Below, one piece after another: positions 1 to 64,000 of a DNA stretch of 64,000 nucleotides. Below the pieces are notes generated by a model, which saw only the letters and a program-made list of their open reading frames with translations, searched no databases and had not been told where the DNA came from. The position numbers were made by a program, and so were the translations under genes. The DNA lies in the NCBI GenBank assembly GCA_963924565.1, contig OZ004607.1:11036001-11100000 (forward strand). The letters run 5' to 3'. How positions within the stretch are numbered: position 1 is the stretch's first letter; every line of letters starts with the position of its first letter. The stretch comes from Ascidiella aspersa (taxonomy: Eukaryota).

Positions 1-310
1 TGAAATCGTAATCAGTTTGTGTAGGCAATTTCCCAATACAGTTGTGCCACTTGCAGGCTGTTTGTGAATTCGCTATAAACTGTTGTGACGACTTGGTTCA
101 TCGTCGACTTAAGTGTTCTTGGATAACTATTTTAAAATAAACCGATGTAATTCCCTTTAGAAAAAAGAATTGACTTACGTCACTTGGGAAAAAATAAAGT
201 GCAATAATTTCAAAAGAACTTTATTTACCATACTTGTTGTCGAAACCAAACGAACGTTTGTGTTTTTTTTAATGACACTGTATTGTAAATTTGGTCTACA
301 GCTTGGCGAC

Positions 311-3300
311 ATGGGTATGTCGAAAAACACCCGAAAGTTGTACTTGATACTGCTTTTAGCCGTTGCACTTGTCTTTTCCCACACTTTTTACTTAACCACC
401 AAGTATGAACGAGTAGTAAGCAAAGACCCAGTGATACGCCTAATGAAGACGACATCAACTATGAAACCCTTTAACTCGACGTGGACCTTAACAAGCGCAG
501 AAGTTCTATTAAAAAGGTCAAGGAAAGAATCCTGGATCAAATTGGATGACCCGGAAATCAAACTGTTGCGTAAGTGTATACTGAAATTTTAAATCGGGGT
601 GAATTTAAAATGCAGCGTACACATACGATTTTAAGACATAGGTCGCATTGTTATAACTTAACAATGTCACAACGCAGATTTAACATATATATGCAGCCTA
701 CTCTGTTTGAAGCTCTACATTGCGCTATTTTAGGATGTTGTTACAATTGCAAAGATAACAGGTTCTTAGACAGCCTACTTACTTTAATGATACCTATAAT
801 TAAAGTCTTGACTTTGTTTGATTAAATGTGTGGGATTATTTATTAATGCGGGATTCGAGCATATAATATTTTACTGGTTCATCCGTTGATCTAAAGTCGT
901 TTTTTTCTTCATGACGTCACTGGGCTACTTCTTTGACGTATTTTCCTGAAACAGAGACAGGTGCCACAATTTTTTCATACCTTTTGAAGGGTGTCACTAT
1001 ATAAAATCTATTGCCTACAGCCCTACAGGGCCCAAAACCTGACCTGTTATTTTATAAGAAAGCTAAGGTTGTTTTTACATATTTTACAAAATACTTTACA
1101 TTGATGAAATATTAACGTTGGCAAGTATAATTAAGCAGTTTATTCGTTAACCTTTGTTAACCTTTAGACTCAACGTCTCTTCACCCATTGGCACTTGACG
1201 AACCGTACGCCAGCAGAATCAAAGGAATAAGATCACGATGTGAAAAGCAAGGCGCAATTAACCCGCTTGTGGATCTTTCTGGGATGATTTATGACGATAA
1301 TCACAAAGTGGTCATGTGTGAAATACCTAAGGTAGGCTATTCCTTTAAAGTTGGTTGTAAAAACGAGTTAACTAAAAGTAATCTGTTAAAACTTTTCAGC
1401 TAAATCCTTTTCTTTATTTTTTTCGTGTAAGGTAATGTGTGTCTTTTGCTGGCTCTGTATCGAGTGTTGCCTGCAAATCTGCAACCTAGTTAAACAATTT
1501 ATGATGTTATTCAAATAACGTTCACAAATTAAAACAAATATATCAATTTTCAGCAAAAGTAAAACCAAAAACACACACAATTTAAGCAAATTTATTTGGT
1601 AGGGCAGCACAATGGCTATCTATTGGGTGCTCTTTTTAAATTGTTTTCTTCACCAAAAAGAAATTTTCACACTTTTTGAAAGATATATAGGCTCACACAT
1701 GCGTTTAAACTTTAAAACAACTGTGATCAAGCTGAGTAGTATAGTTGGTTGAGCGACAGTCTCGGTATAACGGCCCAGGTATGGAGGTAGTGGATGAGCA
1801 GGTAGCCTCGTTGTCCTGCCGGTCGCCATGGGTTTTCGAGCTCCACGCATTGTGGTGCATAAATTTGATGGCGGCCAGCAGGGCATCGTTGTTAAAGAAG
1901 GAGGCTTCTGCGTCGTCCACCTTCAAGACCTTGTGGCGGAACCTCAACGCCATTTGCCCCACTCCCTGACTATCATTGGTCATGATAGAGGCGTAATCGG
2001 TTGGAAAGAAGAACTTTCCAAGGAGAGTTTTACCTTTTCCCGATTCGCCGTGGAGCATGATATGTGGACTGTATTGGATTCCACCGGTTTCACTCCGCGC
2101 TTCCAGCCCAGCTTGAATGAGAACTAAGAGAAGCTCATCAGTGGTTAAGTTGAGGTCGTCAAATTGCACGTTTTTGGCCTCGTTGATGACATCGTAGACC
2201 GCCTGTTTTGCCTCAGCTACAGTCCATTTGGGAACCTGTTGAGCTGCCATTTTCTTTAGTGCTTTCTTGAGCTTGTTTTGCTTCTTCCCAAATTCCATTT
2301 GGTTGTAAGCTCTTTTTGCCAATTGTTCTGGGAACGAGAAGTTCGCCTGGAACAGCTTTTCCTTGTAAGCGTTCATGGAGGGTTTTGTGTCGAACCCTTT
2401 GGCTACTTCTTCGGCGATCTCTTGCCACTGCCCCCTTTTTGGGTAATCTTCTCTTTGCATCATCGCTTTTGCTTCTGCTGGTACATCTGTTTCTAGTGCA
2501 CCCTTGTACATATAGCTGACCCATGCAGCTTGGTCTTTGATTGCTGCTATGTATGTCAGGGTGATTCCTAGTTTCTTCAGCTCTTCGACCACCGTCTTCT
2601 TGCGCCATGCTGCTGCTTGCCGGCCCTCCACCTGACTCTTGGTGATGAATAGCCCATGTCGGTGGGGGCAATTGCTGTTCCCTTTCTCCAGAGGCCCCTG
2701 ATAGATTGTATAACGTGCCGTCTGTGTAATCCCACTTTTGCCAACGGTCGTGGTATAGGCCCATTTTCTGCCTCTGTACTTGTCGGACATCTCCTCTGCG
2801 CCGGTCGTATTCATTTTGATAGGTTATTAGCAAGTCTTCAACAAGCCTATTTATCCTAATGGTTTTCTGAAATGCAGTATCAAGTGGATTAGGTTTTCTA
2901 CAATTAGCTGCAATATTTCGTATCACTTCAATAGTCGGAAATATTTTATCATAATGAATTTATTTGCAACATTGAACGGTATATATACACATACGATGAC
3001 GTCATTGGTACTAGTACTGGTACTTTCATATTTTTGCTCGGTTGACACTAGTACGGGTCCCCAAAAGTGATGTCCAATTCCATGGTGTAGGGGATACATA
3101 CGAAATTGTCTGTCTTGTCAGCGTATCCTGTTGTAGTAGTTTTGTACTCCGCTGCTCTCAGCTCCTTCTTTATCGACTGATCGTACACATGTATTTGTGT
3201 CATCAGTGTTCTGCATGCTGGTGGCTGCGCCGTGCTGACCTCCCACCACGGTGTTTAGTAGTAGTGCGTGACTGTTGTATTGGTTGAGTGCGTTGCGTCA

Positions 3301-6300
3301 CTACAAATTGTATGCGTATCTGATTGGAGGAATTCCAGTGGTAGAGTTGTCATTGTCTCTTCCAGCTGGTATCTTGTGCAATTGCTGTACTCTTCAAGTA
3401 GAAATTCTGGGAATTGTCCTGAGTTGTCCTGAAATCCGTTGTCGAACTTTTGTTCGTAGTGGAATCCGTGACGTTGTGTAGCCACGTCCATCATAATTAT
3501 TGGCATATTCCTGGCATTATCGTCATGGCGGTTCATGGCTGCTGCTGGCCATAGATGTAGTTTCCAGTTTGAGTATTTCATCATAGTATATTTCGGAGCC
3601 AATGCTTTAACTCCTGCTAAGTTGGTTGCTGTTGTCATTCCGTTGCACGCGTATATCCTCCACCTTCTTCCGATGTTATTTCCCTTGTCTACTAGTGCGT
3701 TCATCTGTCTGCTTATTACGGCAGAGTGGACTATCATTAGTGATCCGGCGCTAGGCAGCAGAAGGCTCTCCGTAGTGTTACCGTCCACCCATGTTCTCCA
3801 CGTCTTGAATGTACCTCTGGGGTCGGTGACTGCCTTCTGGTAAAACCACCACATTTCCTTTGTCTGTGCCTCGACGTGTGTTGTCTGTTTGATTGGATGC
3901 ATCCTTGGTATTGGTAAAGTGGGTCCACCTCTTCCTGCCGCCCCAGATCCTCCTGCAGCAGTCTCCGACAGTCTTGCGCGCTTCGTCGGTGGTTCCCCTT
4001 CGCTGTAGTCTGACTGGGAATTGATGGACAAACCCTTCATCGCCTCATTCATTGGGCTTTCTACAGGGCTGTCTCCTGGTACGTTGGCGGGGGTTGCTGC
4101 GGTTGTTGTTGTGCTTCTTGTACTATTGTACTGTTGAATCTGATGCCAGTTCTTCTTTGCCTTCTTTGCAGGGGGCATATGAGGTAGTATCTTTCTCTTA
4201 GCTTCAAATATCCCACGTACGAGATTCCCGCTAAAGCCACCAATATCAGAGCTAGCTCGCAGTAAATCGCTGTCCGCGTTATTAAATTTGTAGTATGCTT
4301 CTTGACCAAGCTTTTCGTATTCTTGATCGTGTCGTTTACACGCTGCATCCAACGGTCCAGTGGTTTCTTGTCCTATATCGTTGAAAGGTCCACAGTGAGG
4401 ATGGCCTGGTATAGTAATTCCTCCTGTAGCTAACTTCTTACTCGACTTCCAGTTCATAATGAATCAAAACTTACCTTATTTGCATATTATATCCTTTTTC
4501 TACCTGGTACTAGTACTGACACTTTCATATTCTTGCTCAGCTGACACTTCCACCTTCCTCAGTACCAAAAGTAAGAATATGAAAGTACCAGTACTAGTAC
4601 TAACCTCATTTACATACTAGTTAGCAGTTCCTTTTACCCATTTAGCGAACTCGGTTCTGTCATAGTGGAAGCTGTGACGTCACAGTGAGCCTTTAGGTGG
4701 CGCGAAGCGCGCCCGAAGGGCCACGCGAAACTGTGACGTCACAGCGACACTATGACAGAACCGAGTTCGTTAAATGGGTGTCTTTGGAGGAAAATTCATT
4801 TTTATTAAAAAGATGAAATATGGAAAAGAGGACATAGCCATACACTCAAGATTAGAATACTATGCAAAATTGTTGAAGTCCATATTTCACCAAAACTGTA
4901 ATTTTGCCCCTGGGTTCACTAAAGTTGACATATTTGTTACAGGCGGCTTGTACCTCATGGAAAGAGCTGATGTGGAACTTGCTGGGATACAACACATATC
5001 CAGACCAATTCGATAAAGCCAAACTTTTACTTTCGCTCGGCTACCTTCCGACATTAGACAGGTGAAAAGCATTAAACACCTTTTTAACTCTAAGGTATCC
5101 AAAAAAAAATGGTATCCGATTTGTTTATTGCTATTTTATCGATTTAGTTCCATAAAAACATCCTAAATTTAATCATTGTACAATTTTTTTGGTATTACAA
5201 ACAGGGTTGTGTAGTTTAGGCCGGATACAGGATTCGAAACTTGAGTAAGAGTGGTCGAGTCCCGAGTCCGACGTGTTCAGTTCTGAACCGAATAAGGCCC
5301 CAGACGTTCCTCACATTACACCTGACACGCTTAAAAGTCGCTTATAGACAAACGACAACTGCCCTTTACTATCATGAGTGTAGAAGTACCCGAGTGCAGA
5401 AATATTATCCTGCTTAAAACCTTGGTGAATTTGTCACTTAAAATATCGCCGCTGCTGTAACAGTGATCATTACAAACAGTCGCTAATTTAAACGGCCTGT
5501 TAATGCGCCTTTCTTTTGCGACATTAAATTATATTAGTATTTCTTGTAATGTTGTATACTGACTTAGTGCACTATTATCACTGTTTTTAAATGATCGGTT
5601 GACTTTATTTTACGTAGCAAAATGATTTACTAGATTTAGGTTAAATAAAAGAATGACTTGACCATTGTAAAAGCTATAAATTTTTTTTTTAATTTTTAGA
5701 CATGCCCCATTGGTCAGCATTATGTTTAGTGCGTGTATTTTGCTTTAAAAAATCATTCTCGATATTGAAAAAATCAGTGAATCAACAGTTTAAAATTTAT
5801 TTTTTAATGCAAATTCTATAAATTGGAGATGACTTGCAATCACTAGGCTACTTGGACAGTGACTTTACTTGGCTTGTCAGCAGATAACTTGACAGGGGAT
5901 TTGATTTTTAAGAACTACTCTTCATGGAAGTTACTTTTGTAAAATACTTGACTTGGCCTTTACTCCTTTAGCAACACCCCTGCCTCTTGTCAGGTTAAAT
6001 CGTGAGGAGGCGATTTGGCGTCTTGCGACTTACACCAAGTTCTTGGTGAAACGACATCCTCTGGAACGACTGGTGTCGGCGCACAGCGACAAGTTTACCA
6101 GCCGGTCGCCTGTGTCCGGTTTTCGGCTGCGAGCCGGGAGGCGGATCGCCGTTGAACAGGCCGACGCCTACATGCACTCGGTCGGCTTCAACAAGACAGG
6201 GTAAATGTCAGTGTTGTTGTAAGCATATATAAACTGTTGCCAGCAGCCATAGTAATACAAATCAAAAAACAGCTCCTCTGGTTTTAATTGTAGACCAACG

Positions 6301-8567
6301 TTTCGGCAACCTATTCAAGCCGCCTTCGCCAGGGTGAATGACACTAAACACTTGTACAATAAACGGAAAACACAAGAAGGATAAAAAGCAGAAAAGAACG
6401 CGAGCAACGAAACGATAAGAAAACAATTAGTGATAACGTTTAGTCCTTCAGCAGGTGCTTATAGCATGCCGAGAACATCACGTCTGGTTTGACGTTCATG
6501 GTGTTACCCTTCTTATGGATGTTCCACGAAGGCGGCTTGAATAGGTTGCCGAAACGGTGGTCAAGAATTAAAATTACCAGAGGAGCTGTTTTTTGATTTG
6601 TTGTAGGCATGTCAAAGTGAAACGGAATTAGTCCAAGCTAAAACGTTTTCCATGTGCCAAGTCGAACCCACAGTAGTCTATGGCCTCTGATATTTATGTG
6701 AAGCAAAGTTATCCGAGTTGTGTGCTATTGTAGTCAAGTTTATTTTCTGTTCGAATCGAATTTAAACCTTAAAGATTCATGGACCACTTATTGTAATTCA
6801 AATTGCGTCGGTACACTGAAGTTGGTTGGTTCAAGGAGACTGTTCTAAAGTTCTAAATAAAATACAAAGTCGTTGTATGGTGGCCAGCGTGACTTCTGGA
6901 GTCAATAGTAATCTTCAGTAAATACACAATCATGAACAAGTGTTTCGCCAAAATACTAGATTCCTACTTTATACGGTGTCGGCAAAATTTGTAGCGCACA
7001 TGCATTTCTATATACAGATAACTCAGGTCTCAGTCAAGGTTTAGGAGTCCACAGTTAAAGAAAAATTGTTGCTCATGTTTAGAACAACCAATATAGCATC
7101 GGTTGAGCAAGACCCGGTTTTTCAGCAATTGTCATCGTCAGAACAGGAAGAGGTCCGTGAGTACGTTTCTAGACTCAACAATGGAGAAATAAGCTTTGTT
7201 CAATTGACAGAGTAAGTTCTACTTTAAAGCGCATGTTCGACCGACCAACTGGGGACTTGTCATTTGTTTTTGCTTTTAATTGCTTTTTTATGCCAAAGGT
7301 TCTTATTCACGGAAGCACTATATATTTATTTCGCGGAACACTATAAAGGAATTTATTTTAAAAGTAGTTTTAATATTCCAGCACACTAAAATAACATTTA
7401 AAAGTTCATATAATTTTTTTTTTATATTACGGAAAACATGACGTTTTAGTGAACGGAATATATAGTTTTTTATTGGGTTAATTTGGAAAAAAAGTTTCAT
7501 TACTTTTTAGTTAAATTTGATATCTGGTAATTAAGTAATATAACTTTCAGTTTAATTTTTATAGCTTTGCATTGCAGTCCGTTTTAATAAACCTTTTCTA
7601 AAAATTTTGCTGTTCATAAATAAATAAAATTTGGGTGTTTAGCCATGTTGTTAAGTCTATAGATTAATTTTATAATTAATGTTTAATAATCCGTTAATAT
7701 AGCTTTCAGTTGAGTGTCTATAGCAGTGCTTCTTAAACATTTTTAGGTCTGTTCACCCCTAGCATCTATCTCCAGATTTCATTCACCCTTGTCTCATGAT
7801 ATGATAAAACTATCTCGTTCTATATAACAGCACAAAATGACTTCTACCCAATCTAAGTTTTATCAACTCAAGCTAAGTTTTACCATTGCAAATCTACAAT
7901 TTCTCGAGTCCAGAAATATAAAGCTACAAAAAAAAGCACAAAACACAGTCACCAAATCTTTGTACTTATACACCCAGTGCAAAACAACTTCACCATTACA
8001 ATAAGCAAAAAAATACCAAAAAACAATAGTTTTGTAGTCGATTTTCTGCAGAGCTATCATCCATTTCTGACGGTTCACCCTTATTCACCCCTTTTGGTTG
8101 GTTCACTCCTGCAAAAATTGTATTCACCCTGGGTTGAACCATTCACCTGTTTAAAAAACGCTGGTCTATAGTATTGCATTGCGGTCCGTTTTAATTAACC
8201 TGTTCTAAAATTCTTCTGTTCATAAATAAATCAAACTCGGGTGTTTAGTCATGTTGTCAAGTCAAGTGAACGGGGTCTGGCAAAGTTGGACATCCACTGG
8301 CGCCCACAAACAACACTCTGCAATCCTTGCGCCATCAACTACGACTACGTTATCGACTTTGATCACCTGACTCGGGATTCGAACCGCCTACTCGACTACT
8401 TGCAGGGCGACAAGCCAAACGAGTGGCGGCTCAGTCTAAAAGAAAAGAACGCAACCATAAAACAAACTGCCGTGGACAGCGCCTTTGCTTCGATCAGCGA
8501 CCAAACTATACGAAAACTAAGGGAAGTTTACCAGAAAGATTTTTGCGTTTTGGGATACGATTGGTAG
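311..8567 (+). CDS. Carbohydrate sulfotransferase (CHST8-14/HNK-1ST-like, Sulfotransfer_2 family), type II Golgi membrane protein, 6 exons
   Basis: Exons 311-569, 1168-1331, 4943-5061, 5994-6200, 7083-7211, 8249-8567 join in frame with GT-AG junctions. N-terminal TM anchor LYLILLLAVALVFSHTFYL; 5'-PSB motif CEIPK|AACTSWK split by intron 2; 3'-PB motif RHPLERLVSAH; family motif DIHWRPQTTLCNPCAINYDY; C-terminal YQKDFCVLGY. Confidence 0.9.
1705..2814 (-). CDS. Rep/NS1-like protein: HUH rolling-circle endonuclease + SF3 helicase, C-terminus probably damaged
   Basis: Motif I-like RKWAYTT (aa 16-22), motif II YQGPLEKGNSNCPHRHG, motif III WVSYMYKG (Y101), Walker A HGESGKGKT (aa 255-263), Walker B KVDDA (aa 298-302). 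No clear motif C. ATG context caaaATGa. Confidence 0.88.
   Translation of the reverse strand: MNTTGAEEMSDKYRGRKWAYTTTVGKSGITQTARYTIYQGPLEKGNSNCPHRHGLFITKSQVEGRQAAAWRKKTVVEELKKLGITLTYIAAIKDQAAWVSYMYKGALETDVPAEAKAMMQREDYPKRGQWQEIAEEVAKGFDTKPSMNAYKEKLFQANFSFPEQLAKRAYNQMEFGKKQNKLKKALKKMAAQQVPKWTVAEAKQAVYDVINEAKNVQFDDLNLTTDELLLVLIQAGLEARSETGGIQYSPHIMLHGESGKGKTLLGKFFFPTDYASIMTNDSQGVGQMALRFRHKVLKVDDAEASFFNNDALLAAIKFMHHNAWSSKTHGDRQDNEATCSSTTSIPGPLYRDCRSTNYTTQLDHSCFKV
2213..2926 (-). CDS. NS2-like accessory protein overlapping the 5' half of Rep in another frame
   Basis: 237-codon open frame overlapping the Rep N-terminal half, the arrangement seen for densovirus NS2. GTG start as annotated; the promoter-proximal ATG at 2952 is one base out of frame. 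No recognisable motif. Confidence 0.55.
   Translation of the reverse strand: MIRNIAANCRKPNPLDTAFQKTIRINRLVEDLLITYQNEYDRRRGDVRQVQRQKMGLYHDRWQKWDYTDGTLYNLSGASGEREQQLPPPTWAIHHQESGGGPASSSMAQEDGGRRAEETRNHPDIHSSNQRPSCMGQLYVQGCTRNRCTSRSKSDDAKRRLPKKGAVARDRRRSSQRVRHKTLHERLQGKAVPGELLVPRTIGKKSLQPNGIWEEAKQAQESTKENGSSTGSQMDCS
2950..3049 (-). promoter_or_regulatory. Putative viral Rep/NS promoter
   Basis: 44-bp block 3006-3049 shared with the VP promoter, CRE TGACGTCA 2997-3004, TATATATA 2980-2987, Inr-like TCATT 2953-2957 directly followed by ATG. AATAAA at 2959-2964 (- strand) could be the VP polyA signal. Confidence 0.65.
3255..4457 (-). CDS. Parvovirus-like VP1 capsid protein with N-terminal phospholipase A2 domain; frame continues past one stop to 3048
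   Basis: vPLA2 Ca-loop TIPGHPHCGPFN, catalytic helix LDAACKRHDQEY and downstream YYKFNNADSDL; basic NLS-like PPAKKAKK and PPTKRAR; Gly-rich AAGGSGAAGRGG before the capsid core. Confidence 0.9.
   Translation of the reverse strand: MNWKSSKKLATGGITIPGHPHCGPFNDIGQETTGPLDAACKRHDQEYEKLGQEAYYKFNNADSDLLRASSDIGGFSGNLVRGIFEAKRKILPHMPPAKKAKKNWHQIQQYNSTRSTTTTAATPANVPGDSPVESPMNEAMKGLSINSQSDYSEGEPPTKRARLSETAAGGSGAAGRGGPTLPIPRMHPIKQTTHVEAQTKEMWWFYQKAVTDPRGTFKTWRTWVDGNTTESLLLPSAGSLMIVHSAVISRQMNALVDKGNNIGRRWRIYACNGMTTATNLAGVKALAPKYTMMKYSNWKLHLWPAAAMNRHDDNARNMPIIMMDVATQRHGFHYEQKFDNGFQDNSGQFPEFLLEEYSNCTRYQLEETMTTLPLEFLQSDTHTICSDATHSTNTTVTHYY
4061..4348 (-). CDS. Putative small membrane protein overprinted (+1 frame) on the VP1-unique PLA2 region
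   Basis: ATG-initiated 95-aa ORF with one hydrophobic helix AIYCELALILVALAGISYVGYL followed by basic KLRER; position matches X/ARF1/MAAP-type overlapping ORFs of parvoviruses. Confidence 0.5.
   Translation of the reverse strand: MQRVNDTIKNTKSLVKKHTTNLITRTAIYCELALILVALAGISYVGYLKLRERYYLICPLQRRQRRTGIRFNSTIVQEAQQQPQQPPPTYQETAL
4455..4548 (-). promoter_or_regulatory. Putative viral VP promoter
   Basis: 44-bp block 4505-4548 (39/44 identical to 3006-3049), ATATAAT about 30 nt upstream of Inr-like TCATT (4458-4462), which abuts the VP ATG. Confidence 0.65.
4636..4779. repeat. Y-shaped terminal hairpin (parvovirus-type telomere/origin)
   Basis: 32-bp stem 4636-4667/4748-4779 (one G-T), GAA/GA bubble, perfect 16-bp stem 4671-4686/4730-4745, internal loop, GTG/CAC neck, two ears GCGC-GAA-GCGC (4700-4710) and GCCC-GAA-GGGC (4711-4721). 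Confidence 0.92.
6257..6601 (-). mobile_element. Penelope-like retroelement remnant with inverted terminal repeats
   Basis: ~72-bp inverted arms 6257-6328/6527-6601. Enclosed - strand ORF tail WNIHKKGNTMNVKPDVMFSACYKHLLKD* (6440-6526) resembles the PLE GIY-YIG C-terminus. Arms contain a hammerhead-like core CTGGCGAAGGC...GCCGAAACGTTGGTC. Confidence 0.7.
7724..8163. mobile_element. hAT-type MITE
   Basis: 8-bp TSD GTCTATAG on both sides; imperfect TIR CAGTGCTTCTTAAAC / GTTTAAAAAACGCTG. Confidence 0.85.
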
Positions 8568-11389
8568 GTTCTCGGTACAGATATGCCACATTACGTTTAT
8601 CGGTGCCATTGCATTTTTATTTGACGAGAAAGTAATCAAACGTATCACGTGTGTTATAAAATCTCTCACTTTTTTATCGTTGGCAAAATAATACGTATGT
8701 ATTGCCAAATATATTAAACCGTTTTGTTTCGTTCCACATAGACACATTGATTATCGGATGTCATGATGAGTGATGACATATTCAACAAAGCTGTACGGCA
8801 ACATCACATTTTTTTCAAATTTGTACAGTGTTAAGAATTCGCATTTTCGTCAAACTGCGATCTTTACTGCTACTGGGCGTATGAATTGTTTTGCTAGTTA
8901 CTTTAATATAGGCCTACAGACACGCAAGTAAAGCTTTTCTTTCTTCATAATAAATCTTTAATGTCATTTAAATCAATTTTTTTTACAAATTAAAAGTGTT
9001 GTTGTGATAACTATATTCACCGAAACATATTTTAAACTATTCCCGCTTGACGTATCTTATCGAAAAAAAACGCTGATGGTCTACCATAACGTTACAGCAC
9101 TTTAAGAATAGAATTGGAGCAACCCGTTTGCTTAAGTTCACAACTGCTGAAAGTAATAGGTCAGTTGACATAACGTTTTTAAATTTGTTTTCCTGCTTTC
9201 GGCGGCCGTGCCGCAAGATTTGTAGAGCAGCACAGCTTCTTGCATCTCTACCAGTACATGTTTGTATCACGAGAAGAAACTGTTGTGTAGAAGGCAGTGT
9301 ATCAAATACTTTTAAGTTGTCATTTTGCTTGACGTGTTTAAAAATGGTTAAAAAGGCTTTTGGCTGCCCGCTGTATAAGTAAAATGACTCTTTTACCAGG
9401 TTAGTTAGCGTAATATATTACGCTCGCTATAGATAAAAACGTTTTTGTTAATTGCTTATATGTGCCAAAATTGACATAGGTTTAGTCAGGGGTTATTGTT
9501 TATGGTGTTCTATAGTCGATTCATAATACAACTCTTCTATACAATTTTTTGGGTCTCATAAACTTTGGGTGCTATGTTTTCCTTTTAAGTGCTATAGAAA
9601 TTCTCTTGTGTAACGTTTGGTGTATCCTGAAAAATTATTCCGAATTTTTTTACAAATGTTAAATGCAAATATAAACTCATATATATATAATCTACACGCG
9701 CCATTTTCGAAGCATATATAAACTTCAATTCGGCACAACTCTGTTTAATACTTTACCACTCATTACATGATTTTCAGGGCAGGCAACAGTGAAGTGACAC
9801 GGGTAAACATAGCGGACAAATAAAGGCTTTTAACCATTAGAATGTAGAAAAGTTACCAGTCTTAAAACCATCAGTCAGTAAAACCAGTACATCACAAGGA
9901 CTGCTGAATATTGTTTAATCAACTATATTGCGTACAAGTAAAGATTTTGTAAGCAAATAACGAAAAACTAGTTTAAGTTAAGGCCTCACAAAAGACTGTT
10001 TAAAAGCATATTGTTAGATAATATTAAAAAAACTGTGCCCCTATATACGTAATTATAAAATGATTTTTGTTGTACTAGGTTTGCTATACCTTATGGGTTG
10101 TAACCTATATATATATAGATATATTGGAGATTTCGTTGCTAAGTTTAACCGGGACGTTACAAGGTGCAACCGTGAAGGTATATCAGGAAGTTATAAGAGG
10201 TGTGACGCCTGACCTTCAACCTGCATTACGCATCCCAGCAATACAGACAGTTCGTCGCCCATGGAAAGTTATCGCAATATAAGTACAACTTAAACTGTAC
10301 GACGCAGTTAGGTTTACATGTTCAACATGAGGTTGTTTGAACCGCAAGTACCGATTAAACTTTGTTTCCATGGTACTGGATTTCGTTTTTATCAACTATA
10401 GTTTTGTGTGCTATCATTCTATGCAAAATTGGTGCACACAAATGGGTAACAAACTAACGATGCGAGTTTGTAACACAGGACGTATCACATTTCGCGGCTG
10501 AGGATGTTAACCATTGCCTGTCGTGTGGATGCAGCGATAGAGAGGTATAAGGAAACCTGGGCTCGTACTTATTAATGTTTAATCTTTTCCGTATCATCGC
10601 GTGTTCACTCAACGGAGGCCGAGCGGCGGCTTTAATTCGCTGAGACAAGAAGTGCTATCTGAGTTTGTATTTATCTGAATGATTACCCGATGGTATATTT
10701 ACTCTATCGTTTAAAGCCAAAATATAAAAATAAAACTGTAGAAGTTACCTGATTGGTGTGAAGTTGACGACGGAATACTACCCTAAGTTCTCAAACGTAA
10801 TGCTTGCTGTTCTTCAAAAAAATTACTAAAATGTTTTAACAATGATTTTTAATAACTGGCTTTGGTGCTGGTGCTGAAAAACTTGCTTTGGCGAACATTG
10901 ACTGAGGTGTATCGGCAATGTTTAATATTTTCAGAGTGACTGTTTATTTGCGACATTACCCCGATGTTAACTCGGTAGACAGTGCTGTACGACATTAAGT
11001 ATAGACAGTACGTTGAGGGCACGTATCGCAAACGTAGGAAGTCAATAGTGGATGCCGTACAGCCCGCAATTAGAAATTAAAAGGGATATACACTATCAGT
11101 AACAGTATTGTTGCAACCCGATGTAAACAGTGCAGAAGAAACCGTCACTTAGTAACTTGTGCAATTTTGTTTAATACCGTGCTTGCTCTACAGGCTGTAT
11201 TTGGTTAGGTTCTCTCGCGATACAAAATTTAAGCACCAGATAGTTTGTTTCTAACGAAACCTTCACTCAGTAACTTGTGAGATTTTGTTTTTGATAACCG
11301 TGTTTGCTTTACATGCTGTATTTAGTTTAGGTGCTCAAGCTGCAGGTGTCTGGATTGTTGTGCTTTAGAGTTGTGGAGGTAAATTACAA

Positions 11390-14300
11390 ATGCCAAGTGA
11401 AATGATTCAGGATGTGATTTTGCTGTTTTGTATCGCCGCTTTATGCATTGCACAGACGCACAGCCTCGATCAAGGTTGGTCACTTTTTGTTTGTTAGGGA
11501 TTGGAAATGCAATTGACTGTGTATAACGTTGCCCATATGAAAAATAGCGATAGGACTATGACTTCAAACACAAGGCAGTACCCAAAATGTGAATCGGTAT
11601 CAGCAAAACAACGTATTTACAAACGTGGGAAAATTGTTTGTTCAGTAAATAGGTATGTGTGGTGATCTGGTTATTTGCCAAAGGTTGGTCTATTTAAGGT
11701 ACCTTTTTTCTCTTGAAACAAAAATAACAAACTTTAAACTGCCTTTAAGATATTAGGTGTTAAAACATATAGTATTTGTATCTTGTACTGCAATTAACAT
11801 GTAAATATACGCGGAGGCGGTCCACGGGCAACTTACACGATATACAGGCGATATTTGTTTAGCGCGAATCGATCTTTGAATGTAGCTTTTCAATAAAGAA
11901 CCTTTTTCATCCTGGCCACTCACAATCATGAAAACACCATGAACGTTAAGCAAGACACATTTCTTGCACCTTCTTATCAATTTTTGTGCAGTAACGGTCA
12001 TTAGAAGTCTGCAACCGGTTATCGCGTTCTCACGTTATTCGCGCCTTGTTACCTTTTTTCGCCTCGTTTTGCCGCCTTGATTTTACCTTTCTGCAAGGTT
12101 ACAAGTTGATTTGCCCTGAAGGAGATTGCCTGAATAGGTAATTAAACGTCTGCACAGAATAAATATTTGTCAGAAGAACCCTATTTTAATTTTCATTAAA
12201 AGTATAAAAAAATTCGAACTTAAACTTATTCTTAAGATTACTCTTTCCATATAAGTTGCGGATTGACACCATACTTGTGAGTCCAGTTGTACGACAGAAA
12301 CAAACAAAACTTTTAGTGTTGGGTGACTTTGAACTACCTTAGTATGCAATAACCTTATTGGCAAGTGCTGTTTGTCCTTTGTCAAGAAAGGTTTGATTTT
12401 CAGATATTGTTGCCGAGACGAAGCATGGCAAAGTTCGCGGCACGACACGAAGGGCTCTTACATCGGACCGCCCCGTGTACTCCTACTTCGGGGTTCCTTA
12501 CGCAAGGACGCCCGATTATAACTTTAGGTTTGTACCGCCGGTCGACCCCTGGTCCTGGGATGACGTCAAGCCGGCCGACGACGAAAACACGCCTTTCTGC
12601 CACCAGGTAGAAAGTCAAATCTGCATTGAGCCGTGTTTGCAAGGGTAAATGCTAAAACAAAAGCTGAATGACATGCTGGTGTTGTATTGCAGCAGTCAGC
12701 CGAAAATAATTTTTTTGGGAGGGGGGCAAAAAGTTTGAACTTTTTTGTTTAGATTTTGTCAATGCATTAACTTCCGTATCGAACACAATAACAATGCTAC
12801 CAAACCGTTTCGAGCAGCACGGAGTGCATTGCTAACGCAACACTAAAAAAACATTCAAAGAGCATGGCCCTGTGCCCCCTGGCTACGCCAATGGTGTATT
12901 GTCCGCTTTATAACTACGTTGAGTCTACTTTTTTTTTCTTTTTTTTTCTCTTTTTTCGATAACTTTTCTTCACGTAAAGCTATACATAAATAATCTTCGC
13001 AAATCTTTGTTTTAGTAATGTTATTATCAATAACTATGTTTGTGTGTTTTGCCGCAGGATTCAGGTATACTCTGGAGAATGCTGGCCGACACTTGGCTGC
13101 GCTTTGTTACCAGTCCTGACCATCCATTGAGCGAAAACTGCCTTACAGTGAACGTGTTTTCGCCGCGACATCCGAAGGCTTCAAAGTCCGATAAAGGGTT
13201 GCCGGTATAGCATTCTGTTGTACGCTGTTAGACTTTTGATATAGGCTCTGGTATACAGTTAACTTTGCAGGTGTTTAACTATACCAAATAAGTTAAAAGC
13301 GACATTGTTCTGTGTAGCCATATTATTTTATACATTGGGCTAACTTGCAAAGGTTATACCCACTGTGTATCTACAGCCCATTTTTCGTATATTTCCTATC
13401 TTCTTCAGTTTCATTTGGTAGGAAGAATTATCGCTTTAAACTCGATGTCTAGAAAAGGGCGACAGATTGTTTTCTGCTGTTTAGAAAACATTCTGAGTCC
13501 CAAAATAACAGTCCAAAGTTGGAAGTTATCTCCTTGCGGCCAATCAGATATAAGATTTGGTTAGCTTCTTTACTATATCTGCTTGTCGCAGTTATTATTC
13601 AAGTGCTGTAAAAATATTTCTACCATATTTAAAAAAATAACCTGCCACAATAATATACAATATAGCATCTTGGGCATAAGTTCAAACAGACACATAAAGG
13701 CTTTATCAGAATAATGTCATAATTCACAATACAGTGTTCAAACGTTCAAATACAATATAGTGTTTTTTTCCTTATGGAGGGCATGGCCGGATCCAATTAA
13801 TCTTAAATGAATCAACTCGTGATAACACGAACAAGTACAAACACACATACAAACACACAGACACGCACACGCACACGCCACATAAACGCCTATTTTTGAA
13901 AAATCTAGGTTTTGTTTGATTGACTGCTGTTCGATCCTATTGTAGCGTAGTTCGCTAGCCAAAGTTTCTAAAATTCCAACTATACCGAAAAGTTTCAAAC
14001 AAAGAAACTTGTCGATTTGAAGTGCTTGAACACATCCCCATTCCCCAGGTGATGGTTTGGATCCACGGCGGCTCGTTCCAGGCATCAGGCACCACCAACA
14101 AGTTATGGATGCTTCCCGCCTTCGAAGACGTGCTGCTGGTAACAGTCAACTACAGACTTGGGGTGTTTGGTTTCCTCAGTCTGGGTGACCCGCTGGCCCC
14201 TGGCAACGCTGGCCTCCACGACCAGGTCAAGGCCCTGGAATGGGTCAGGTAAGGGCGGAGAAACTGTTGTAAACAAGGCATTTTTGAATGGTTTAAGTCC

Positions 14301-17300
14301 CATTCAGGTCATTTGAAAAAAAACAACAAGTCCAGTTATTTTCAAAAATAACAAGTCAAGTCCCAGTCCAAGTCATCGGTTACCCAAGTCAAGTTCCAGT
14401 CAAGTCATTATGAGAGCAAGTCAATTTCAAGTCATGTCAGTAACATAAAAGTTAACTGTTAAGCTATTAAAATTGGTAACCTGATCCGATTATAAAAAAA
14501 CAATTTAACTAAAAAATAACTCAACCGCAATATACAGAACTAAGTGTTTAATATGCACAACTTGAAATAAATAGTAATGAAAATGCCTAATTAAATACCA
14601 AATCATTTAACAAAATGACTTAAGTTCAAGTCAACTCATTTTGAAACAGCGACATAATGGCACTTAAATCAAGTCAATAACTTAAGTAATTAAAACACTG
14701 ACCGGAGCAACTATTGCAGCTCAGCTGTGTTTTCAATATTACCTGTTCTCCTGCGAAGAAAATTGTGTGACCAAAAATGTGCAAACTTCTTTAAAAAATG
14801 TACGGACGTAGTAACCACAGTCAACCACTACGTAACTTCTCTCAATAGATTCCTTCCAAAAAGTGAGAACTCGTGTTGTTTTAGTTTAATTTGTTAATAA
14901 TATTTTTGAAACTGCTCTTGCTACAATTTCCGATCCTTTTCTTACTTTAAGCAAAGTGTATCCATTCAGAGTTATTTGACGAAGCTGAGTTGTTAAGGCG
15001 TTTAATGGTTTTGTCTAGCGACACGGATGAAATATTGTTTTACGCCCTCCCCCATGGATTGATAGCATCTCGATTTGTTTTTAACGCAAGCCGCAAAAAA
15101 AAATTAAAATGAAATGTTGAAAATATTTTTTTGGCTTTGATATTCTTACTACGTCTTAATACAACCTCCAGAAATTAAATTATATTGCAATTTTACTTTA
15201 GCACAGTCTTACAAGGGTTTTGAAACACAGGGACAACATCGCCTCTTTTGGGGGAAATCCTGACTCGGTCACACTTGTCGGGGCGTCGGCCGGGGGTTTC
15301 GCGGCAAGTGCGCATGCGCTGTCTCCCCTCAGCAAGGGGCTTTTCCACAGGGTGGTAGCAATGAGCGGGGTGGCAACTCTTCCGTTCTTATGGAGCACAA
15401 ACCAGGATGAGAAGACACGCAGGTATTACATTGGTATTTGGTGACCACATGTTTTAAATTGCCCTACAGGGTTGTTGTCGGTGGGCCTTAACGTGATGTT
15501 TGGCTTTTTATAAGCTCACATCTTTGTCATCAAAATTTAGAAAATCTTTGTTAACGACAAATAGCGATTTGTATGCTTTAAAACCACATTTTAAACTTGT
15601 TAGGTTTGTGCAGATTATGTCAGTTATCATGTCAATATAAACTATAAAGTGATAGTGAATGTCAAAAACCGTTCGAGTTAATCAACATCTTCTTGAAAAC
15701 GACCTTTAATGTGCACTTGTATCATCATCAGTTAGTGGGATACAAAGTGCAAGCGTGATATAGGTGCGCATCATAACGTCTTCATCAGGATTATGTGGAT
15801 TTACTCGAACTTTTGACTTTGACATTCATTATATCAAGCTAATTACAGATCCGTAAATGGTGTACCCAGCAGAAAATTGTATTCTGCAAACTGTTAAAAT
15901 TATTACAACCCGTTTGTTAACTTGTGGTTTGAACAGTATTAAAGTAGGATTTTCTGTATTATTAGGAAACCTTGTCATTTCTCTTATTTCTAGTCAGAGA
16001 AACCTGATTATCACAGAAAAGATATTTTGCAGGCAAAGCAAGGGTAAAATAATTGAAATTTGCTTTAAGCTATTTTTCTAGCCCCTGTTTTGCTCACATG
16101 AAGATTCTTGGAAGGCCTCTTAATTTTGTTGAGCCCTCAACTGGTTTATTGTTCATATGTGTGTTGATTTCTCGTGACTATAACTTTGAAAAGAAGACAC
16201 TTCACATGTATAACATGGGAGATAATTGGTATTCACAAAGCAACCTATAATATCCAAGGTTTCTTTAAACAATCTATATTGAAACAGGGTGGCAAATAAC
16301 ACAAACTGCCTGTTGTACAAGAAGAAATACACCGTAACGTGTCTTTGCAACAGAGTTACCTCAAGTGAGCTCATTGAAGCTGCGAAAAATGAGGTAAAGG
16401 CTTTGTACCTTGAAATATATTCGCTGTGGCTGATTGTTTTCCAACAAATTATAGCATGTTTTTAAAGTTTATGGCATCTTGTTTCCTAGTCTTGGGCCCT
16501 TGATATTTAATTAAGGGATTTAGAAGATTCTTTTATTAAACATAGAGCGAATAAAAATAATCAGACACACTAAGGGTCAAAGATCGACCTCTAGAAAGTA
16601 CTAATTTGCTATTTATCTTGCGATAATACATCCCAACCCTGAAAATTTCCCATATAATCGGAGATGGCAGTTAATTAGGAAAGATGGGTTAATTGCAATA
16701 TCTTAACATTCTTAACGAAGGAGCTCACACTTGAAGCAGCATTTTATCAAAAATGGTAAAACCCTAAAAGCGCCTGTGCCATAAACACTTATAACTAAAA
16801 CAGAAACCGATACTTGTAGATCATAGCCTTACATGAGGTGGCAACTAATATTGCCTTGCTTAACGATTGATTTTATGATAGAGATACTCGCCCGAGGTTG
16901 ACGGACATTTTTTCCTGGCCCCTGCCGACCAGCTGCTGGAGAAGGGGGCTTTCAACAAAGTCCCATTGATGGTGGGGAGCGTCACTGGGGAATTTGACTT
17001 CATGCTTTCAAGAAAGCTGGTTCCCAAATATCACCAAGGTACAGTGTTGTAAAGAAGTCATTTTGGAGGACTAAAGTCCCAGTCAAGTCATTTGAAAAAT
17101 ACCTTAAGACCTTATAACAAGTAAAGTCCCAGTTCAAGTCATAGGTTGCCCAAGTCAAGTCCCAGTCAAGTCCTTATTAGAGCAAGTCAATTTCAAGTCA
17201 TGTCATTGACATAAAAAAGTGTAAATTTTAAACTATTAAAATTGGGAACTCGTCCGATTATGAGCAACAATTCAACTAAAAAATAACACAAACGCAATAT

Positions 17301-29500: not shown

Positions 29501-32500
29501 ACGTCCGGTCAAACTCTGTTTCGAATTAAAGTTTTTCTTTCTAAGAACAAACATTGATAAGATAAGTCAAAGGTATGCCGGGGACGACAAAAAGTCGAAT
29601 ATACAGCAGACAAGTTTGTTAATCAATCGAAACACCTTGTAGCGGCGTGGATTTGCCGAAAAGTCGAGTGAATATGGGCAGAATCCATTAATAAAAGTGG
29701 TTTGCACAATTTGTTCCTCAGAGGGTTCGTGCGGTCTTCCCCCTGCGCTTCAAAACGGAGGCTTCCAGCCAGTGCAGGCGGCCTATGCAGCGAACTCCGT
29801 GGTCAACTACACATGCAACTCGTTCTATCAGTTTATTGGGCTCCCTGGATCAGAATCGACAACCTGCCTCGGTGGATCGTGGACAACAGGAAATCGGGCC
29901 TGCTTGCGCAGTACGAAAAATGATTTTTATACATTACATATGTCAGAGACCTATACTCAAGAAGGTTTCCACTAGCTATTAGTTTGCAATTTATATTAGA
30001 TCAGTTTTCTGTTAATCGTTTTCAAACGTGAAAAGAGTCCTTGTGAATCGTTCTCTTTAAGACTAACAAAAAACATTTCTTTTAATTCTAACGAAAAACT
30101 GTTTGTATTTTTTCCGAGTGGCAGTCGATTTATAAGCGATGCTAAAACATAAAAAAGGCCAAGCCGCTAACAGAAGAAGCTTAAAAACACGCATTTTTAT
30201 TCGCAGATTGTAACGACACTCTACTCAATTGTGACTTTTTAAAGATTTATTGTGACGTTAGTGCTTATAAAGAAGAACTGGCCTTGAAATGTGCAACCAC
30301 TTGCAACACTTGTCCTGGTAAGTTAAGTAAAGACGGCACAGTTTTTTGAACTCCGTCAATAAACGCTACATTGAAATAAAACTCTATATAAATTGGAAAA
30401 TTGTTCATGTAGGCATGTCGGTTATTCTGTGCCGTCTTGTCTCAATTTCTTACGTTAAGATGTGTAGCAGGGCAGTCATTTCTTGAAATATACACGATAA
30501 AATCATACCTATTGCACTAATCTTGTCCAGTTCGGAAACAGCTGACTAGGAGAATGACATTCACACCGCTATTATTGGTTTGCATAGTTTATGTCGAGGC
30601 TCTTTTAATAAACTTCGATTTGACGTTCCTGCAACTATATGTTGCTGCATTTCGACAAAGTTTATTTGCAATATTAGCATACGGAAATTACACTGCGGGG
30701 GATTCGAAAATAAATTTTTAGTAGCATTTTCCCGAACCTTACATATTTCGTCAACGCTTTAATAAACTTGATTTTTTCTAGTTTGCTCAACAGTCCCGCT
30801 TACCGCCAACTTGACAGTAACCCTCACCGGTCCGCTAAGTGTCACTACGGACCTTTGGACTGAAAACGCCACTGCTCCCTTCAAAGTAAGATATGGAGTC
30901 CAATACAGTTGTACGGCGGGAACCATCTCCGGATTATTTCCTGTCAACACTTGCATCAATAATGACACTTGGCTTTTCAACGGAGATGACATACCAACAT
31001 GCGTACCAGGTATAGTGTAAGGCTTTTAGGGGGCCTTATGTGTATATATTAAAGTGTGTCCTTCTTTTAAAAGAGTGTCATTTATTTTAAAGAGTGGCAT
31101 TTCTTTTCCTTTTTCCTTATACGGTAACAATATCTAAAGCGGATTGGCGATAATACCATAGTATTAGGATCAACAACATAATAAGGCCAAATAAGATGAA
31201 ACATCTATAATGAAAAAAGAGAAAGGCCCAAAATTATCGGATTAAGACCATTATGGTCTTAATGTCACCTTAACTCTAGGAAAAGTGTATGGAACGATTG
31301 AGGATTACCGGTCTGTCAAAGCCATGGTGTGCCGCCGTTTTGGCACTGAAATGGCTGACCCTGTTAGGGTTAAGGGGTGGGTAATGAATGAGGAATGTGG
31401 GTGAAGATTAAAATTACTGCGGGAGTTAGTAATAAATTAGTGGTGCGGTTTGGACAAAGTAAAAGTCATTTTAAATTTTATTCTGGCTTTTTAGGTCTAA
31501 TGTTGAAGCATAAAGGTCTGATTTCTATCTTGACTTATTATGAGTATTAAACATCCGTCCTGTATTAGTCTTTCCAAGCTATGTGTATTTATTGGTATCG
31601 CGGCTATATTAATTCTAGACGTTGTTTTATACTTTTTGAGTGTTTTAGGTATAACTAGTATGGATTTACTAATGTCGCACAGATTGCGGCCCGGTGCCGG
31701 CAATTGCATCGAACGGAAGCCATGCGCCAACTGGAAGCACATTTCCGATTGGAACCCGGGTCAACTACACTTGCAACCCGAGCTTTACTCTGCAAGGACC
31801 CGAATTCAACCTCTGCCAGGATTCCATGTGGTCTAATTTAACAGCGCCACAGTGCATTCGTAAGAAATTGCCAACAAGTTTGTTACGTACTTATAATCAT
31901 GTTAGATTTATGTTTTAACTAATTTTATCTAAAATTTTTAAAAGAAGCCTGTAGGGCGATTTTAGGGTCATTGTTATATGTTAACCCGGCTATATTAATA
32001 CAAGAAGTTATTTTACTGTTGGGCCGTTAGTGATATTTTCTAATAATTTACTCACAGCCCTGGAATGCGGCCCGGTGCCTGAAATCGCTTCGGGCGGCAG
32101 CCACATGCCAACTGGGAGCACATTCCTGGATGGAACGCGGGTCAACTACACGTGCAACTCACCCCTTGTTTTGGTGGGACCCGAATTCAACCTCTGCCAG
32201 GGTTCGACTTGGTCCAATTCAACGGCACCAGAGTGCAAAGAAAGTATGAGAGCGCATATACAGTTTGTTATGTATATAACGGAAGTTCGACAAACACCTA
32301 AAAAAGAACGTTTGAAAACTCTATACTTTAGGGCAGTGGTTCTCAAACTTTTGGGCACACTAAACAAATCTCAGCTATTTCGCGGCACACTTTTAACAGA
32401 AAAACAATAGAGGAATTTTATAATCGCCCTTACCACCCGATAAACTACATTTAAATGTCTCTAAATGGATAATTTGTAATAAATAATGCGTATTTATGTC

Positions 32501-35500
32501 TAAAATGCTTGCGTGTATGCCATTGGGAATAAAAACATTCTCTTTTCCGAAATTACATAAAAGTTAGCGGCACACTTGACAATCTCTCGAGGTACACTAA
32601 TGTGCCGCGGCACACAGTTTGGAAATCACTGCTTTAAGGTGTAGGACTTTCACATTTATCTGTTTTATCTTAATTTTAAGCAGTTAGTGTTGCACTGGGC
32701 ATATTTGTTCAAGAAACGACAAAAGAATAGTAGGCCTTCAACGGCGATAAGGTGATTAAAAATCATTTAGAAGTCCAACATAACAAATTTGTTATAGTGT
32801 GCTATATTTGATGTTTGCTTAATACACATTTTGTGACATCCCGCCGCATTGCCACGACACACGCTATTTGTATCATACATTTGTTTTTAGTCTGTTCATT
32901 TCCACCCGCCTCGGCCGAACTGAACGTAACCCCCGACCGCCCTTCGTATGTGGTTGGTGAAAACGTGACCTACTCGTGCAAAGCCGGCAATCTCTTTGGC
33001 GAACCTCAGTCCGCCGAGTGCCTCGCAGGAGGGATGTGGAGCATTACCAACCTTAATCCGCTTTCGTGCGTTGTGGGTATGTTTGATCCTTTTTTTGGCT
33101 TCACTTCAAATTGCTTATATAGGTTATCAACTAAACCTGAAGGACGATCTTGTATAAATTCTTTTAAATTTTTGTTAGTGTGAAAAAAGTCTTTAGTTGA
33201 ACAAATATTTTTGTTTTTACTTGTCGCTATATTGTAAAATCCTCATTATTATTATACGTTGAAACCGTATAAAGAAATCCCTAACGCTTAGTGGTTTTCA
33301 GAAAACGATTTTCGAGCCTGTTCGTTCAGAATGGCTGCCCCACGCTATTGTATTTTATTTTTACTGTTCATGCTACAAGCTGTCCTTTTCGAATTTACCC
33401 CCCATCCAGGCTGCCTGGCACCTCCGTCACTCACCAACGGCAACTATACACCGTTCCAGACCCAGTACTCTTACAATACAACGATCACGTACTATTGCGC
33501 GAATGGCTATATTCCGCAAGGCCCACTGGACACCAACATCACGTGTATCGAAGGCAGCGGATGGACGACTCTAACCTCGCCCCTCGAATGTATAGAAGGT
33601 CGGTCTAAGTTCTGTCCAATTGCGAAATGAAAACCACCACGTTTCTCCGTGTTTTATTTGATGCTTACTTAATACACATTTTGTGGAATGTCGCACCATT
33701 GCCACGACACACACGATTTGCATTAGGTTGTTTTCCATATTACGTATTGGTCAGCTGCGCTTGCAGCACGTGCTCACTGCTCGGGTTTGTCGCATGTTGT
33801 TTTCAAGCTTAACCTTAGAAATTCTCTTCCAGGTTGCACTTTTCCACCCGCCTCGGCCGAATTTAACCTAACCCCCGACCGCTCTTCGTATTTGGTTGGT
33901 GAAAACGTGACCTACTCGTGCAAAGCCGGCAATCTCTTTGGCGAACCTCAGTCCGCCGAGTGCCTCGCAGGAGGGGTGTGGAGCATTACCAACCTTAATC
34001 CGCTTTCGTGCGTTATAGGTATGTTTGATCCTTTTTGGGCTTCACTGCAAATTGCTTATATAGGCTATCATCTAAACCTGAAAGGACGATCTTGCACAAA
34101 CTCTCTAAAATCGGTATTAAATATGAAAAAAGTCTTAAGTTCAACAACATTTTTTCTTTTGCTTTTCAGGAAGTTATCGCCAGTGTTGTAAACATATTAT
34201 TTTGTAATGACTTAAGTCCAGTCAAGTCATTTAAAAAAAAATAACTTACGTTTAATGTCAAGTCTTTTTAGAAAATAAAAGTCAAGTCCCAGTCCAAGTC
34301 ATTATTACAGCAAGTCACACCCAAAGCAAACCACTAATATAATAATAAAACGATAAACCATTAAAAATGGTAAACTCGACCGAATATAGACAATATTTCG
34401 ACTAAAAATAACAACAAACAACAACATGTAGCAATTTAATCGTTATATGTGCAAAACTTGCCATAAATAGCCCACTTTTATTATAAAATGGTTAATAAAA
34501 ACATTTAATTAAACCCAAGTCATTTGACTCAATTACTTAAGTCTAAGTTGACTTATTTGTCTAAAAGACTTAAGTCAAGTCAAGTAATTTTACCAAAATG
34601 ACTTAAGTTAAGTAAAGTGATTTAAAACAGTGACTTAAGTGCACTTAAGTCAAGTCATTCAAGTCATTTGACTTAAGTCATTACAACACTGGTTATCGCT
34701 ATATTGTAATCCACATTAATATTTGCGCTGGAACCCTATAAAGAAATCCCTAAAGTTAGCACTTAAAAAAAACAATGGCCAAGCGTGGTCGTTCAGAATG
34801 ACTGCCCGACGCTATTGCACTTGTTTTGTTTTACTGTTTTGTTGAACAGCAAGCTGTCCAAGCAGTGGATTCTTTAAAACAATAATCGATTTACCCCCTA
34901 TACAGGCTGCCTGGAACCTCCGTCACTCACCAACGGCAACTATACACCGTTTCAGACCCAGTACTCTTACAATACAACGGTCACGTACTATTGCGCGAAT
35001 GGCTATTTTGCGCAAGGCCCACTGGACAGCACCATTATGTGTATCGAAGGCAGCGGATGGACGACTCTGACCTCGCCCATCGAATGTATAGAAGGTCGGT
35101 TTAAGTTCTGTCAAAGTGCAAAATGAAAACCACCACGTTTCTCCATATCTACGCTGTTATCCTAATCCAGCGGTTCTTAACCTTAATCTCTAAAACCAAT
35201 TCCACCCTAAAAAAAATTAGAACTTGTACATATTTCTTAAAATATGTCGATACAAAAGAGAGTATTCTTTAACATTGAAGACTGTTTGATAATCATAACG
35301 GATATTTAGAGCAAAAATTTAGGATGTAAGAGCATTGACCTTATTTATAGCTGAACGTATAGTATCGTTAGAATATTTTTTGCAGATTCTTTATGACATA
35401 AGGTCGCCCTATTTATTAAATCATGGCAGTGTAAACAAGTTATTTTGAAAATCACTTAAGGCAATTCATGTCATTTATGAAATGACTTCAGTCCAATTCA

Positions 35501-36550
35501 AATATTTTCAAAAAATAGCAAGTCAAGTTCCAGTTCAAATAATCAGTTGCCCAAATCAAGTCCAAGTCAACTCAATAGAGCAAGTCATCTCCGTGTCACA
35601 TCACTGATATCATAACAAAACCATAAAACCTTAAATTTGGTAAACTCTTCAATTTGGAGCAAAAGGTCAAGCAAAAAATGAAAAAACACAATTGGCAACC
35701 CGATCATTTTACGTGCAACAACTGAGATAAACAATTTTATGGCAAAATGTGAAATAAAAACACTTAAATTCGATCCAAGTCATTTGGCTAAATTACTAAG
35801 TTCACGTCAAATTCTTTGTCCGAAAACTTAAGTTAAGACAAGTCATTTTAGAAAAAACGCATTATTGACTTGAGCCACTGTATGCTTTCAACGATTAAAA
35901 CGATCACACAGCGATATACTACGAACCTACTGGTGCGAGCACGATCCATCAGTAGTTCTCATAAACCTGAAAATCATTCTGAAATATAATAGTGAGATGT
36001 GCGTCGTAAACCGCGGGAAGGAAATATTTCCACCAAATAAGACTGCTTGTTTTGCAGTTAACGTGTTGTTTGTGTTCGATGGCAACGACCCTGTGGATAG
36101 ATGTACGGACATTTCAAGCGCTATAGGAATAAATCCCGTCTACCCTCCGTCAACAATAAACGCAAACCCCAGTAATTTCAAAAACTTCATCCAACAACGA
36201 TCGTTCGGAGAGAGGTGGGTGAATGATAACCGGTTAATATTATGGTTGGTATCGCTTCAAATGACTTAAGTTACTTAAATCCAGTGGTTGGTTTATTTAC
36301 TTCACGTACGTTGTCAGGGCATAAAGGGCTATAGACTTATCTTAAGAGGTTTAGATATATTGATTTTTGATAAGGCCATAGGAATAAATTACGTTTATTT
36401 CAACACAGCTGCCTTGTCTGCCCGCCGAAACTCGTTAATTGTAAAAAATGCCGGTTTCATACAAAGTGCGATTTGTTTTTATCTTACCAGACTGATATCA
36501 CGAGGTGCAAGATGAAAAGTGGCGTTATCGGAACATATTCAATATGACCA
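26519..36550 (+). CDS. Secreted ShKT + sushi/CCP mosaic protein (SP-ShKT-CCPx3-ShKT-CCPx7-tail)
   Basis: Signal exon 26519-26585; ShKT 27275-27373 (CVDDFDRCPQYKSACGQTSISSSCRKTCDDSC) and 30207-30317; CCP exons 28462-28647, 29007-29186, 29722-29910, 30782-31009, 31683-31859, 32058-32243, 32891-33076, 33410-33598, 33833-34018, 34906-35094, all phase 1-1 with 4 Cys + Trp; tail exon from 36058. 3' end uncertain. Confidence 0.85.
27050..27120 (+). mobile_element. tRNA-derived SINE head or tRNA pseudogene
   Basis: A-box-like TAGCTTATAGTTGGTAGAGC and B-box GAGTTCGAAC; stems do not close properly. Confidence 0.55.
32334..32631. mobile_element. hAT-type MITE
   Basis: TIR CAGTGGTTCTCAAAC / GTTTGGAAATCACTG; TSD CTTTAGGG/CTTTAAGG. 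Confidence 0.82.
34181..34691. mobile_element. hAT-type MITE rich in CAAGT/ACTTG subterminal repeats; related copies near 14.3-14.7, 17.0-17.3, 35.4-35.9 and 52.9-53.0 kb
   Basis: TIR CAGTGTTGTAA / TTACAACACTG; TSD GTTATCGC; empty site present in the duplicated intron at ~33220. Confidence 0.9.
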
Positions 36551-37316
36551 GACCTTTTCAAAAACTATTTCTCAAAATAGCAACCTATAAGTGCTAGCGA
36601 TATGTTATGATACTTAAGTTTCGATTGCGCATAAAGTTATGTACAACTTTGCCCTGTTATTGTTGGAAGGCGTTCGTGACGTTAATTTGTCAGTGGCTAT
36701 ATGTGTTACTTTTGCAGTTCGTTTTTAAATAAAATTTGACATTATGAATTTCTTATCTAAAACGCTAACAGCCAAAACGTGATGGTGATGAAAAAACGCC
36801 CATTCTTGAACAACGAGTTGAATCAAACACTATAATGTGGCCGTTCGCCCTTGGGCTTAAAATAATTAGGATAAAATTCGTAAAACACGTTTCCATCTGC
36901 CATTTTGTGCCACACACTATATTTATTGCTTTGCTTCGACGTTTTCCAGCTTGGCACTCTGGGCTGACGCATCTTCGAGTGATGTAGCCGTTTTGGAGCA
37001 CGCTGGTGTTTGTCCACCTGAAAGAAACGTTCGGGACTTCGGATCTATGCAGTCGACATTCGGCACGGTTTGGAACATTAGCTAAACCATGCTTGATATC
37101 GCAAGACTACAAAACTCATGGGACAAAATTACATTTTCTGGCCGTTTGCCACTTTTTATCCAAACCATCTGATATCGGTATCGGGCGTCACAAAATTTTA
37201 GTACTAAACTTGACCAAAGTATATATTGCAACTGAATTTACGCTCGCGTAAATGAACAACCAGCAAATACACAAAACACAATGTGACTTGATAATAAGGA
37301 CAAGTACACTCTAGCA

Positions 37317-38040
37317 CAGACCTGGGCAACATACGGCCCGGATTTCGGCCCGCCAAGCAGTTTAATCCGGCCCGCGGCTTATTTTAGTTAAATTCATAGG
37401 CTAAGTGAAAACTATTCAAGACCCCGACAAAATCGATTTTTAGCCTAAAACGAAAATTGTTTTCACGGTTCGCGCGAACTCTATTGTCTTTCTCGTATGC
37501 TCCACGTGATTTTTTGTCAACTTTACAGACAAATAGCGTCCTCTGCACTGTGGCACTCTCTCCAACAAAAGTTTAACAAGCTTAGCCTGATATTTATATA
37601 TTTTTTGCACGATTCCGTCTCTAAAATATGAACGAAATAGCTACCGTTTTCTAAACCCCGAAATATACCGATTCACATTTTGTCAACCTATTTTAGTGTC
37701 ATGTTGTGCGTTTCTCCAAATTTAATATCGTCTTAGCAATATGAATGTTGTACCGCAAGTAACATATTGATAACTTAAAGCTTTAAAAATACGAGTTTTT
37801 TGTATCAAATTATTAAATTTAAATTACAAAATTATTAAATTGAAATTGAAATTTGCATTTTTATACAAATATAGTCGCAATTTTTTCGCGCTTCGCGCGA
37901 GGTCTAGTTGGCTTTTTAACATTCGGCTCACACATTTTGGAAGTCGTATTTCGTGTATTTCAGATCCTTTTTTTTACCCGGCCCGCCAAGACATTGTAAG
38001 TTTCTCATGCGGCCCGCGACTAAAAATAATTGCCCACCCC
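37317..38040. mobile_element. Degenerate hAT-type MITE
   Basis: Starts CAGACCTGGGCAAC..CGGCCCG and ends GCGGCCCGCG..TTGCCCACCCC; TSD only partial (CTAGCA). Confidence 0.6.
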
Positions 38041-38271
38041 TAGCACAAAGTATGTAAATCGTGGTAGTTGTTTTAATTCTGGTCCTCAGGGCCGGATTAA
38101 GGGTACTGAAGGCCTAAGGCTATTTACCAGAGAAGGGCCTAATTTTGCAAACGAAGCTACAAAAAGTAGTAAAAATACATACATGAAAAATTCAAATTAT
38201 TTACTGCAAAATAACACAAACATAATAAAAAACATGTAATAAATGTAATTAAGTGTCCTAGACTCATAGTG

Positions 38272-39390
38272 TAGGGGAGATGTGGTACCAGTGGGTCACT
38301 TTTGACGATTTCGCATCTGCAGGTTTTATTTGCGTCGTAAAATAGCATTTAGAGGTCGTAACGTGAAGTTTAATCTACCCTTCAACATACCACAGCATTT
38401 AACTCAAAATGTAAGAAGAGAAAACTTGAATAAATGCACCTATTTTTTAATTTAACAAATCAGTCATTTTAAATTAAACTTACTTAGTTATAGTCATTGC
38501 AAAGCTCGTTTTTGGACTCCGGCGAGGTATTTTTTGTATTCGACTCTGTTTTGTTACTGCATTTGCCGAGATGATTCCTAGATTTTTATTTTAATAATGC
38601 GTTACTATCATTTGCCAAATACGCTGTGCATAATCTAGCTGAATATTGGCCTAAAAGTTAAACTTGAGTAATCCCGTAGCATACCTTGCGCGTTTCACGA
38701 TGGAATGTTTTTTTGCAAACTTTTTAAGGAAATGGGAACATTTATGCACCAGGCATTTCAAGTTACTGTAGTTGCGTGCCCAACAGCGTTTGACGGAAAC
38801 TGAAACATTAGGCGAAGGTTATCCTCAAGTAATAGGCTGCCCGAAAAAACGCTGACGCCGCACCACATGGCTATATATATAAAATAGCACAGCAATTGCT
38901 TCGCCACAGCGACAGGCCTTTATCCAATCTTGCCACCCGCAGACGTACGATTAGGATTTAAACTTCGCGATAAAACGTAATAAAAGAATACAATATTCTA
39001 CTTTGAACATTCTACTGGCAACTGGAAGGTAAATCAAATAACGTGTCAAAAATATGAGTTACAATACGTTACAAGAAAGTTCATAATTAAAATCACAAAT
39101 TTAAGTTACCATACAAATTTTATAAATAAAGACACTTGTGTAATTGGGTTTTGCAAACTACGATGTAGCTAGAAAGTTATGCCCGTGGCACCCCAAGGGG
39201 GCCGACGGCCACGGTTGAGAAACCCTGTTCTAGATCCCAGAACAAAATGCAAATTCTATTAGATAACATAATTTTACTTTTTTGCCTCAAAAATCGTTTC
39301 TTATGTAAAATCTTCAAATATCTATTTTAAAGAGGAAAAAAGCTCCCCAGTCACTGGTCCCTATGATCCACTGTTCCCACATTTCCCCTA
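38272..39390. mobile_element. Non-autonomous TIR DNA transposon
   Basis: TAGGGGAGATGTGGTACCAGTGG at left and its near-complement CCACTGTTCCCACATTTCCCCTA at right. Confidence 0.7.
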
Positions 39391-39447
39391 TTAATGTAGC
39401 CGATATTTAAAATTACATATTCTTTGACTTACAGCTAGCATACGTAT

Positions 39448-39668
39448 AGGTTGGTTCACACTAGACGGCGACGCGTTTTGCTTGTGGCGTTAGCGTCTGG
39501 CAAAAAACGCTAGCGTCGTCCAATTAACACTTAAGGGATTGCCAGCGTTAACGGCAAATTTCCTTGTTTCTAACTGAAAGCGTCAAAGTTTAACTGTTTT
39601 AACTTCCGCAACCGAAATTTTAAAAACGTTTTACGTTAACGCCAGACGCGTCTAGTGTGAACCAACCT
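39448..39668. mobile_element. PIF/Harbinger-like MITE
   Basis: Perfect 20-bp TIR AGGTTGGTTCACACTAGACG / CGTCTAGTGTGAACCAACCT in a TA-rich target. Confidence 0.8.
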
Positions 39669-42600
39669 TATGAATAATGTCATCAACATTCGAACCTCTG
39701 ACAACATCACTATCTATGTTTAAAACGGACTCCAGCTATTTGTGTCGAATTTTGACTTTGACCAAACTTGGAGTCTTAAAATAATCGCCCTACTTATCAT
39801 ATGCTAAACTACCACGTTAAAAACTGGGCAGTTTCAATGTTTTCAGTGAGGCTCAATTTTATTCATTCGCCAAGGATATACTTTAGTTATGTGCGTATAA
39901 AGTGACATATTTAACAGATTAGCAACGCATCATACACATGTGGGTCGAACAACATTATCACTTTCTTTAATGGTTGCAACAATCCTATATTTGAACGCAT
40001 GCCAGCAAACTCGAGGAAAAACGTGACCCTGTTCATCTCGCACTCTGTCACCGATATCTCAGGAAGTGGTGAGTAAACGTATAGATGCAAGTTGCAGGGT
40101 TCATGGCCGCGTATAACTATGATTTCAGTTGAAAAATTTATCTTAAAGTACGCTATTCTTAACAAACAGTTGTTTGGATAAGTGTGCAATGTGTTAAAGA
40201 CCTTCTGTTGCAAATTTTTAATTTTTTCAGCTGTATTCGTGTTTGCAAATTTTTAATTTTTTTAGCTGTAGTAAATAATTGGGCAGAAAAAGGACACCCT
40301 GCCAGCGGGTGTTTTCACATTTATAAAGGCGAAGTGTTAAAATCTTGTTTATCGCATCCTTTGCAGAAACGATCCTGCCCATTTTCCCAGCAATTCCCCT
40401 GGTCAGTGAGATGTATACGATGACGACGCTGCAACGGAATAACACCAATTACAACGCAACAAGCGATTGTGAGTTAATTGCACCCTAAGAAAGCGCCTTG
40501 ATCATAGTTTTCCATCAGAAATAGGACTTATTTACTAATTTCGGATCTTAGCAGAATTTAAAATTACGTTCAGTTCATTAAAGGCCTCGGTTTAATCTAA
40601 AAAAAAACGATGTGTTTGTTCATTTGGCATACTCATTTACGCTGCATGTTTTTTTAATAATATTTACCGTGTCTATATGTCGGGGCTTTGTCACTGTGGC
40701 CCTTGCACCCCCCTTAATTACTATATGCGAAGGCAAAACTGTTACTATATGTGAAAGGAAAAACTAAAACTGTTACTTAAGTGAACGGCAAATTGCTATA
40801 TGTGAAGGCAAAATTGAAATTTCTGGTTATCACTAGTACTCCAGGGAACCTTTTTTTCGGTAACAGACAACAATTAAACTATGCTGGTTCAAATCAGACT
40901 TGTAAGAAAACGCTTAGGTCCCTGTATGACCATTTTATTGTTAGTTAAACAAAAAGGAAACCTTCCAACACATGTTTTCAATGTTACACATGTGCAGTAT
41001 TTAATCAATAAAAGTGTTTTACCGAGAGCCAACTGGTGACTCATATTCATCCCTGTTGAACTTATATTTTTGGCAGATTTGAGTCAAGTAGCTTGTGGCG
41101 TTGGTCAAACGAATTGCTACAAATTCCTCGGATCTGTTTGGGATGAAGCATCAGAAGTGTTTTCCAGATTTCGTTTACTGTTTCCCTGATTTTTCATGTA
41201 TGCTACCATAAGCCTTCTACCGTATATATATATTTTGTTGTTATCTGGTGTATTTTCGTATATTAACTGAATGCTTACTATGTGTTTGGTTCCACCAAAA
41301 AAGTACCAGTTTTTACAAGTTTGGAATGTTCGACGATAATCTTATTGAAAGTTTAATATTGCTAATATAATCAAAATAAGAAGAAAAATTTGTACTTTTT
41401 ATCACTTTAAAATGAGACTTTGGTAAAATTGCATTGTATGTTTGTTTTGGAAGATATTGAATCGTTAACCCCTGCGTTTTGAATGTTTTACCAGTGCCTA
41501 TTATTGTGTAAACAGAATAAAATATGTATGCTCTTTCGAAATCGTTTAGGTCTCCATTTTTTTCGTTGCATGTTGATTGGCAAAAAGACAGCAGACTAGA
41601 GTGAGCGCGGGGTAACAGAGTATGGGAATGTACGATGTAACAAACCGGGTAGGTCTATCCAAAAATCACTCTCCCCCCAAAAAAAAAAACAAAAAAACGT
41701 GCTGTAATTTTTTGAAATGATGTTAGGTGGTTACTGGTTGGGACCTAAGGTACCAAATTGGTTTTAGGGTTAATTAGAATAAAATTGAATTTTTTTTTTG
41801 GGTACACATAATGTTAGCAGCGACTTGAGATACTTTCATAGATCTTGTTAGCTTTTCTCCTTTGGAATAAAATCTAGTTTACCTTTTTCTTATAGTCATT
41901 TACATACAGTGACCGGAAACTGGCATGGTCCTCTGGTAACCCGCGATTTTGGTTGTTTGAGTATTTTCAAAAGTCGAATAAATAATAAAAACAATTAGTG
42001 AAACAATCGCATTAAAGATAAGCACATCTATATTAATGCGAATCAACGCAAATTAAAAAAAAATATATGTTTCGCTTTTATGTTCCTAGGGCCACATTAC
42101 AACATAAGCAAGCACAGCGCCTGTTGACGCTTTCGACGGCAGATTAGACAACTAGATTGATTTTAGCTTTTTAAAATTAGACTAGAATTAAAATTAGAAC
42201 ATTTCAGTTTTTCCAAATTAGATTAGAACAAGAATTAGACGCATTTTCTCTAATTCATTAAATTAGAAAACTAGAATTAGCTAGTTGTCCAAGTCTGCTC
42301 GACGGTGGTCAACTCGACATATTCGGATGTTATTTTTTAATGTGTTCCCAAATAGTTGCCAACATAGCTTTGTTATCGACAGCCTACTTAACTTAAACAA
42401 TATTTTATTTTACATTTTGTATATTCAGTCTATAATTAATCGTTTCAAACTTATCGTCATACAATTTGTAAACTTCTATACATATAGATCAGTGTTTTAC
42501 TTGGGATCGACAGAACTTTGCTTTTGATTAGCGGACCGCAGGTTGAACGCCCTTGCAATTATTTTAGTTTTATTTTTTAGTTTGTACATCAGTGCCCCTA

Positions 42601-44332
42601 CGTTATCCGAACAAAAACAAACTTGCAATCATTACAACGTAATAAACCCATGTTCAGCCATGGCTTCCAGTTGTGTCGTAAGCGTTTCGAGACTATGTGT
42701 GTTGACTCAAACAAGTGACCGACCCTTCTAGAAATTTGCTGACTACTTCCTATGAGCTTCCAACCAATGACATAACACTTGTGATGTGACGTAAGGACAA
42801 AGCAGTAAAATTCTGCACGCATCGCGTTTTGTGAAGAAAGTTTGTTACATTCAATAAGCAGCCAGTTTAAATAGACGCATGAACTTTTTAATGAGGTGCG
42901 AAAAGCATGCTTAGCAGTTGTTAAATCTTATTCGACGCACAAGAAAGGGAGAATGTAACCGATAGAACTGAATGTTTTATGAACGAAATTATTTTAACAA
43001 CAAAGAGAAAATTTTGCAATAAATAAAATTTAGTTTAAAATGTTATAATCGATTTGTATAGACTATATTTGTTTAGAGGTCTTGAAACGCGTTTTTCGCA
43101 TAAAATGAAAACGTATATCAAACACTTTTTGACTTCCCGCATGGCAAGCAAGATATGTCCCTATCTATTTTCAGTACTTTTTTTGATTATTTCGCCTAAT
43201 GAATATTTGCTCTGATTGATCGATATGCTGATGGAGTTTCCAGTTTAACTAGAAAACCCACATAGTTTTATTTAACTGGCAATGAAAGGATGTTACAATA
43301 AATGAAATTTGATCGATTTAGAAATAAGTTTGCTTTTATTGTATCCTACCTTTCATTCGCATTATAGATTATTTACCTTCATGTCAAAATCTCGCTATTT
43401 ATTTCCATCTTTGCCTAAATATTTAGAAACAGCCAACTTATATTTTAAAAAAGAACAAATTCAAACAAAAACTCTGAAGGAAATAAATCATATAGCCTTC
43501 ATTTGCTAAAGTAAATGCTTATTAAACAACTTAGCACCTCTGATATATTTTCTCCAGCATTTTGGCGGCTTACACAGGTCATGCTCTTCCGTACAATAGG
43601 TCACCAAATCGAATAAAAATGAAAAAATTTCGATTAAAAACATAAAGTCGCTTCTCGATAACAAATGATTATAGCCCCTCATTTTTAAAAAGGTATCGGT
43701 AGCACGTTGACAAGTTCAGGACTTTTTGTTTCGTTGTGGCTTTGTGACTTCAGTAAGTTACTTTTGATCTAAAATCGTGTAAAATTCACTAGAGAGCATT
43801 ATACTACGAATGTCAAAATAGACGTGACATTCTCAGAGTGCTACAGATAACTGCTCAACAGTTACGAGGCTATAGTCAGTTGTTATAGCGAGGTATTTTT
43901 TATCGTTTGTTCGTGTTTTTTTTTTTCGTTAAATAAGTACGTGAAATGAATAGGTGCCATTCATCCTATAAAACGCGGCCTATATTCGCTTTTTGAAACG
44001 TCGAAAAACAAAATTAATTACAACAAGGTTCTTTTGATTAAGATCATACAGTACATGTTAGCAACATATATATAGTGAGGTTTTACATTAGTAACATTTA
44101 TGATATAAGTTCTTTCATGTAATTGTGTTGGATCCACCAATATTTAAAAACATTTAGGCTGTTCCAACAGGTTTTGCAAAAACAGCTTCCTCTTATTCAA
44201 GATGCTGTCGATTTACTCGACCTTTTTGGCTTTGCAATTTATTATCAAGCTACATTTTCGATCCGTGCATAGTGTACCCAAGCTCCCTCTTTGCCTTCAA
44301 ACTAAGAAATAAAATAAGGTTTTCGATATCAC

Positions 44333-44784
44333 TTACGCATGTTGGTAACTTGTCTCCGTTGAAAAAACAAGTTTCGTTTTCGACACAAAGGTTAGTTCCT
44401 AAGCTGCCTCCAGGGGCACCTACAAGATCTCCAGCAGTACAACCGTACCCAACGATATAACTAGATTTAAAAGGGCCCATTGTGATCGCTGAAATGTCAG
44501 CAGTTCAATCTGATAACAATTTTCCAGAAGCTGTTACAATTAGGCCGGGTGTAAGGGGTGGTGTCGTGCTAAATAAAAGGAATAAAATAATCATTAACTT
44601 TTAGGTTTTCACAGCGTTATACAACTGACTATAGTTATACAACTGAATTTTAGCAAAAACTTTTCGTCACTTTCGCACTTGTTGCACGAATCTCGGCATT
44701 CCAAAGCTGCCATGCTTGCAAATGCTCGGTCGGTGCACTTTACTGTGGCCACAAAATCAGTGCAGTTCATCGAATCATCAAAAG
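44333..44784 (-). pseudogene. Inverted relic of ShKT + extended CCP exons
   Basis: ShKT exon 44671-44784 (FDDSMNCTDFVATVKCTDRAFASMAALECRDSCNKCE, first Cys to Phe) is close to 60908-61021; disrupted CCP exon 44333-44568 (GCTAGDL...NLCVENETCFFNGDKLPTCV) resembles 61288-61524 and 30782-31009. Confidence 0.8.
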
Positions 44785-46620
44785 CTAAAAACATCAATAA
44801 ATGCCGATGATTTGACTAAAAGTAGATACGCCTATCTCTATATTGTCTTGCAATATGACGGTTTTGTGAGTAGAAAACATTTTTGTAATTTCATTTTCAG
44901 GTATAAAGTGTATTGTGCTGTAAATTAGCTGTAAATGATCGCTTTTATAGGGTGTATGACTTTTTTAAACATTTCGTCCGCGTTATCAAGAAAGGATATA
45001 CATTAAAATAAATTAACGTTTAGTTTTAAAGTTGCCTTGCTTGCAGAGGCCGTGTCGGTACACCTTGTCAGTACACGCAATGCGTTGTTACCTCACAGGC
45101 TGGAGACTTACAAGCAATATTTTGAGATTTGGTTTAGCGGTAAGCGGGGTACTTGGTTACGTAAAAGTCTTAAAGAGTTGCAATCCTAGACAAATTTTTA
45201 AGTGAAGTAAATTCTTAGAAGGTAATCATTTTCCTTCCTGGTTTGTTGTAAAATGATTTCTGACATAGATGCCGCTGAAAAAGTCTTTTAAATATTTCCA
45301 CTATGCCTAGTCTTTTGAAACACAGTAAACTGTTAGATATGTTGGAGCTTACCCCCCAAAGATCTTAAAAAAAGTAAACAAGAAAATACATCTTTTTCAG
45401 TTCGTACTTAGGTGGCAAATATTTGTAACTTCCGTCCAATTTCTATTTATGCAAGTTGTGATTGTTTAGCCGGCGATTAGACGAGATGCGTTGCACATGT
45501 AGTTAACACTTCTTCCATTAAGAGAGGTCGCCATAACCGGTTGATAAGATCCGTTCGGTAGAGCTGAGCCTTATACAAAACGTTAAAAAAATGTTTTTAG
45601 CTATAGAAAAACTTCACGTTTTTGAGCGATTTTTTGCCCAGCGGAGCTCAGCGCAGCTGTAGTGAAAACAATTTTACGTCCAGCTCAACTCAGCGCAACT
45701 GTAGTGCAAACGGCGCTTTATTGTTTAATGTATAGGGAAAAAATATACTACTGAACTATTAGTTTAATACATGCAAGACGATGGGTTGGCCTGATAAAAA
45801 GAAGACAAAAAGGCCTGGTGAAATAAGGATTTTGCCCGCCGGTAACCAATGGAAGTGATCTTACTGGTACGGTGTACCATATTTTTCGGCCAACTTTTAC
45901 CACTGGTCGACAACCCTGACTTACTGTGTCCTTCAAATATTTAACTTAAAAAAAACTTGCTCAATGTTTTTTGTGCAAAAAGAAGCATTCTCAAACATGT
46001 TTAAAACTATCGTAGTTTAATTCAGTTTGGGAACTGACATACCCTAAATATTTTATGGAACATTTGCTAGGAATAAAAAAAACTAAATTTTATCTTTCAA
46101 CAACTCATCTGTTCAACAATACTATTGACGAATTGAGTAGGTACATCAATCGGTTTGTTTCACTTTACAGGATTTAGAATAATTCCGGGCTTTTAAGTTT
46201 GTTCGAGAAAACGTGTTATTAATCATGGGTTTGGACCATGTATTATTACAATCATAAAGAATTGCGGTTAACTAAACGTCAATAACAGTAATAACTTACT
46301 TATGTGCAACTAACAAATTCCTTGGTGGCAAAGCACACGTTATTAAAAAAGGCACGACCGAGTAAGATTTCTATTAATATTTTTTTAAACAATATGGAAA
46401 CGCGGCGTTTGGCTGCAACAGTAATATAAAATAAACTATAGCGTTAAAAGTGAACCACAACTAGGCTAACTTGCTGAATCACTGACTGCCCGCAAAACTA
46501 AAGCAGCTTCGTAGTATATTTCTCATATACTTTTTTCGCTGCGGTTCCGTTTGCAAATATTATTTGACGTTCGTATTATATAGCCTATTTACGTCTTTTT
46601 ATAAATCTATTTTTTTACAG

Positions 46621-46800
46621 AGGGTTACTGATGGTTCGCCAGCTGTGCTTCCCAACGGCCCTCACCAACCAGTAATTACGAATTACCTTAACGACAGCAT
46701 TGTTAACTGCATCTGCGACGCCTACAATAAGATCATCGGATTATCTTATATGGCTATATGCTCGAATGAAACTTGGTCGTGTCTTCAGGCAATTTTCGAG
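46621..46800 (+). pseudogene. Degenerate CCP exon
   Basis: Acceptor then frameshifted EG..SPAVLPNGPHQPV...IVNCICDAYNKIIG...ICSNETWS, homologous to 29722-29910. Confidence 0.65.
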
Positions 46801-48663
46801 TAGGTTATAAAACTAAATTCTTAGTTTGTTTTAGGAGAAAGACGTAAAAAGTTACACTTTAATGTCACAAAATTAGAGCTTATCGAAATTAAGCCAAGAC
46901 GATTAAAAAAATAGTGAACAAAAAACTACTAGACATACCGCTATGGTAAAAACCACCGCACAGGCTTTTAAAAAAATGTGTTGCGAAGTATTTACATGTT
47001 TCTATTATGTTATGAAATTGATTTACTCAAAGATTGATATCTGGTTTAAAGACACGGTGAATTGAAGGACACTGACGGCGATTAGTTTTCGGTGTTGCAT
47101 TTCTCAATAAATATGTTAATATTTACTGCACAAAATCTATTCATTTTCCGTCTCAAACGCTTTAAACCATTTATGCCAAAGTTAGTCGCCTACTATACAT
47201 TTATTTAAAATAATTGTATATATAAATCGAAATTGTGTAAAAGTTTAGAAGAAATAATCCTGCAAGATGGCGATGTGTGCATGAAAGAAAACACCCACTT
47301 ATATCAATCAATTTTTGACTAAGTTTCGTTATGCTTCAGTTAATGTGTTGCTATAGGTTGCTATAGTTTGACTTTGACCGATTAGTTTTAAAATTAACTA
47401 TCTTGGAAAAAGGCAGATTCGAAACAACTAACTGATATTGTGCACTTCATCTTTGAGAGGGAAGTCAGCGAGAGATTGGCACAAGGCGAAGCCTTTTTAA
47501 AAATGTAAACGACTTTTAATATTTTGGGTGATACCGAATGCGTTTTTGCCCGTGTTGAAAGAATCTTATCAGCAAAACGTACCCAATGTTTATAAAGGCT
47601 GTTCGATCAACGGTCAAATTTTTTGCGAAAGACTGCATCAAGTAAAATATTTAGGCTCCATTTCAGACCTTCCCCCCCAAAAAAAATTTCGGTTTTCTTA
47701 AAATAGATTATAGAATTAAAATTACCGAAGAAAATAAAAATTTACACTGAAGTCAGACCTAGAATAACCTGTAATCAATTCATCATACATTTTACCTCCA
47801 CGATTGCGCTTCTCCGGCTATGTATATAAACCACCTGTTGCAAGACAAACTAGGCTTGTTTCGACTGACAAATTTAAAATTGCTTTTAAACAACGTAAAG
47901 CATTTTCGGTGAAATCTGAATGCAAACAAAGTACACTAAAATAAGAACACACAAATGAAATATGTTTAGCAAATCGGGCGAATTCTAGATAACAACAGAA
48001 TTATCTGGAAGTATGACCGGAGACCGACATAGATGGTAATAAGGCAGGTGCGGAAATGTGCAAGGGCCTTTTCCTATTGTTTCTAGTGAGTTTAGGACAA
48101 TTTAAAAATAAAACAAACAAAATTTGTAAAGGTTGACCTGCTATGTGTTTCGCAACGCTTTGCAGCAATGTATAGAAATAAAAATTAACAGATGAGTGTT
48201 TTTATGCATTTCTGGTGATGGTTCTTTTAATTGCTACTTGCACAAAAAAAAAACAATTTGCAAAAACAACCTTGATAAAATGTTGAAGCGTTTTACCTCG
48301 TATGTCCCTTTATTTATTATTTTATTTTTTTTTAACTGTTTTTTATTTTTTTTATTATTATTTTTTTCATTTATTTTTTATATGTCCCTTTATTTGTCTT
48401 GTGTACATTTTATGCCCTGTAATTCAAACCAGCTGCCACAAAGTGTAAATATAGTACCTCTACAAGGGTCAACAAAACACCGGCCAAATGCCAATCCAAA
48501 AGTCACCTCGCCCTTATATCTATATCAATCGTCTAACGTGACTCTGTTTTATTTGCATGTAAAAAACTAAGCTGAAACTGGTAAATAACCACATAACATC
48601 AGCTTACAGCCCAGTTGGTGACGATTCTCATAAAGTATTATATCAGTTTTGTAAAAAAATAGT

Positions 48664-51600
48664 ATGAACCGCTTTCCGATTGTTGCCTTGCTGTTACTTT
48701 CAAGTTTACTATCGATTGGCGAAGGTAAATGTTATATTGGTGAAACGTGTAGCCGAAAAGTTATTAAACGATTCATATAGATAAATATATATTTTTTTAT
48801 ACTGAAAAAAACGAAGAACGCGGTTTTTAACGTCGAAAGCTAGTTATTCTCTGTATTGGATCGTTCCCCTTAAATAGCCTACTCTAACTTGTGCTTAGTG
48901 TTATAGAAATGTTCGATTGTGAACACTTTGTAAAATCTTACTGGCAAAGCATTATCTAAACTTTGTGTTAAAGAAGTTAGGAGATATTTTAGTTAAACTT
49001 AACGATTAAACGAAATTTCATTAAGTCATGCATTAGTGCACTTTTCCGACGATACCAAAACAATACCTGCACAAGTGCACACAGTTGAAAATGTTTGTAA
49101 GCACGGTTTTTACTAACGCACTACTGAGAAATCATATTGCGTAGATCTGCAACTTAGGTTACACCTATTTGAAGTAAAATAATAATTAGGGGATCGTTCT
49201 CTCTTAAGGTATCCATTGGTGGGATTGCAGAAACGCCACAAGCGTTGGACACTGCATTGAAATTGGACGATTGGTGCGATGTCCGGGACACCAGGTAAAT
49301 TAGCTGGTTACGAAATCACGGCTCTATTAGATTAGACACATCAACCCAAACCCACTGACCTAAATAAGTGAACCATTTAGGCTGAAAACATATGTTTAAA
49401 CAAGAAAATACGGTTCTGTATATAGTTGAAGGTCTCTGGAAGTTTTCCCCTGCATATAACACAATTTTACAATTATGCTTTAAGTTCCAAAACTATAGAA
49501 ACCATTTTAGGACACGTGCGAGACCTTTGTTCACAGAAACGGTCTGGTGAGGCCGACTTACAAGGTGGAAAAGAAATGCAGGGCAGCTTCATCTTGCCGT
49601 AGAAAACAGGTAACTATTGCCAAAGGCTGATAAAGTGATGTTCTTCTTCTCAGTTGCAATAAGCAATCAAGTTGTATACATGCAGTTTGAATACAATCAT
49701 TAAAATGTTACTTCTTGTTTCTAACATACAATCGACGTTCTGTTTCTTATAATACGCAATATAATAAAAAGCGGCTAAGGCGATTAAACTAAAGAGTAAC
49801 CTAATATGGTCGAAAATGCAGGAGTCGGAGTCGAAGTCGGACTTGGGACTCTGGACTCGGCGATTGCCGCCAAAAATCGTAAAGTGTGCTACAGCAAATG
49901 GTGGAATATTTTCCAACCATGTATTGTGAGTAAATGAATTACACGACACCCTTATGCGGGGATTGCTAACAATCCACCTCAATTGAGTTACGTAAATTGG
50001 TGAAATATGCTGTAGAGTCGGAGTCTGATTCGGGGCTCGGGTTTATTTTATTGACCGGAGTCGGACGCAGAAGTTGGACGCGGGTTTTTTTTAACCGATT
50101 CCTTAGCCCTGAAAAAATGTAAGGAAAGTGCAATTTGCTTGTTAAATACGCCGTAGTATTGCAACCGACTACATATGCTCAACCAATCACACATACATAA
50201 ATTTGGTAAGCAAAGGCGCTTAAAAAGTGGGTTTACCCTGGCGTTGAAATTGTTAATTGTCAAATTACAGTTTACACTAATGTATTCTGAACTCCGAGGT
50301 AACTTATTTCTATACAGACTCGCTTGTGGAAACGAAAAGGCCCGTGGGCTTGTAACGAGGTCCGTCGAAAATCGTTCTGCGCCTGCTGCTGCCAAACCGA
50401 TAACTGCAACAAGAACATGCTTTGTGGGTACTTCGAAACCTCCCGAAGCCCCGCCATTGGCAAGATAGCCAAAGGTTTGAGGACAAAAACTTTGTCGTTT
50501 TGATTAGCATGAATATATTTTGAAATAATCTATTGCTGCCAGGCATAACGTATAATCGAGTGTTGCTTATCAGTTTTACTGGAAATGCAAGCGCATGAAC
50601 GAGCACGGGCGAACGACGTAAGTGGGACGTTCTACCGTCAAACACCCTCCCCTGCCGAATGTTTTATTTATTCGCCTGAAGTTTACCTTTTGAAATAATT
50701 TGAGAATAAAGACTCACTACCAAACTTTAAAGCGCGCCAACGTTGCACTAAACCTTTTAGGGATAGGCCTACCAAAGCGGAATCCTTGAGACTAATTCCT
50801 AATGTTCGAAACCCATACAAGATTATAAAAATAAAGCAATATTTCCTCTGAATTTTCGCAATCGACGTCGAAAAAATTGTTTATAATAAAACTGCCTGAT
50901 GAGCAACACTCGATTATAAAGCAATTTTGTAACTAAAATATGATTGCAAACAAGGTAAACCTGTTAGAAACCAAGATTTTTTAAGATTTTAAGACAACGT
51001 TTCGAACAGAAAAAATTAAACTGATGAGTAAATGAAATTTGGGCGTCAGTAACATAAGATGCGGGCTCGAGTGAAATCTCGCAGCAAGATCCTCCATTCA
51101 GGTCGTTATACAAAAACCTCATGACTTGAATGACACTTATATTTATGAAAATCGCATGTATTTTGAAGTCTCCTAACAAATAAAATAGCTCCTTCTTTTC
51201 CCATTTGAGTTATTTTGAAATCGTGCTTATCCATATTAACTAAAAAGCTCCTGTTAGCCGTTTACTAACTTGTTGCACACCAATATAGTTAGTGGATGCC
51301 TCGCCCCACCCGCCCCAGAACACGGAACGGGTCCGCTGATTTTTCCAGCCGGCCAGTTGCCCCCCTACGAGTACAGAACGACTGCCATGTACCGGTGCGA
51401 GCCGGGTTACATTGGCAAGTATTTGCTGGTCACTTGTCGTTTGTTCGACGACGAATTCAAGTTTACTCCTGAGGGAATCAAATGCATTCCGGGTAAGTTG
51501 TTTCTCGCATTTCGGGTCAGTTAGATACTTTACTTGAATGAAAAAAGTATGTTAGTCTGGTTTTTCAATGCGCTAATTCAGTTGCGGAAAATGACAATCA

Positions 51601-54600
51601 AATAAGATGCTATCCCAGAATGCTGAACAGCAATATGCAGTTAAACATGGTAATTGTTTAATTTTGCAATGTAAATGCGAGTGCAATTGTTATTAGTGTT
51701 GAATGTTCAATAATAATTGATGAACGGAAAGATCATCATAGTTTCTTTAAAGGTTTAATTAATAGGCTCAGGGGTAATTTTAGTGAAAATGTTAGGAACA
51801 ACAGGATTAATGGGAAGCAGAAACATTAGTTCACAACTGAGCACGTTATTTGATTACATATTTCGTTTTATATCTTGAGGTTCTTACAATATGCAAAAAT
51901 AAATCCGTGAAAAATCTGTCCAGCTGCCACAGTTCTATAATTAATAAAATCACAAAAGTTTGCAGCCTGTCAGATTGTCGCCTGCCTCAGTGTTCAATGA
52001 ATTAAAATGAGCACGTGAGTCAATGTATTCAAAACCCTTAACTTCAACTTAAGTAAATTTGGGGAAAACATTGTAAGTGATTTAAATAAATACATTGTAG
52101 TAAAGGTTAAAACACTATTTTATTCACGTAAAAAACTAAATATAAAAATATTAACTCGTTTTTTTGGATATCGATAACATGACTACGATTTAACTTTCTA
52201 GCAGGGTTAAAATAGAATAATTTTCTTCCCGAAAAGATAAAAAATTGTCTTTCTGGGACAAATGAAAATTGTTATACATGACGTCACAAAGGTAAACGTC
52301 AGAACAAAAGGTCTAAAACCAGTAATCTTAGGAAACCTGGGTCTATCGTTCGAGGGCACAAATCTGCAACTAAAATTTTAGTTTAATCTATCTAAGGCAG
52401 GGGTTCTTAAACTTTCTTCAGCGCGGACCACTAAATTTTTTTTTTGCTTCGCGTAGACCACGGTAAGCAAGAATTTTTTAAAAATGACGTCATAAATTGA
52501 CGTCACAATACAAATAGACTAAAATGTGAAAGGAAAATAAAAAAAAATGTGAAAGGAAAAAAAAGAGTCTAAATACATTCAGTGCACAAACGTTTCATTA
52601 TTAATTAAACTATTTTCTTAGAAAAATTAATTACTTTTGAAATATACACTAATATTTCAATTTGACCTTCACGGACCCCTTAAAACTAGTTCACGGACAC
52701 CCAGTTTAAGATCCCCTGATCTAAGGAGATGACCCGATAGCCAAAATGGGATATGGCCTGGTAAAAATAACAATTTGGTAAAAACTATTTTGCCACAAAG
52801 CCGCTGCGGCGGCAAATCTCTTACTGGGATACCGTTCCGGACCTTTTCGGCCTAGTTGCATCACAGTTTGCTTGGCAAACGTCTTTGACTGGGATCTGAG
52901 TCGGCAAAGTAATAACTTGAACTTGAACTTGACTTGATATTTGTGGAAATCGACTTGACTTAAACTTTAGTTATTTTTTGGAATGACTTTCCTGAGACTT
53001 AAGTCGCTGAAACAAACTTGTTTACAACACTGCACTGTTGTTTTTAAATACCCAGGTCATTTAAAAGTCTTGTATGGTGTCGTTTAATTATTGTATTCGC
53101 AACACGCGACTTGCTCTGTTTGTGCCTCGCTGTGTCTCGTTGTGTTGCATATAAATTCACTCCATTAACTACGCGCTGCTGAGAGGTTGTGTTTTATGTG
53201 CGCGTACACTCTCTTTGATCTACTGATGAACTTATTAAACTTTTTAAAACAGTTGCAAACTGCGGTTTGCCGCCACCGGCACCGAAGAACGGCTTGGGGC
53301 CGGTAATTTCGCCACTGGGCCAGACGGCTCCCTTTCGGCACATGTCCACGGCAACGTACACTTGTGACGATGGCTACACTGGTGATAACCTGGTGCTGAA
53401 CTGCTTCTACCCAAGCTTGGTGTTTACGCCCGACATTAGTCCCACCTGTTTCAAGAGTAAGTGCCCGAAGAATACCAAGGTAATATTAAGTTTCGCTCTT
53501 AACATGCGTTTTATGTAGATTCATAAAAATAACTATGACTATAGTTAACATTTTGTCAGTGGAAATGTAGATTACATCAGTGTATTATGTATGGGCCTGG
53601 CTTCATATATTAAAATTAGTGGGATTCTCAATCTATAACGGACGTACGTAGGGCTCGATCGGGCAGGCCAATGTAACTTATCCGACCAAAACCGCTTTTA
53701 ACAAATTGTGTTAATTGTCTAGCACATAATTACTCGTGACATTAGGATTAGTTGATCAAGCTTAAATCATACAAGACTTAAAGCTGTTGAATCAATGTGA
53801 CTAGTGCGATTAGTTGTGTATCTTTGACTGAACAGTTTTTACTGTGTCTTTTATGGGTGACGGTTTGTAATTATTTGCTATTTTGATAAATATGTTAGGT
53901 CTATGTTAATTTTTCAATTATTTTTACCTTGTATTTTAACAAAATTGTTTGCTCAACAATTTTCTAAAATAACCAACGTTTTGTTTTCCTTGACATTCTC
54001 ATAGTTGTTTGTCTTCTTTATATTTCAAATATATAAACTATAGGCATTTCTAATGGCCTTGCATAAACCCGAAAAAATGAATGAATTGTGTACACCGATC
54101 GTCAGTAAAACACTAAACGTGACGACACAAAGACAATAATGTAGTACTTCATACAACAATGCATTGTTTGAATCAATGTCTTCCTTGTAGGTCAAAACTT
54201 TGTCAAAAAATCTTTAGGTTAATTTTATTTTCATTTTTGATGTCAAAACTAATTGCACTAGTTAATTATGTTACAATATAGAGCTGCGCGTTTTGCATTT
54301 TTGCAGGATTGTCCTATTAATAGTAACTTAACGTATCGGATTTACATATTAGCACGGTCCCAATTTACTTTTTATATCTTAATTTAGCAATTTCCAAATT
54401 TTAACAAAACACTTAGAAAAGTTAATGTTGTGTTCAGACTTCAGAGGAACAAACTGCATTCAAGGTTTACCATGTTAAACTTTTCTGGCACGCTTTGTCA
54501 GTAAAAGTGTCAGCGCAATTAATACGCCCCGCCGAATCGCCGATGCCTTCCTTAATTGATTATGGCGCTCGGCTAGAAAAAATGCCCCCGCTTCAAAACA

Positions 54601-54785
54601 ATGCCAAGCTTGACCTTGCAGAGTGCGACGTTCGCCGGCTGCCATCGGCAATGAGACAGGTCACGTCGGTGTCAGAAAGAAAGACCTGGGTTCCTGGTGA
54701 GGGTGTGCAGGTGATTTGCGGGAAAGTCGAGATACTGGTCATCTGTAGTGACAACGACGGCCAGTGGGAGCCACGGAAATGCTGA
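48664..54785 (+). CDS. Secreted Ly6/uPAR-like cysteine-rich domain + 3 sushi/CCP domain protein, 7 exons
   Basis: Exons 48664-48724 (signal MNRFPIVALLLLSSLLSIGEG), 49209-49294, 49511-49609, 50318-50459 (...SFCACCCQTDNCNKNMLC), CCP exons 51289-51492, 53253-53456, 54622-54785. In frame if intron 4 uses a GC donor. Confidence 0.75.
52398..52718. mobile_element. hAT-type MITE, same family as 60235-60574
   Basis: TIR CAGGGGTTCTTAAAC / GTTTAAGATCCCCTG; TSD ATCTAAGG. Confidence 0.9.
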
Positions 54786-56673
54786 TGTTCAAGTTTACTT
54801 TGCTCGGCGTAACCACCAACGTCGATTTTTAAACCACTTGTCAAAGATCCTAAAGTGGGTGGTATATTATTTCAATTGAACAGTCGGTAGACGCAATTTC
54901 ATATATCGGTTAAAGTCATATCAAGTGATTTTTGATTTTTGAAGTATGCCTTCAAGTAAGCCAGTTTTAAACATAGAAGGACTAATTGTTTATAAATAAG
55001 ATATTTCCCATTCTTGCAAGTCAGTGGAGTAAATGACTTCAAATTAAAGCAAATATTCTTCGAACGTTTTAAACTTTTTTAAACAAATCTATAAAGTTTG
55101 TACGTGCTATTAAAAGGATTTCATTCTGTATTTTTGAATCGGATCGAAGTAAAATCTCTGCGCAAGCCTTCCCAGCGATTTGCTGTGAAAGTTTAAAATT
55201 TCTGTGAAAGTTTAAAATTTCAATTGTCCTCTTATCTGTGATGCTGTTGTACATTTGTATGTTAATTAACCTTTTTTTTTCGATCTCAACTTCTCATAGT
55301 AAAGTTATTTGTTTGGCTTGTTAACTTGTTTGCGAAGTTTCTTCTGCAGAGTTTTTTGCGCCAAACATTTTTAGATAAATATGCAAAATTGAAATCACGA
55401 GTATTGCTGACAAGACTGTTTAGTGTTTATTCAATGCAGAGGACCTTCAATAAAACATAAAACAAACAACGAGGTGTAGCGGTAAAGGTTGCAACAAGAC
55501 TTTCACAACGTAATACTTGCCTAAAACCATTAATAAAAAGGGATCTTCCTAGGCATGTAATAGTATAGGTTCATGACGCACACTTAACCGTCTCGGCCGC
55601 CTCAACCGGCTATATTGTTGCTCTTTAGTTGTCTTGACATGCGGCAATAAGTGATCCTAAATAGTAACTGTAATTGGAGCACGTTTGCGTGTTGCTTAAC
55701 CTCGTCTTGTTGCATACTTTTTTATGTTATATACCAAGTAGATTTATGGTGTGTTAGCTGGTTATTAATAGCTCAAGCCTTGTAACACGGTGGTAGTTGT
55801 GATCGTTACAATGTTTACAGCAAATTGCTAGTAAATCCTAATCCAGAAAATAGAACGTGTTTAAGCCTTTTACTTTTAAATACAAGATACTGACATATAT
55901 TGTCTGTCAGTATAAAAAGCTGCATTGCAAGATGCCATCGACGTCCTATTAAAGTTATTAAACAATATCTCAACCACTCGAAACGAACAAACAATAAAAT
56001 GCTGCTGATATTTTGGCAGTTAATAGTACAAGGGGACTCCAGCCACAACTGGAATAATTTCAAAGTCGGATTTTCAAACAATTTAGGAATAAGATCGAAA
56101 TCAGATTAACGTTAAATTCGGAATAATTCAAACGTTGCAATTTTACCAGTGCAACAATAGGTATACGCCATCATCATCTATCATCTGGTGTAAGTAAAAA
56201 AAAACATGGAATTCTACGAAACCAAATTCGTGCTATAGTCAGAGTTGAACATTATTGTAAGGTTGAATTTTTTTTGATTTAGACCGTTATATATACATTT
56301 AATGTGATGAATAAGGTTGGCGTTGTGTCATAACTAAGACAAATCTTAAGAGTGTTTTGACAGAGACATACGTAAATTGTGTATAAACTAAAGTAAAACG
56401 TTGACAAATTCCCGAGGCCATATCGAACGCGTCGAGTTTTATCTTGATCTGAAAAAACTGGTCAGCTGAAAGGCGCAAAACGTCCCATGGCTAAAATTAA
56501 AGTTCTGCGAACATAATTTGCTTAAAAGCAAAGTAAGGTGTTTGGTCTGTTACATATAAGCAAATGCGATTTCTAAGATATTAAGTTTTAAAATTTAATT
56601 TGGTCAGTGCATTTTTCCACCCTTTTACGAATCTGTAACGTAGAATCTTGTAAGTGATTAGGTTTCTTTAAAG

Positions 56674-57096
56674 CAGTGGTCGGCCCAAATGTGGGCCGCA
56701 GAGCCATTTTTAATGGGCCACGAGTTACTTCTGAATCGCTTTGTGTTATAATGTAGTTGTGGGCCGCGTGATAGTTCATGGCATTTTAAAAGTTTGTGTG
56801 GCATAGAATTTTTTAATTAGCTTAGCTTGGAAAGCCCACGTGACAAATGTGGTTCTAAGAGCATGTCGAACTATATTTTTGACAACTTAAACGGTATGTA
56901 AAAATTTTTATATACTTTCGTTTTAAAGTATGTTTTATATAGCAGTGATTTGGGCATAAAGGCGCCGTGTAATATTTTACCCTAAAATCAAATATCGTGA
57001 ATCCGCCATTTTTTCGTAGTGGTTTTACGTATAGTGGGCCTTCAATAGCTCTGAAAAGAGTACTTTGGGCCGCGACAAAAAAAGTGCCGACCACTG
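56674..57096. mobile_element. hAT-type MITE
   Basis: TIR CAGTGGTCGGC / GCCGACCACTG; TSD CTTTAAAG. Confidence 0.88.
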
Positions 57097-57519
57097 CTTT
57101 AAAGGGTTACCCGGGCCTGACATCATATTAACGGTGGCGTACTTCTGCCTCTATTTACAGTCCGAAATGTTTATTATTGATTATCTGAAACCCTTTATAA
57201 TATTTTTTAATACAGAGGGATCCTTTGGTTCGCCGCCTGTCATTGACCAAGGATTTCACCTTCCTAATCAAACTGGCTTCCCAAACGGCGGTATTGTTAC
57301 CTACCAATGCAACAAGTTATACAGATTGTTTCCCTCACCTGTTATTTCAACGTGCATCAATGGAAGTTGGACGGATGTTAAGGGAGTTTGCTATAAGGGT
57401 AAAATGAAGCAATTGTCTATAAAACAAATAAAATTATAGAAAAATATAGTTCAAAATATTTCATAGTTTCGTAATCCAGTTTTTAAAGTAAAATAAAAAG
57501 TAAGACCAAACATCTATGT

Positions 57520-58346
57520 AAGCGCTTCTCAACCGGTGCGCCGCGGCAAAATAAAAAATAAATTAATATAAACATGTATTTTTTACTTTCCTTTTAAGCT
57601 TAGCTCATTGATTCCACAGTATTTTCAAGTGGAAAACACAATAAGCCCTACAAAGCAAGAATATCTAAATCAGCAGCGACCTAATAACGCCAAATTAGCA
57701 GTATAACCACGACAGACTAAAATATAAAATAGTCTAGTAAGTCCAAAATTAACCGGAATAAGACTAAACTGGACAAAATAAGCCCTAGACTGTAACGAAA
57801 AGGCATGGGATGATTGGGGGGCACCTGTTTGGCATTGGCCGTTTGCTATCGAGATTTGCGCGCCGCTGTTTTGGTCCTGGATTTTTTGTCCCTGTTTGGG
57901 CTAATGGGCGGGCAGTTGGTGGTGTTGGCAATTGGGTTAGGTTTGAAAATATTTGGGGAGTTAGTGATAGTTATAGGTGGGTTTAGGGTTATATTAGATG
58001 AAAGGTTGTATAGGCCTTATTTTGGCCATTTAGGTCAGATTCCGATTTCATCATTATACTATTAGGTTATATGTGGGATTTGGGGTTAGATAAAAGGTTG
58101 TATTAGCCCTACTTTCACCTTATTCCTAACTGTTCCGAAGTTGATATTGTTTTTATTTTGGTCTCGAAGCTGAAGTCCCTTTAAAGATATGCAACTATAA
58201 AGCCTATATAACAAAAAATGGCAAGCAATTTAAGAGAAATACAGGTAAACCTAAAAAATTTCGCGCTCGATTCGCTCGCAAAGTGCACCGCCACTTTTTC
58301 AAATGTTTCTAGGTGCGCCCCCAGGTAAAAAGGTTGAGAAACACTG
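57520..58346. mobile_element. hAT-type element
   Basis: TSD ATCTATGT; TIR AAGCGCTTCTCAACC / GGTTGAGAAACACTG. Confidence 0.8.
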
Positions 58347-60234
58347 ATCTATGTGCTTGCAAATGCCGTTCAAGTGATGTGAGTTTGCAGCTTGCGAAGA
58401 TACTGGTCTATTTTGTCCTTTCATCAAGTCAAATGACTGCAACGACACAAGATACGCAAGTGAAGCAGAGGTTAAGTGCCGGGCGTCATGCGAAAAGTGT
58501 CCGAGTAAGTATGATGTCGCAGATTTAACGCAAACTGAAACATGTTTTAAGAAATTACCACGGTTATTTCAGTTTTTACCATTTTACAAAATAGAAAGAC
58601 CTATGCCATCATAAAATACTTATTCATTTCAAATGGAAGCCAATTTGTGAAAATATTAAGCAAGATTTGTCCAAATTAACTTCAGGTTAACAAGCCGAGT
58701 ATTTTCTAAATTCGATTAATGATATTTCCACAGAGTACGCAACTTTATTGTTTTCTTAGCCTTTTTTGTTTTTAGAACTTTCATAGATTATTGGTGAATG
58801 TTCGGATTAAGGCATTTAATAAAGCTTGAAATGTTGAGGAAATGCCAATAATTCTACAGTTTTCATTCAATCCAAACGCACCACAGAAATAAACTTAAAA
58901 CAAGTATATTTTTGCAAATAACTTGATTGCGCAAGTATTCTAAATTCAGCAAGTATTCTAACTCTAAATTCACCTCTCATAGTTTTGTGCTATAATTGTT
59001 TTTTTTCCATGTTTTAACCAACAAAGCTAACCATATAGCATACATTACTTTTTCAGCTTGCACAACACCCCTACCGGTGACAATATTGTGAGAAAAACGG
59101 TCAAAAAATATTGTTTATTCAGTGAGCATACAGGTCATTTGAAAATACTTTTTTAACATTAAACTAAAAAAGCATAAAAGATGCATACACATGGGAGTAC
59201 ATCAATTGTCATTTAGCCTTTTTTTTAAATCCCCCCTCACTTGACACAATTTATTGGAACTCCCGTCCCTCATGCGAATATTTTGTTTTAAAGCCACAAT
59301 GATTATAATGAGCAACAAATGAGTTACAGGGCAGTGTTTTCAGATAATTAGAATAGAGCAAAAATTCACTTGAATGTAAAACCTGCAAATTAGCGAAAAT
59401 TAGGCACAGATCCAGCGGGCATGAAAAAAGTCAGAGATGACGTCATTAAGTTATATCTAAACGTGACGTCAAAAAGTAGCAACCTTAAGAAAACCACACG
59501 GTTCTTTGTTTGTTTCATTTTTTGGTTGGAAACGTGTTTCTTTCTCAATATGGCCATAAATATGTCCTAAATATGTAATTACACCCCAGTTTAAATAGCC
59601 CTGAGTAGACCACAGCTGATGTACATTTTTGTGTATGCATCTTTCATAACCTTGACGTGCTACTGTCGATTACCTCCAATTTTATTTAGAATCAGTGAAC
59701 CAAGGCCACTCTTAAATGTTATCTCATACTTCGTATTAAACTCAGCATATGTAATTTTTTAAATTTCAATTCTCCACTAAGTAAGTTCAAAAAATTAGCT
59801 AAAACAGTCTAATTTTTTTTCAACAAACTAATTTGAGAACTGTCAAAACTTTACAAACTGTTTGCAAAAGCAAAACAAAAATGGGTCCAGTCAGTTCAAG
59901 TTTAAATTTAGAGAGGCTATATAAGAACTCATGGTGCAAAAAGGCATATCGTTTTGGCGTTTTGGATTTAGTGCAATTTGATGTCGAATTAGTAAAAAGG
60001 CCACTCAAAACGTTTTTCACGTTATATCACAAAACTCAGTTGATTGAAAACGTTAAAATTCTAAAATCAAAAACATCTGCTGCAAATTGAAATATAAGGC
60101 CTAAAACTTTTGCTCTTATTTGCCTCTAATTACAGTATAAACCAGTGTAAGATAGTTAGACCATGTTACTTTTATTTTTTTCAGAGGGCTCTTGTGGGCC
60201 GCCTCATGTGATACCCAGCGCATCACCATTAACC

Positions 60235-60574
60235 CAAGGGTTCTTAAACTGGGGTCCATGGACCCCTTGGAGGTCCGTGAACTAGTTTTAGGGGGTCCAT
60301 GAAGGTCTTATTGAAATATTCGTGTTTATTTAAGAAGTAATCAATTTATTAAAGAAATCAATGTAATTAAAAATAAAACGGTTTTGCACTGAATGTATTT
60401 AGACTCCATTTCACTTTCACAATTTTAGACCAAAATCAGCAAATTTATGAAGTCTATTTGTACTGTGACGTCAATTCATGACGTCATTTTTTAAATTTTT
60501 TTTGTCTACAGTGGTCCACGCAAGATGAAAGAAAATTTTACGGGTCCGCGGTAAAAAAAATTTAAGAACCCCTG
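60235..60574. mobile_element. hAT-type MITE inserted in a CCP exon
   Basis: TSD CATTAACC; TIR CAAGGGTTCTTAAA / TTTAAGAACCCCTG. Confidence 0.9.
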
Positions 60575-61038
60575 CATTAACCGGTTATGGCGACTTACGC
60601 TACTGGCAGCATGGTTAATTACACCTGCAGCCCACTCTTTTCACCGTTTGGATTCCCTAGCATAATCACTTGCACGACTGGAACTTGGTCAGACACTGCA
60701 ATCAGTCTCTGCTTACAACGTACGGAATCAAAACAAGTTTTTTTAAAAGTTATTATCAGATCTTTACTAATCGGACAGAAACATTTATTTAACAAACGTT
60801 TCTAGAAAAAACAATAATGAAAACAAAGTTTTTTTTTATAATCCGGAAACTGGTTTAAATAATTCTCGATCCAAAATAACATATTTACGACTATGGTACA
60901 TCGGCAGCTTGTGAGGACTCGATGGACTGCACTGACTTCGTTGCCACAGGAAAGTGCGCCGACCCAGCATTTGCAAGGATGGCAGCTTTGGAGTGCCGAG
61001 ATTCATGCAACATGTGTGAAAGTAAGTAAAGGCGCTGT

Positions 61039-61095
61039 CAGGGCTGCGGAGTCGGTTAGTAAAAACCCGAGTCAGACTCCGACTCAGCAGCCCTG
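61039..61095. mobile_element. 57-bp minimal hAT-type element
   Basis: TIR CAGGGCTGC / GCAGCCCTG with GAGTC/GACTC subterminal units; TSD GGCGCTGT/GGCGCTAT. Confidence 0.75.
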
Positions 61096-62110
61096 GGCGC
61101 TATGCATATTGAGACCGATTACATAGAATAGATCTATTCAATTTTCTATGACTTATACAAACTGTAATTTGAACCAATCTATTAAAATATTTATATATGT
61201 GCTTAAGCCTCGGCATGAGACAACCGTAAGGCAAATTCTTGTTGTTGGTAATACTTATTTTGATTTGTTCCATCTTCTTTTGTTTAGCTTGCGCGGCAGC
61301 ACCTCTCACAGCAAATCTTGTTGTATCGGCTTCTGTCATAGTCAAGAATGGAACCAACAACATAACATCGATCAAAACTTTTAAAGCCGTGTATTTCGTC
61401 AGGTACAATTGCACTGTTGGGGTCCTTACTCCTGCCTTTAGAGGAAGTCTCGATTGTAATCTTTGCCTCGGAAACGAAACTTGGCTTTTTAACGGTGACC
61501 AGTTGCCAACATGCGTGATTCCAGGTAGCTTAACTTCATTTTAAAATTTCTAAGCTTTTTTAGAACATCATTTGACCTTGCTAGATTTACTTTTTAATAG
61601 AACACTAACTTTGAATGCTCAGATAATTAATATACGGCCAAAACAAAACATACGACAAATGCTGTATTTAGAATCTCATTGGGCATTTGAACTAAAACCA
61701 AAAAAACTATCTATTACGAAGTTATAACCTGCTAAGTAGGCTACTATTGGAGGGGTGTCGCAATTTGTAATCCTTTACCTATAATCGTGTGTTTGAGCCG
61801 AACCTAAGACATGGTTACGAGTAGGGCCCGCAAAATTCAATGAAGTCAAACATTTTTAAGGACACTCTTCTGTCCACGAATCAAAGAATAAAGTTGTTTT
61901 CAGCGCCTAGGGGACTGTTCCTTAATTTTTTTGTTAATAGGTCAAAATAAAGTCAAAATTCACAATAAAGTCAAAATTTTCAATTAAGTCAAAATTTGTC
62001 AAATTATGGCTTTTGACAAAGTTTTTGTGTTTCTTGAGAGTATGTTTTGTAAAAATCGTCGTGAAAGCATTGTAAACTAGACGAAATAACTGGCGTTGCC
62101 CAGGTTAAAT

Positions 62111-62476
62111 AGAATATTTACCGGTTATTCGTAAGATCTTCGTAAATGACATAAATAATGCAAACAATTTTTTTTAAATGTCATAACAAATTTGCCTATG
62201 CTTAAACGTTTGAACTGAGTGTCACTACATACCAAACGCTAACCCCCACCCTAACCCAAATATTGTGCGTTGGTTTAATAATTGTTTTAACGGGGAACAC
62301 TTAAATTAGTGAACGTTCCGACCATTCATCATTTCGTAAATTAGTATTACCTAAAAGAATATTTACCGGTTATTCGTAAGATCTTCGTAAATGACATAAA
62401 TAATGCAAACATATTTTTTTAAATGTCATAACAAATTTGCTTATGCCTAAACGTTTGAACTGAGTGTCACTACATA
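62111..62476 (+). repeat. ~120-bp direct duplication (62111-62231 and 62356-62476)
   Basis: Near-identical AGAATATTTACCGG...GTCACTACATA copies. Confidence 0.9.
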
Positions 62477-63254
62477 GAAATTTTAAATCATGTGATGTGA
62501 AGTCGGTTAACTATAGCGCACAACACTTGGCTAAGCATGCAATACATCTTTTAAGTAACGAAAACCCGTGACGTTTGTCAATTGAGAATAACTCCCAAAC
62601 GTAAAACTTTAGGTTGCAGCAGTAATTGCTTAGACTTGCTTGATAGCGTCATGTTTAAGCAAATACGTAATCCCGGTGCTAAACTGCGTCAAACGTGAGA
62701 AAAATCCTCATTGAAAAAACAAATGCTTACTGTTAACTGCTGCAATAAAGCTTTTTTCGTATTGCGTGGGTAAACACATTGTAAGAAGTCATTAGGCTTT
62801 GGCCTCAATCACTATCGCTAACAAACGGATTTAAAATAAAAATTCAATTCTTCGCAAATTTGCGAACTCTACCTAAAGTTTACGCGGTAACAGGCATCAA
62901 TAAGTTCCTAAACATAATAGTCTTAGTTGGAAACATTAAAATTTTACTTTTTTACTAAGGATATATACTTACTTTCATTTTTTTATTTCCCGGCAGGTAA
63001 TTGCGCTTGAAAAAAAGTTTTGCGCGGATACGTTAAACTTGGACTATCTTTTACTTAAACTCTACTTCTAAAAATACCTTTATTAAATGAACTAACGCTG
63101 GGGCCTGGGATTGGGATACGTGCTTAAACACAATCTTGGTAAGTAACAAATCACATTGTAACATTTTGTAAAAACATCTTGTAAATGGCATTGAGTGTGA
63201 CGTAACATTGTGATGCAACACATTGTAAACAGAAAGTGAACATTTTAACAGTTT

Positions 63255-63325
63255 TCCACTAGTGAGGTTTGAACTCACGACTTTTGGTTCACGACACCAG
63301 TTCTCTACCACTGAGCTAAAGCGGG
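63255..63325 (-). pseudogene. tRNA-Thr(CGT)-like pseudogene or SINE head
   Basis: - strand CCCGCTTTAGCTCAGTGGTAGAGAACTGGTGTCGTGAACCAAAAGTCGTGAGTTCAAACCTCACTAGTGG; A and B boxes present, acceptor and D stems mispaired. Confidence 0.6.
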
Positions 63326-63425
63326 GCAACGTTAAATCGCTCAAATTTCATATTATTATCATCACCGACTGTGCGAACATCTTGCCACACACTTACATCT
63401 TACATCTCACAAACTTTCTCTTTTA

Positions 63426-64000
63426 TTATGTAGATGAGGAACTGCGACACAATTAAACTATATTAACCCATAAAAGCAGGAATTATGTCACAATGCCCAA
63501 TTGGATCAGCAGCAACTTTTATCGCAAATTGTCCATTTTTTTTATTCATTGTTAGGTATTAAAATAATTCTTATAAAACATTCTTTTCGTCAATTCATGA
63601 CGTCATTTTTTTTTCTTTTTTGTCTACAGTGGCCAAGCAAGATGAAAGAAAATTTTATGGGTCCGCGGTAAAAAAAATTTAAGAACCCCTGCATTAACCG
63701 GTTATGGCGACTTACGCTACTGGCAGCATGGTTAATTACACGTGCAGCCCACTCTTTTCACCGTTTGGATTCCCTAGCATAATCACTTGCACGACTGGAA
63801 CTTGGTCAGACACTGCAATCAGTCTCTGCTTTTATGTAGATGAGGAACTGCGACACAATTAAACTATATTAACCCATAAAAGCAGGAATTATGTCACAAT
63901 GCCCAATTGGATCAGCAGCAACTTTTATCGCAAATTGTCCATTTTTTTTATTCATTGTTAGGTATTAAAATAATTCTTATAAAACATTCTTTTCGTCAAT
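63426..64000 (+). repeat. Tandem ~406-bp chimeric unit including a copy of 60469-60714
   Basis: 63426-63594 recurs from 63832 to the window end; 63588-63831 copies the MITE end plus CCP exon half at 60469-60714. Confidence 0.88.

Follow-up and report, generated by a model that had tools for sequence, protein, structure and literature searches.

Endogenised fragments of a capsid-first, hairpin-ended single-stranded DNA virus lineage in the genome of Ascidiella aspersa

Results

A truncated viral insert in a likely host intron

We analysed a stretch of 64,000 nucleotides of the Ascidiella aspersa genome (assembly GCA_963924565.1, contig OZ004607.1, positions 11,036,001 to 11,100,000), hereafter called the window. 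Read on the minus strand, an insert in its first part runs from a hairpin through a capsid gene (VP) with PLA2 and jelly-roll domains to a Rep gene with HUH and SF3 domains. The features are as follows.

~311-569 and ~1169-1332, splice contexts: probable upstream host exons
1720..1790, no strand given: host tRNA/SINE-like repeat piece at the junction, non-viral
1797..2814, minus: first 339 codons of the Rep gene, truncated immediately ahead of motif C; HUH motifs I-III, a helical linker and SF3 Walker A and B lie within it
2213..2944, minus: ORF of ~240 aa overlapping the 5' half of Rep, its start codon missing here
2945..3049, minus: VP-Rep intergenic region, no terminal hairpin within; repeat-element copy at 3006-3049, TGACGTCA at 2997, TATA-like box at 2980, AATAAA at 2959
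3048..4457, minus: VP gene, ~470 codons, start at 4457, in-frame stop at 3255-3257
4061..4348, minus: +1-frame ORF of 95 aa that overlies the PLA2 region and includes a hydrophobic stretch
~4197-4421, minus: N-terminal PLA2 domain of VP, followed by a flexible linker and a single jelly roll
4469..4492, minus: candidate VP promoter with a splice-donor-like motif
4507..4603, minus: stem-loop of ~95 nt with dense short ACT/GTAC repeats (z -7.0)
4636..4779, minus: left terminal hairpin, 144 nt, with a long stem, a mismatch bubble and a branched tip
5905..6201, plus: sulfotransferase-family exon of the host (PF03567, E 1.9e-07)

The insert likely lies antisense in an intron of the sulfotransferase-like host gene, whose upstream exons are predicted. 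A sequence-only reading had given it an extent of about 3.1 kb, from 1720 to 4779. Its left coordinate was too wide, as 1720-1790 is host repeat; 1723-1771 matches a tRNA/SINE-like host sequence of a different contig (49 nt, 86%). That reading had asked for evidence across both host junctions. On the Rep side, contigs from three public runs span the break at 1797 and two of the three reach into the host flank; one public-run contig is the same as 900-2610 of the window, with 0 differences. Among the matches listed, no contig bridged the hairpin-side junction (4779) and no public-run contig contained an empty-site joint. RNA runs did not appear among the listed carriers of the sequence either, which has no bearing on its expression.

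The insert had also been called nearly intact. It is instead the left two thirds of an integrated virus genome, and this copy is dead. The in-frame stop of VP is absent from the 9 other copies examined, all open at this point, and on this ground we rejected a conserved read-through stop. The Rep-overlapping ORF lacks a start codon that is found in 8 of 9 regions, Rep ends right before motif C while other copies extend ~185 residues further, and the right end of the virus family is missing. The position of Rep downstream of VP on the same strand, with its start at 2814, agreed with the sequence-only reading, as did the presence of an overlapping frame in each gene. The ~240-aa ORF over Rep had no Pfam match. 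The +1 frame over PLA2 is open (88-99 aa) in 5 of 6 copies in the same genome and has a similar counterpart in L043, L048, L055 and L056.

Each gene had further been credited with its own promoter. For the Rep cassette this held, as a TATA-like box precedes it in 9/9 own-genome intergenic regions examined (8/9 also contain AATAAA). The VP promoter is a motif match only, consisting of motifs that we take to be TATA-like and octamer-like. Elements akin to the stem-loop at 4507..4603 occur between VP and Rep, and also past Rep, in other copies; it is a candidate Rep-binding or enhancer element.

Two different terminal hairpins

The arms of the left hairpin (32 nt, 97% complementary) both contain the palindrome TGACGTCA, which we take to be CRE-like. 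Its folding z-scores were -13.7 and -15.2, and 0 of 200 shuffles were equally stable on either strand. It had been described as a Y-hairpin: the hairpin is real and its tip can be drawn from the sequence as a perfect Y (a 4-bp stem and two ears), but the minimum-energy folds differ, being branched on the minus strand and unbranched on the plus strand. The core is identical and in the same orientation in the four own-genome copies that keep it. The bubble has 2 against 3 bases, presumably resembling that of MVM, in the window copy only, and is a 3-against-3 mismatch in the other three; we thus discarded its sizes as evidence and counted only its position. Palindromes upstream of VP in L021 and L025, considered as telomeres, turned out to be a host repeat also present far from viral copies (window 62232).

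Other copies carry a second, different hairpin at the right end. Ten own-genome right ends stop at one place (L025 and L026 representing one duplicated insert), and 4 of the 10 carry a palindrome at the tip, with arms of 6-11 bp. The right hairpin is complete in 8 of 20 metagenome loci, with tips AAA in 3, TTT in 3 and other in 2, and with the bubble on one side in 4 and on the other in 4. This flip/flop stems from short-read contigs and may be an assembly artefact; the own-genome case depends on a single base of a single copy, L062. None of the stretches examined held both hairpins whole. Comparison of the copies gave a genome of ~3.7-3.9 kb with left hairpin, VP, Rep and right hairpin, both genes on one strand, the left hairpin occurring in one orientation and the right one in two isomers. 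Since the right hairpin of the other copies differs from the left one and exists as two isomers, it is probable that the virus was linear, as judged from its ends, heterotelomeric and replicated by a rolling-hairpin mechanism. Hairpin telomeres at both ends, a hallmark of Parvoviridae, are thus seen on the left in the window and on the right in copies and relatives.

Rep and capsid compared with known viruses

The Reps of the family (~530-690 aa) fuse HUH motifs I, II and III to an SF3 helicase, as is characteristic of Cressdnaviricota; parvovirus Rep shares the nuclease-then-helicase order, according to the excerpted text of PMC6668415. Motif I is retained, as are a DD Walker B and an arginine finger in SF3, and motif II is atypical in that its middle residue is non-hydrophobic. 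With a 27-sequence CRESS profile the nuclease aligned over motifs I-III (82 columns, E 0.0035, at a probability of only 9%), versus 37 columns and E 0.6 with 32 NS1 proteins, a reference set drawn from one of the six Parvoviridae subfamilies, the Parvovirinae. The helicase profile gave E 2.9e-8 against CRESS and 1.5e-4 against Parvovirinae NS1, the former on a par with a control of CRESS versus parvovirus (E 1.1e-8).

The best nuclease fold matches were RepB of pMV158 (Z 7.4), a nanovirus Rep (7.2) and circovirus Reps (6.4 and 6.3); no parvovirus nuclease structure was among the best 50 listed, which does not exclude one. For the helicase part, the fits to AAV Rep40, B19 NS1, E1 and NrS-1 were similar (Z 7.4-8.8). 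Ranking by Atlas features put plasmid pCRESS and CRESS clusters first, with a Parvo_NS1 score of 0.94 against 0.95. Foldseek on viral models returned hamaparvovirus NS1 first (E 5e-8, TM ~0.2), with CRESS Reps interleaved. In a quick tree of 27 circo-like Reps and 32 Parvovirinae NS1, which leaves the family unplaced, its members formed one clade (SH-aLRT 99) on a branch of 4.1 substitutions, outside both reference sets.

Scanning 12 members to E 10 gave no match to PF01057 (Parvo_NS1), and neither Viral_Rep nor Gemini of Pfam matched family Reps. The proteins found in two Rep searches, 7 and 8 in number, were all unnamed, with no named virus among them; no PDB sequence matched better than E 2.8, and a plasmid search was negative. 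With an own-genome Rep as query, single-protein scans of metagenome and viral contigs came out empty; in a viral collection, Rep gave a single locus, weak and unrelated, and VP gave none. One Rep relative and one VP relative each sit on a public contig of 3737 nt. These comparisons, direct ones being with CRESS Reps and Parvovirinae NS1, suggest that Rep is closer to the former than to the latter and distant from both, a modest lean.

VP carries PF08398 (E 2.8e-14), in keeping with its description as a PLA2 capsid gene. PLA2 sits at the N terminus of VP in Parvovirinae and Densovirinae as well but is not specific to parvoviruses, as other capsid clusters carry it too, and the sequence match of VP to parvoviruses is confined to this domain. 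Of the mixture of parvoviral and CRESS modules proposed earlier, the CRESS lean of Rep is upheld; the capsid resembles parvoviruses in sequence by its PLA2 only and Rep lies on a long branch of its own, so that a recent recombination joining a parvovirus capsid to a CRESS Rep is conjectural. The structure model of VP, of low confidence (pLDDT 52), is a single jelly roll with a core of only ~280 aa; its fold matches were circovirus (Z 7.0), anellovirus (6.8) and bufavirus (5.4), all below 8.

We considered the possibility that the virus is a highly divergent true parvovirus of a new subfamily, with NS and VP cassettes swapped between the telomeres and a CRESS look due to divergence or to an ancestral state. 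Its heterotelomeric ends, a left hairpin of ~140 nt that is branched and bubbled as in HBoV1 (excerpted text of PMC8242256), the PLA2 at the N terminus of VP, the hamaparvovirus NS1 proteins at the top of the Foldseek matches and the alignment of helicase model 196-421 with AAV Rep40 and B19 NS1 (Z 7.4-8.5) would all fit. Yet PF01057 had no match in the 12 members scanned, the match to the Parvovirinae profile is weak and the tree puts the family outside Parvovirinae; Parvoviridae are classified by grouping of the NS1 SF3 domain. Moreover, a review places NS on the left in all parvoviruses, whereas here VP lies upstream of Rep on one strand, and the small capsid core is matched as well by circovirus and anellovirus folds, on a low-confidence model. 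We regard this explanation as unlikely.

Still less probable, in our estimate, is a place of the virus within Lineavirales/Oomyviridae, the parvo-like hybrid viruses, as a branch that infects animals. The Oomyviridae (Lineavirales, Cressdnaviricota; including NIH-CQV) are a ratified family with linear ssDNA, a CRESS-type Rep and a parvo-like capsid, as summarised in PMC12451638 and PMC4419787. The design is the same as that of the family here, the genome size is similar, and capsids of parvo-like hybrid viruses took the first three Foldseek places for the VP model (E 3e-12 to 1.5e-11). However, their TM-scores were only 0.18-0.21 and the shared PLA2 may be the cause. The jelly-roll profile matched 0 of 144 other PLA2-bearing proteins (best E 0.016), and against a 16-member capsid cluster, which we took to be the parvo-like hybrid virus/Oomyviridae group, the VP profile covered PLA2 and nothing beyond. 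The Rep searches, as noted, named no virus, and the ICTV summary gives stramenopiles as the likely hosts, against an animal germ line here, the insert lying in an intron-rich genome of 308 Mb whose flanking genes we read as those of an animal. As general background, Oomyviridae have identical terminal repeats and an ambisense layout, unlike the two different hairpins of the family here.

Diverged copies in the same genome

The sequence-only reading had pictured a single fossil, but dozens of fragments are present in the same genome, with 48 DNA, 57 Rep protein and 26 VP protein matches, and virus fossils occur in at least two host genomes. The copies are clustered and nested, with sharp right ends close to a nonamer that we take to be NANTATTAC-like. 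Such features would suit a virus-derived rolling-circle transposon family multiplied within the genome, as proposed for a parvovirus-like repeat of the acorn worm Saccoglossus. The 24 strongest DNA matches besides the window itself, however, are only 67-77% identical to the window copy, synonymous sites are close to saturation between copies, and dN/dS is low (0.15-0.26 for VP in 6/6 pairs), the capsid being under purifying selection. Except for one local duplication, no complete or near-identical dispersed copy was seen; left ends are ragged. Helitron-like elements would be expected as young copies, dispersed, almost identical and precise at both ends, and none of this kind was found. The nonamer is common in host DNA and was dropped as right-end evidence. 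A transposon origin thus appears quite improbable; because the copies diverged under purifying selection, they point to repeated germ-line integrations.

The acorn-worm repeat (Liu et al. 2011) shares with the family here dispersed copies (more than 50), a PLA2 capsid ORF and a hairpin at one end, and differs in a Rep ORF of ~2.5 kb with a Parvo_NS1 domain, according to the excerpted text of PMC3198968. Its authors call the layout parvovirus-like, and as the supplementary table gives no strands, gene order cannot be read from it (PMC3198968); the comparison here is by description.

Capsid-then-Rep order in copies and relatives

VP precedes Rep in every own-genome copy in which both genes are adjacent (L021, L022, L024, L025, L026, L027, L030 and L032, of 20 stretches) and in 18 of the 20 metagenome loci, where Rep identity is only ~35%. 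Because it recurs in diverged own copies and in these loci, we conclude from the sequence comparisons that this order is a trait of the lineage. Rearranged joints occur as well, namely a Rep-hairpin-VP piece in L048 and, in 4 of the 20 metagenome loci, pieces of VP that lie downstream of Rep. Such joints could suggest that the order arose where ordinary NS-VP genomes met in a concatemer, the refutation named by the sequence-only reading, or is an assembly artefact, but this is extremely improbable: 18 of the 20 distant relatives have 138-175 nt, and no terminal hairpin, between the end of VP and Rep, promoter motifs are conserved in 9/9 own copies, and the run contig is identical to 900-2610.

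Discussion

The window thus holds, as first read, the endogenised remains of a hairpin-ended ssDNA virus whose lineage places VP before Rep. The explanation that we favour, with somewhat better than even confidence, is a lineage of animal ssDNA viruses, apparently undescribed and of family rank, with the layout given above; as a part of it, we lean to about the same degree towards a Rep of CRESS type rather than a recognisable NS1. The general design of a linear genome, CRESS Rep and parvo-like capsid is already known from Oomyviridae. In the literature searched, which did not extend to Repbase, ICTV proposals and most subscription journals, we found no paper on tunicate or ascidian parvovirus EVEs or reversed gene order, and no title or abstract start described a capsid-first hairpin layout.

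In such a virus, a terminal hairpin would prime second-strand synthesis by a host polymerase, and two TATA promoters would drive VP, with the small hydrophobic +1 protein, and Rep, with the overlapping accessory protein. The single-tyrosine HUH domain would nick the telomeres and the SF3 helicase unfold them, leading to rolling-hairpin replication in which, as in heterotelomeric parvoviruses, the right end would undergo terminal resolution (flip/flop) and the left end would be resolved asymmetrically. The small jelly-roll capsid would package the genomes and PLA2 would help membrane passage. Germ-line entry may then have occurred independently for replication intermediates of several related virus species, through end joining and frequently with the right end opened at the hairpin tip.

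The heterotelomeric Parvovirinae (Protoparvovirus, Bocaparvovirus) share the ~140-nt branched, bubbled left hairpin and the different, palindromic right one, and flip/flop at one end only is described for BPV and MVC in the excerpted text of PMC8242256. They also share the VP PLA2 and two cassettes on one strand. They differ in that their branched end adjoins NS rather than VP and their capsid core is much larger; the family Rep has motif I, a DD Walker B and a poor NS1-profile match. With circular CRESS viruses and pCRESS Reps, the nearest in nuclease folds and Atlas clusters, the family shares alignable motifs I-III and an SF3 with arginine finger. Its Rep is much longer than theirs, and long terminal hairpins, two isomers among them, replace the circle with a short origin stem-loop. 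More tentatively, and with rather less than even confidence, we would see in the lineage a second independent invention of heterotelomeric rolling-hairpin replication in animal viruses, or a surviving offshoot of the CRESS-to-parvovirus step, in which a CRESS-type Rep with motif I resolves telomeres of parvovirus kind in a capsid-first genome. It would form a new family or order that still circulates, as the 3737-nt length common to a Rep-bearing and a VP-bearing public contig may hint.

The capsid-first lineage shows that telomere polarity does not dictate the NS-first order of parvoviruses, and it is a virus group overlooked by Pfam and named-protein searches. It also prompts the questions of whether nicking of a hairpin by this Rep is followed by rejoining, and by which mode each end is resolved. 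Circular CRESS viruses are regarded as the ancestors of parvoviruses (excerpted text of PMC6668415), and there are few witnesses of the step from circular to linear hairpin genomes. That step could be put to the test in an animal-infecting lineage that combines a Rep of CRESS type with two unlike telomeres resembling those of parvoviruses.

The insert and its host site

The sequence-only reading had placed on the minus strand a hairpin, then a PLA2 capsid gene, then a second gene, and this succession was confirmed.

Features in the window and of the repeat shared with other stretches of the genome (L numbers)
4636-4779, minus strand: left palindrome, 144 nt (fold z -13.7 and -15.2; 0 of 200 shuffles equally stable)
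4457 (start), minus strand: capsid (VP) frame with PLA2 domain PF08398 (E 2.8e-14)
2814 (start), minus strand: second gene (Rep), 3' of VP
5905-6201: host sulfotransferase-family exon (PF03567)
62232-62286; also L021:7140-7331, L021:8423-8699, L025:7212-7420, L039:6150-6203: palindromic host repeat, ~190 nt

The hairpin had also been read as Y-shaped. A perfect Y can indeed be drawn from the sequence of its tip, but the predicted minimum-energy folds differ from it, one being more loosely branched and the other a stem without branches. The G+C content of the insert is 0.38-0.52, versus about 0.34 in the flanks. The insert is antisense to the sulfotransferase-family gene and sits between its likely exons, the upstream ones being predicted from frames and splice contexts. 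The next host intron (window 6257-6601) holds nested inverted repeats with arms of 47 and 26 nt, probably a MITE.

The copy is a dead fragment, and its earlier description as nearly intact had to be abandoned. VP carries an in-frame stop at 3255-3257, a site that is open in all nine other copies inspected, and the start codon with which the ORF overlapping Rep begins in 8 of 9 regions is missing from the window. Rep stops at about 1797, ahead of motif C; in the copies of L021, L022 and L026 it runs about 185 residues further and takes in motif C, an arginine finger and an acidic tail. The right end of the family is absent, and window 1723-1771 resembles a host tRNA/SINE-like piece found elsewhere.

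A contig from the public run X1, possibly the source sample, was identical to window 900-2610 (0 differences). Contigs spanning 1654-1827 and 1733-1883 came, respectively, from a second sample of the same study (run X2) and from a low-depth run of another study. No piece bridging the hairpin-side host junction was found among the run contigs listed. Over 900-5600 the allele in run X2 has diverged by about 2% from the window copy (24 of 1077 bases differ), and a 38-base gap at 3427-3464 is peculiar to it. It differs at both window lesions, which are therefore allele-specific. One X2 contig runs from the host flank at 4778 into opposite-strand VP sequence at 3956, which may mean that the insert was formerly a head-to-head dimer junction. 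In L028, too, an inverted repeat element lies beyond the left hairpin.

Copies in the Ascidiella aspersa genome

Searching the genome with the insert gave 48 DNA matches, the 24 strongest others being 67-77% identical, and 57 Rep and 26 VP protein matches; these are match counts, not copy numbers. Among 20 stretches fetched, VP and Rep shared a strand, with VP upstream, in L021, L022, L024, L025, L026, L027, L030 and L032. The intergenic region contained a TATA-like motif in 9/9 cases and AATAAA in 8/9. The left hairpin core was identical and in a single orientation in the four copies retaining it. Ten right ends were present among 26 stretches (L025 and L026 being one duplicated insert), with Rep followed by a third copy of a repeat-rich stem-loop, an A-rich run and an end at one common place. 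Four of them stop just beyond the tip of a short palindrome, which reads TTT in L026 and AAA in L062; host end-joining at an opened hairpin tip would leave such right ends. No copy with both hairpins whole was found among the stretches examined.

VP dN/dS was 0.15-0.26 in 6/6 pairs. Rep dN was 0.09-0.25 in the six valid pairs, to which these statistics apply (four further pairs were left out), with synonymous sites saturated in five. On these values, the sequences diverged while the viruses were functional, and the copies are separate integrations.

Rep breaks within about 10 bases of one spot, just before helicase motif C, in 4 of the 15 copies reaching it (window 1790-1800, L027:7258, L027:8720 and L033:1681; L029 was counted as continuing), and a run contig has an additional joint at window 1794. 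This hot spot is possibly a cryptic nick site. Copies also cluster and nest on two contigs (C3:5.0-5.2 Mb, C3:10.79-10.86 Mb, C5:6.9-7.9 Mb, C5:29.77-29.79 Mb and C5:33.07 Mb), regions that could be small-RNA-producing graveyards. The ~190-nt host repeat, which contains telomere-like words, directly adjoins viral ends in several loci.

The gene order recurs in distant relatives

We considered the possibility that the VP-then-Rep order came from a concatemer junction. This was ruled out by 20 JGI metagenome loci, whose Reps are about 33-37% identical to that of the Ascidiella copies: in 18 of them VP shares the strand of Rep and stops 138-175 nt ahead of it, so that the order is a trait of the lineage. 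In 8/20 loci a long right hairpin (185-280 nt in the whole cases) still has its tip. The tip reads AAA in three, TTT in three and other in two (two locus pairs being near-identical), and the asymmetric bubble of the hairpin lies on one side in four and on the other in four, isomers that short-read assembly can itself produce by flipping such loops.

Rep relatives among 5.8 billion clusters numbered seven by single sequence and eight by profile, none with a named protein; three VP relatives fell below E 1e-30 among 1.84 billion. The longest contigs of P0001 (a Rep relative) and P0011 (a VP relative) are 3737 nt each, and may be one contig or two. Frameshifts and transposon-like flanks suggest that the JGI loci are endogenous to another host. 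Relatives also occur among transposon-like frames (flanks of L058, L059 and L060) or on contigs of 88 kb-3.4 Mb (proteins P0004, P0006, P0017, P0122, P0182 and P0183 are in such settings), which points to endogenisation of the lineage in other hosts. An extra ORF of 230-255 aa covers the 3' part of Rep (L043:3016-3729, with like frames in L045-L054); no Pfam match was found for it. L052, L054 and L055 have 27-36-nt inverted repeats inside both ends.

Affinities of the capsid and of Rep

In the capsid model (pLDDT 52) a disordered linker joins the PLA2 domain to one compact jelly roll, about 280 aa long. Fold comparison gave Z scores all below 8 (circovirus 7.0, anellovirus 6.8, parvovirus 5.4), Foldseek placed parvo-like hybrid virus capsids on top (E 3e-12, TM 0.2), and Atlas returned a mixture of CRESS, hamaparvovirus and anellovirus clusters. 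Sequence likeness to other groups was confined to PLA2. This domain occurs on several unrelated-looking capsid clusters (28, 16 and 16 members; P0012-P0157), some with basic N-terminal arms like those of circular-virus capsids. In 5/6 copies the +1 frame across PLA2 encodes 88-99 aa that include a hydrophobic stretch, comparable to the X protein of B19 or the MAAP of AAV.

Rep was modelled from P0001 (pLDDT 62). Its N-terminal domain was nearest RepB of pMV158 (Z 7.4, rmsd 3.0, 94 aligned), followed by nanovirus Rep (Z 7.2, rmsd 3.8, 84 aligned) and circovirus Reps (Z 6.4 and 6.3), and the SF3 helicase tied between NrS-1, AAV Rep40, papillomavirus E1 and B19 NS1 (Z 7.4-8.8). On viral models Foldseek ranked hamaparvovirus NS1 first (TM ~0.2) with CRESS Reps interleaved; by Atlas features, pCRESS and CRESS clusters came out on top, and Parvo_NS1 stood at rank 21 with a nearly equal score. 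Profiles were built from 27 circo-like Reps and from 32 Parvovirinae NS1. The nuclease aligned with the CRESS profile over motifs I-III (82 columns, E 0.0035, profile-match probability 9%) and barely with NS1 (E 0.6); the helicase gave E 2.9e-8 and 1.5e-4, respectively, and the control comparison of the two profiles 1.1e-8. A Pfam scan of Rep returned no Parvo_NS1, Viral_Rep or Gemini match. A quick tree grouped the family in a single clade (99) whose very long branch fell within neither reference set, leaving it unplaced. Taken together, we lean, short of proof, towards a very divergent CRESS-type Rep.

Placement and proposed mechanism

Parvoviridae, with six subfamilies, are classified on SF3, and one lineage with an upstream PLA2 ORF keeps NS1 ahead of VP (excerpts of PMC13426907). 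NS sits left in all parvoviruses, according to the portion of PMC11357303 compared, and the family, with VP first, departs from this. Oomyviridae are linear members of Cressdnaviricota with stramenopiles as likely hosts (PMC12451638, in part); membership of the family is unproven. No description of a monosense VP-then-Rep hairpin genome was found in the portions compared of PMC12451638, PMC4419787, PMC8242256 (also the source for telomeres), PMC11357303, PMC13426907, PMC3198968, PMC9896142, PMC6668415 and PMC5013282, the acorn-worm gene order (PMC3198968) lying outside the comparison. The insert is real and endogenous, a broken copy from a family-level lineage of ssDNA viruses that is apparently undescribed. 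We hold the architecture of hairpin, VP and Rep with high confidence, and slightly favour a separate family with a CRESS-type Rep.

The family has this gene order, two unlike ends, conserved motifs and genes under purifying selection. Its telomere polarity is similar to that of bocaparvoviruses and protoparvoviruses, but its two cassettes are swapped relative to theirs. By analogy, it may work like a heterotelomeric parvovirus: the terminal hairpin would prime second-strand synthesis, two TATA promoters would drive transcription, and the single-tyrosine HUH domain would nick; the right end would be resolved terminally and the left one asymmetrically. PLA2 would assist entry, and replication intermediates would integrate through end joining.

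Follow-up and report, generated by a model that had tools for sequence, protein, structure and literature searches.

A truncated replication gene in an intron-borne copy of a small DNA virus with its capsid gene upstream of Rep

The stretch of DNA that was analysed, hereafter the window, is 64,000 nucleotides long and carries an integrated small DNA virus at 1798–4779 on the minus strand (2,982 bases). The element sits in a host intron on a 41-Mb contig and has a GC content of 46.6%, compared to 33.5% for the adjoining intron. In coding order, it comprises a 144-nt branched hairpin, a capsid gene with a PLA2 domain, an overlapping small frame and a truncated replication gene (Rep), which lies downstream of the capsid gene on the same strand. 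The features are as follows:

~1170–1331, 4943–5061 and 5994–6200, plus strand: exons of a putative sulfotransferase gene, on the opposite strand to the element
1332–4942, plus strand: host intron carrying the viral element, bounded by open frames with GT/AG borders
1705–1797, minus strand: non-viral read-through that makes up the final 30 codons and the stop codon of the Rep open reading frame (ORF), with no paralogue match
1798–2814, minus strand: Rep, with an HUH nuclease (residues ~14–122), a helical region (~123–245) and an SF3 helicase (~246–339)
2213–2959, minus strand: overlapping small frame in an NS2-like position, starting 5' of Rep and overlapping its start
3048–4457, minus strand: capsid (VP) gene with an N-terminal PLA2 domain (PF08398, E = 2.9e-14)
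4458–4635, minus strand: upstream region with a ~90-nt palindrome (4507–4600), octamer-like motifs and a donor-like AAG/GTAAG at 4477
4636–4779, no strand: branched GC-rich palindrome of 144 nt, the capsid-side end of the element

Among the three sulfotransferase exons scanned, only the third matches PF03567 (E = 1.3e-7), and the three would join into a single gene. The next intron (6257–6601) holds nested inverted repeats (26 nt, 100%; 47 nt, 94%) that are typical of MITEs, and no ORF of at least 170 aa was found between 7000 and 64000 of the window.

The ORF at 1705–2814 (minus strand, 369 aa) had been annotated in a first pass, made from the letters alone, as a Rep with rolling-circle motifs I to III. 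All the quoted peptides are found in its translation, and both the frame and the three motifs are real; however, the ORF is not the whole gene, as Rep runs only to 1798 and the last 30 residues are read-through into non-viral sequence. No paralogue match begins before base 1794, paralogues diverge from codon 340 onward, and all three paralogues checked run into motif C, where the window enters unrelated sequence instead. The helicase portion thus retains Walker A, B and B' and is cut just before motif C. The junction at 1798 is spanned by contigs from samples X1 and X2, and also from X4 at a depth below 5, which places the break in host DNA; an assembly artefact at the truncation is ruled out by the X1 and X2 contigs, of which X1 may be the source of the assembly. 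Much of what had been described as the atypical end of the helicase is therefore the break itself. The window copy is a fossil, incapable of encoding a working helicase. Breaks within one or two codons of the same point, likewise just before motif C, occur at ~5229 and 6691 of L056, in two tandem units on a different contig, making this a recurrent break point.

Further analysis of the motifs used a 29-row family alignment, in which the denominators are the rows with a residue at the position. Motif I is well kept (W18 in 24/26 and T21 in 22/26 rows), as is motif III (Y101 in 26/28, K104 in 27/28). In motif II, first read as H-R-H, the second histidine holds (H53, 25/27) but the first does so in only 13/27 (H51). 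The proposed likeness of KRGQWQEIAE to the GxRxDW motif falls away, with R127 in 2/27 and G128 in 4/27 rows. By contrast, the NDSQGVGQ segment, singled out as distinctive, is a true family signature (NDSxGVG): D281 is present in 29/29 rows, and G284 and V285 in 28/28, giving a nearly invariant D-x-x-GVG that aligns at the position of parvoviral NFPFND and CRESS WWDGY. Relatives possess, beyond the break of the window copy, an RR[FM] arginine finger (24 of the 29 rows), and their Rep has an acidic tail of ~200 aa. The spacer from the motif III tyrosine to the Walker A lysine measures 161 aa, with a family median of 159 and a range of 151–178 (21/22). It is indeed long for CRESS Reps (77–109 in 40/52), as claimed, but near-normal for parvoviruses (175–195 in 13 of 14 scorable Parvovirinae NS1, from 19 in total). 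It falls between the two groups and is parvovirus- or E1-like instead of unusual.

The 144-nt palindrome has arms (4636–4667 and 4748–4779) that are 97% complementary and a DNA fold of −64.3 kcal/mol; it is likely the terminal hairpin and origin. Four of 20 own-genome stretches retain a match to it beside the capsid gene. The ~90-nt palindrome recurs in the window at 4507–4600 and 3005–3049; it flanks VP on both sides and occurs again 3' of Rep. It is also present in L052, L053, L054, L058, L059, L060 and L062, its repeat units co-varying by variant. It could serve Rep binding or transcription, its copies changing in concert, and a regulatory role of 4458–4635 would fit its motifs. In the window copy, VP has a premature stop at 3255–3257 and the frame runs on to 3048; paralogues have open VP frames of 478–480 codons. 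The model of the VP shell, made from a paralogue and of low confidence (pLDDT 47.8), matches single jelly-roll capsids, best those of circoviruses (Z = 8.2), with parvoviruses and PmMDV at about 6.2. A fold search of BFVD with VP returned CRESS and parvo-like hybrid capsids, the hybrids at ranks 9 and 11, and the VP profile had no match among PDB sequences, which include the PmMDV capsid.

The overlapping small frame has 248 codons without a stop and shares 41–62% identity with the same frame in paralogues; it has no Pfam match, and the window copy lacks the start codon present in other copies. The donor-like AAG/GTAAG at 4477 lies immediately 5' of the capsid start codon. A branch point plus TTTCAG acceptor (2895–2867), ~55 nt 5' of the Rep start, is kept across copies, and splicing between the two would excise the whole capsid gene; the acceptor lies inside a coding frame, so its conservation may be protein-driven. 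The conserved putative donor and acceptor tentatively suggest a single promoter, with VP expressed from unspliced and the non-structural frames from spliced transcripts.

The same genome contains many divergent copies of the virus. At least 47 DNA matches and at least 60 protein matches were found, numbers that are lower bounds and not copy numbers, and a Parvo_NS1 search of the genome returned 0 matches compared to 60 for Rep itself. The copies are ~70% identical and most are broken. Of 20 own-genome stretches, 10 have capsid sequence 5' of Rep on the same strand and the other 10 lack one gene. Downstream of Rep, 8 of 15 segments share an end point ~280 nt past the stop, without a GC-rich hairpin, and no own-genome copy has a hairpin after Rep. 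The two ends of the element are different sequences, and no end-to-end join of them was found. Between copies, Rep has a dN of 0.12–0.19 with saturated dS (5/5 pairs), and VP a dN of 0.18–0.29 with a dS of 1.6–1.9 (3/3 pairs); low dN with saturated or high dS in all eight pairs indicates that the copies are independent viral variants under purifying selection. Clusters of copies lie on C3 (5.08–5.19 and 10.79–10.86 Mb) and C5 (6.9–7.9, 29.77–29.79 and 32.6–33.08 Mb) of genome G000. Their neighbors are presumably transposon-like, and these loci are possibly piRNA-cluster-like.

Database searches revealed 7 Rep relatives by a word-based search and 57 by a full HMMER scan of 1.84 billion representatives, at least two of the 57 being spurious (P0031 and P0053, repeat-protein artefacts). 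None of the 20 clusters looked up has a name. For 29 members, 25 of 28 Pfam families were listed and neither Parvo_NS1 nor Viral_Rep is one of them; five further proteins match neither. A distant member (P0049, 22% identity) is deposited at NCBI without a name, so some of the clade may be in public databases already. Scans of IMG/VR with three Rep queries gave no relative, tblastn against PLSDB gave no match, and PDB sequence searches with Rep, its profile and the VP profile returned Walker A noise or nothing. In the Atlas, a search with P0049 gave only scores below 0.9, and in feature space another member, P0001, lies near CRESS/plasmid clusters (0.95) and a Parvo_NS1 cluster (0.94).

The same organization is seen in 23 metagenome loci, a redundant set of some two lineages whose flanks look host-like and transposon-like. 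VP lies upstream of Rep in 20 of the 23, as detected by a VP profile that had three of these loci in it; truncation or rearrangement affects the remaining three. Independently, tblastn with the own-genome VP found PLA2 upstream of Rep in 8/23. The loci carry a ~275-nt hairpin 3' of Rep; in L077 and L082 it is followed by pieces of Rep in inverted orientation, the pattern that hairpin replication would leave. A second lineage (L071–L073) is likewise capsid-first, its capsid having no PLA2 match. The genome that carries the window copy has a cellulose-synthase-like exon (L094, 1186–2076), matching bacterial BcsA structures with an E-value of 2e-22, which served as a host marker; CesA is not known from animals other than tunicates, and a tunicate host is likely. 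The virus is endogenous in at least two animal hosts, one of them likely a tunicate. Parvovirus-related sequences were reported from 118 species, one tunicate among them (PMC5013282), a survey that may bear on these copies.

We predicted the Rep structure by AlphaFold (pLDDT 83.7, pTM 0.44), and the spacer is helical in the model. Like the corresponding parts of papillomavirus E1 and AAV Rep, it is predicted to comprise oligomerisation and cap domains. A structural similarity search aligned residues 123–338 with the oligomerisation and helicase domains of BPV E1 (Z = 8.0, RMSD of 8.2 over 175 aligned residues), and residues 197–338 with AAV2 Rep40 (Z = 7.1, RMSD of 3.3 over 120 residues) and with SV40 LT. 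The nuclease domain (residues 14–122) is most similar to pMV158 RepB (Z = 7.5, RMSD of 2.9 over 93 residues), followed by the nanovirus nuclease (Z = 6.6) and circovirus nucleases (Z = 6.0–6.4). The best Z-scores are all middling (6–8) and tied within about 1, so these groups are not separated by structure. Among the best 50 structural matches, neither a nuclease domain from a parvovirus nor a helicase structure from a CRESS virus appears, an absence that is not an exclusion. Foldseek places hamaparvoviral NS1 models (E = 2e-5 and weaker, 10–12% identity) level with CRESS Reps among the top rows; none of the best 50 Rep fold matches is named as a parvo-like hybrid, many rows being unnamed.

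For placement by sequence, references were picked from IMG/VR by motif pattern and thinned at 60% identity, giving 19 Parvovirinae, 6 densoviruses, 52 CRESS and 45 E1 sequences, whose group labels follow their motifs; Hama-, Penbre-, Hepan- and Metallovirinae, Oomyviridae and plasmid pCRESS sequences lie outside these sets. In HHalign comparisons, the nuclease profile matches CRESS with a probability of 92.6% (E = 4.7e-7), compared to 0.5% for Parvovirinae, 0.07% for densoviruses and below 2% for the others. The helicase profile gives 96.9% for CRESS (score 70), 81.5% for Parvovirinae (45), 64% for E1 (39) and 1.6% for densoviruses (22). With CRESS subsampled to 19 or 6 rows, it still ranks first in 10/10 trials, the nuclease probability falling to 36–86% with 6 rows. 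The earlier view that the nuclease is more CRESS-like than parvoviral is thus borne out, with controls for depth. The Parvovirinae helicase profile, in turn, scores higher with densoviruses (115), E1 (81) and CRESS (72), indicating that the Rep family is far from everything. The homology to CRESS Reps is distant (family HMM, best E = 6.8e-7; 11/52 at E < 0.01). A full-length NS1 match of the ordinary densovirus kind was looked for and is absent: the best phmmer E-values are 12 against the 6 densovirus and 4.5 against the 19 Parvovirinae references.

A FastTree helicase tree (94 rows, 119 columns; 30 of 52 CRESS and 12 of 45 E1 used) was calculated with four D5-like proteins as outgroup, fetched by the pattern YGPSNTGKS, which returned no hamaparvoviruses. 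The family forms one clade on a long branch (SH 0.97). Its sister group is CRESS (0.85), with Parvovirinae and densoviruses placed apart from it (0.83), and its mean distances to CRESS (6.3) and Parvovirinae (6.5) are close. Rep thus appears nearer to the circular CRESS viruses than to Parvovirinae and densoviruses, the parvoviruses included here. The level Foldseek ranking of hamaparvoviral NS1 and the nearly equal Atlas scores given above speak against this placement. The single clade, together with the lack of any named or Pfam-annotated relative in the searches above, upholds the original call of a distinct Rep clade.

Altogether, we consider it probable that the element represents an unclassified lineage of linear ~4 kb ssDNA viruses of marine invertebrates, predicted to replicate by rolling hairpin and represented by integrated and metagenome loci only, no free virus genome, virion or RNA having been seen. 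Novelty at the family level is likely, with the Reps of Hama-, Penbre-, Hepan- and Metallovirinae and Oomyviridae outside the direct comparison. Our literature search, from which most subscription papers and ICTV proposals fell outside, found no description of a capsid-first ssDNA lineage with hairpins. By analogy with parvoviruses and HUH biology, host polymerase would extend from the terminal hairpin, and Rep would bind the repeated palindromes and nick with Tyr101, the metal being held by the motif II histidine. Rep may oligomerise via its helical region, with the SF3 ring unwinding the DNA, and the PLA2 of the jelly-roll capsid would let the virus leave the endosome. Expression of Rep and the overlapping frame would depend either on removal of the capsid gene by splicing or on a second promoter. 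We infer that the virus works like a parvovirus, although its gene order is unlike and its Rep falls outside the two subfamilies compared. As a tentative step further, possible though short of probable, we propose a new animal ssDNA family that became linear independently of parvoviruses and oomyviruses, combining a CRESS/plasmid-type nuclease with an E1/AAV-type oligomerisation-helicase module in a capsid-first genome, whose fossils would survive in a tunicate and in one or more further animals.

The lineage might instead be a highly divergent branch of Parvoviridae with swapped gene order, possibly related to a subfamily of which few members are sampled (Metallovirinae, for example), its CRESS likeness arising from a compact, slow-changing nuclease and long-branch effects. 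Terminal hairpins, a VP with PLA2, an HUH-SF3 Rep with a ~160-aa spacer and an NS2-like overlap would all fit, as would the alignment of the helical cap with AAV2 Rep40 and the hamaparvoviral NS1 among the top Foldseek rows. There is also a precedent in PmMDV, which is classified in the family although its proteins are reported to lack significant similarity to other parvoviruses, and which is credited with a “unique genome organization” (PMC11357303). However, papillomavirus E1 scores higher with the Parvovirinae helicase profile (81) than the present family does (42), Parvo_NS1 is missing from the 25 Pfam families (of 28) listed for 29 members, and all parvoviruses have NS on the left and VP on the right, as stated in the same review (PMC11357303). 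We regard this explanation as unlikely. A circular CRESS-type virus, in which capsid-before-Rep merely reflects where the circle was opened, namely at a large stem-loop, is improbable. It would account for the CRESS-like nuclease, the RRF arginine finger, the circovirus-like VP model, the VP pieces after Rep in 4 of 23 metagenome loci and the NANTATTAC-like motifs near the Rep-side end. Against it, the two ends differ in sequence and no copy joins them, the branched hairpins of 144–275 nt with inverted fragments beyond fit linear genomes, and the VP pieces begin within the gene. The nonamer-like motifs sit in stems and arise in ~14% of shuffles, and a nonamer origin finds no support above the chance rate. 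A reading in which the copies record no infections but are now a rolling-circle transposon resident in the host, or an antiviral element that the host has co-opted, would explain the numerous matches clustered on C3 and C5 and the Rep-side end point common to 8 segments, yet is very hard to reconcile with copies that are ~70% identical, saturated at synonymous sites, mostly broken and still in possession of a PLA2 capsid.

Read as an unclassified linear lineage, these viruses offer a direct test of the number of times that linear rolling-hairpin genomes have arisen, and of the validity of gene order as a character for defining families. They unite a CRESS-like nuclease with a helical spacer of parvovirus length, hairpins and reversed gene order, and intermediates between CRESS viruses and parvoviruses are scarce; parvoviruses were proposed to derive from circular CRESS viruses (PMC6668415). 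Were the new family real, it would represent an intermediate of living architecture between circular CRESS Reps and the parvoviral and papillomaviral initiators. The germ-line copies tie host-less metagenomic proteins to animals, an invertebrate chordate likely among them. The group as a whole escapes standard Pfam screens.

Compared to known systems, the plasmid Reps of pE194/pMV158 RepB and pCRESS type give the best nuclease structure match and the top feature-space neighbors of P0001; the element here differs in having a capsid and sitting in an animal genome, and PLSDB holds no match. The megaparvovirus-like SwaBA lineage shares a PLA2 ORF upstream of NS1 and is partly known from EVEs, whereas its capsid lies downstream of NS1 without PLA2, its genome is ~6.4 kb and it falls near Hamavirinae (PMC13426907). 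CRESS Reps (Circoviridae, Nanoviridae and unclassified) resemble the present Rep in their compact nuclease, WxFT-type motif I, YxxK motif III and RRF arginine finger, and give the best profile scores for both Rep domains, so that the Cressdnaviricota trait of a Rep homologous to CRESS Reps is found, distantly. They differ in that the spacer here is twice as long, motif II reads (H)xHG rather than HxQG, and the genome has large hairpins and a PLA2 capsid of ~480 aa. Oomyviridae (Lineavirales, “parvo-like hybrid viruses”) are likewise linear ssDNA viruses with a CRESS-related, circovirus-like Rep and a PLA2 capsid (PMC13426907, PMC12451638); they are set apart by description, with stramenopile hosts likely there (PMC12451638) and an animal germ line here. 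Parvoviridae comprise six subfamilies classified by SF3 (PMC13426907), and our comparison by sequence covers Parvovirinae and Densovirinae, the other four lying outside it. They differ from the present element in the nuclease profile, which finds no match, in the absence of Parvo_NS1 here, in the Walker B region (DD with the DxxGVG segment here, NFPFND/EE there) and in their NS-left, VP-right or ambisense order, where VP precedes Rep on one strand here. Both share an HUH nuclease plus SF3 helicase, seen here in motifs and fold with motif C only in relatives; terminal hairpins, observed here on the capsid side in the window and 4 of 20 stretches and on the Rep side only in metagenome loci; a long helical spacer; an overlapping small NS frame; a capsid with N-terminal PLA2 and a jelly roll, the latter predicted here by the low-confidence model; and endogenous copies in invertebrates.

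Follow-up and report, generated by a model that had tools for sequence, protein, structure and literature searches.

The window analysed here, a 64,000 nt stretch of the Ascidiella aspersa genome (contig OZ004607.1, positions 11,036,001 to 11,100,000), contains on its minus strand an endogenous parvovirus-like element at about 1794-4779, which comprises a Y-shaped hairpin, a PLA2-bearing VP gene, an overlapping ORF and a truncated Rep gene. Roughly 20 or more related divergent loci (siblings) are present in the host genome. The insertion is flanked by a host sulfotransferase exon on the opposite strand (5986-6201, plus strand; PF03567, E = 9.5e-8), and a possible upstream host exon near 1290-1335 was judged by eye only. 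The window copy is a dead, right-truncated chromosomal fragment: its Rep frame breaks off at about 1794-1798, shortly ahead of motif C, and the right end is thus missing. The stretch 1700-1790 was ruled out as a deleted Rep tail, since it matches neither sibling DNA nor Rep proteins. An assembly artefact is an unlikely source of the element, because one contig of run X1, possibly from the source sample, spans the Rep-side junction and contigs of run X2, from a different sample, are about 98% identical.

The VP gene (3048-4457, minus strand) encodes an N-terminal PLA2 domain (PF08398, E = 2.9e-14). TAG at 3048-3050, regarded in the initial annotation as the VP stop codon overlapping a repeated block, does overlap the block and is homologous in position to where sibling VP ORFs end, but the window frame is closed earlier by a premature stop at 3255-3257. 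Sibling VP frames span 478-480 aa from stop to stop, and the VP ORF of one distant type (L076) has no PLA2 match. In the PDB, VP matched only the N-termini of parvoviral VP1, and a profile of the VP core found no match among PDB sequences. Parvoviral VPs have a jelly-roll core and optionally PLA2; for the element, the VP structure model was unusable (pLDDT 32), and the Atlas features of the core pointed to ssDNA-virus capsids from mixed families.

The VP core promoter (4455-4491, minus strand) carries a TATA-like box (4491-4484), the motif ATG(C/T)AAAT, which we take to be octamer-like, a donor-like AG/GTAAGT and an Inr-like TCATT (A at 4460) followed directly by the ATG at 4457. The NS core promoter (2950-2987, minus strand) likewise has a TATA-like box (2987-2980), AATAAA and TCATT (A at 2955) with an ATG directly after it, so that the TATA-like boxes and TCATT-ATG junctions attributed to both units are present. 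The distance from TATA to the Inr A is 31 nt in the window VP unit. Across copies it is 31-32 nt in 7/8 VP units, the eighth being a degraded copy with 26 nt, and all 10 NS units fall within 30-33 nt although their intervening sequences differ. Both core promoters look real because this spacing of 30-33 nt is kept. In Ciona, according to PMC4691747, the TATA box is positioned at -32 to -29, with CA as a favoured start. The motif TGCAAATAA, proposed as common to the two promoters, is not borne out across copies; ATG(C/T)AAAT is kept in 7/8 VP units and AATAAA in 9/10 NS units, the latter being probably the VP polyadenylation signal. The donor-like site is found in 7/8 VP units and is the sole AGGTRAGT in the element; an intron would start there at 4474.

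Rep (1794-2814, minus strand) combines an HUH-type nuclease (motifs WAYT, HRH and YMYK) with an SF3-type helicase (Walker A GESGKGKT), and these motifs are conserved in alignment A1. The second-unit ATG (2952-2950), previously assigned as the Rep start, opens a 9-codon ORF; the Rep ATG lies at 2814, 141 nt past the predicted start. An ATG at +3 is found in only 5/10 NS units examined, and one at +9 to +11, which opens the overlapping ORF, in 9/10, that is, in all but the window copy. In the window, this overlapping, NS2-like frame (2213-2947, minus strand; about 244 codons) lacks the start codon that siblings have, and the 183 aa scanned gave no Pfam match. An acceptor-like site (2867-2893, minus strand) with a branch-point-like CTAAY and pyrimidine-CAG separates the start of the overlapping ORF from the Rep ATG; it is present in 10/10 copies and is the sole such pattern in the element. 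Invariant third codon positions number 6/11 at this site versus 1/33 elsewhere, although the stretch also codes conserved residues and its limits were chosen after inspection.

The repeated block lies ahead of the VP promoter (4505-4548, minus strand), where AGTAC(C/T) hexamers in tandem form its core, and ahead of the NS promoter (3006-3049, minus strand). The reported 39/44 match between these copies was reproduced, and the best 44 nt match in dinucleotide shuffles of 1600-4800 was 26-29 (20/20 shuffles). The NS-side copy is followed by the third occurrence of TGACGTCA, at 3004-2997. A further copy of 34 nt (4570-4603, plus strand; inverted repeat I2) points in inverted orientation to the left hairpin and is 91% complementary to 3005-3038, with 28-29/31 matches in further alignments. 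All 13 AGTACY hexamers in 1794-4779 fall within 3012-3024 or 4511-4601, and none lies elsewhere in the element. An octamer-like ATG(C/T)AAAT (4605-4615, minus strand) between the hairpin and the block is found in 5/6 core copies.

The left terminal hairpin (4636-4779; 144 nt), formed by inverted repeats I3 and I9, has homologs in three siblings (L051, L053 and L058). It consists of a long stem and two GC-rich ears, with the CRE-type palindrome TGACGTCA in both arms and a 2-versus-3-nt bubble beside it; the fold of 4490-4800 has -89 kcal/mol (z -15.2). Both this hairpin and the inverted block copy were missing from the initial annotation. An AGTTC...GAACT stem-loop motif (4626-4651, plus strand), a candidate nick site, is found in 5/8 VP-upstream regions and, inverted, at 10/10 sibling right ends examined. 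It lies downstream of the array at both ends and was not seen at the internal block copy. A hairpin upstream of VP in L016 was rejected as viral, as it is a high-copy host repeat.

The right palindrome, present whole in L046, is about 180 nt long and differs from the left terminus, so that two different terminal palindromes are directly observed. Copies carry its axis in either orientation (L033 and L035 versus L034), and in a distant clade three loci have TTT and three AAA at the axis. These two orientations may be a flip/flop sign of rolling-hairpin replication, albeit an indirect one. Several copies end sharply on the right; these were ruled out as precise transposon ends, because they break off at the axis of the longer palindrome or close to it. 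The tip-to-axis length is 3.76 kb as summed from two copies, since no single copy has both ends, and the genome size is estimated at about 3.8-4 kb. Two distinct long flip/flop terminal palindromes would argue for a linear genome; the tandem loci L018, L068 and L074 are rearranged and offer no proof of circles.

Among siblings, the block precedes both genes and adjoins both ends: beside the left hairpin it is inverted, and on the right it neighbours the terminal palindrome, with no gene after it. This right-end copy adds a fourth observed position to the three in the window. The block sequence varies by lineage and matches within each element. In six copies, the diagonal score of 128 between VP-upstream and NS-upstream blocks was reached by 2/720 permutations, and in five copies the inverted-left block gave 1/120 against the NS-upstream and 1/120 against the VP-upstream blocks; these counts are not independent tests because the six copies fall in two clades. 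Right-end blocks match same-type NS blocks (L028 right end with L014, 22/26; L029 with L016, 26/26). The exceptions are L018c, whose own block pair matches at 16/26 and which matches L013 better, and L046, whose right-end block reaches no more than 14-17 against NS blocks. This one host genome contains at least three block types with their Reps. In the distant clade, whose Reps are 30-39% identical to P0001, 5/25 loci have their own short block at all three places, a pattern derived from those same loci. No block copy was found in 7/25 loci of this clade, several lack one between VP and NS, and a TATA-Inr pair was not recognised there. The L069/L075/L076 type has no shared block (score 13).

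The initial annotation had interpreted the block as part of a duplicated promoter cassette. Two TATA-Inr core promoters with conserved spacing are indeed supported, but a mere promoter cassette is not, because the block also occurs inverted beside the left hairpin and lies at the right-end palindrome with no gene after it. Since siblings hold the block before both genes and beside both ends, we consider it likely to be a lineage-specific short tandem repeat array bound by the virus's own Rep. At the ends, array-bound Rep would nick at the AGTTC...GAACT stem-loop to drive rolling-hairpin replication; before the TATA-Inr promoters, the array would bring VP and NS transcription under the control of Rep, as with NS1 of MVM. 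Every block copy would then need to follow the specificity of a single Rep, and this would explain the concerted change of the blocks. Similarity of this kind also arises by recent duplication or template switching without Rep binding, which counts against our reading. In MVM, the NS1 sites are (ACCA)n and are found in the origins and at P38. PMC1185569 describes an MVM origin with an NS1 site, a nick site, an ATF/CREB site and a doublet/triplet bubble, and PMC7592911 places NS1 sites also at P38.

Alternatively, in a broadened form of the initial annotation's main idea, the block might be an upstream promoter/enhancer module for host factors that spread by template switching and binds no Rep. 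It lies at a fixed short distance ahead of both TATA boxes, with CRE-type and octamer-like motifs nearby and the TATA-Inr spacing conserved. We nevertheless regard this as unlikely: between types the block is only 13-16/26 similar within one host genome while the host-type motifs (TATA, octamer-like, CRE and donor) stay constant, and the right-end copy has no gene after it.

It is more doubtful still that the internal copy represents a secondary origin, whether still working or only a remnant, which allows VP and NS cassettes to be released and replicated as separate molecules by facultative segmentation. Arrays do flank each gene, many host loci hold only Rep and the right end, and a 1710 nt marine metagenome contig covering VP has a depth of 12.8 versus about 3 for the listed Rep pieces. 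Against this, the stem-loop motif was seen only at the two ends, the Rep-only loci begin at varied points inside the gene, as truncations do, and no left hairpin directly followed by NS was seen; contig depth is also a poor measure, and the metagenome run contains host-like repeats as well.

The initial annotation had suggested looking among relatives for VP and Rep on separate molecules; the genes are collinear on one molecule in all informative loci. VP precedes Rep on the same strand in 10/10 informative host copies, with VP end and NS start collinear and no hairpin between them, and 19/25 metagenome loci have VP homology upstream, likewise on one strand. The proposal that the block is a region common to two genome segments, which became joined at integration or earlier, has very little probability, because this order is general in the lineage without an internal hairpin and the same two clades are recovered in the VP and Rep trees (100/99 and 86/90). 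The VP-NS pair also lies between two different termini, and a recent join is largely refuted. In favour of the proposal, segmented ssDNA viruses such as BmBDV have a common terminal sequence (53 nt; PMC6521256), the unusual gene order invites a rearrangement story, and an ancient fusion in the lineage ancestor is possible.

Separately from the proposed Rep binding, and less firmly, the conserved acceptor-like and donor-like sites suggest that the Rep mRNA is spliced in cis or in trans, and we lean slightly towards the acceptor being used. Rep would be made mostly from an mRNA processed there, by cis-splicing from the donor before VP or by spliced-leader trans-splicing, and this would remove two upstream AUGs. 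Short leaders favouring leaky scanning had been put forward for both units. The 3 nt VP leader fits, and VP1 and shorter VPs would arise by leaky scanning from it; in the second unit, the ATG after TCATT is not that of Rep. An aphid densovirus is reported to have leaders of 7-13 nt (PMC11642819).

Parvoviridae have linear genomes of 4-6 kb between terminal hairpins of 120-600 nt (PMC6537627). The termini of 144 and about 180 nt fall in this range, 3.76 kb is at or just under the lower size bound, Rep has the HUH nuclease and SF3 helicase of NS1/Rep, and the flip/flop right axis is an indirect sign of rolling-hairpin replication. Members of the family package ssDNA in T=1 virions, and the present lineage was seen as integrated or assembled DNA. 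In contrast, reviews (PMC11357303, PMC12297876) place the NS cassette at the left of parvovirus genomes and VP at the right, which in monosense genomes puts NS upstream of VP, whereas VP comes first here. We therefore class the element as parvovirus-like and assign it to no described genus. Like Protoparvovirus (MVM, LuIII), it has two different termini, a Y-shaped left hairpin with a CRE-type site and doublet/triplet bubble, an AT-rich right palindrome in flip/flop, PLA2 in VP1, and predicted initiator sites at origins and an internal promoter; MVM has this terminus shape and AT-richness. Unlike Protoparvovirus, it has VP, not NS, beside the Y hairpin, a capsid of about 470 aa whose core lacks a PDB sequence match, a Rep without PF01057 and a genome of only about 3.8-4 kb.

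Hamavirinae/Penbrevirinae (ichthamaparvovirus, IHHNV and brevidensoviruses) share the short monosense genome, short capsid and overlapping NS ORF. Their NS1 models were among the best Foldseek TM-scores of Rep (TMq 0.28-0.31, E 7e-5 to 5e-4), at an identity of 10-11%. They have NS before VP and no PLA2 (PMC6631224), unlike the element with its PF08398 domain and reversed order. CRESS Reps and pMV158-type RepB share with the element a compact HUH domain (about 100 aa) and the WxY/FT motif I. The best VIA matches were nanovirus, RepB and circovirus nuclease domains (Z 7.6, 7.5 and 7.1), Atlas hits to the CRESS/RepB group stood at 0.95, and iteron logic is found in gemini- and nanoviruses; the hairpin-ended linear layout and PLA2-VP are unlike CRESS viruses, and Cressdnaviricota have circular genomes with a nonanucleotide stem-loop origin. 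The Rep model also matched HUH domains, viral Reps/NS1 and SF3 helicases including AAV2 Rep40 (Z 5.8). As all Z are under 8, the ranking is not decisive, and the structural hits from Foldseek mix CRESS Reps and hamavirus NS1. The NS1 helicase serves as the taxonomic marker of Parvoviridae; none of 21 proteins matched PF01057 (E 0.1), which was also absent from these loci in the genome scan, nor did any match Viral_Rep or Gemini_AL1. The Rep profile gave P-loop noise only against PDB sequences, and Foldseek of the Rep model against the PDB gave no match at E 0.001.

According to PMC13426907, the Swazi bat-associated megaparvovirus lineage resembles the element in encoding PLA2 upstream of NS1 and in having complete endogenous invertebrate copies. 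Its PLA2 is in a separate 5′ ORF, with VP 3′ of NS1 in a 6.4 kb, likely homotelomeric genome, unlike the whole PLA2-capsid ORF upstream here. Bidnaviridae (BmBDV) share the CATT Inr, very short leaders, leaky scanning (predicted for the element) and a common terminal sequence (PMC6521256). Bidnaviridae and a bipartite densovirus have their genes on separate molecules with shared termini, and Bidnaviridae are PolB-based; the element has an HUH-domain Rep and both genes on one molecule, and no PolB was seen in it.

Scanning IMG/VR with the window Rep, with alignments A2 and A3 and with P0012 turned up no relative, and no VP-before-NS parvovirus or member of this lineage was found in the titles and abstract starts searched, which covered few subscription papers. 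The only tunicate parvovirus-related sequence in the PMC5013282 supplement is a 572 nt Ciona EST resembling MVM VP. Judged from sequence, the VP-before-NS order and a Rep outside the Pfam parvovirus and CRESS families point to an undescribed lineage. Only tentatively would we raise it to a new family-level lineage of ssDNA viruses whose linear genomes end in hairpins and whose hosts are tunicates and other marine animals, with a CRESS-type Rep, a PLA2 capsid encoded first, and a Rep mRNA freed of upstream AUGs by host splicing, through one intron removing the whole capsid gene or SL trans-splicing on an 89 nt outron.

Promoter duplication alone would be a minor finding. This lineage keeps terminal hairpins, including an MVM-like left end, reverses the gene order and has a Rep outside the Pfam families, and it bears on the origin of linear rolling-hairpin genomes from circular rolling-circle ones. 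The conserved splice-like signals make early-protein production from a capsid-first genome directly testable, and three or more block types with their Reps in one host form a natural series for mapping initiator specificity.

Aligning the two stretches at 3006-3049 and 4505-4548, hereafter the block, reproduced the 39 of 44 matching bases claimed in the initial annotation (29 or fewer in 20/20 shuffles). The only further copy in a scan of the whole window is inverted, at 4570-4603, with a hairpin farther out at 4636-4779 (fold of 4490-4800, z -15.2). On the minus strand, the parvovirus-like element (~1794-4779) reads hairpin, inverted block, block, TATA, capsid gene (VP), block, TATA, and an overlapping ORF plus Rep. 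The window VP contains the parvoviral phospholipase (PLA2) domain and a premature stop at 3255-3257, and Rep is interrupted at ~1794-1798. The ATG following the second Inr-like TCATT opens just 9 codons, and Rep starts at 2814. Inside the VP N-terminal region, another frame holds a 95-aa ORF (4061-4348, minus strand) that includes a hydrophobic stretch and, close to the end, a PPxY-like motif; it has no Pfam match, a homologous tail occurs in the sibling copy L014, and the ORF resembles SAT-type accessory ORFs. The window copy (1794-1798) and some others (L018, ~6680 and 5223) are broken within almost the same codon of Rep, immediately ahead of helicase motif C, where a joint in sequencing run X1 (3134 to 1794) also falls; this shared break point is possibly a breakage or recombination hot spot.

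The window corresponds to G000:C1:11036001-11100000; a GH6 match above cut-off suggests that the host is a tunicate, GH6 being a marker of tunicates among animals. As an X1 contig spans 1000-2610 without differences and contigs of X2, from another sample of the same organism, are ~98% identical, the window copy is a chromosomal insertion shared between samples. On the strand opposite to the element, 5986-6201 contains a sulfotransferase exon. With the element DNA as query, the 309 Mb host genome yielded 48 matches spread over 5 contigs, identity in the long ones being 67-77%, and counting by eye sets a lower bound of roughly at least 20 separate related loci. Judged from this divergence, repeated integration of related viruses would fit better than recent copying. 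Contigs C3 and C5 carry most loci, with tandem rearranged clusters at G000:C5:33066500-33077000 (L018, L019) and C3:10795500-10808300 (L016, L017). A very high-copy host inverted repeat breaks into the region upstream of VP in L016 (5715-5917), and related repeats lie near other copies. Nested inverted repeats at 6257-6601 of the window (26 nt, 100%; 47 nt, 94%; 198 nt between inner arms) look like a MITE, and L013 has a hairpin signal of similar size at 8430-8692; partial direct repeats at 7511-7729 and 8167-8263 (49 and 57 nt, 86-88%) are spaced by 606-607 nt.

The initial annotation had alternatively read the block as a common region of two joined genome segments. Among 20 host stretches fetched, 10 elements including that of the window retain the end of VP as well as the start of NS (the Rep side), and in all 10 VP lies upstream on the same strand with a collinear, hairpin-free junction. 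VP homology also lies upstream of Rep in 19 of 25 metagenome loci of the distant clade, which are redundant and represent ~2 viral types; two of the remainder have a typical VP end upstream of Rep and four begin inside Rep. These arrangements make joined segments unlikely. In trees of VP DNA and of Rep 5′-part DNA, the same two clades of host copies appear (100/99; 86/90, not starred), and the Rep 3′ tree is unresolved. A second distant type (L069, L075 and L076) is also VP-first: a VP ORF lacking a PLA2 match is followed by a 235-aa overlapping ORF, beginning ~11 nt past the VP stop, and then by Rep, and the right palindrome is a different one. In the marine metagenome run X3, a 1710-nt VP contig (depth 12.8) aligning to L016 4176-5593 is possibly a free virus; protein P0062, which shares 95% identity with the L015 VP core, likewise comes from a contig recorded as 1710 nt long.

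The promoter reading of the duplicated cassette stood in part: TATA-to-Inr spacing is kept at 31-32 nt in 7/8 VP units and 30-33 nt in 10/10 NS units, but the block also occurs at the gene-less end. This spacing is within or adjacent to the Ciona TATA range of -32 to -29 in the consulted portion of PMC4691747. AATAAA occurs between TATA and Inr in 9/10 NS units, apparently placed for ending the VP mRNA. Two more signals are absent from the initial annotation. A donor-like AG/GT(A/G)AGT, the sole such site in the element, lies 14 nt upstream of the predicted VP start in 7/8 copies, and in 10/10 copies the interval from the overlapping-ORF start to the Rep ATG contains a CTAAY...YYYCAG site. At the latter, third codon positions are invariant in 6/11 codons versus 1/33 elsewhere (8 collinear copies, Fisher p 4e-4, window picked post hoc); these 8 copies have no GT(A/G)AG donor from the overlapping-ORF start to this site. 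The candidate acceptor could pair with the upstream donor, excising VP in a 1608-nt intron and requiring a further-upstream start, or could receive a spliced leader in trans with an outron of 89 nt; in the same portion of PMC4691747, the lengths of putative Ciona outrons peak near 100 nt. Of the 25 distant-clade loci, 15 were examined, and all 15 have an ATG past the VP stop with a pyrimidine-rich CAG immediately in front of it.

Rep is similar to 57 cluster representatives at E 0.001, and none of 21 aligned Rep-like proteins matched Parvo_NS1, Viral_Rep or Gemini_AL1 at E 0.1. A genome scan with PF01057 gave a single match, a weak one at an unrelated place outside this element family (L093, G000:C3:16385952-16386035). 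The predicted Rep structure (mean pLDDT 73.9) best resembles nuclease domains of the CRESS and RepB types (Z 7.1-7.6); it also matches SF3 helicases, at Z 5.3-6.2, and in BFVD the model matches CRESS Reps and hamavirus NS1 alike. The capsid core defied modelling and has no PDB sequence match; Atlas features suggest an ssDNA-virus capsid, the family assignment being unreliable.

Past Rep, siblings carry an inverted block pair and then a stem-loop motif, followed by an A-rich run that leads to a palindrome. This palindrome is complete in L046; most other copies end at or near its axis, found in both orientations. A long right palindrome particular to the distant clade has the axis TTT in 3 loci and AAA in 3. 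The stem-loop motif is present at 10/10 right ends and, inverted, in 5/8 VP-upstream regions, the other three being truncated or interrupted. In the window, the left hairpin forms two ears and contains a TGACGTCA palindrome together with a 2-versus-3 bubble, the size of which differs among siblings; the consulted part of PMC1185569 describes a doublet/triplet bubble for MVM/LuIII and an MVM left origin comprising an NS1 site, a nick site and an ATF/CREB site. Two near-identical copies, L058 and L059 (G000:C5:7.69 Mb and 7.46 Mb), have an extended, palindromic left hairpin with an octamer-like motif on both sides; beside this form in L032, no viral gene was found. By analogy, the element would work like a heterotelomeric parvovirus, sharing with Parvoviridae the termini, flip/flop, an HUH-SF3 Rep and PLA2 (PMC6537627). 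However, it is VP-first, whereas Parvoviridae place NS before VP according to the portions consulted of PMC11357303 and PMC12297876; megaparvoviruses have a PLA2 ORF upstream of NS1, yet VP downstream (PMC13426907, in part). Further comparison drew on parts of PMC5013282, PMC6631224, PMC6521256 and PMC11642819, and the literature searched, with partial coverage, held no description of this lineage.

Short tandem repeats make up the block core, and their unit depends on lineage: the window and L013 have AGTAC(C/T), L014 and L028 have AGTCCG, and L015-L017 have AGTG(C/T)A. In 5/6 copies having both promoters, the exception being L018c, the VP-upstream block best matches the NS-upstream block of its own element. 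With degraded or block-lacking copies (L025, L018a, L024) excluded, the diagonal sum was equalled by 2/720 permutations for the two promoter blocks of six copies and by 1/120 for the inverted block against either, counts that overstate independence since the copies fall into two clades. Of the 25 distant-clade loci, 5 have another block, placed before VP, at the VP stop and before the right hairpin, and the pattern was derived from these same loci; 7/25, including the three of the L076 type, have none. Because the block varies with viral lineage while host-type motifs stay constant, and recurs at an end without a gene, it is presumably read by a viral protein. Rep differs between block types in a stretch around residues 60-72, clade and type being confounded. 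MVM NS1 binds ACCAACCA at 14 places, P38 included (PMC7592911, in part). From these sequence comparisons, we infer that the block is probably a Rep-binding array common to origins and promoters, in an undescribed capsid-first lineage.

Follow-up and report, generated by a model that had tools for sequence, protein, structure and literature searches.

In Ascidiella aspersa, a host sulfotransferase gene has in one of its introns an antisense viral insert of ~3 kb that is capped by a hairpin, which raises the question of whether this hairpin is the end of a viral genome and, if so, of what kind of virus. Within the window (the whole stretch of DNA analysed, 64,000 nt), the insert reads on one strand as hairpin, capsid gene and Rep gene, with the hairpin ~180 nt upstream of the capsid gene. 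The flanking host exons are collinear and joined in one open frame. We conclude that the 144-nt structure probably formed the left telomere in a parvovirus-like virus that is unclassified and has its capsid gene first.

Fold and sequence of the hairpin

The preliminary description had placed a 144-nt hairpin at this site, with a 32-bp stem, a GAA/GA bubble, a 16-bp stem with a palindromic core, and two 4-bp ears with GAA loops. The coordinates and content agree with the sequence, and all of these elements are present (Table 1). The outer stem consists of 31 Watson-Crick pairs and one G:T pair, and all 16 pairs of the inner stem are perfect. Its self-complementary 14-nt core, CTGTGACGTCACAG, occurs in the window at 4672 and 4731 only, with up to two mismatches allowed (0.09 expected). 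The ears (4700-4710 and 4711-4721) have 4 bp and a C(GAA)G loop each and are closed by 3 bp (4697-4699 with 4722-4724); GAA stands in both ear loops on the negative strand only. A second mismatch, missed in the preliminary description, lies atop the 16-bp stem with GA (4687-4688) facing GAA (4727-4729), so that each hairpin arm forms a GAA-16 nt-GA unit.

Table 1. Features of the insert and its flanks
Feature	Position	Strand	Remarks
Host sulfotransferase exon upstream of insert	1161..1331	+	Mapped boundary is 3′ end at 1331
Rep gene	1762..2814	-	HUH nuclease joined by helical linker to SF3 helicase; degenerate motif C; likeness to relatives stops at 1762
Overprinted ORF, other frame of Rep gene	2213..2959	-	248 open codons; 183 aa from first ATG at 2764; NS2-like by position only
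Putative second promoter	2952..3049	-	Module copy 3006-3049, 89% match to 4505-4548, overlaps capsid stop; CRE 2997-3004; TATA 2987; initiator-like TCATT, A at 2955
Capsid gene, 469 codons	3048..4457	-	PLA2 at N terminus, then low-complexity linker and shell domain of ~290 aa; one in-frame stop 3255-3257
Putative left promoter	4457..4548	-	44-nt module 4505-4548; TATA-like TATAAT 4491-4486; initiator-like TCATT, A at 4460; consensus splice donor 4474; capsid ATG 4457
Inverted copy of promoter-proximal repeat module	4570..4603		90-91% complementary to 4507-4537 and 3005-3038
Terminal hairpin	4636..4779	+	Strand is viral negative (antisense); 4779 is presumed 3′ end; orientation from minus-strand ORFs
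Outer stem, inboard arm	4636..4667	+	32 bp with 4748-4779; single G:T at 4645/4770
Bubble triplet GAA, inboard arm	4668..4670	+	Faces GA 4746-4747 of outboard arm
Inner 16-bp stem, left arm	4671..4686	+	14-nt palindrome 4672-4685; CRE octamer TGACGTCA 4675-4682
Hairpin head, 43 nt	4687..4729	+	Two 4-bp ears with GAA loops, closed by 3 bp, and an asymmetric loop; Y form not computed minimum
Inner 16-bp stem, right arm	4730..4745	+	Second CRE octamer 4734-4741
Outer stem, outboard arm	4748..4779	+	Host-intron junction at 4779/4780
Host sulfotransferase exon downstream of insert	4943..5061	+	In frame with exons ending at 1331 and starting at 5994

The fold of 4620-4800 has a z-score of -14.0, and equally good folds were found in none of 200 shuffles. 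Stability alone is no marker of a viral end, since a host hairpin at 24148-24324, seen once in the window, is stronger (-76 kcal/mol). The Y shape proposed for the head holds in part: both ears are present, but the Y is not the lowest-energy fold. The ViennaRNA minimum has a one-armed head (-64.3 kcal/mol), and the best two-eared fold (-62.5 kcal/mol) lies 1.8 kcal/mol above it, with ear pair probabilities of 2-5%. In the folding parameters used, cGAAg loops earn no bonus and have the loop term of TTC loops. GCGAAGC is a known ultra-stable mini-hairpin, and by experiment its stability far exceeds model predictions (excerpt of PMC13037366). When the 43-nt head was shuffled 100,000 times, a pair of abutting 4-bp ears with a 3-bp closing stem appeared twice, so that the Y-head design is non-random.

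The hairpin has the polarity of the 3′ end of a negative strand, with the GAA triplet inboard and the GA doublet outboard. Beyond 4779, the sequence is not complementary to the inner flank, which rules out a replicative dimer-bridge junction. The hairpin, called intact in the preliminary description, may be so: an outer arm ending at 4779 fits either a natural 3′ end or a junction break.

ACGT motifs in the hairpin had been read as PIF/GMEB sites. We found one ACGT per arm (4677 and 4736) with their CpGs 57 nt apart, against the 4-11 nt between CpGs of the half-site rule (PMC4274154), and dropped this reading on the spacing; a looser PIF/GMEB-type match at 4723-4739 arises in 1102 of 2000 shuffles. 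A role of GMEB as cofactor is improbable. Neither strand of 4480-4800 contains tandem ACCA, the NS1 site of minute virus of mice (MVM), or CTWWTCA, the MVM nick consensus, and the three ACCA found are isolated and outside the hairpin. An Rfam scan of positions 1-9000 gave no matches.

Genes and putative promoters of the insert

The capsid gene encodes a parvovirus-type PLA2 domain (PF08398, E 2.9e-14, 53.5 bits; cut-off 23.9), and a PDB sequence search with the capsid gave parvovirus VP1 as the best matches. In Parvoviridae an N-terminal PLA2 in VP1 is frequent but does not occur throughout. We identified two intact capsid relatives, 64% and 51% identical, among 1,374 candidates, both with the PF08398 PLA2, and no longer relatives among 5,752 candidates. 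By Atlas features, the shell domain of a relative matches ssDNA virus capsids at 0.91-0.94, with a family shared by only 2 of the 10 best; capsids of Parvoviridae are T=1 jelly rolls. The AlphaFold model of the capsid, built from 3 sequences, reached a pLDDT of only 26, and no parvovirus coat Pfam was matched.

The regions upstream of both genes have in common the 44-nt module, TGCAAATAA and TTCATTATG, and their TATA-to-initiator spacing is 31-32 nt. The only AATAAA of the element on the coding strand (2964) lies inside the putative second promoter, where the capsid transcript would end.

The Rep model has a pLDDT of 86.6, and its top Foldseek PDB match is AAV2 Rep68 (E 3.4e-6); searching PDB with the Rep by sequence yielded nothing informative, with P-loop-only matches. 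Rep contains both an HUH nuclease and an SF3 helicase, as does NS1 of Parvoviridae. HUH motifs I-III, Walker A/B and motif C, together with an arginine finger, as known from the Rep of circular Cressdnaviricota (PMC5923481), are all found across the Rep family, and the window Rep ends before the arginine finger. Conservation is high at H53 (30 of 32 rows), Y101 (31 of 33) and the Walker A GK (36 of 36). Walker B is DD in 31 of 36 rows; parvovirus NS1 typically has EE.

The preliminary description had called this Rep CRESS-like, a label that fits its nuclease alone; in helicase, overprinted ORF and protein length it is closer to parvoviruses or papillomaviruses. The small nuclease spans model residues 13-123 and has a W-x-F-T that resembles motif I, W being present in 28 of 31 rows. 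No match of the nuclease domain alone to a parvovirus or circovirus was seen among the VIA matches listed, which are filled by the helicase. For the helicase, the structural matches were E1 (Z 10.6, rmsd 2.9, 145 residues aligned), AAV Rep68 (Z 9.9, 3.2, 145), B19 NS1 (Z 9.4, 3.9, 146) and PCV2 (Z 8.0, 3.2, 116), of which E1 and AAV are tied. Alignments start at residue 196 of the Rep model for E1 and AAV Rep, and at 243-244 for PCV2 Rep. The helicase is a closer fit to papillomavirus E1 and parvovirus Rep/NS1 than to circovirus, and the nuclease is CRESS-like. The overprinted frame is open over 199 Rep codons, which was equalled in 1 of 5,000 synonymous shuffles. This ORF, comparable to parvovirus NS2 in position only, has no family match, and its protein shows no similarity to the Rep relative P0003, as expected for another frame.

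This Rep belongs to an unclassified family of 75 clusters, and none of the 46 scanned reached a Pfam cut-off. Parvo_NS1 was not matched by the window Rep, its 7 closest relatives or 43 further relatives, nor were Viral_Rep and Gemini_AL1 by the window Rep and the scanned relatives. The 50 BFVD structure matches listed are all 10-16% identical and include no close named relative, many rows being without a name. Searches with 8 proteins gave a single weak match in PHROGs, phage and plasmid collections gave none, and in prokaryote genome contigs none of two sets of pattern matches (15 and 44) was confirmed. Related Rep fragments (P0006 and P0008) sit on a 3.4-Mb contig elsewhere, which suggests that the family does integrate into genomes; no further viral fragments were found in the window by Rep profile or tblastn. 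Relatives were compared as proteins, and the hairpin and gene order are known from this insert alone.

The recent integration proposed earlier is plausible. The one stop, that of the capsid gene, over ~3.2 kb of reading frame corresponds to ~0.8% divergence (95% 0.02-4.2%), and the one stem mismatch to ~1.0%.

A probable viral telomere and its rivals

The hairpin is very likely a viral telomere, and we are fairly confident that it serves as the primer of a negative strand. It is likely that the virus was a linear ssDNA virus whose left ~3 kb became integrated antisense in the intron of an invertebrate-type animal gene, with the hairpin as its left-end telomere; as the insert lacks a right end, linearity is deduced from one terminus. 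The element had been described as a rolling-hairpin origin with MVM-like logic. Adjacency to the capsid and Rep genes and the MVM-like polarity agree with a viral telomere of this kind, but an ACGT pair at GMEB spacing, the MVM-type NS1 site and the nick consensus are absent.

Replication and expression could proceed as follows. The negative strand would be packaged, its 3′ end would fold back, and base 4779 would prime synthesis of the complementary strand by a host polymerase. In the duplex, the CRE palindrome could draw host CREB/ATF-type factors to the adjacent promoter, with the third CRE in the same role at the second promoter; we give equal weight to the CRE serving transcription and to its not doing so. 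Since the putative starts lie only a few bases before an ATG, leaky scanning may occur at both promoters, yielding PLA2-bearing and shorter capsid proteins from the first, and Rep and the overprinted protein from the second. Rep would then nick near the telomere and the SF3 helicase would power rolling-hairpin replication, and we infer that the hairpin acts as the replication origin. The 3-versus-2 bubble may set the two arms of the replicative dimer apart; with the arms unequal in the dimer, one arm only would serve as origin. In the MVM dimer bridge, nicking is confined to the doublet arm. That the bubble is an MVM-style spacer is rather doubtful.

The shared module, TGCAAATAA and TTCATTATG upstream of both genes could also reflect a bipartite virus, in which capsid and Rep each have a hairpin-ended segment of their own with a common terminal promoter module; the insert would then be a fusion of the two and its gene order not native, but the hairpin would remain a telomere. 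A bipartite parvovirus is known whose two segments have the same termini (excerpt of PMC10267136), and the 1,710-nt contig that carries the closest capsid relative is close to the 1,774 nt spanning 3006 to 4779. However, the native stop of the capsid gene and the second module overlap, the sole coding-strand AATAAA stands where the capsid transcript would be expected to end, and there is no hairpin remnant between the genes. Rep relatives lie on 3,737- and 4,058-nt contigs that could fit both genes (the window layout with a 546-aa Rep needs ~3.6 kb), and the short contigs may be mere fragments. We consider two segments unlikely. A permuted canonical parvovirus is ruled out, because no hairpin separates capsid and Rep, which abut, and the one hairpin stands ahead of the capsid gene.

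It is very improbable that the virus was circular and of CRESS type, its rolling-circle origin being the hairpin, of unusual length, and its capsid-then-Rep order being set by where the circle opened on integration. Such an order on the same strand is natural on a circle. The small nuclease with its W-x-F-T, the nearest Atlas clusters to Rep (mostly Cressdnaviricota, all <0.9) and the CRESS capsids among the top Atlas matches of the capsid domain point towards a circle, but the TATTAC nonanucleotide core is absent from 4480-4800, a branched head on a 48-bp stem does not resemble the short stem-loops of CRESS viruses, the PLA2 and overprinted ORF are parvovirus traits, and the helicase aligns with PCV2 Rep over a shorter stretch than with E1 and AAV Rep. 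A host foldback or MITE-type element lying by chance beside the viral insert is a most remote prospect. The window holds 15 CRE octamers (0.64 expected), 12 of them beyond the element, an enrichment of ~20-fold in host DNA with some inside host repeats, and it holds another long host hairpin; yet the 64 kb contain no second copy of the hairpin, no target-site duplication is present (the junction zones share words of 6 nt at most), the hairpin adjoins the capsid promoter where a telomere is expected and with MVM-like polarity, and non-random ears would serve nothing in a MITE. We give equally little credence to an assembly chimera of a free virus genome and host sequence in place of a germ-line insertion: genes and hairpin are nearly intact, but the capsid gene has its in-frame stop, the Rep end is degenerate and truncated, the host exons on both sides remain collinear and in frame, and related Rep fragments are found on the 3.4-Mb contig.

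Relation to known viruses and significance

The left end of MVM is Y-shaped with small ears, and the NMR structure of a parvovirus GA/GAA loop is known. Compared by description only, the telomere proposed here shares with the MVM left end its place at the 3′ end of the negative strand, the GA doublet outboard opposite GAA, and an ATF/CREB consensus site (CRE) in the stem (excerpts of PMC1185569 and, for strand and arm polarity, PMC8242256). In contrast to MVM, where PIF needs paired ACGT half-sites, there is one ACGT per arm, and ACCA repeats and CTWWTCA are lacking; the GA/GAA mismatch above the CRE stem is additional, and the gene adjoining the hairpin is that of the capsid and not NS1. A capsid gene beside the priming hairpin is the reverse of the usual parvovirus layout, which we counted against the telomere explanation. 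The left end of human bocavirus 1 is 140 nt long with a predicted short-eared Y and an unpaired bubble, and the excerpted text reports that no NS1-binding element was found in it (PMC8242256); size, shape, bubble and the lack of that element are the same here, whereas Rep and capsid are unrelated by sequence beyond the PLA2, and the insert has two promoters with a duplicated module and the capsid-first order.

Parvoviridae have terminal hairpins of 120-600 nt (PMC6537627), a range that includes the 144 nt of the one end left here, the other being lost. Their NS cassette lies left and VP right, or they are ambisense, in contrast to capsid then Rep here, if that order is native. Classification in the family rests on an SF3 helicase that groups with parvovirus NS1 in phylogeny (excerpt of PMC13426907); our Rep tree is made up of relatives from the Rep family of the insert. 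With invertebrate parvoviruses, among them Densovirinae, tapeworm EVEs and the segmented densovirus of Acheta domesticus, the insert shares an N-terminal PLA2 in VP1, endogenous copies, an ORF overprinted on the Rep gene and separate TATA-initiator promoters, whose spacing is similar to the 28-30 nt of tapeworm densoviruses (excerpt of PMC6880638); leaky scanning is known from invertebrate parvoviruses (PMC6537627). It differs from them in having no Parvo_NS1 or coat Pfam match, a monosense capsid-then-Rep order, a shell of only ~290 aa and the DD of Walker B. Oomyviridae (Lineavirales; the parvo-like hybrid virus NIH-CQV) are linear ssDNA viruses that likewise combine a PLA2-containing capsid with a circovirus-related Rep, as compared by description only; their likely hosts are stramenopiles (excerpts of PMC13426907 and PMC12451638), in contrast to the animal-type gene here, and their name does not appear among the 50 BFVD matches listed, many of them nameless. 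SwaBA-MePV-1-like megaparvoviruses also have PLA2 upstream of NS1 and endogenous copies, but theirs is an ORF separate from the capsid gene, which lies downstream of NS1, and their termini are likely ITRs (excerpt of PMC13426907), whereas PLA2 and shell form one gene upstream of Rep here. The literature searched, chiefly the main texts of open-access papers, contains no capsid-first monosense parvo-like virus.

Viral fossils usually lose the replication hairpin, and here the telomere is kept almost unchanged. Y-shaped left-end hairpins and parvovirus-like fossils in animal genomes are already known; what is uncommon is a surviving telomere together with a capsid gene that comes first and a Rep family without a Pfam match among 46 scanned clusters. 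Slightly short of an even prospect, in our estimate, is a family of animal viruses with linear ssDNA that is as yet undescribed and is seen here for the first time at a genome end, with a small CRESS-type nuclease, a papillomavirus/parvovirus-type helicase, a PLA2 capsid encoded first and a left end that has the GAA/GA bubble, CRE and eared head of rodent parvoviruses. If relatives confirm the layout, the insert would give the host type, genome end and gene order of an unclassified virus lineage. It is also a separate case in which to ask if the GAA/GA bubble of rodent parvoviruses is a general means of turning a single palindrome arm into an origin, or just a recurring stable G-A structure. 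Were the novel family real, the left-end design of rodent parvoviruses would either predate Parvoviridae or have been re-invented independently, and the family would inform how parvoviruses and papillomaviruses arose from CRESS-like ancestors.

Structure of the probable terminal hairpin

The stems, GAA/GA bubble and two ears that the preliminary description had recognized are all borne out (see table). The hairpin region folds with z = -14.0, a value equalled by none of 200 shuffles. The Y shape is less certain: the Y head is computed at -62.5 kcal/mol versus a minimum of -64.3, with ear probabilities of 2-5%, under a folding model that awards the C(GAA)G ear loops no stability bonus. GCGAAGC is reported to melt at 76.5 C, with CCGAAGG likewise classed as a mini-hairpin (PMC13037366). 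Because shuffling the head 100,000 times gave the two-ear design only twice, the Y form is likely but unproven. We also observed a second GA/GAA mismatch, overlooked previously, that tops the inner stem (4687-4688 / 4727-4729), so that each hairpin arm is a GAA-16 nt-GA unit. This mismatch also renders the stem carrying the CRE octamer (a palindromic CREB/ATF-type site) two-fold symmetric, its arms being 21-nt direct repeats. No second hairpin copy was found within the 64-kb window.

Features of the viral insert and of the surrounding host DNA, in window positions
Feature	Position	Strand	Description
Outer stem of hairpin			32 bp including one G:T
Bubble	4668-4670 / 4746-4747		GAA versus GA
Inner stem of hairpin			16 bp, all paired; 14-nt core self-complementary
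Hairpin head			two adjoining 4-bp ears, C(GAA)G loops, 3-bp closing stem
Capsid gene	4457-3048	minus	469 codons, one in-frame stop
Rep gene	start 2814; similarity to relatives ends 1762	minus	degenerate motif C; stops before arginine finger
Upstream elements shared by capsid and Rep genes			44-nt module (89% identical), TATA-like box, TGCAAATAA, initiator-like TCATT
Host nested inverted repeats	6257-6601		26 and 47 nt arms; MITE-like; in next sulfotransferase intron
Host carboxylesterase exons	12397-15444		PF00135 match for 13959-14252
Host inverted repeat	24148-24324		84-bp arms, 90% complementary, -76 kcal/mol; single copy in window

Polarity and candidate protein-binding sites

The viral genes lie on the minus strand; hence the plus strand corresponds to the viral negative strand and carries the hairpin at its 3′ end, which is how a left-end hairpin is described (PMC8242256). 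In the bubble, the triplet lies on the inboard arm and the doublet on the outboard arm. For minute virus of mice (MVM), the side with the doublet, which comes from the outboard arm, is reported to be active as an origin and the side with the triplet to be inactive (PMC1185569). The stable GAA ear loops can be read on the viral negative strand only. A rolling-hairpin origin with MVM-like logic had been proposed, and polarity and bubble orientation agree with it, but the PIF/GMEB, ACCA and CTWWTCA sites do not. The ACGT motifs taken for PIF/GMEB sites occur once per arm, separated by 57 nt in the duplex but mutually paired in the hairpin, and the single looser PIF/GMEB-type match is at chance level (present in 1102 of 2000 shuffles), so this assignment is not supported. 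Tandem ACCA, CTWWTCA and the CRESS nonanucleotide core were not found in the hairpin region. As judged from its protein-binding sites, the hairpin is not an MVM-type origin.

The CRE octamer in the hairpin is non-random, with one present in just 10 of 2000 shuffles. The window holds 15 copies versus 0.64 expected, three of them inside the viral element; this roughly 20-fold over-representation extends over 912-63598 and includes pairs 13 nt apart in host repeats (52485/52498 and 60466/60479). The position of the third viral copy, immediately ahead of the second TATA box, suggests that the CRE acts in transcription. The head (4703-4729) contains three CGAA/TTCG words spaced 11-12 nt apart, as the DEAF1 half-site rule would have it. 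Such a triple occurred in 4 of 5,000 shuffles and 0 of 410 host tiles, a post hoc comparison in which two of the words are the ear loops; the words could be DEAF1 sites or Rep-binding repeats.

Viral genes and their order

The capsid gene encodes a PLA2 domain (PF08398, E 2.9e-14) and has two relatives among 1,374 candidates (64% and 51% identity), both unbroken and with ends that match that of the window gene. Its shell resembles ssDNA virus capsids generally in an Atlas comparison, and structure prediction gave no confident fold. At both viral genes the A of the initiator-like TCATT lies 3 nt ahead of an ATG; the ATG just after the second initiator (2923-2952, minus) starts an open stretch of no more than nine codons in the Rep frame. 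The palindromic decamer GTACTAGTAC, a candidate Rep- or host-factor site, is confined to the viral promoter modules (4505-4603, 3006-3049), which account for all three copies in the 64-kb window; the two left ones form an inverted repeat of 31 bp with 32 nt between them. The sole consensus splice donor of the viral coding strand is at 4474 (minus), 17 nt ahead of the capsid ATG, and the sole branch-point-matched acceptor among seven pyrimidine-rich ones is at 2867 (minus), 53 nt ahead of the Rep ATG. In a transcript begun further upstream, for which no start was identified, this splice could remove the entire capsid gene and give Rep from the hairpin-proximal promoter.

A search of 5,820 candidates gave seven relatives of Rep, 37-55% identical to it. 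A profile search recovered 75 clusters at E <=0.001, three query members included, and none of the 46 scanned (the other 29 being mostly fragments) reached the curated Pfam cut-off. In a 43-row alignment, with CRESS motifs as defined in the source used (PMC5923481), the nuclease conserves a motif-I-like W (28/31 rows that have a residue there), the E of G-P-x-E (30/32), His-Gly (30/32) and the motif III Tyr (31/33), with the first His of HUH in just 16/31 rows; the helicase conserves Walker A GK (36/36) and Walker B DD (31/36). An overprinted frame stays open for 199 Rep codons, matched by 1 of 5,000 synonymous shuffles, and is open 65 codons upstream of its first ATG.

The Rep AlphaFold model is confident (pLDDT 86.6). 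Its nuclease (residues 13-123) is a middling match to the pMV158 RepB origin-binding domain (Z 7.5, rmsd 3.3, 96 aligned). Its helicase resembles papillomavirus E1 (Z 10.6, rmsd 2.9, 145 aligned), AAV2 Rep68 (Z 9.9, rmsd 3.2, 145 aligned) and B19 NS1 (Z 9.4, rmsd 3.9, 146 aligned), in alignments that begin at residue 196-199 and take in two helices before Walker A, whereas the PCV2 Rep alignment does not start until 243-244 (Z 7.7-8.0), in part because one PCV2 construct is short. The best 50 BFVD matches, all 10-16% identical, mix hamaparvovirus NS1 with CRESS Reps and E1; the nearest Atlas clusters are CRESS, all <0.9. From these matches, the earlier label "CRESS-like" fits the nuclease, not the entire protein.

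The Rep tree comprises 34 of 37 rows, three having been dropped for want of the Walker pattern, and includes no named reference. The window Rep groups with the relatives P0003, P0006, P0019 and P0025 (97/97) within a 27-row core (100/99). P0006 and P0008, which each represent half of a related Rep and are both listed with a longest contig of 3,437,210 nt, are probably another endogenous copy. A second Rep group is matched weakly by the profile (P0067, P0072, P0076, P0077, P0079 and P0082; E 7e-9 to 7e-4); its five members in the tree, from which P0082 was dropped, fall outside the core past a long branch.

The usual parvovirus layout is given in the ICTV profile (PMC6537627) and a review (PMC11357303); the insert places the capsid gene first. 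It is possible that two segments of a bipartite virus were fused, as a bipartite parvovirus with shared termini has been described (PMC10267136). A one-piece genome seems favoured: the capsid stop and the second 44-nt module overlap, the second promoter contains the sole AATAAA of the viral coding strand, and the 1,966 nt from terminus to Rep start plus a 546-aa Rep add up to ~3.6 kb, compared with a contig of 3,737 nt for the nearest relative of Rep. Megaparvoviruses are described with a PLA2 ORF upstream of NS1, yet their capsid gene is downstream (PMC13426907). Linear genomes that pair a PLA2 capsid with a circovirus-like Rep are reported for Oomyviridae, whose hosts are probably stramenopiles (PMC12451638, PMC4419787). 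No capsid-first monosense parvo-like virus was found in the literature searched, which was covered in part.

Host locus and proposed replication

The insert lies between two exons (bounds 1331, 4943) of a plus-strand host Sulfotransfer_2 gene, which join in one open frame. The host DNA has no CpG depletion (observed/expected 1.04), as would be expected of an invertebrate. Neither other viral genes in the 64-kb window nor a target-site duplication around the insert was found. Many invertebrate genomes are reported to carry parvovirus-related sequences (PMC5013282). The recent integration suggested previously is plausible, though not datable: one stop, against ~132 expected per unit divergence, corresponds to 0.8% (95% 0.02-4.2%), and the single mismatch among 96 stem sites to 1.0% (0.03-5.8%). 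Both estimates assume neutrality and would be higher if the damage around motif C were counted, and the G:T may be native.

Membership of Parvoviridae is not established, as neither the order of the genes nor the helicase, at the level of sequence, conforms to that family. G-A mismatches of the GA/GAA kind are structurally stable, and the bubble may recur for this reason; it may also create an inequality between the arms like that in MVM. We infer that the hairpin acts like a parvovirus left end. Its folded 3′ end would most likely prime second-strand synthesis, the CRE would serve the adjoining promoter, and Rep would nick near the telomere, leading to rolling-hairpin replication.
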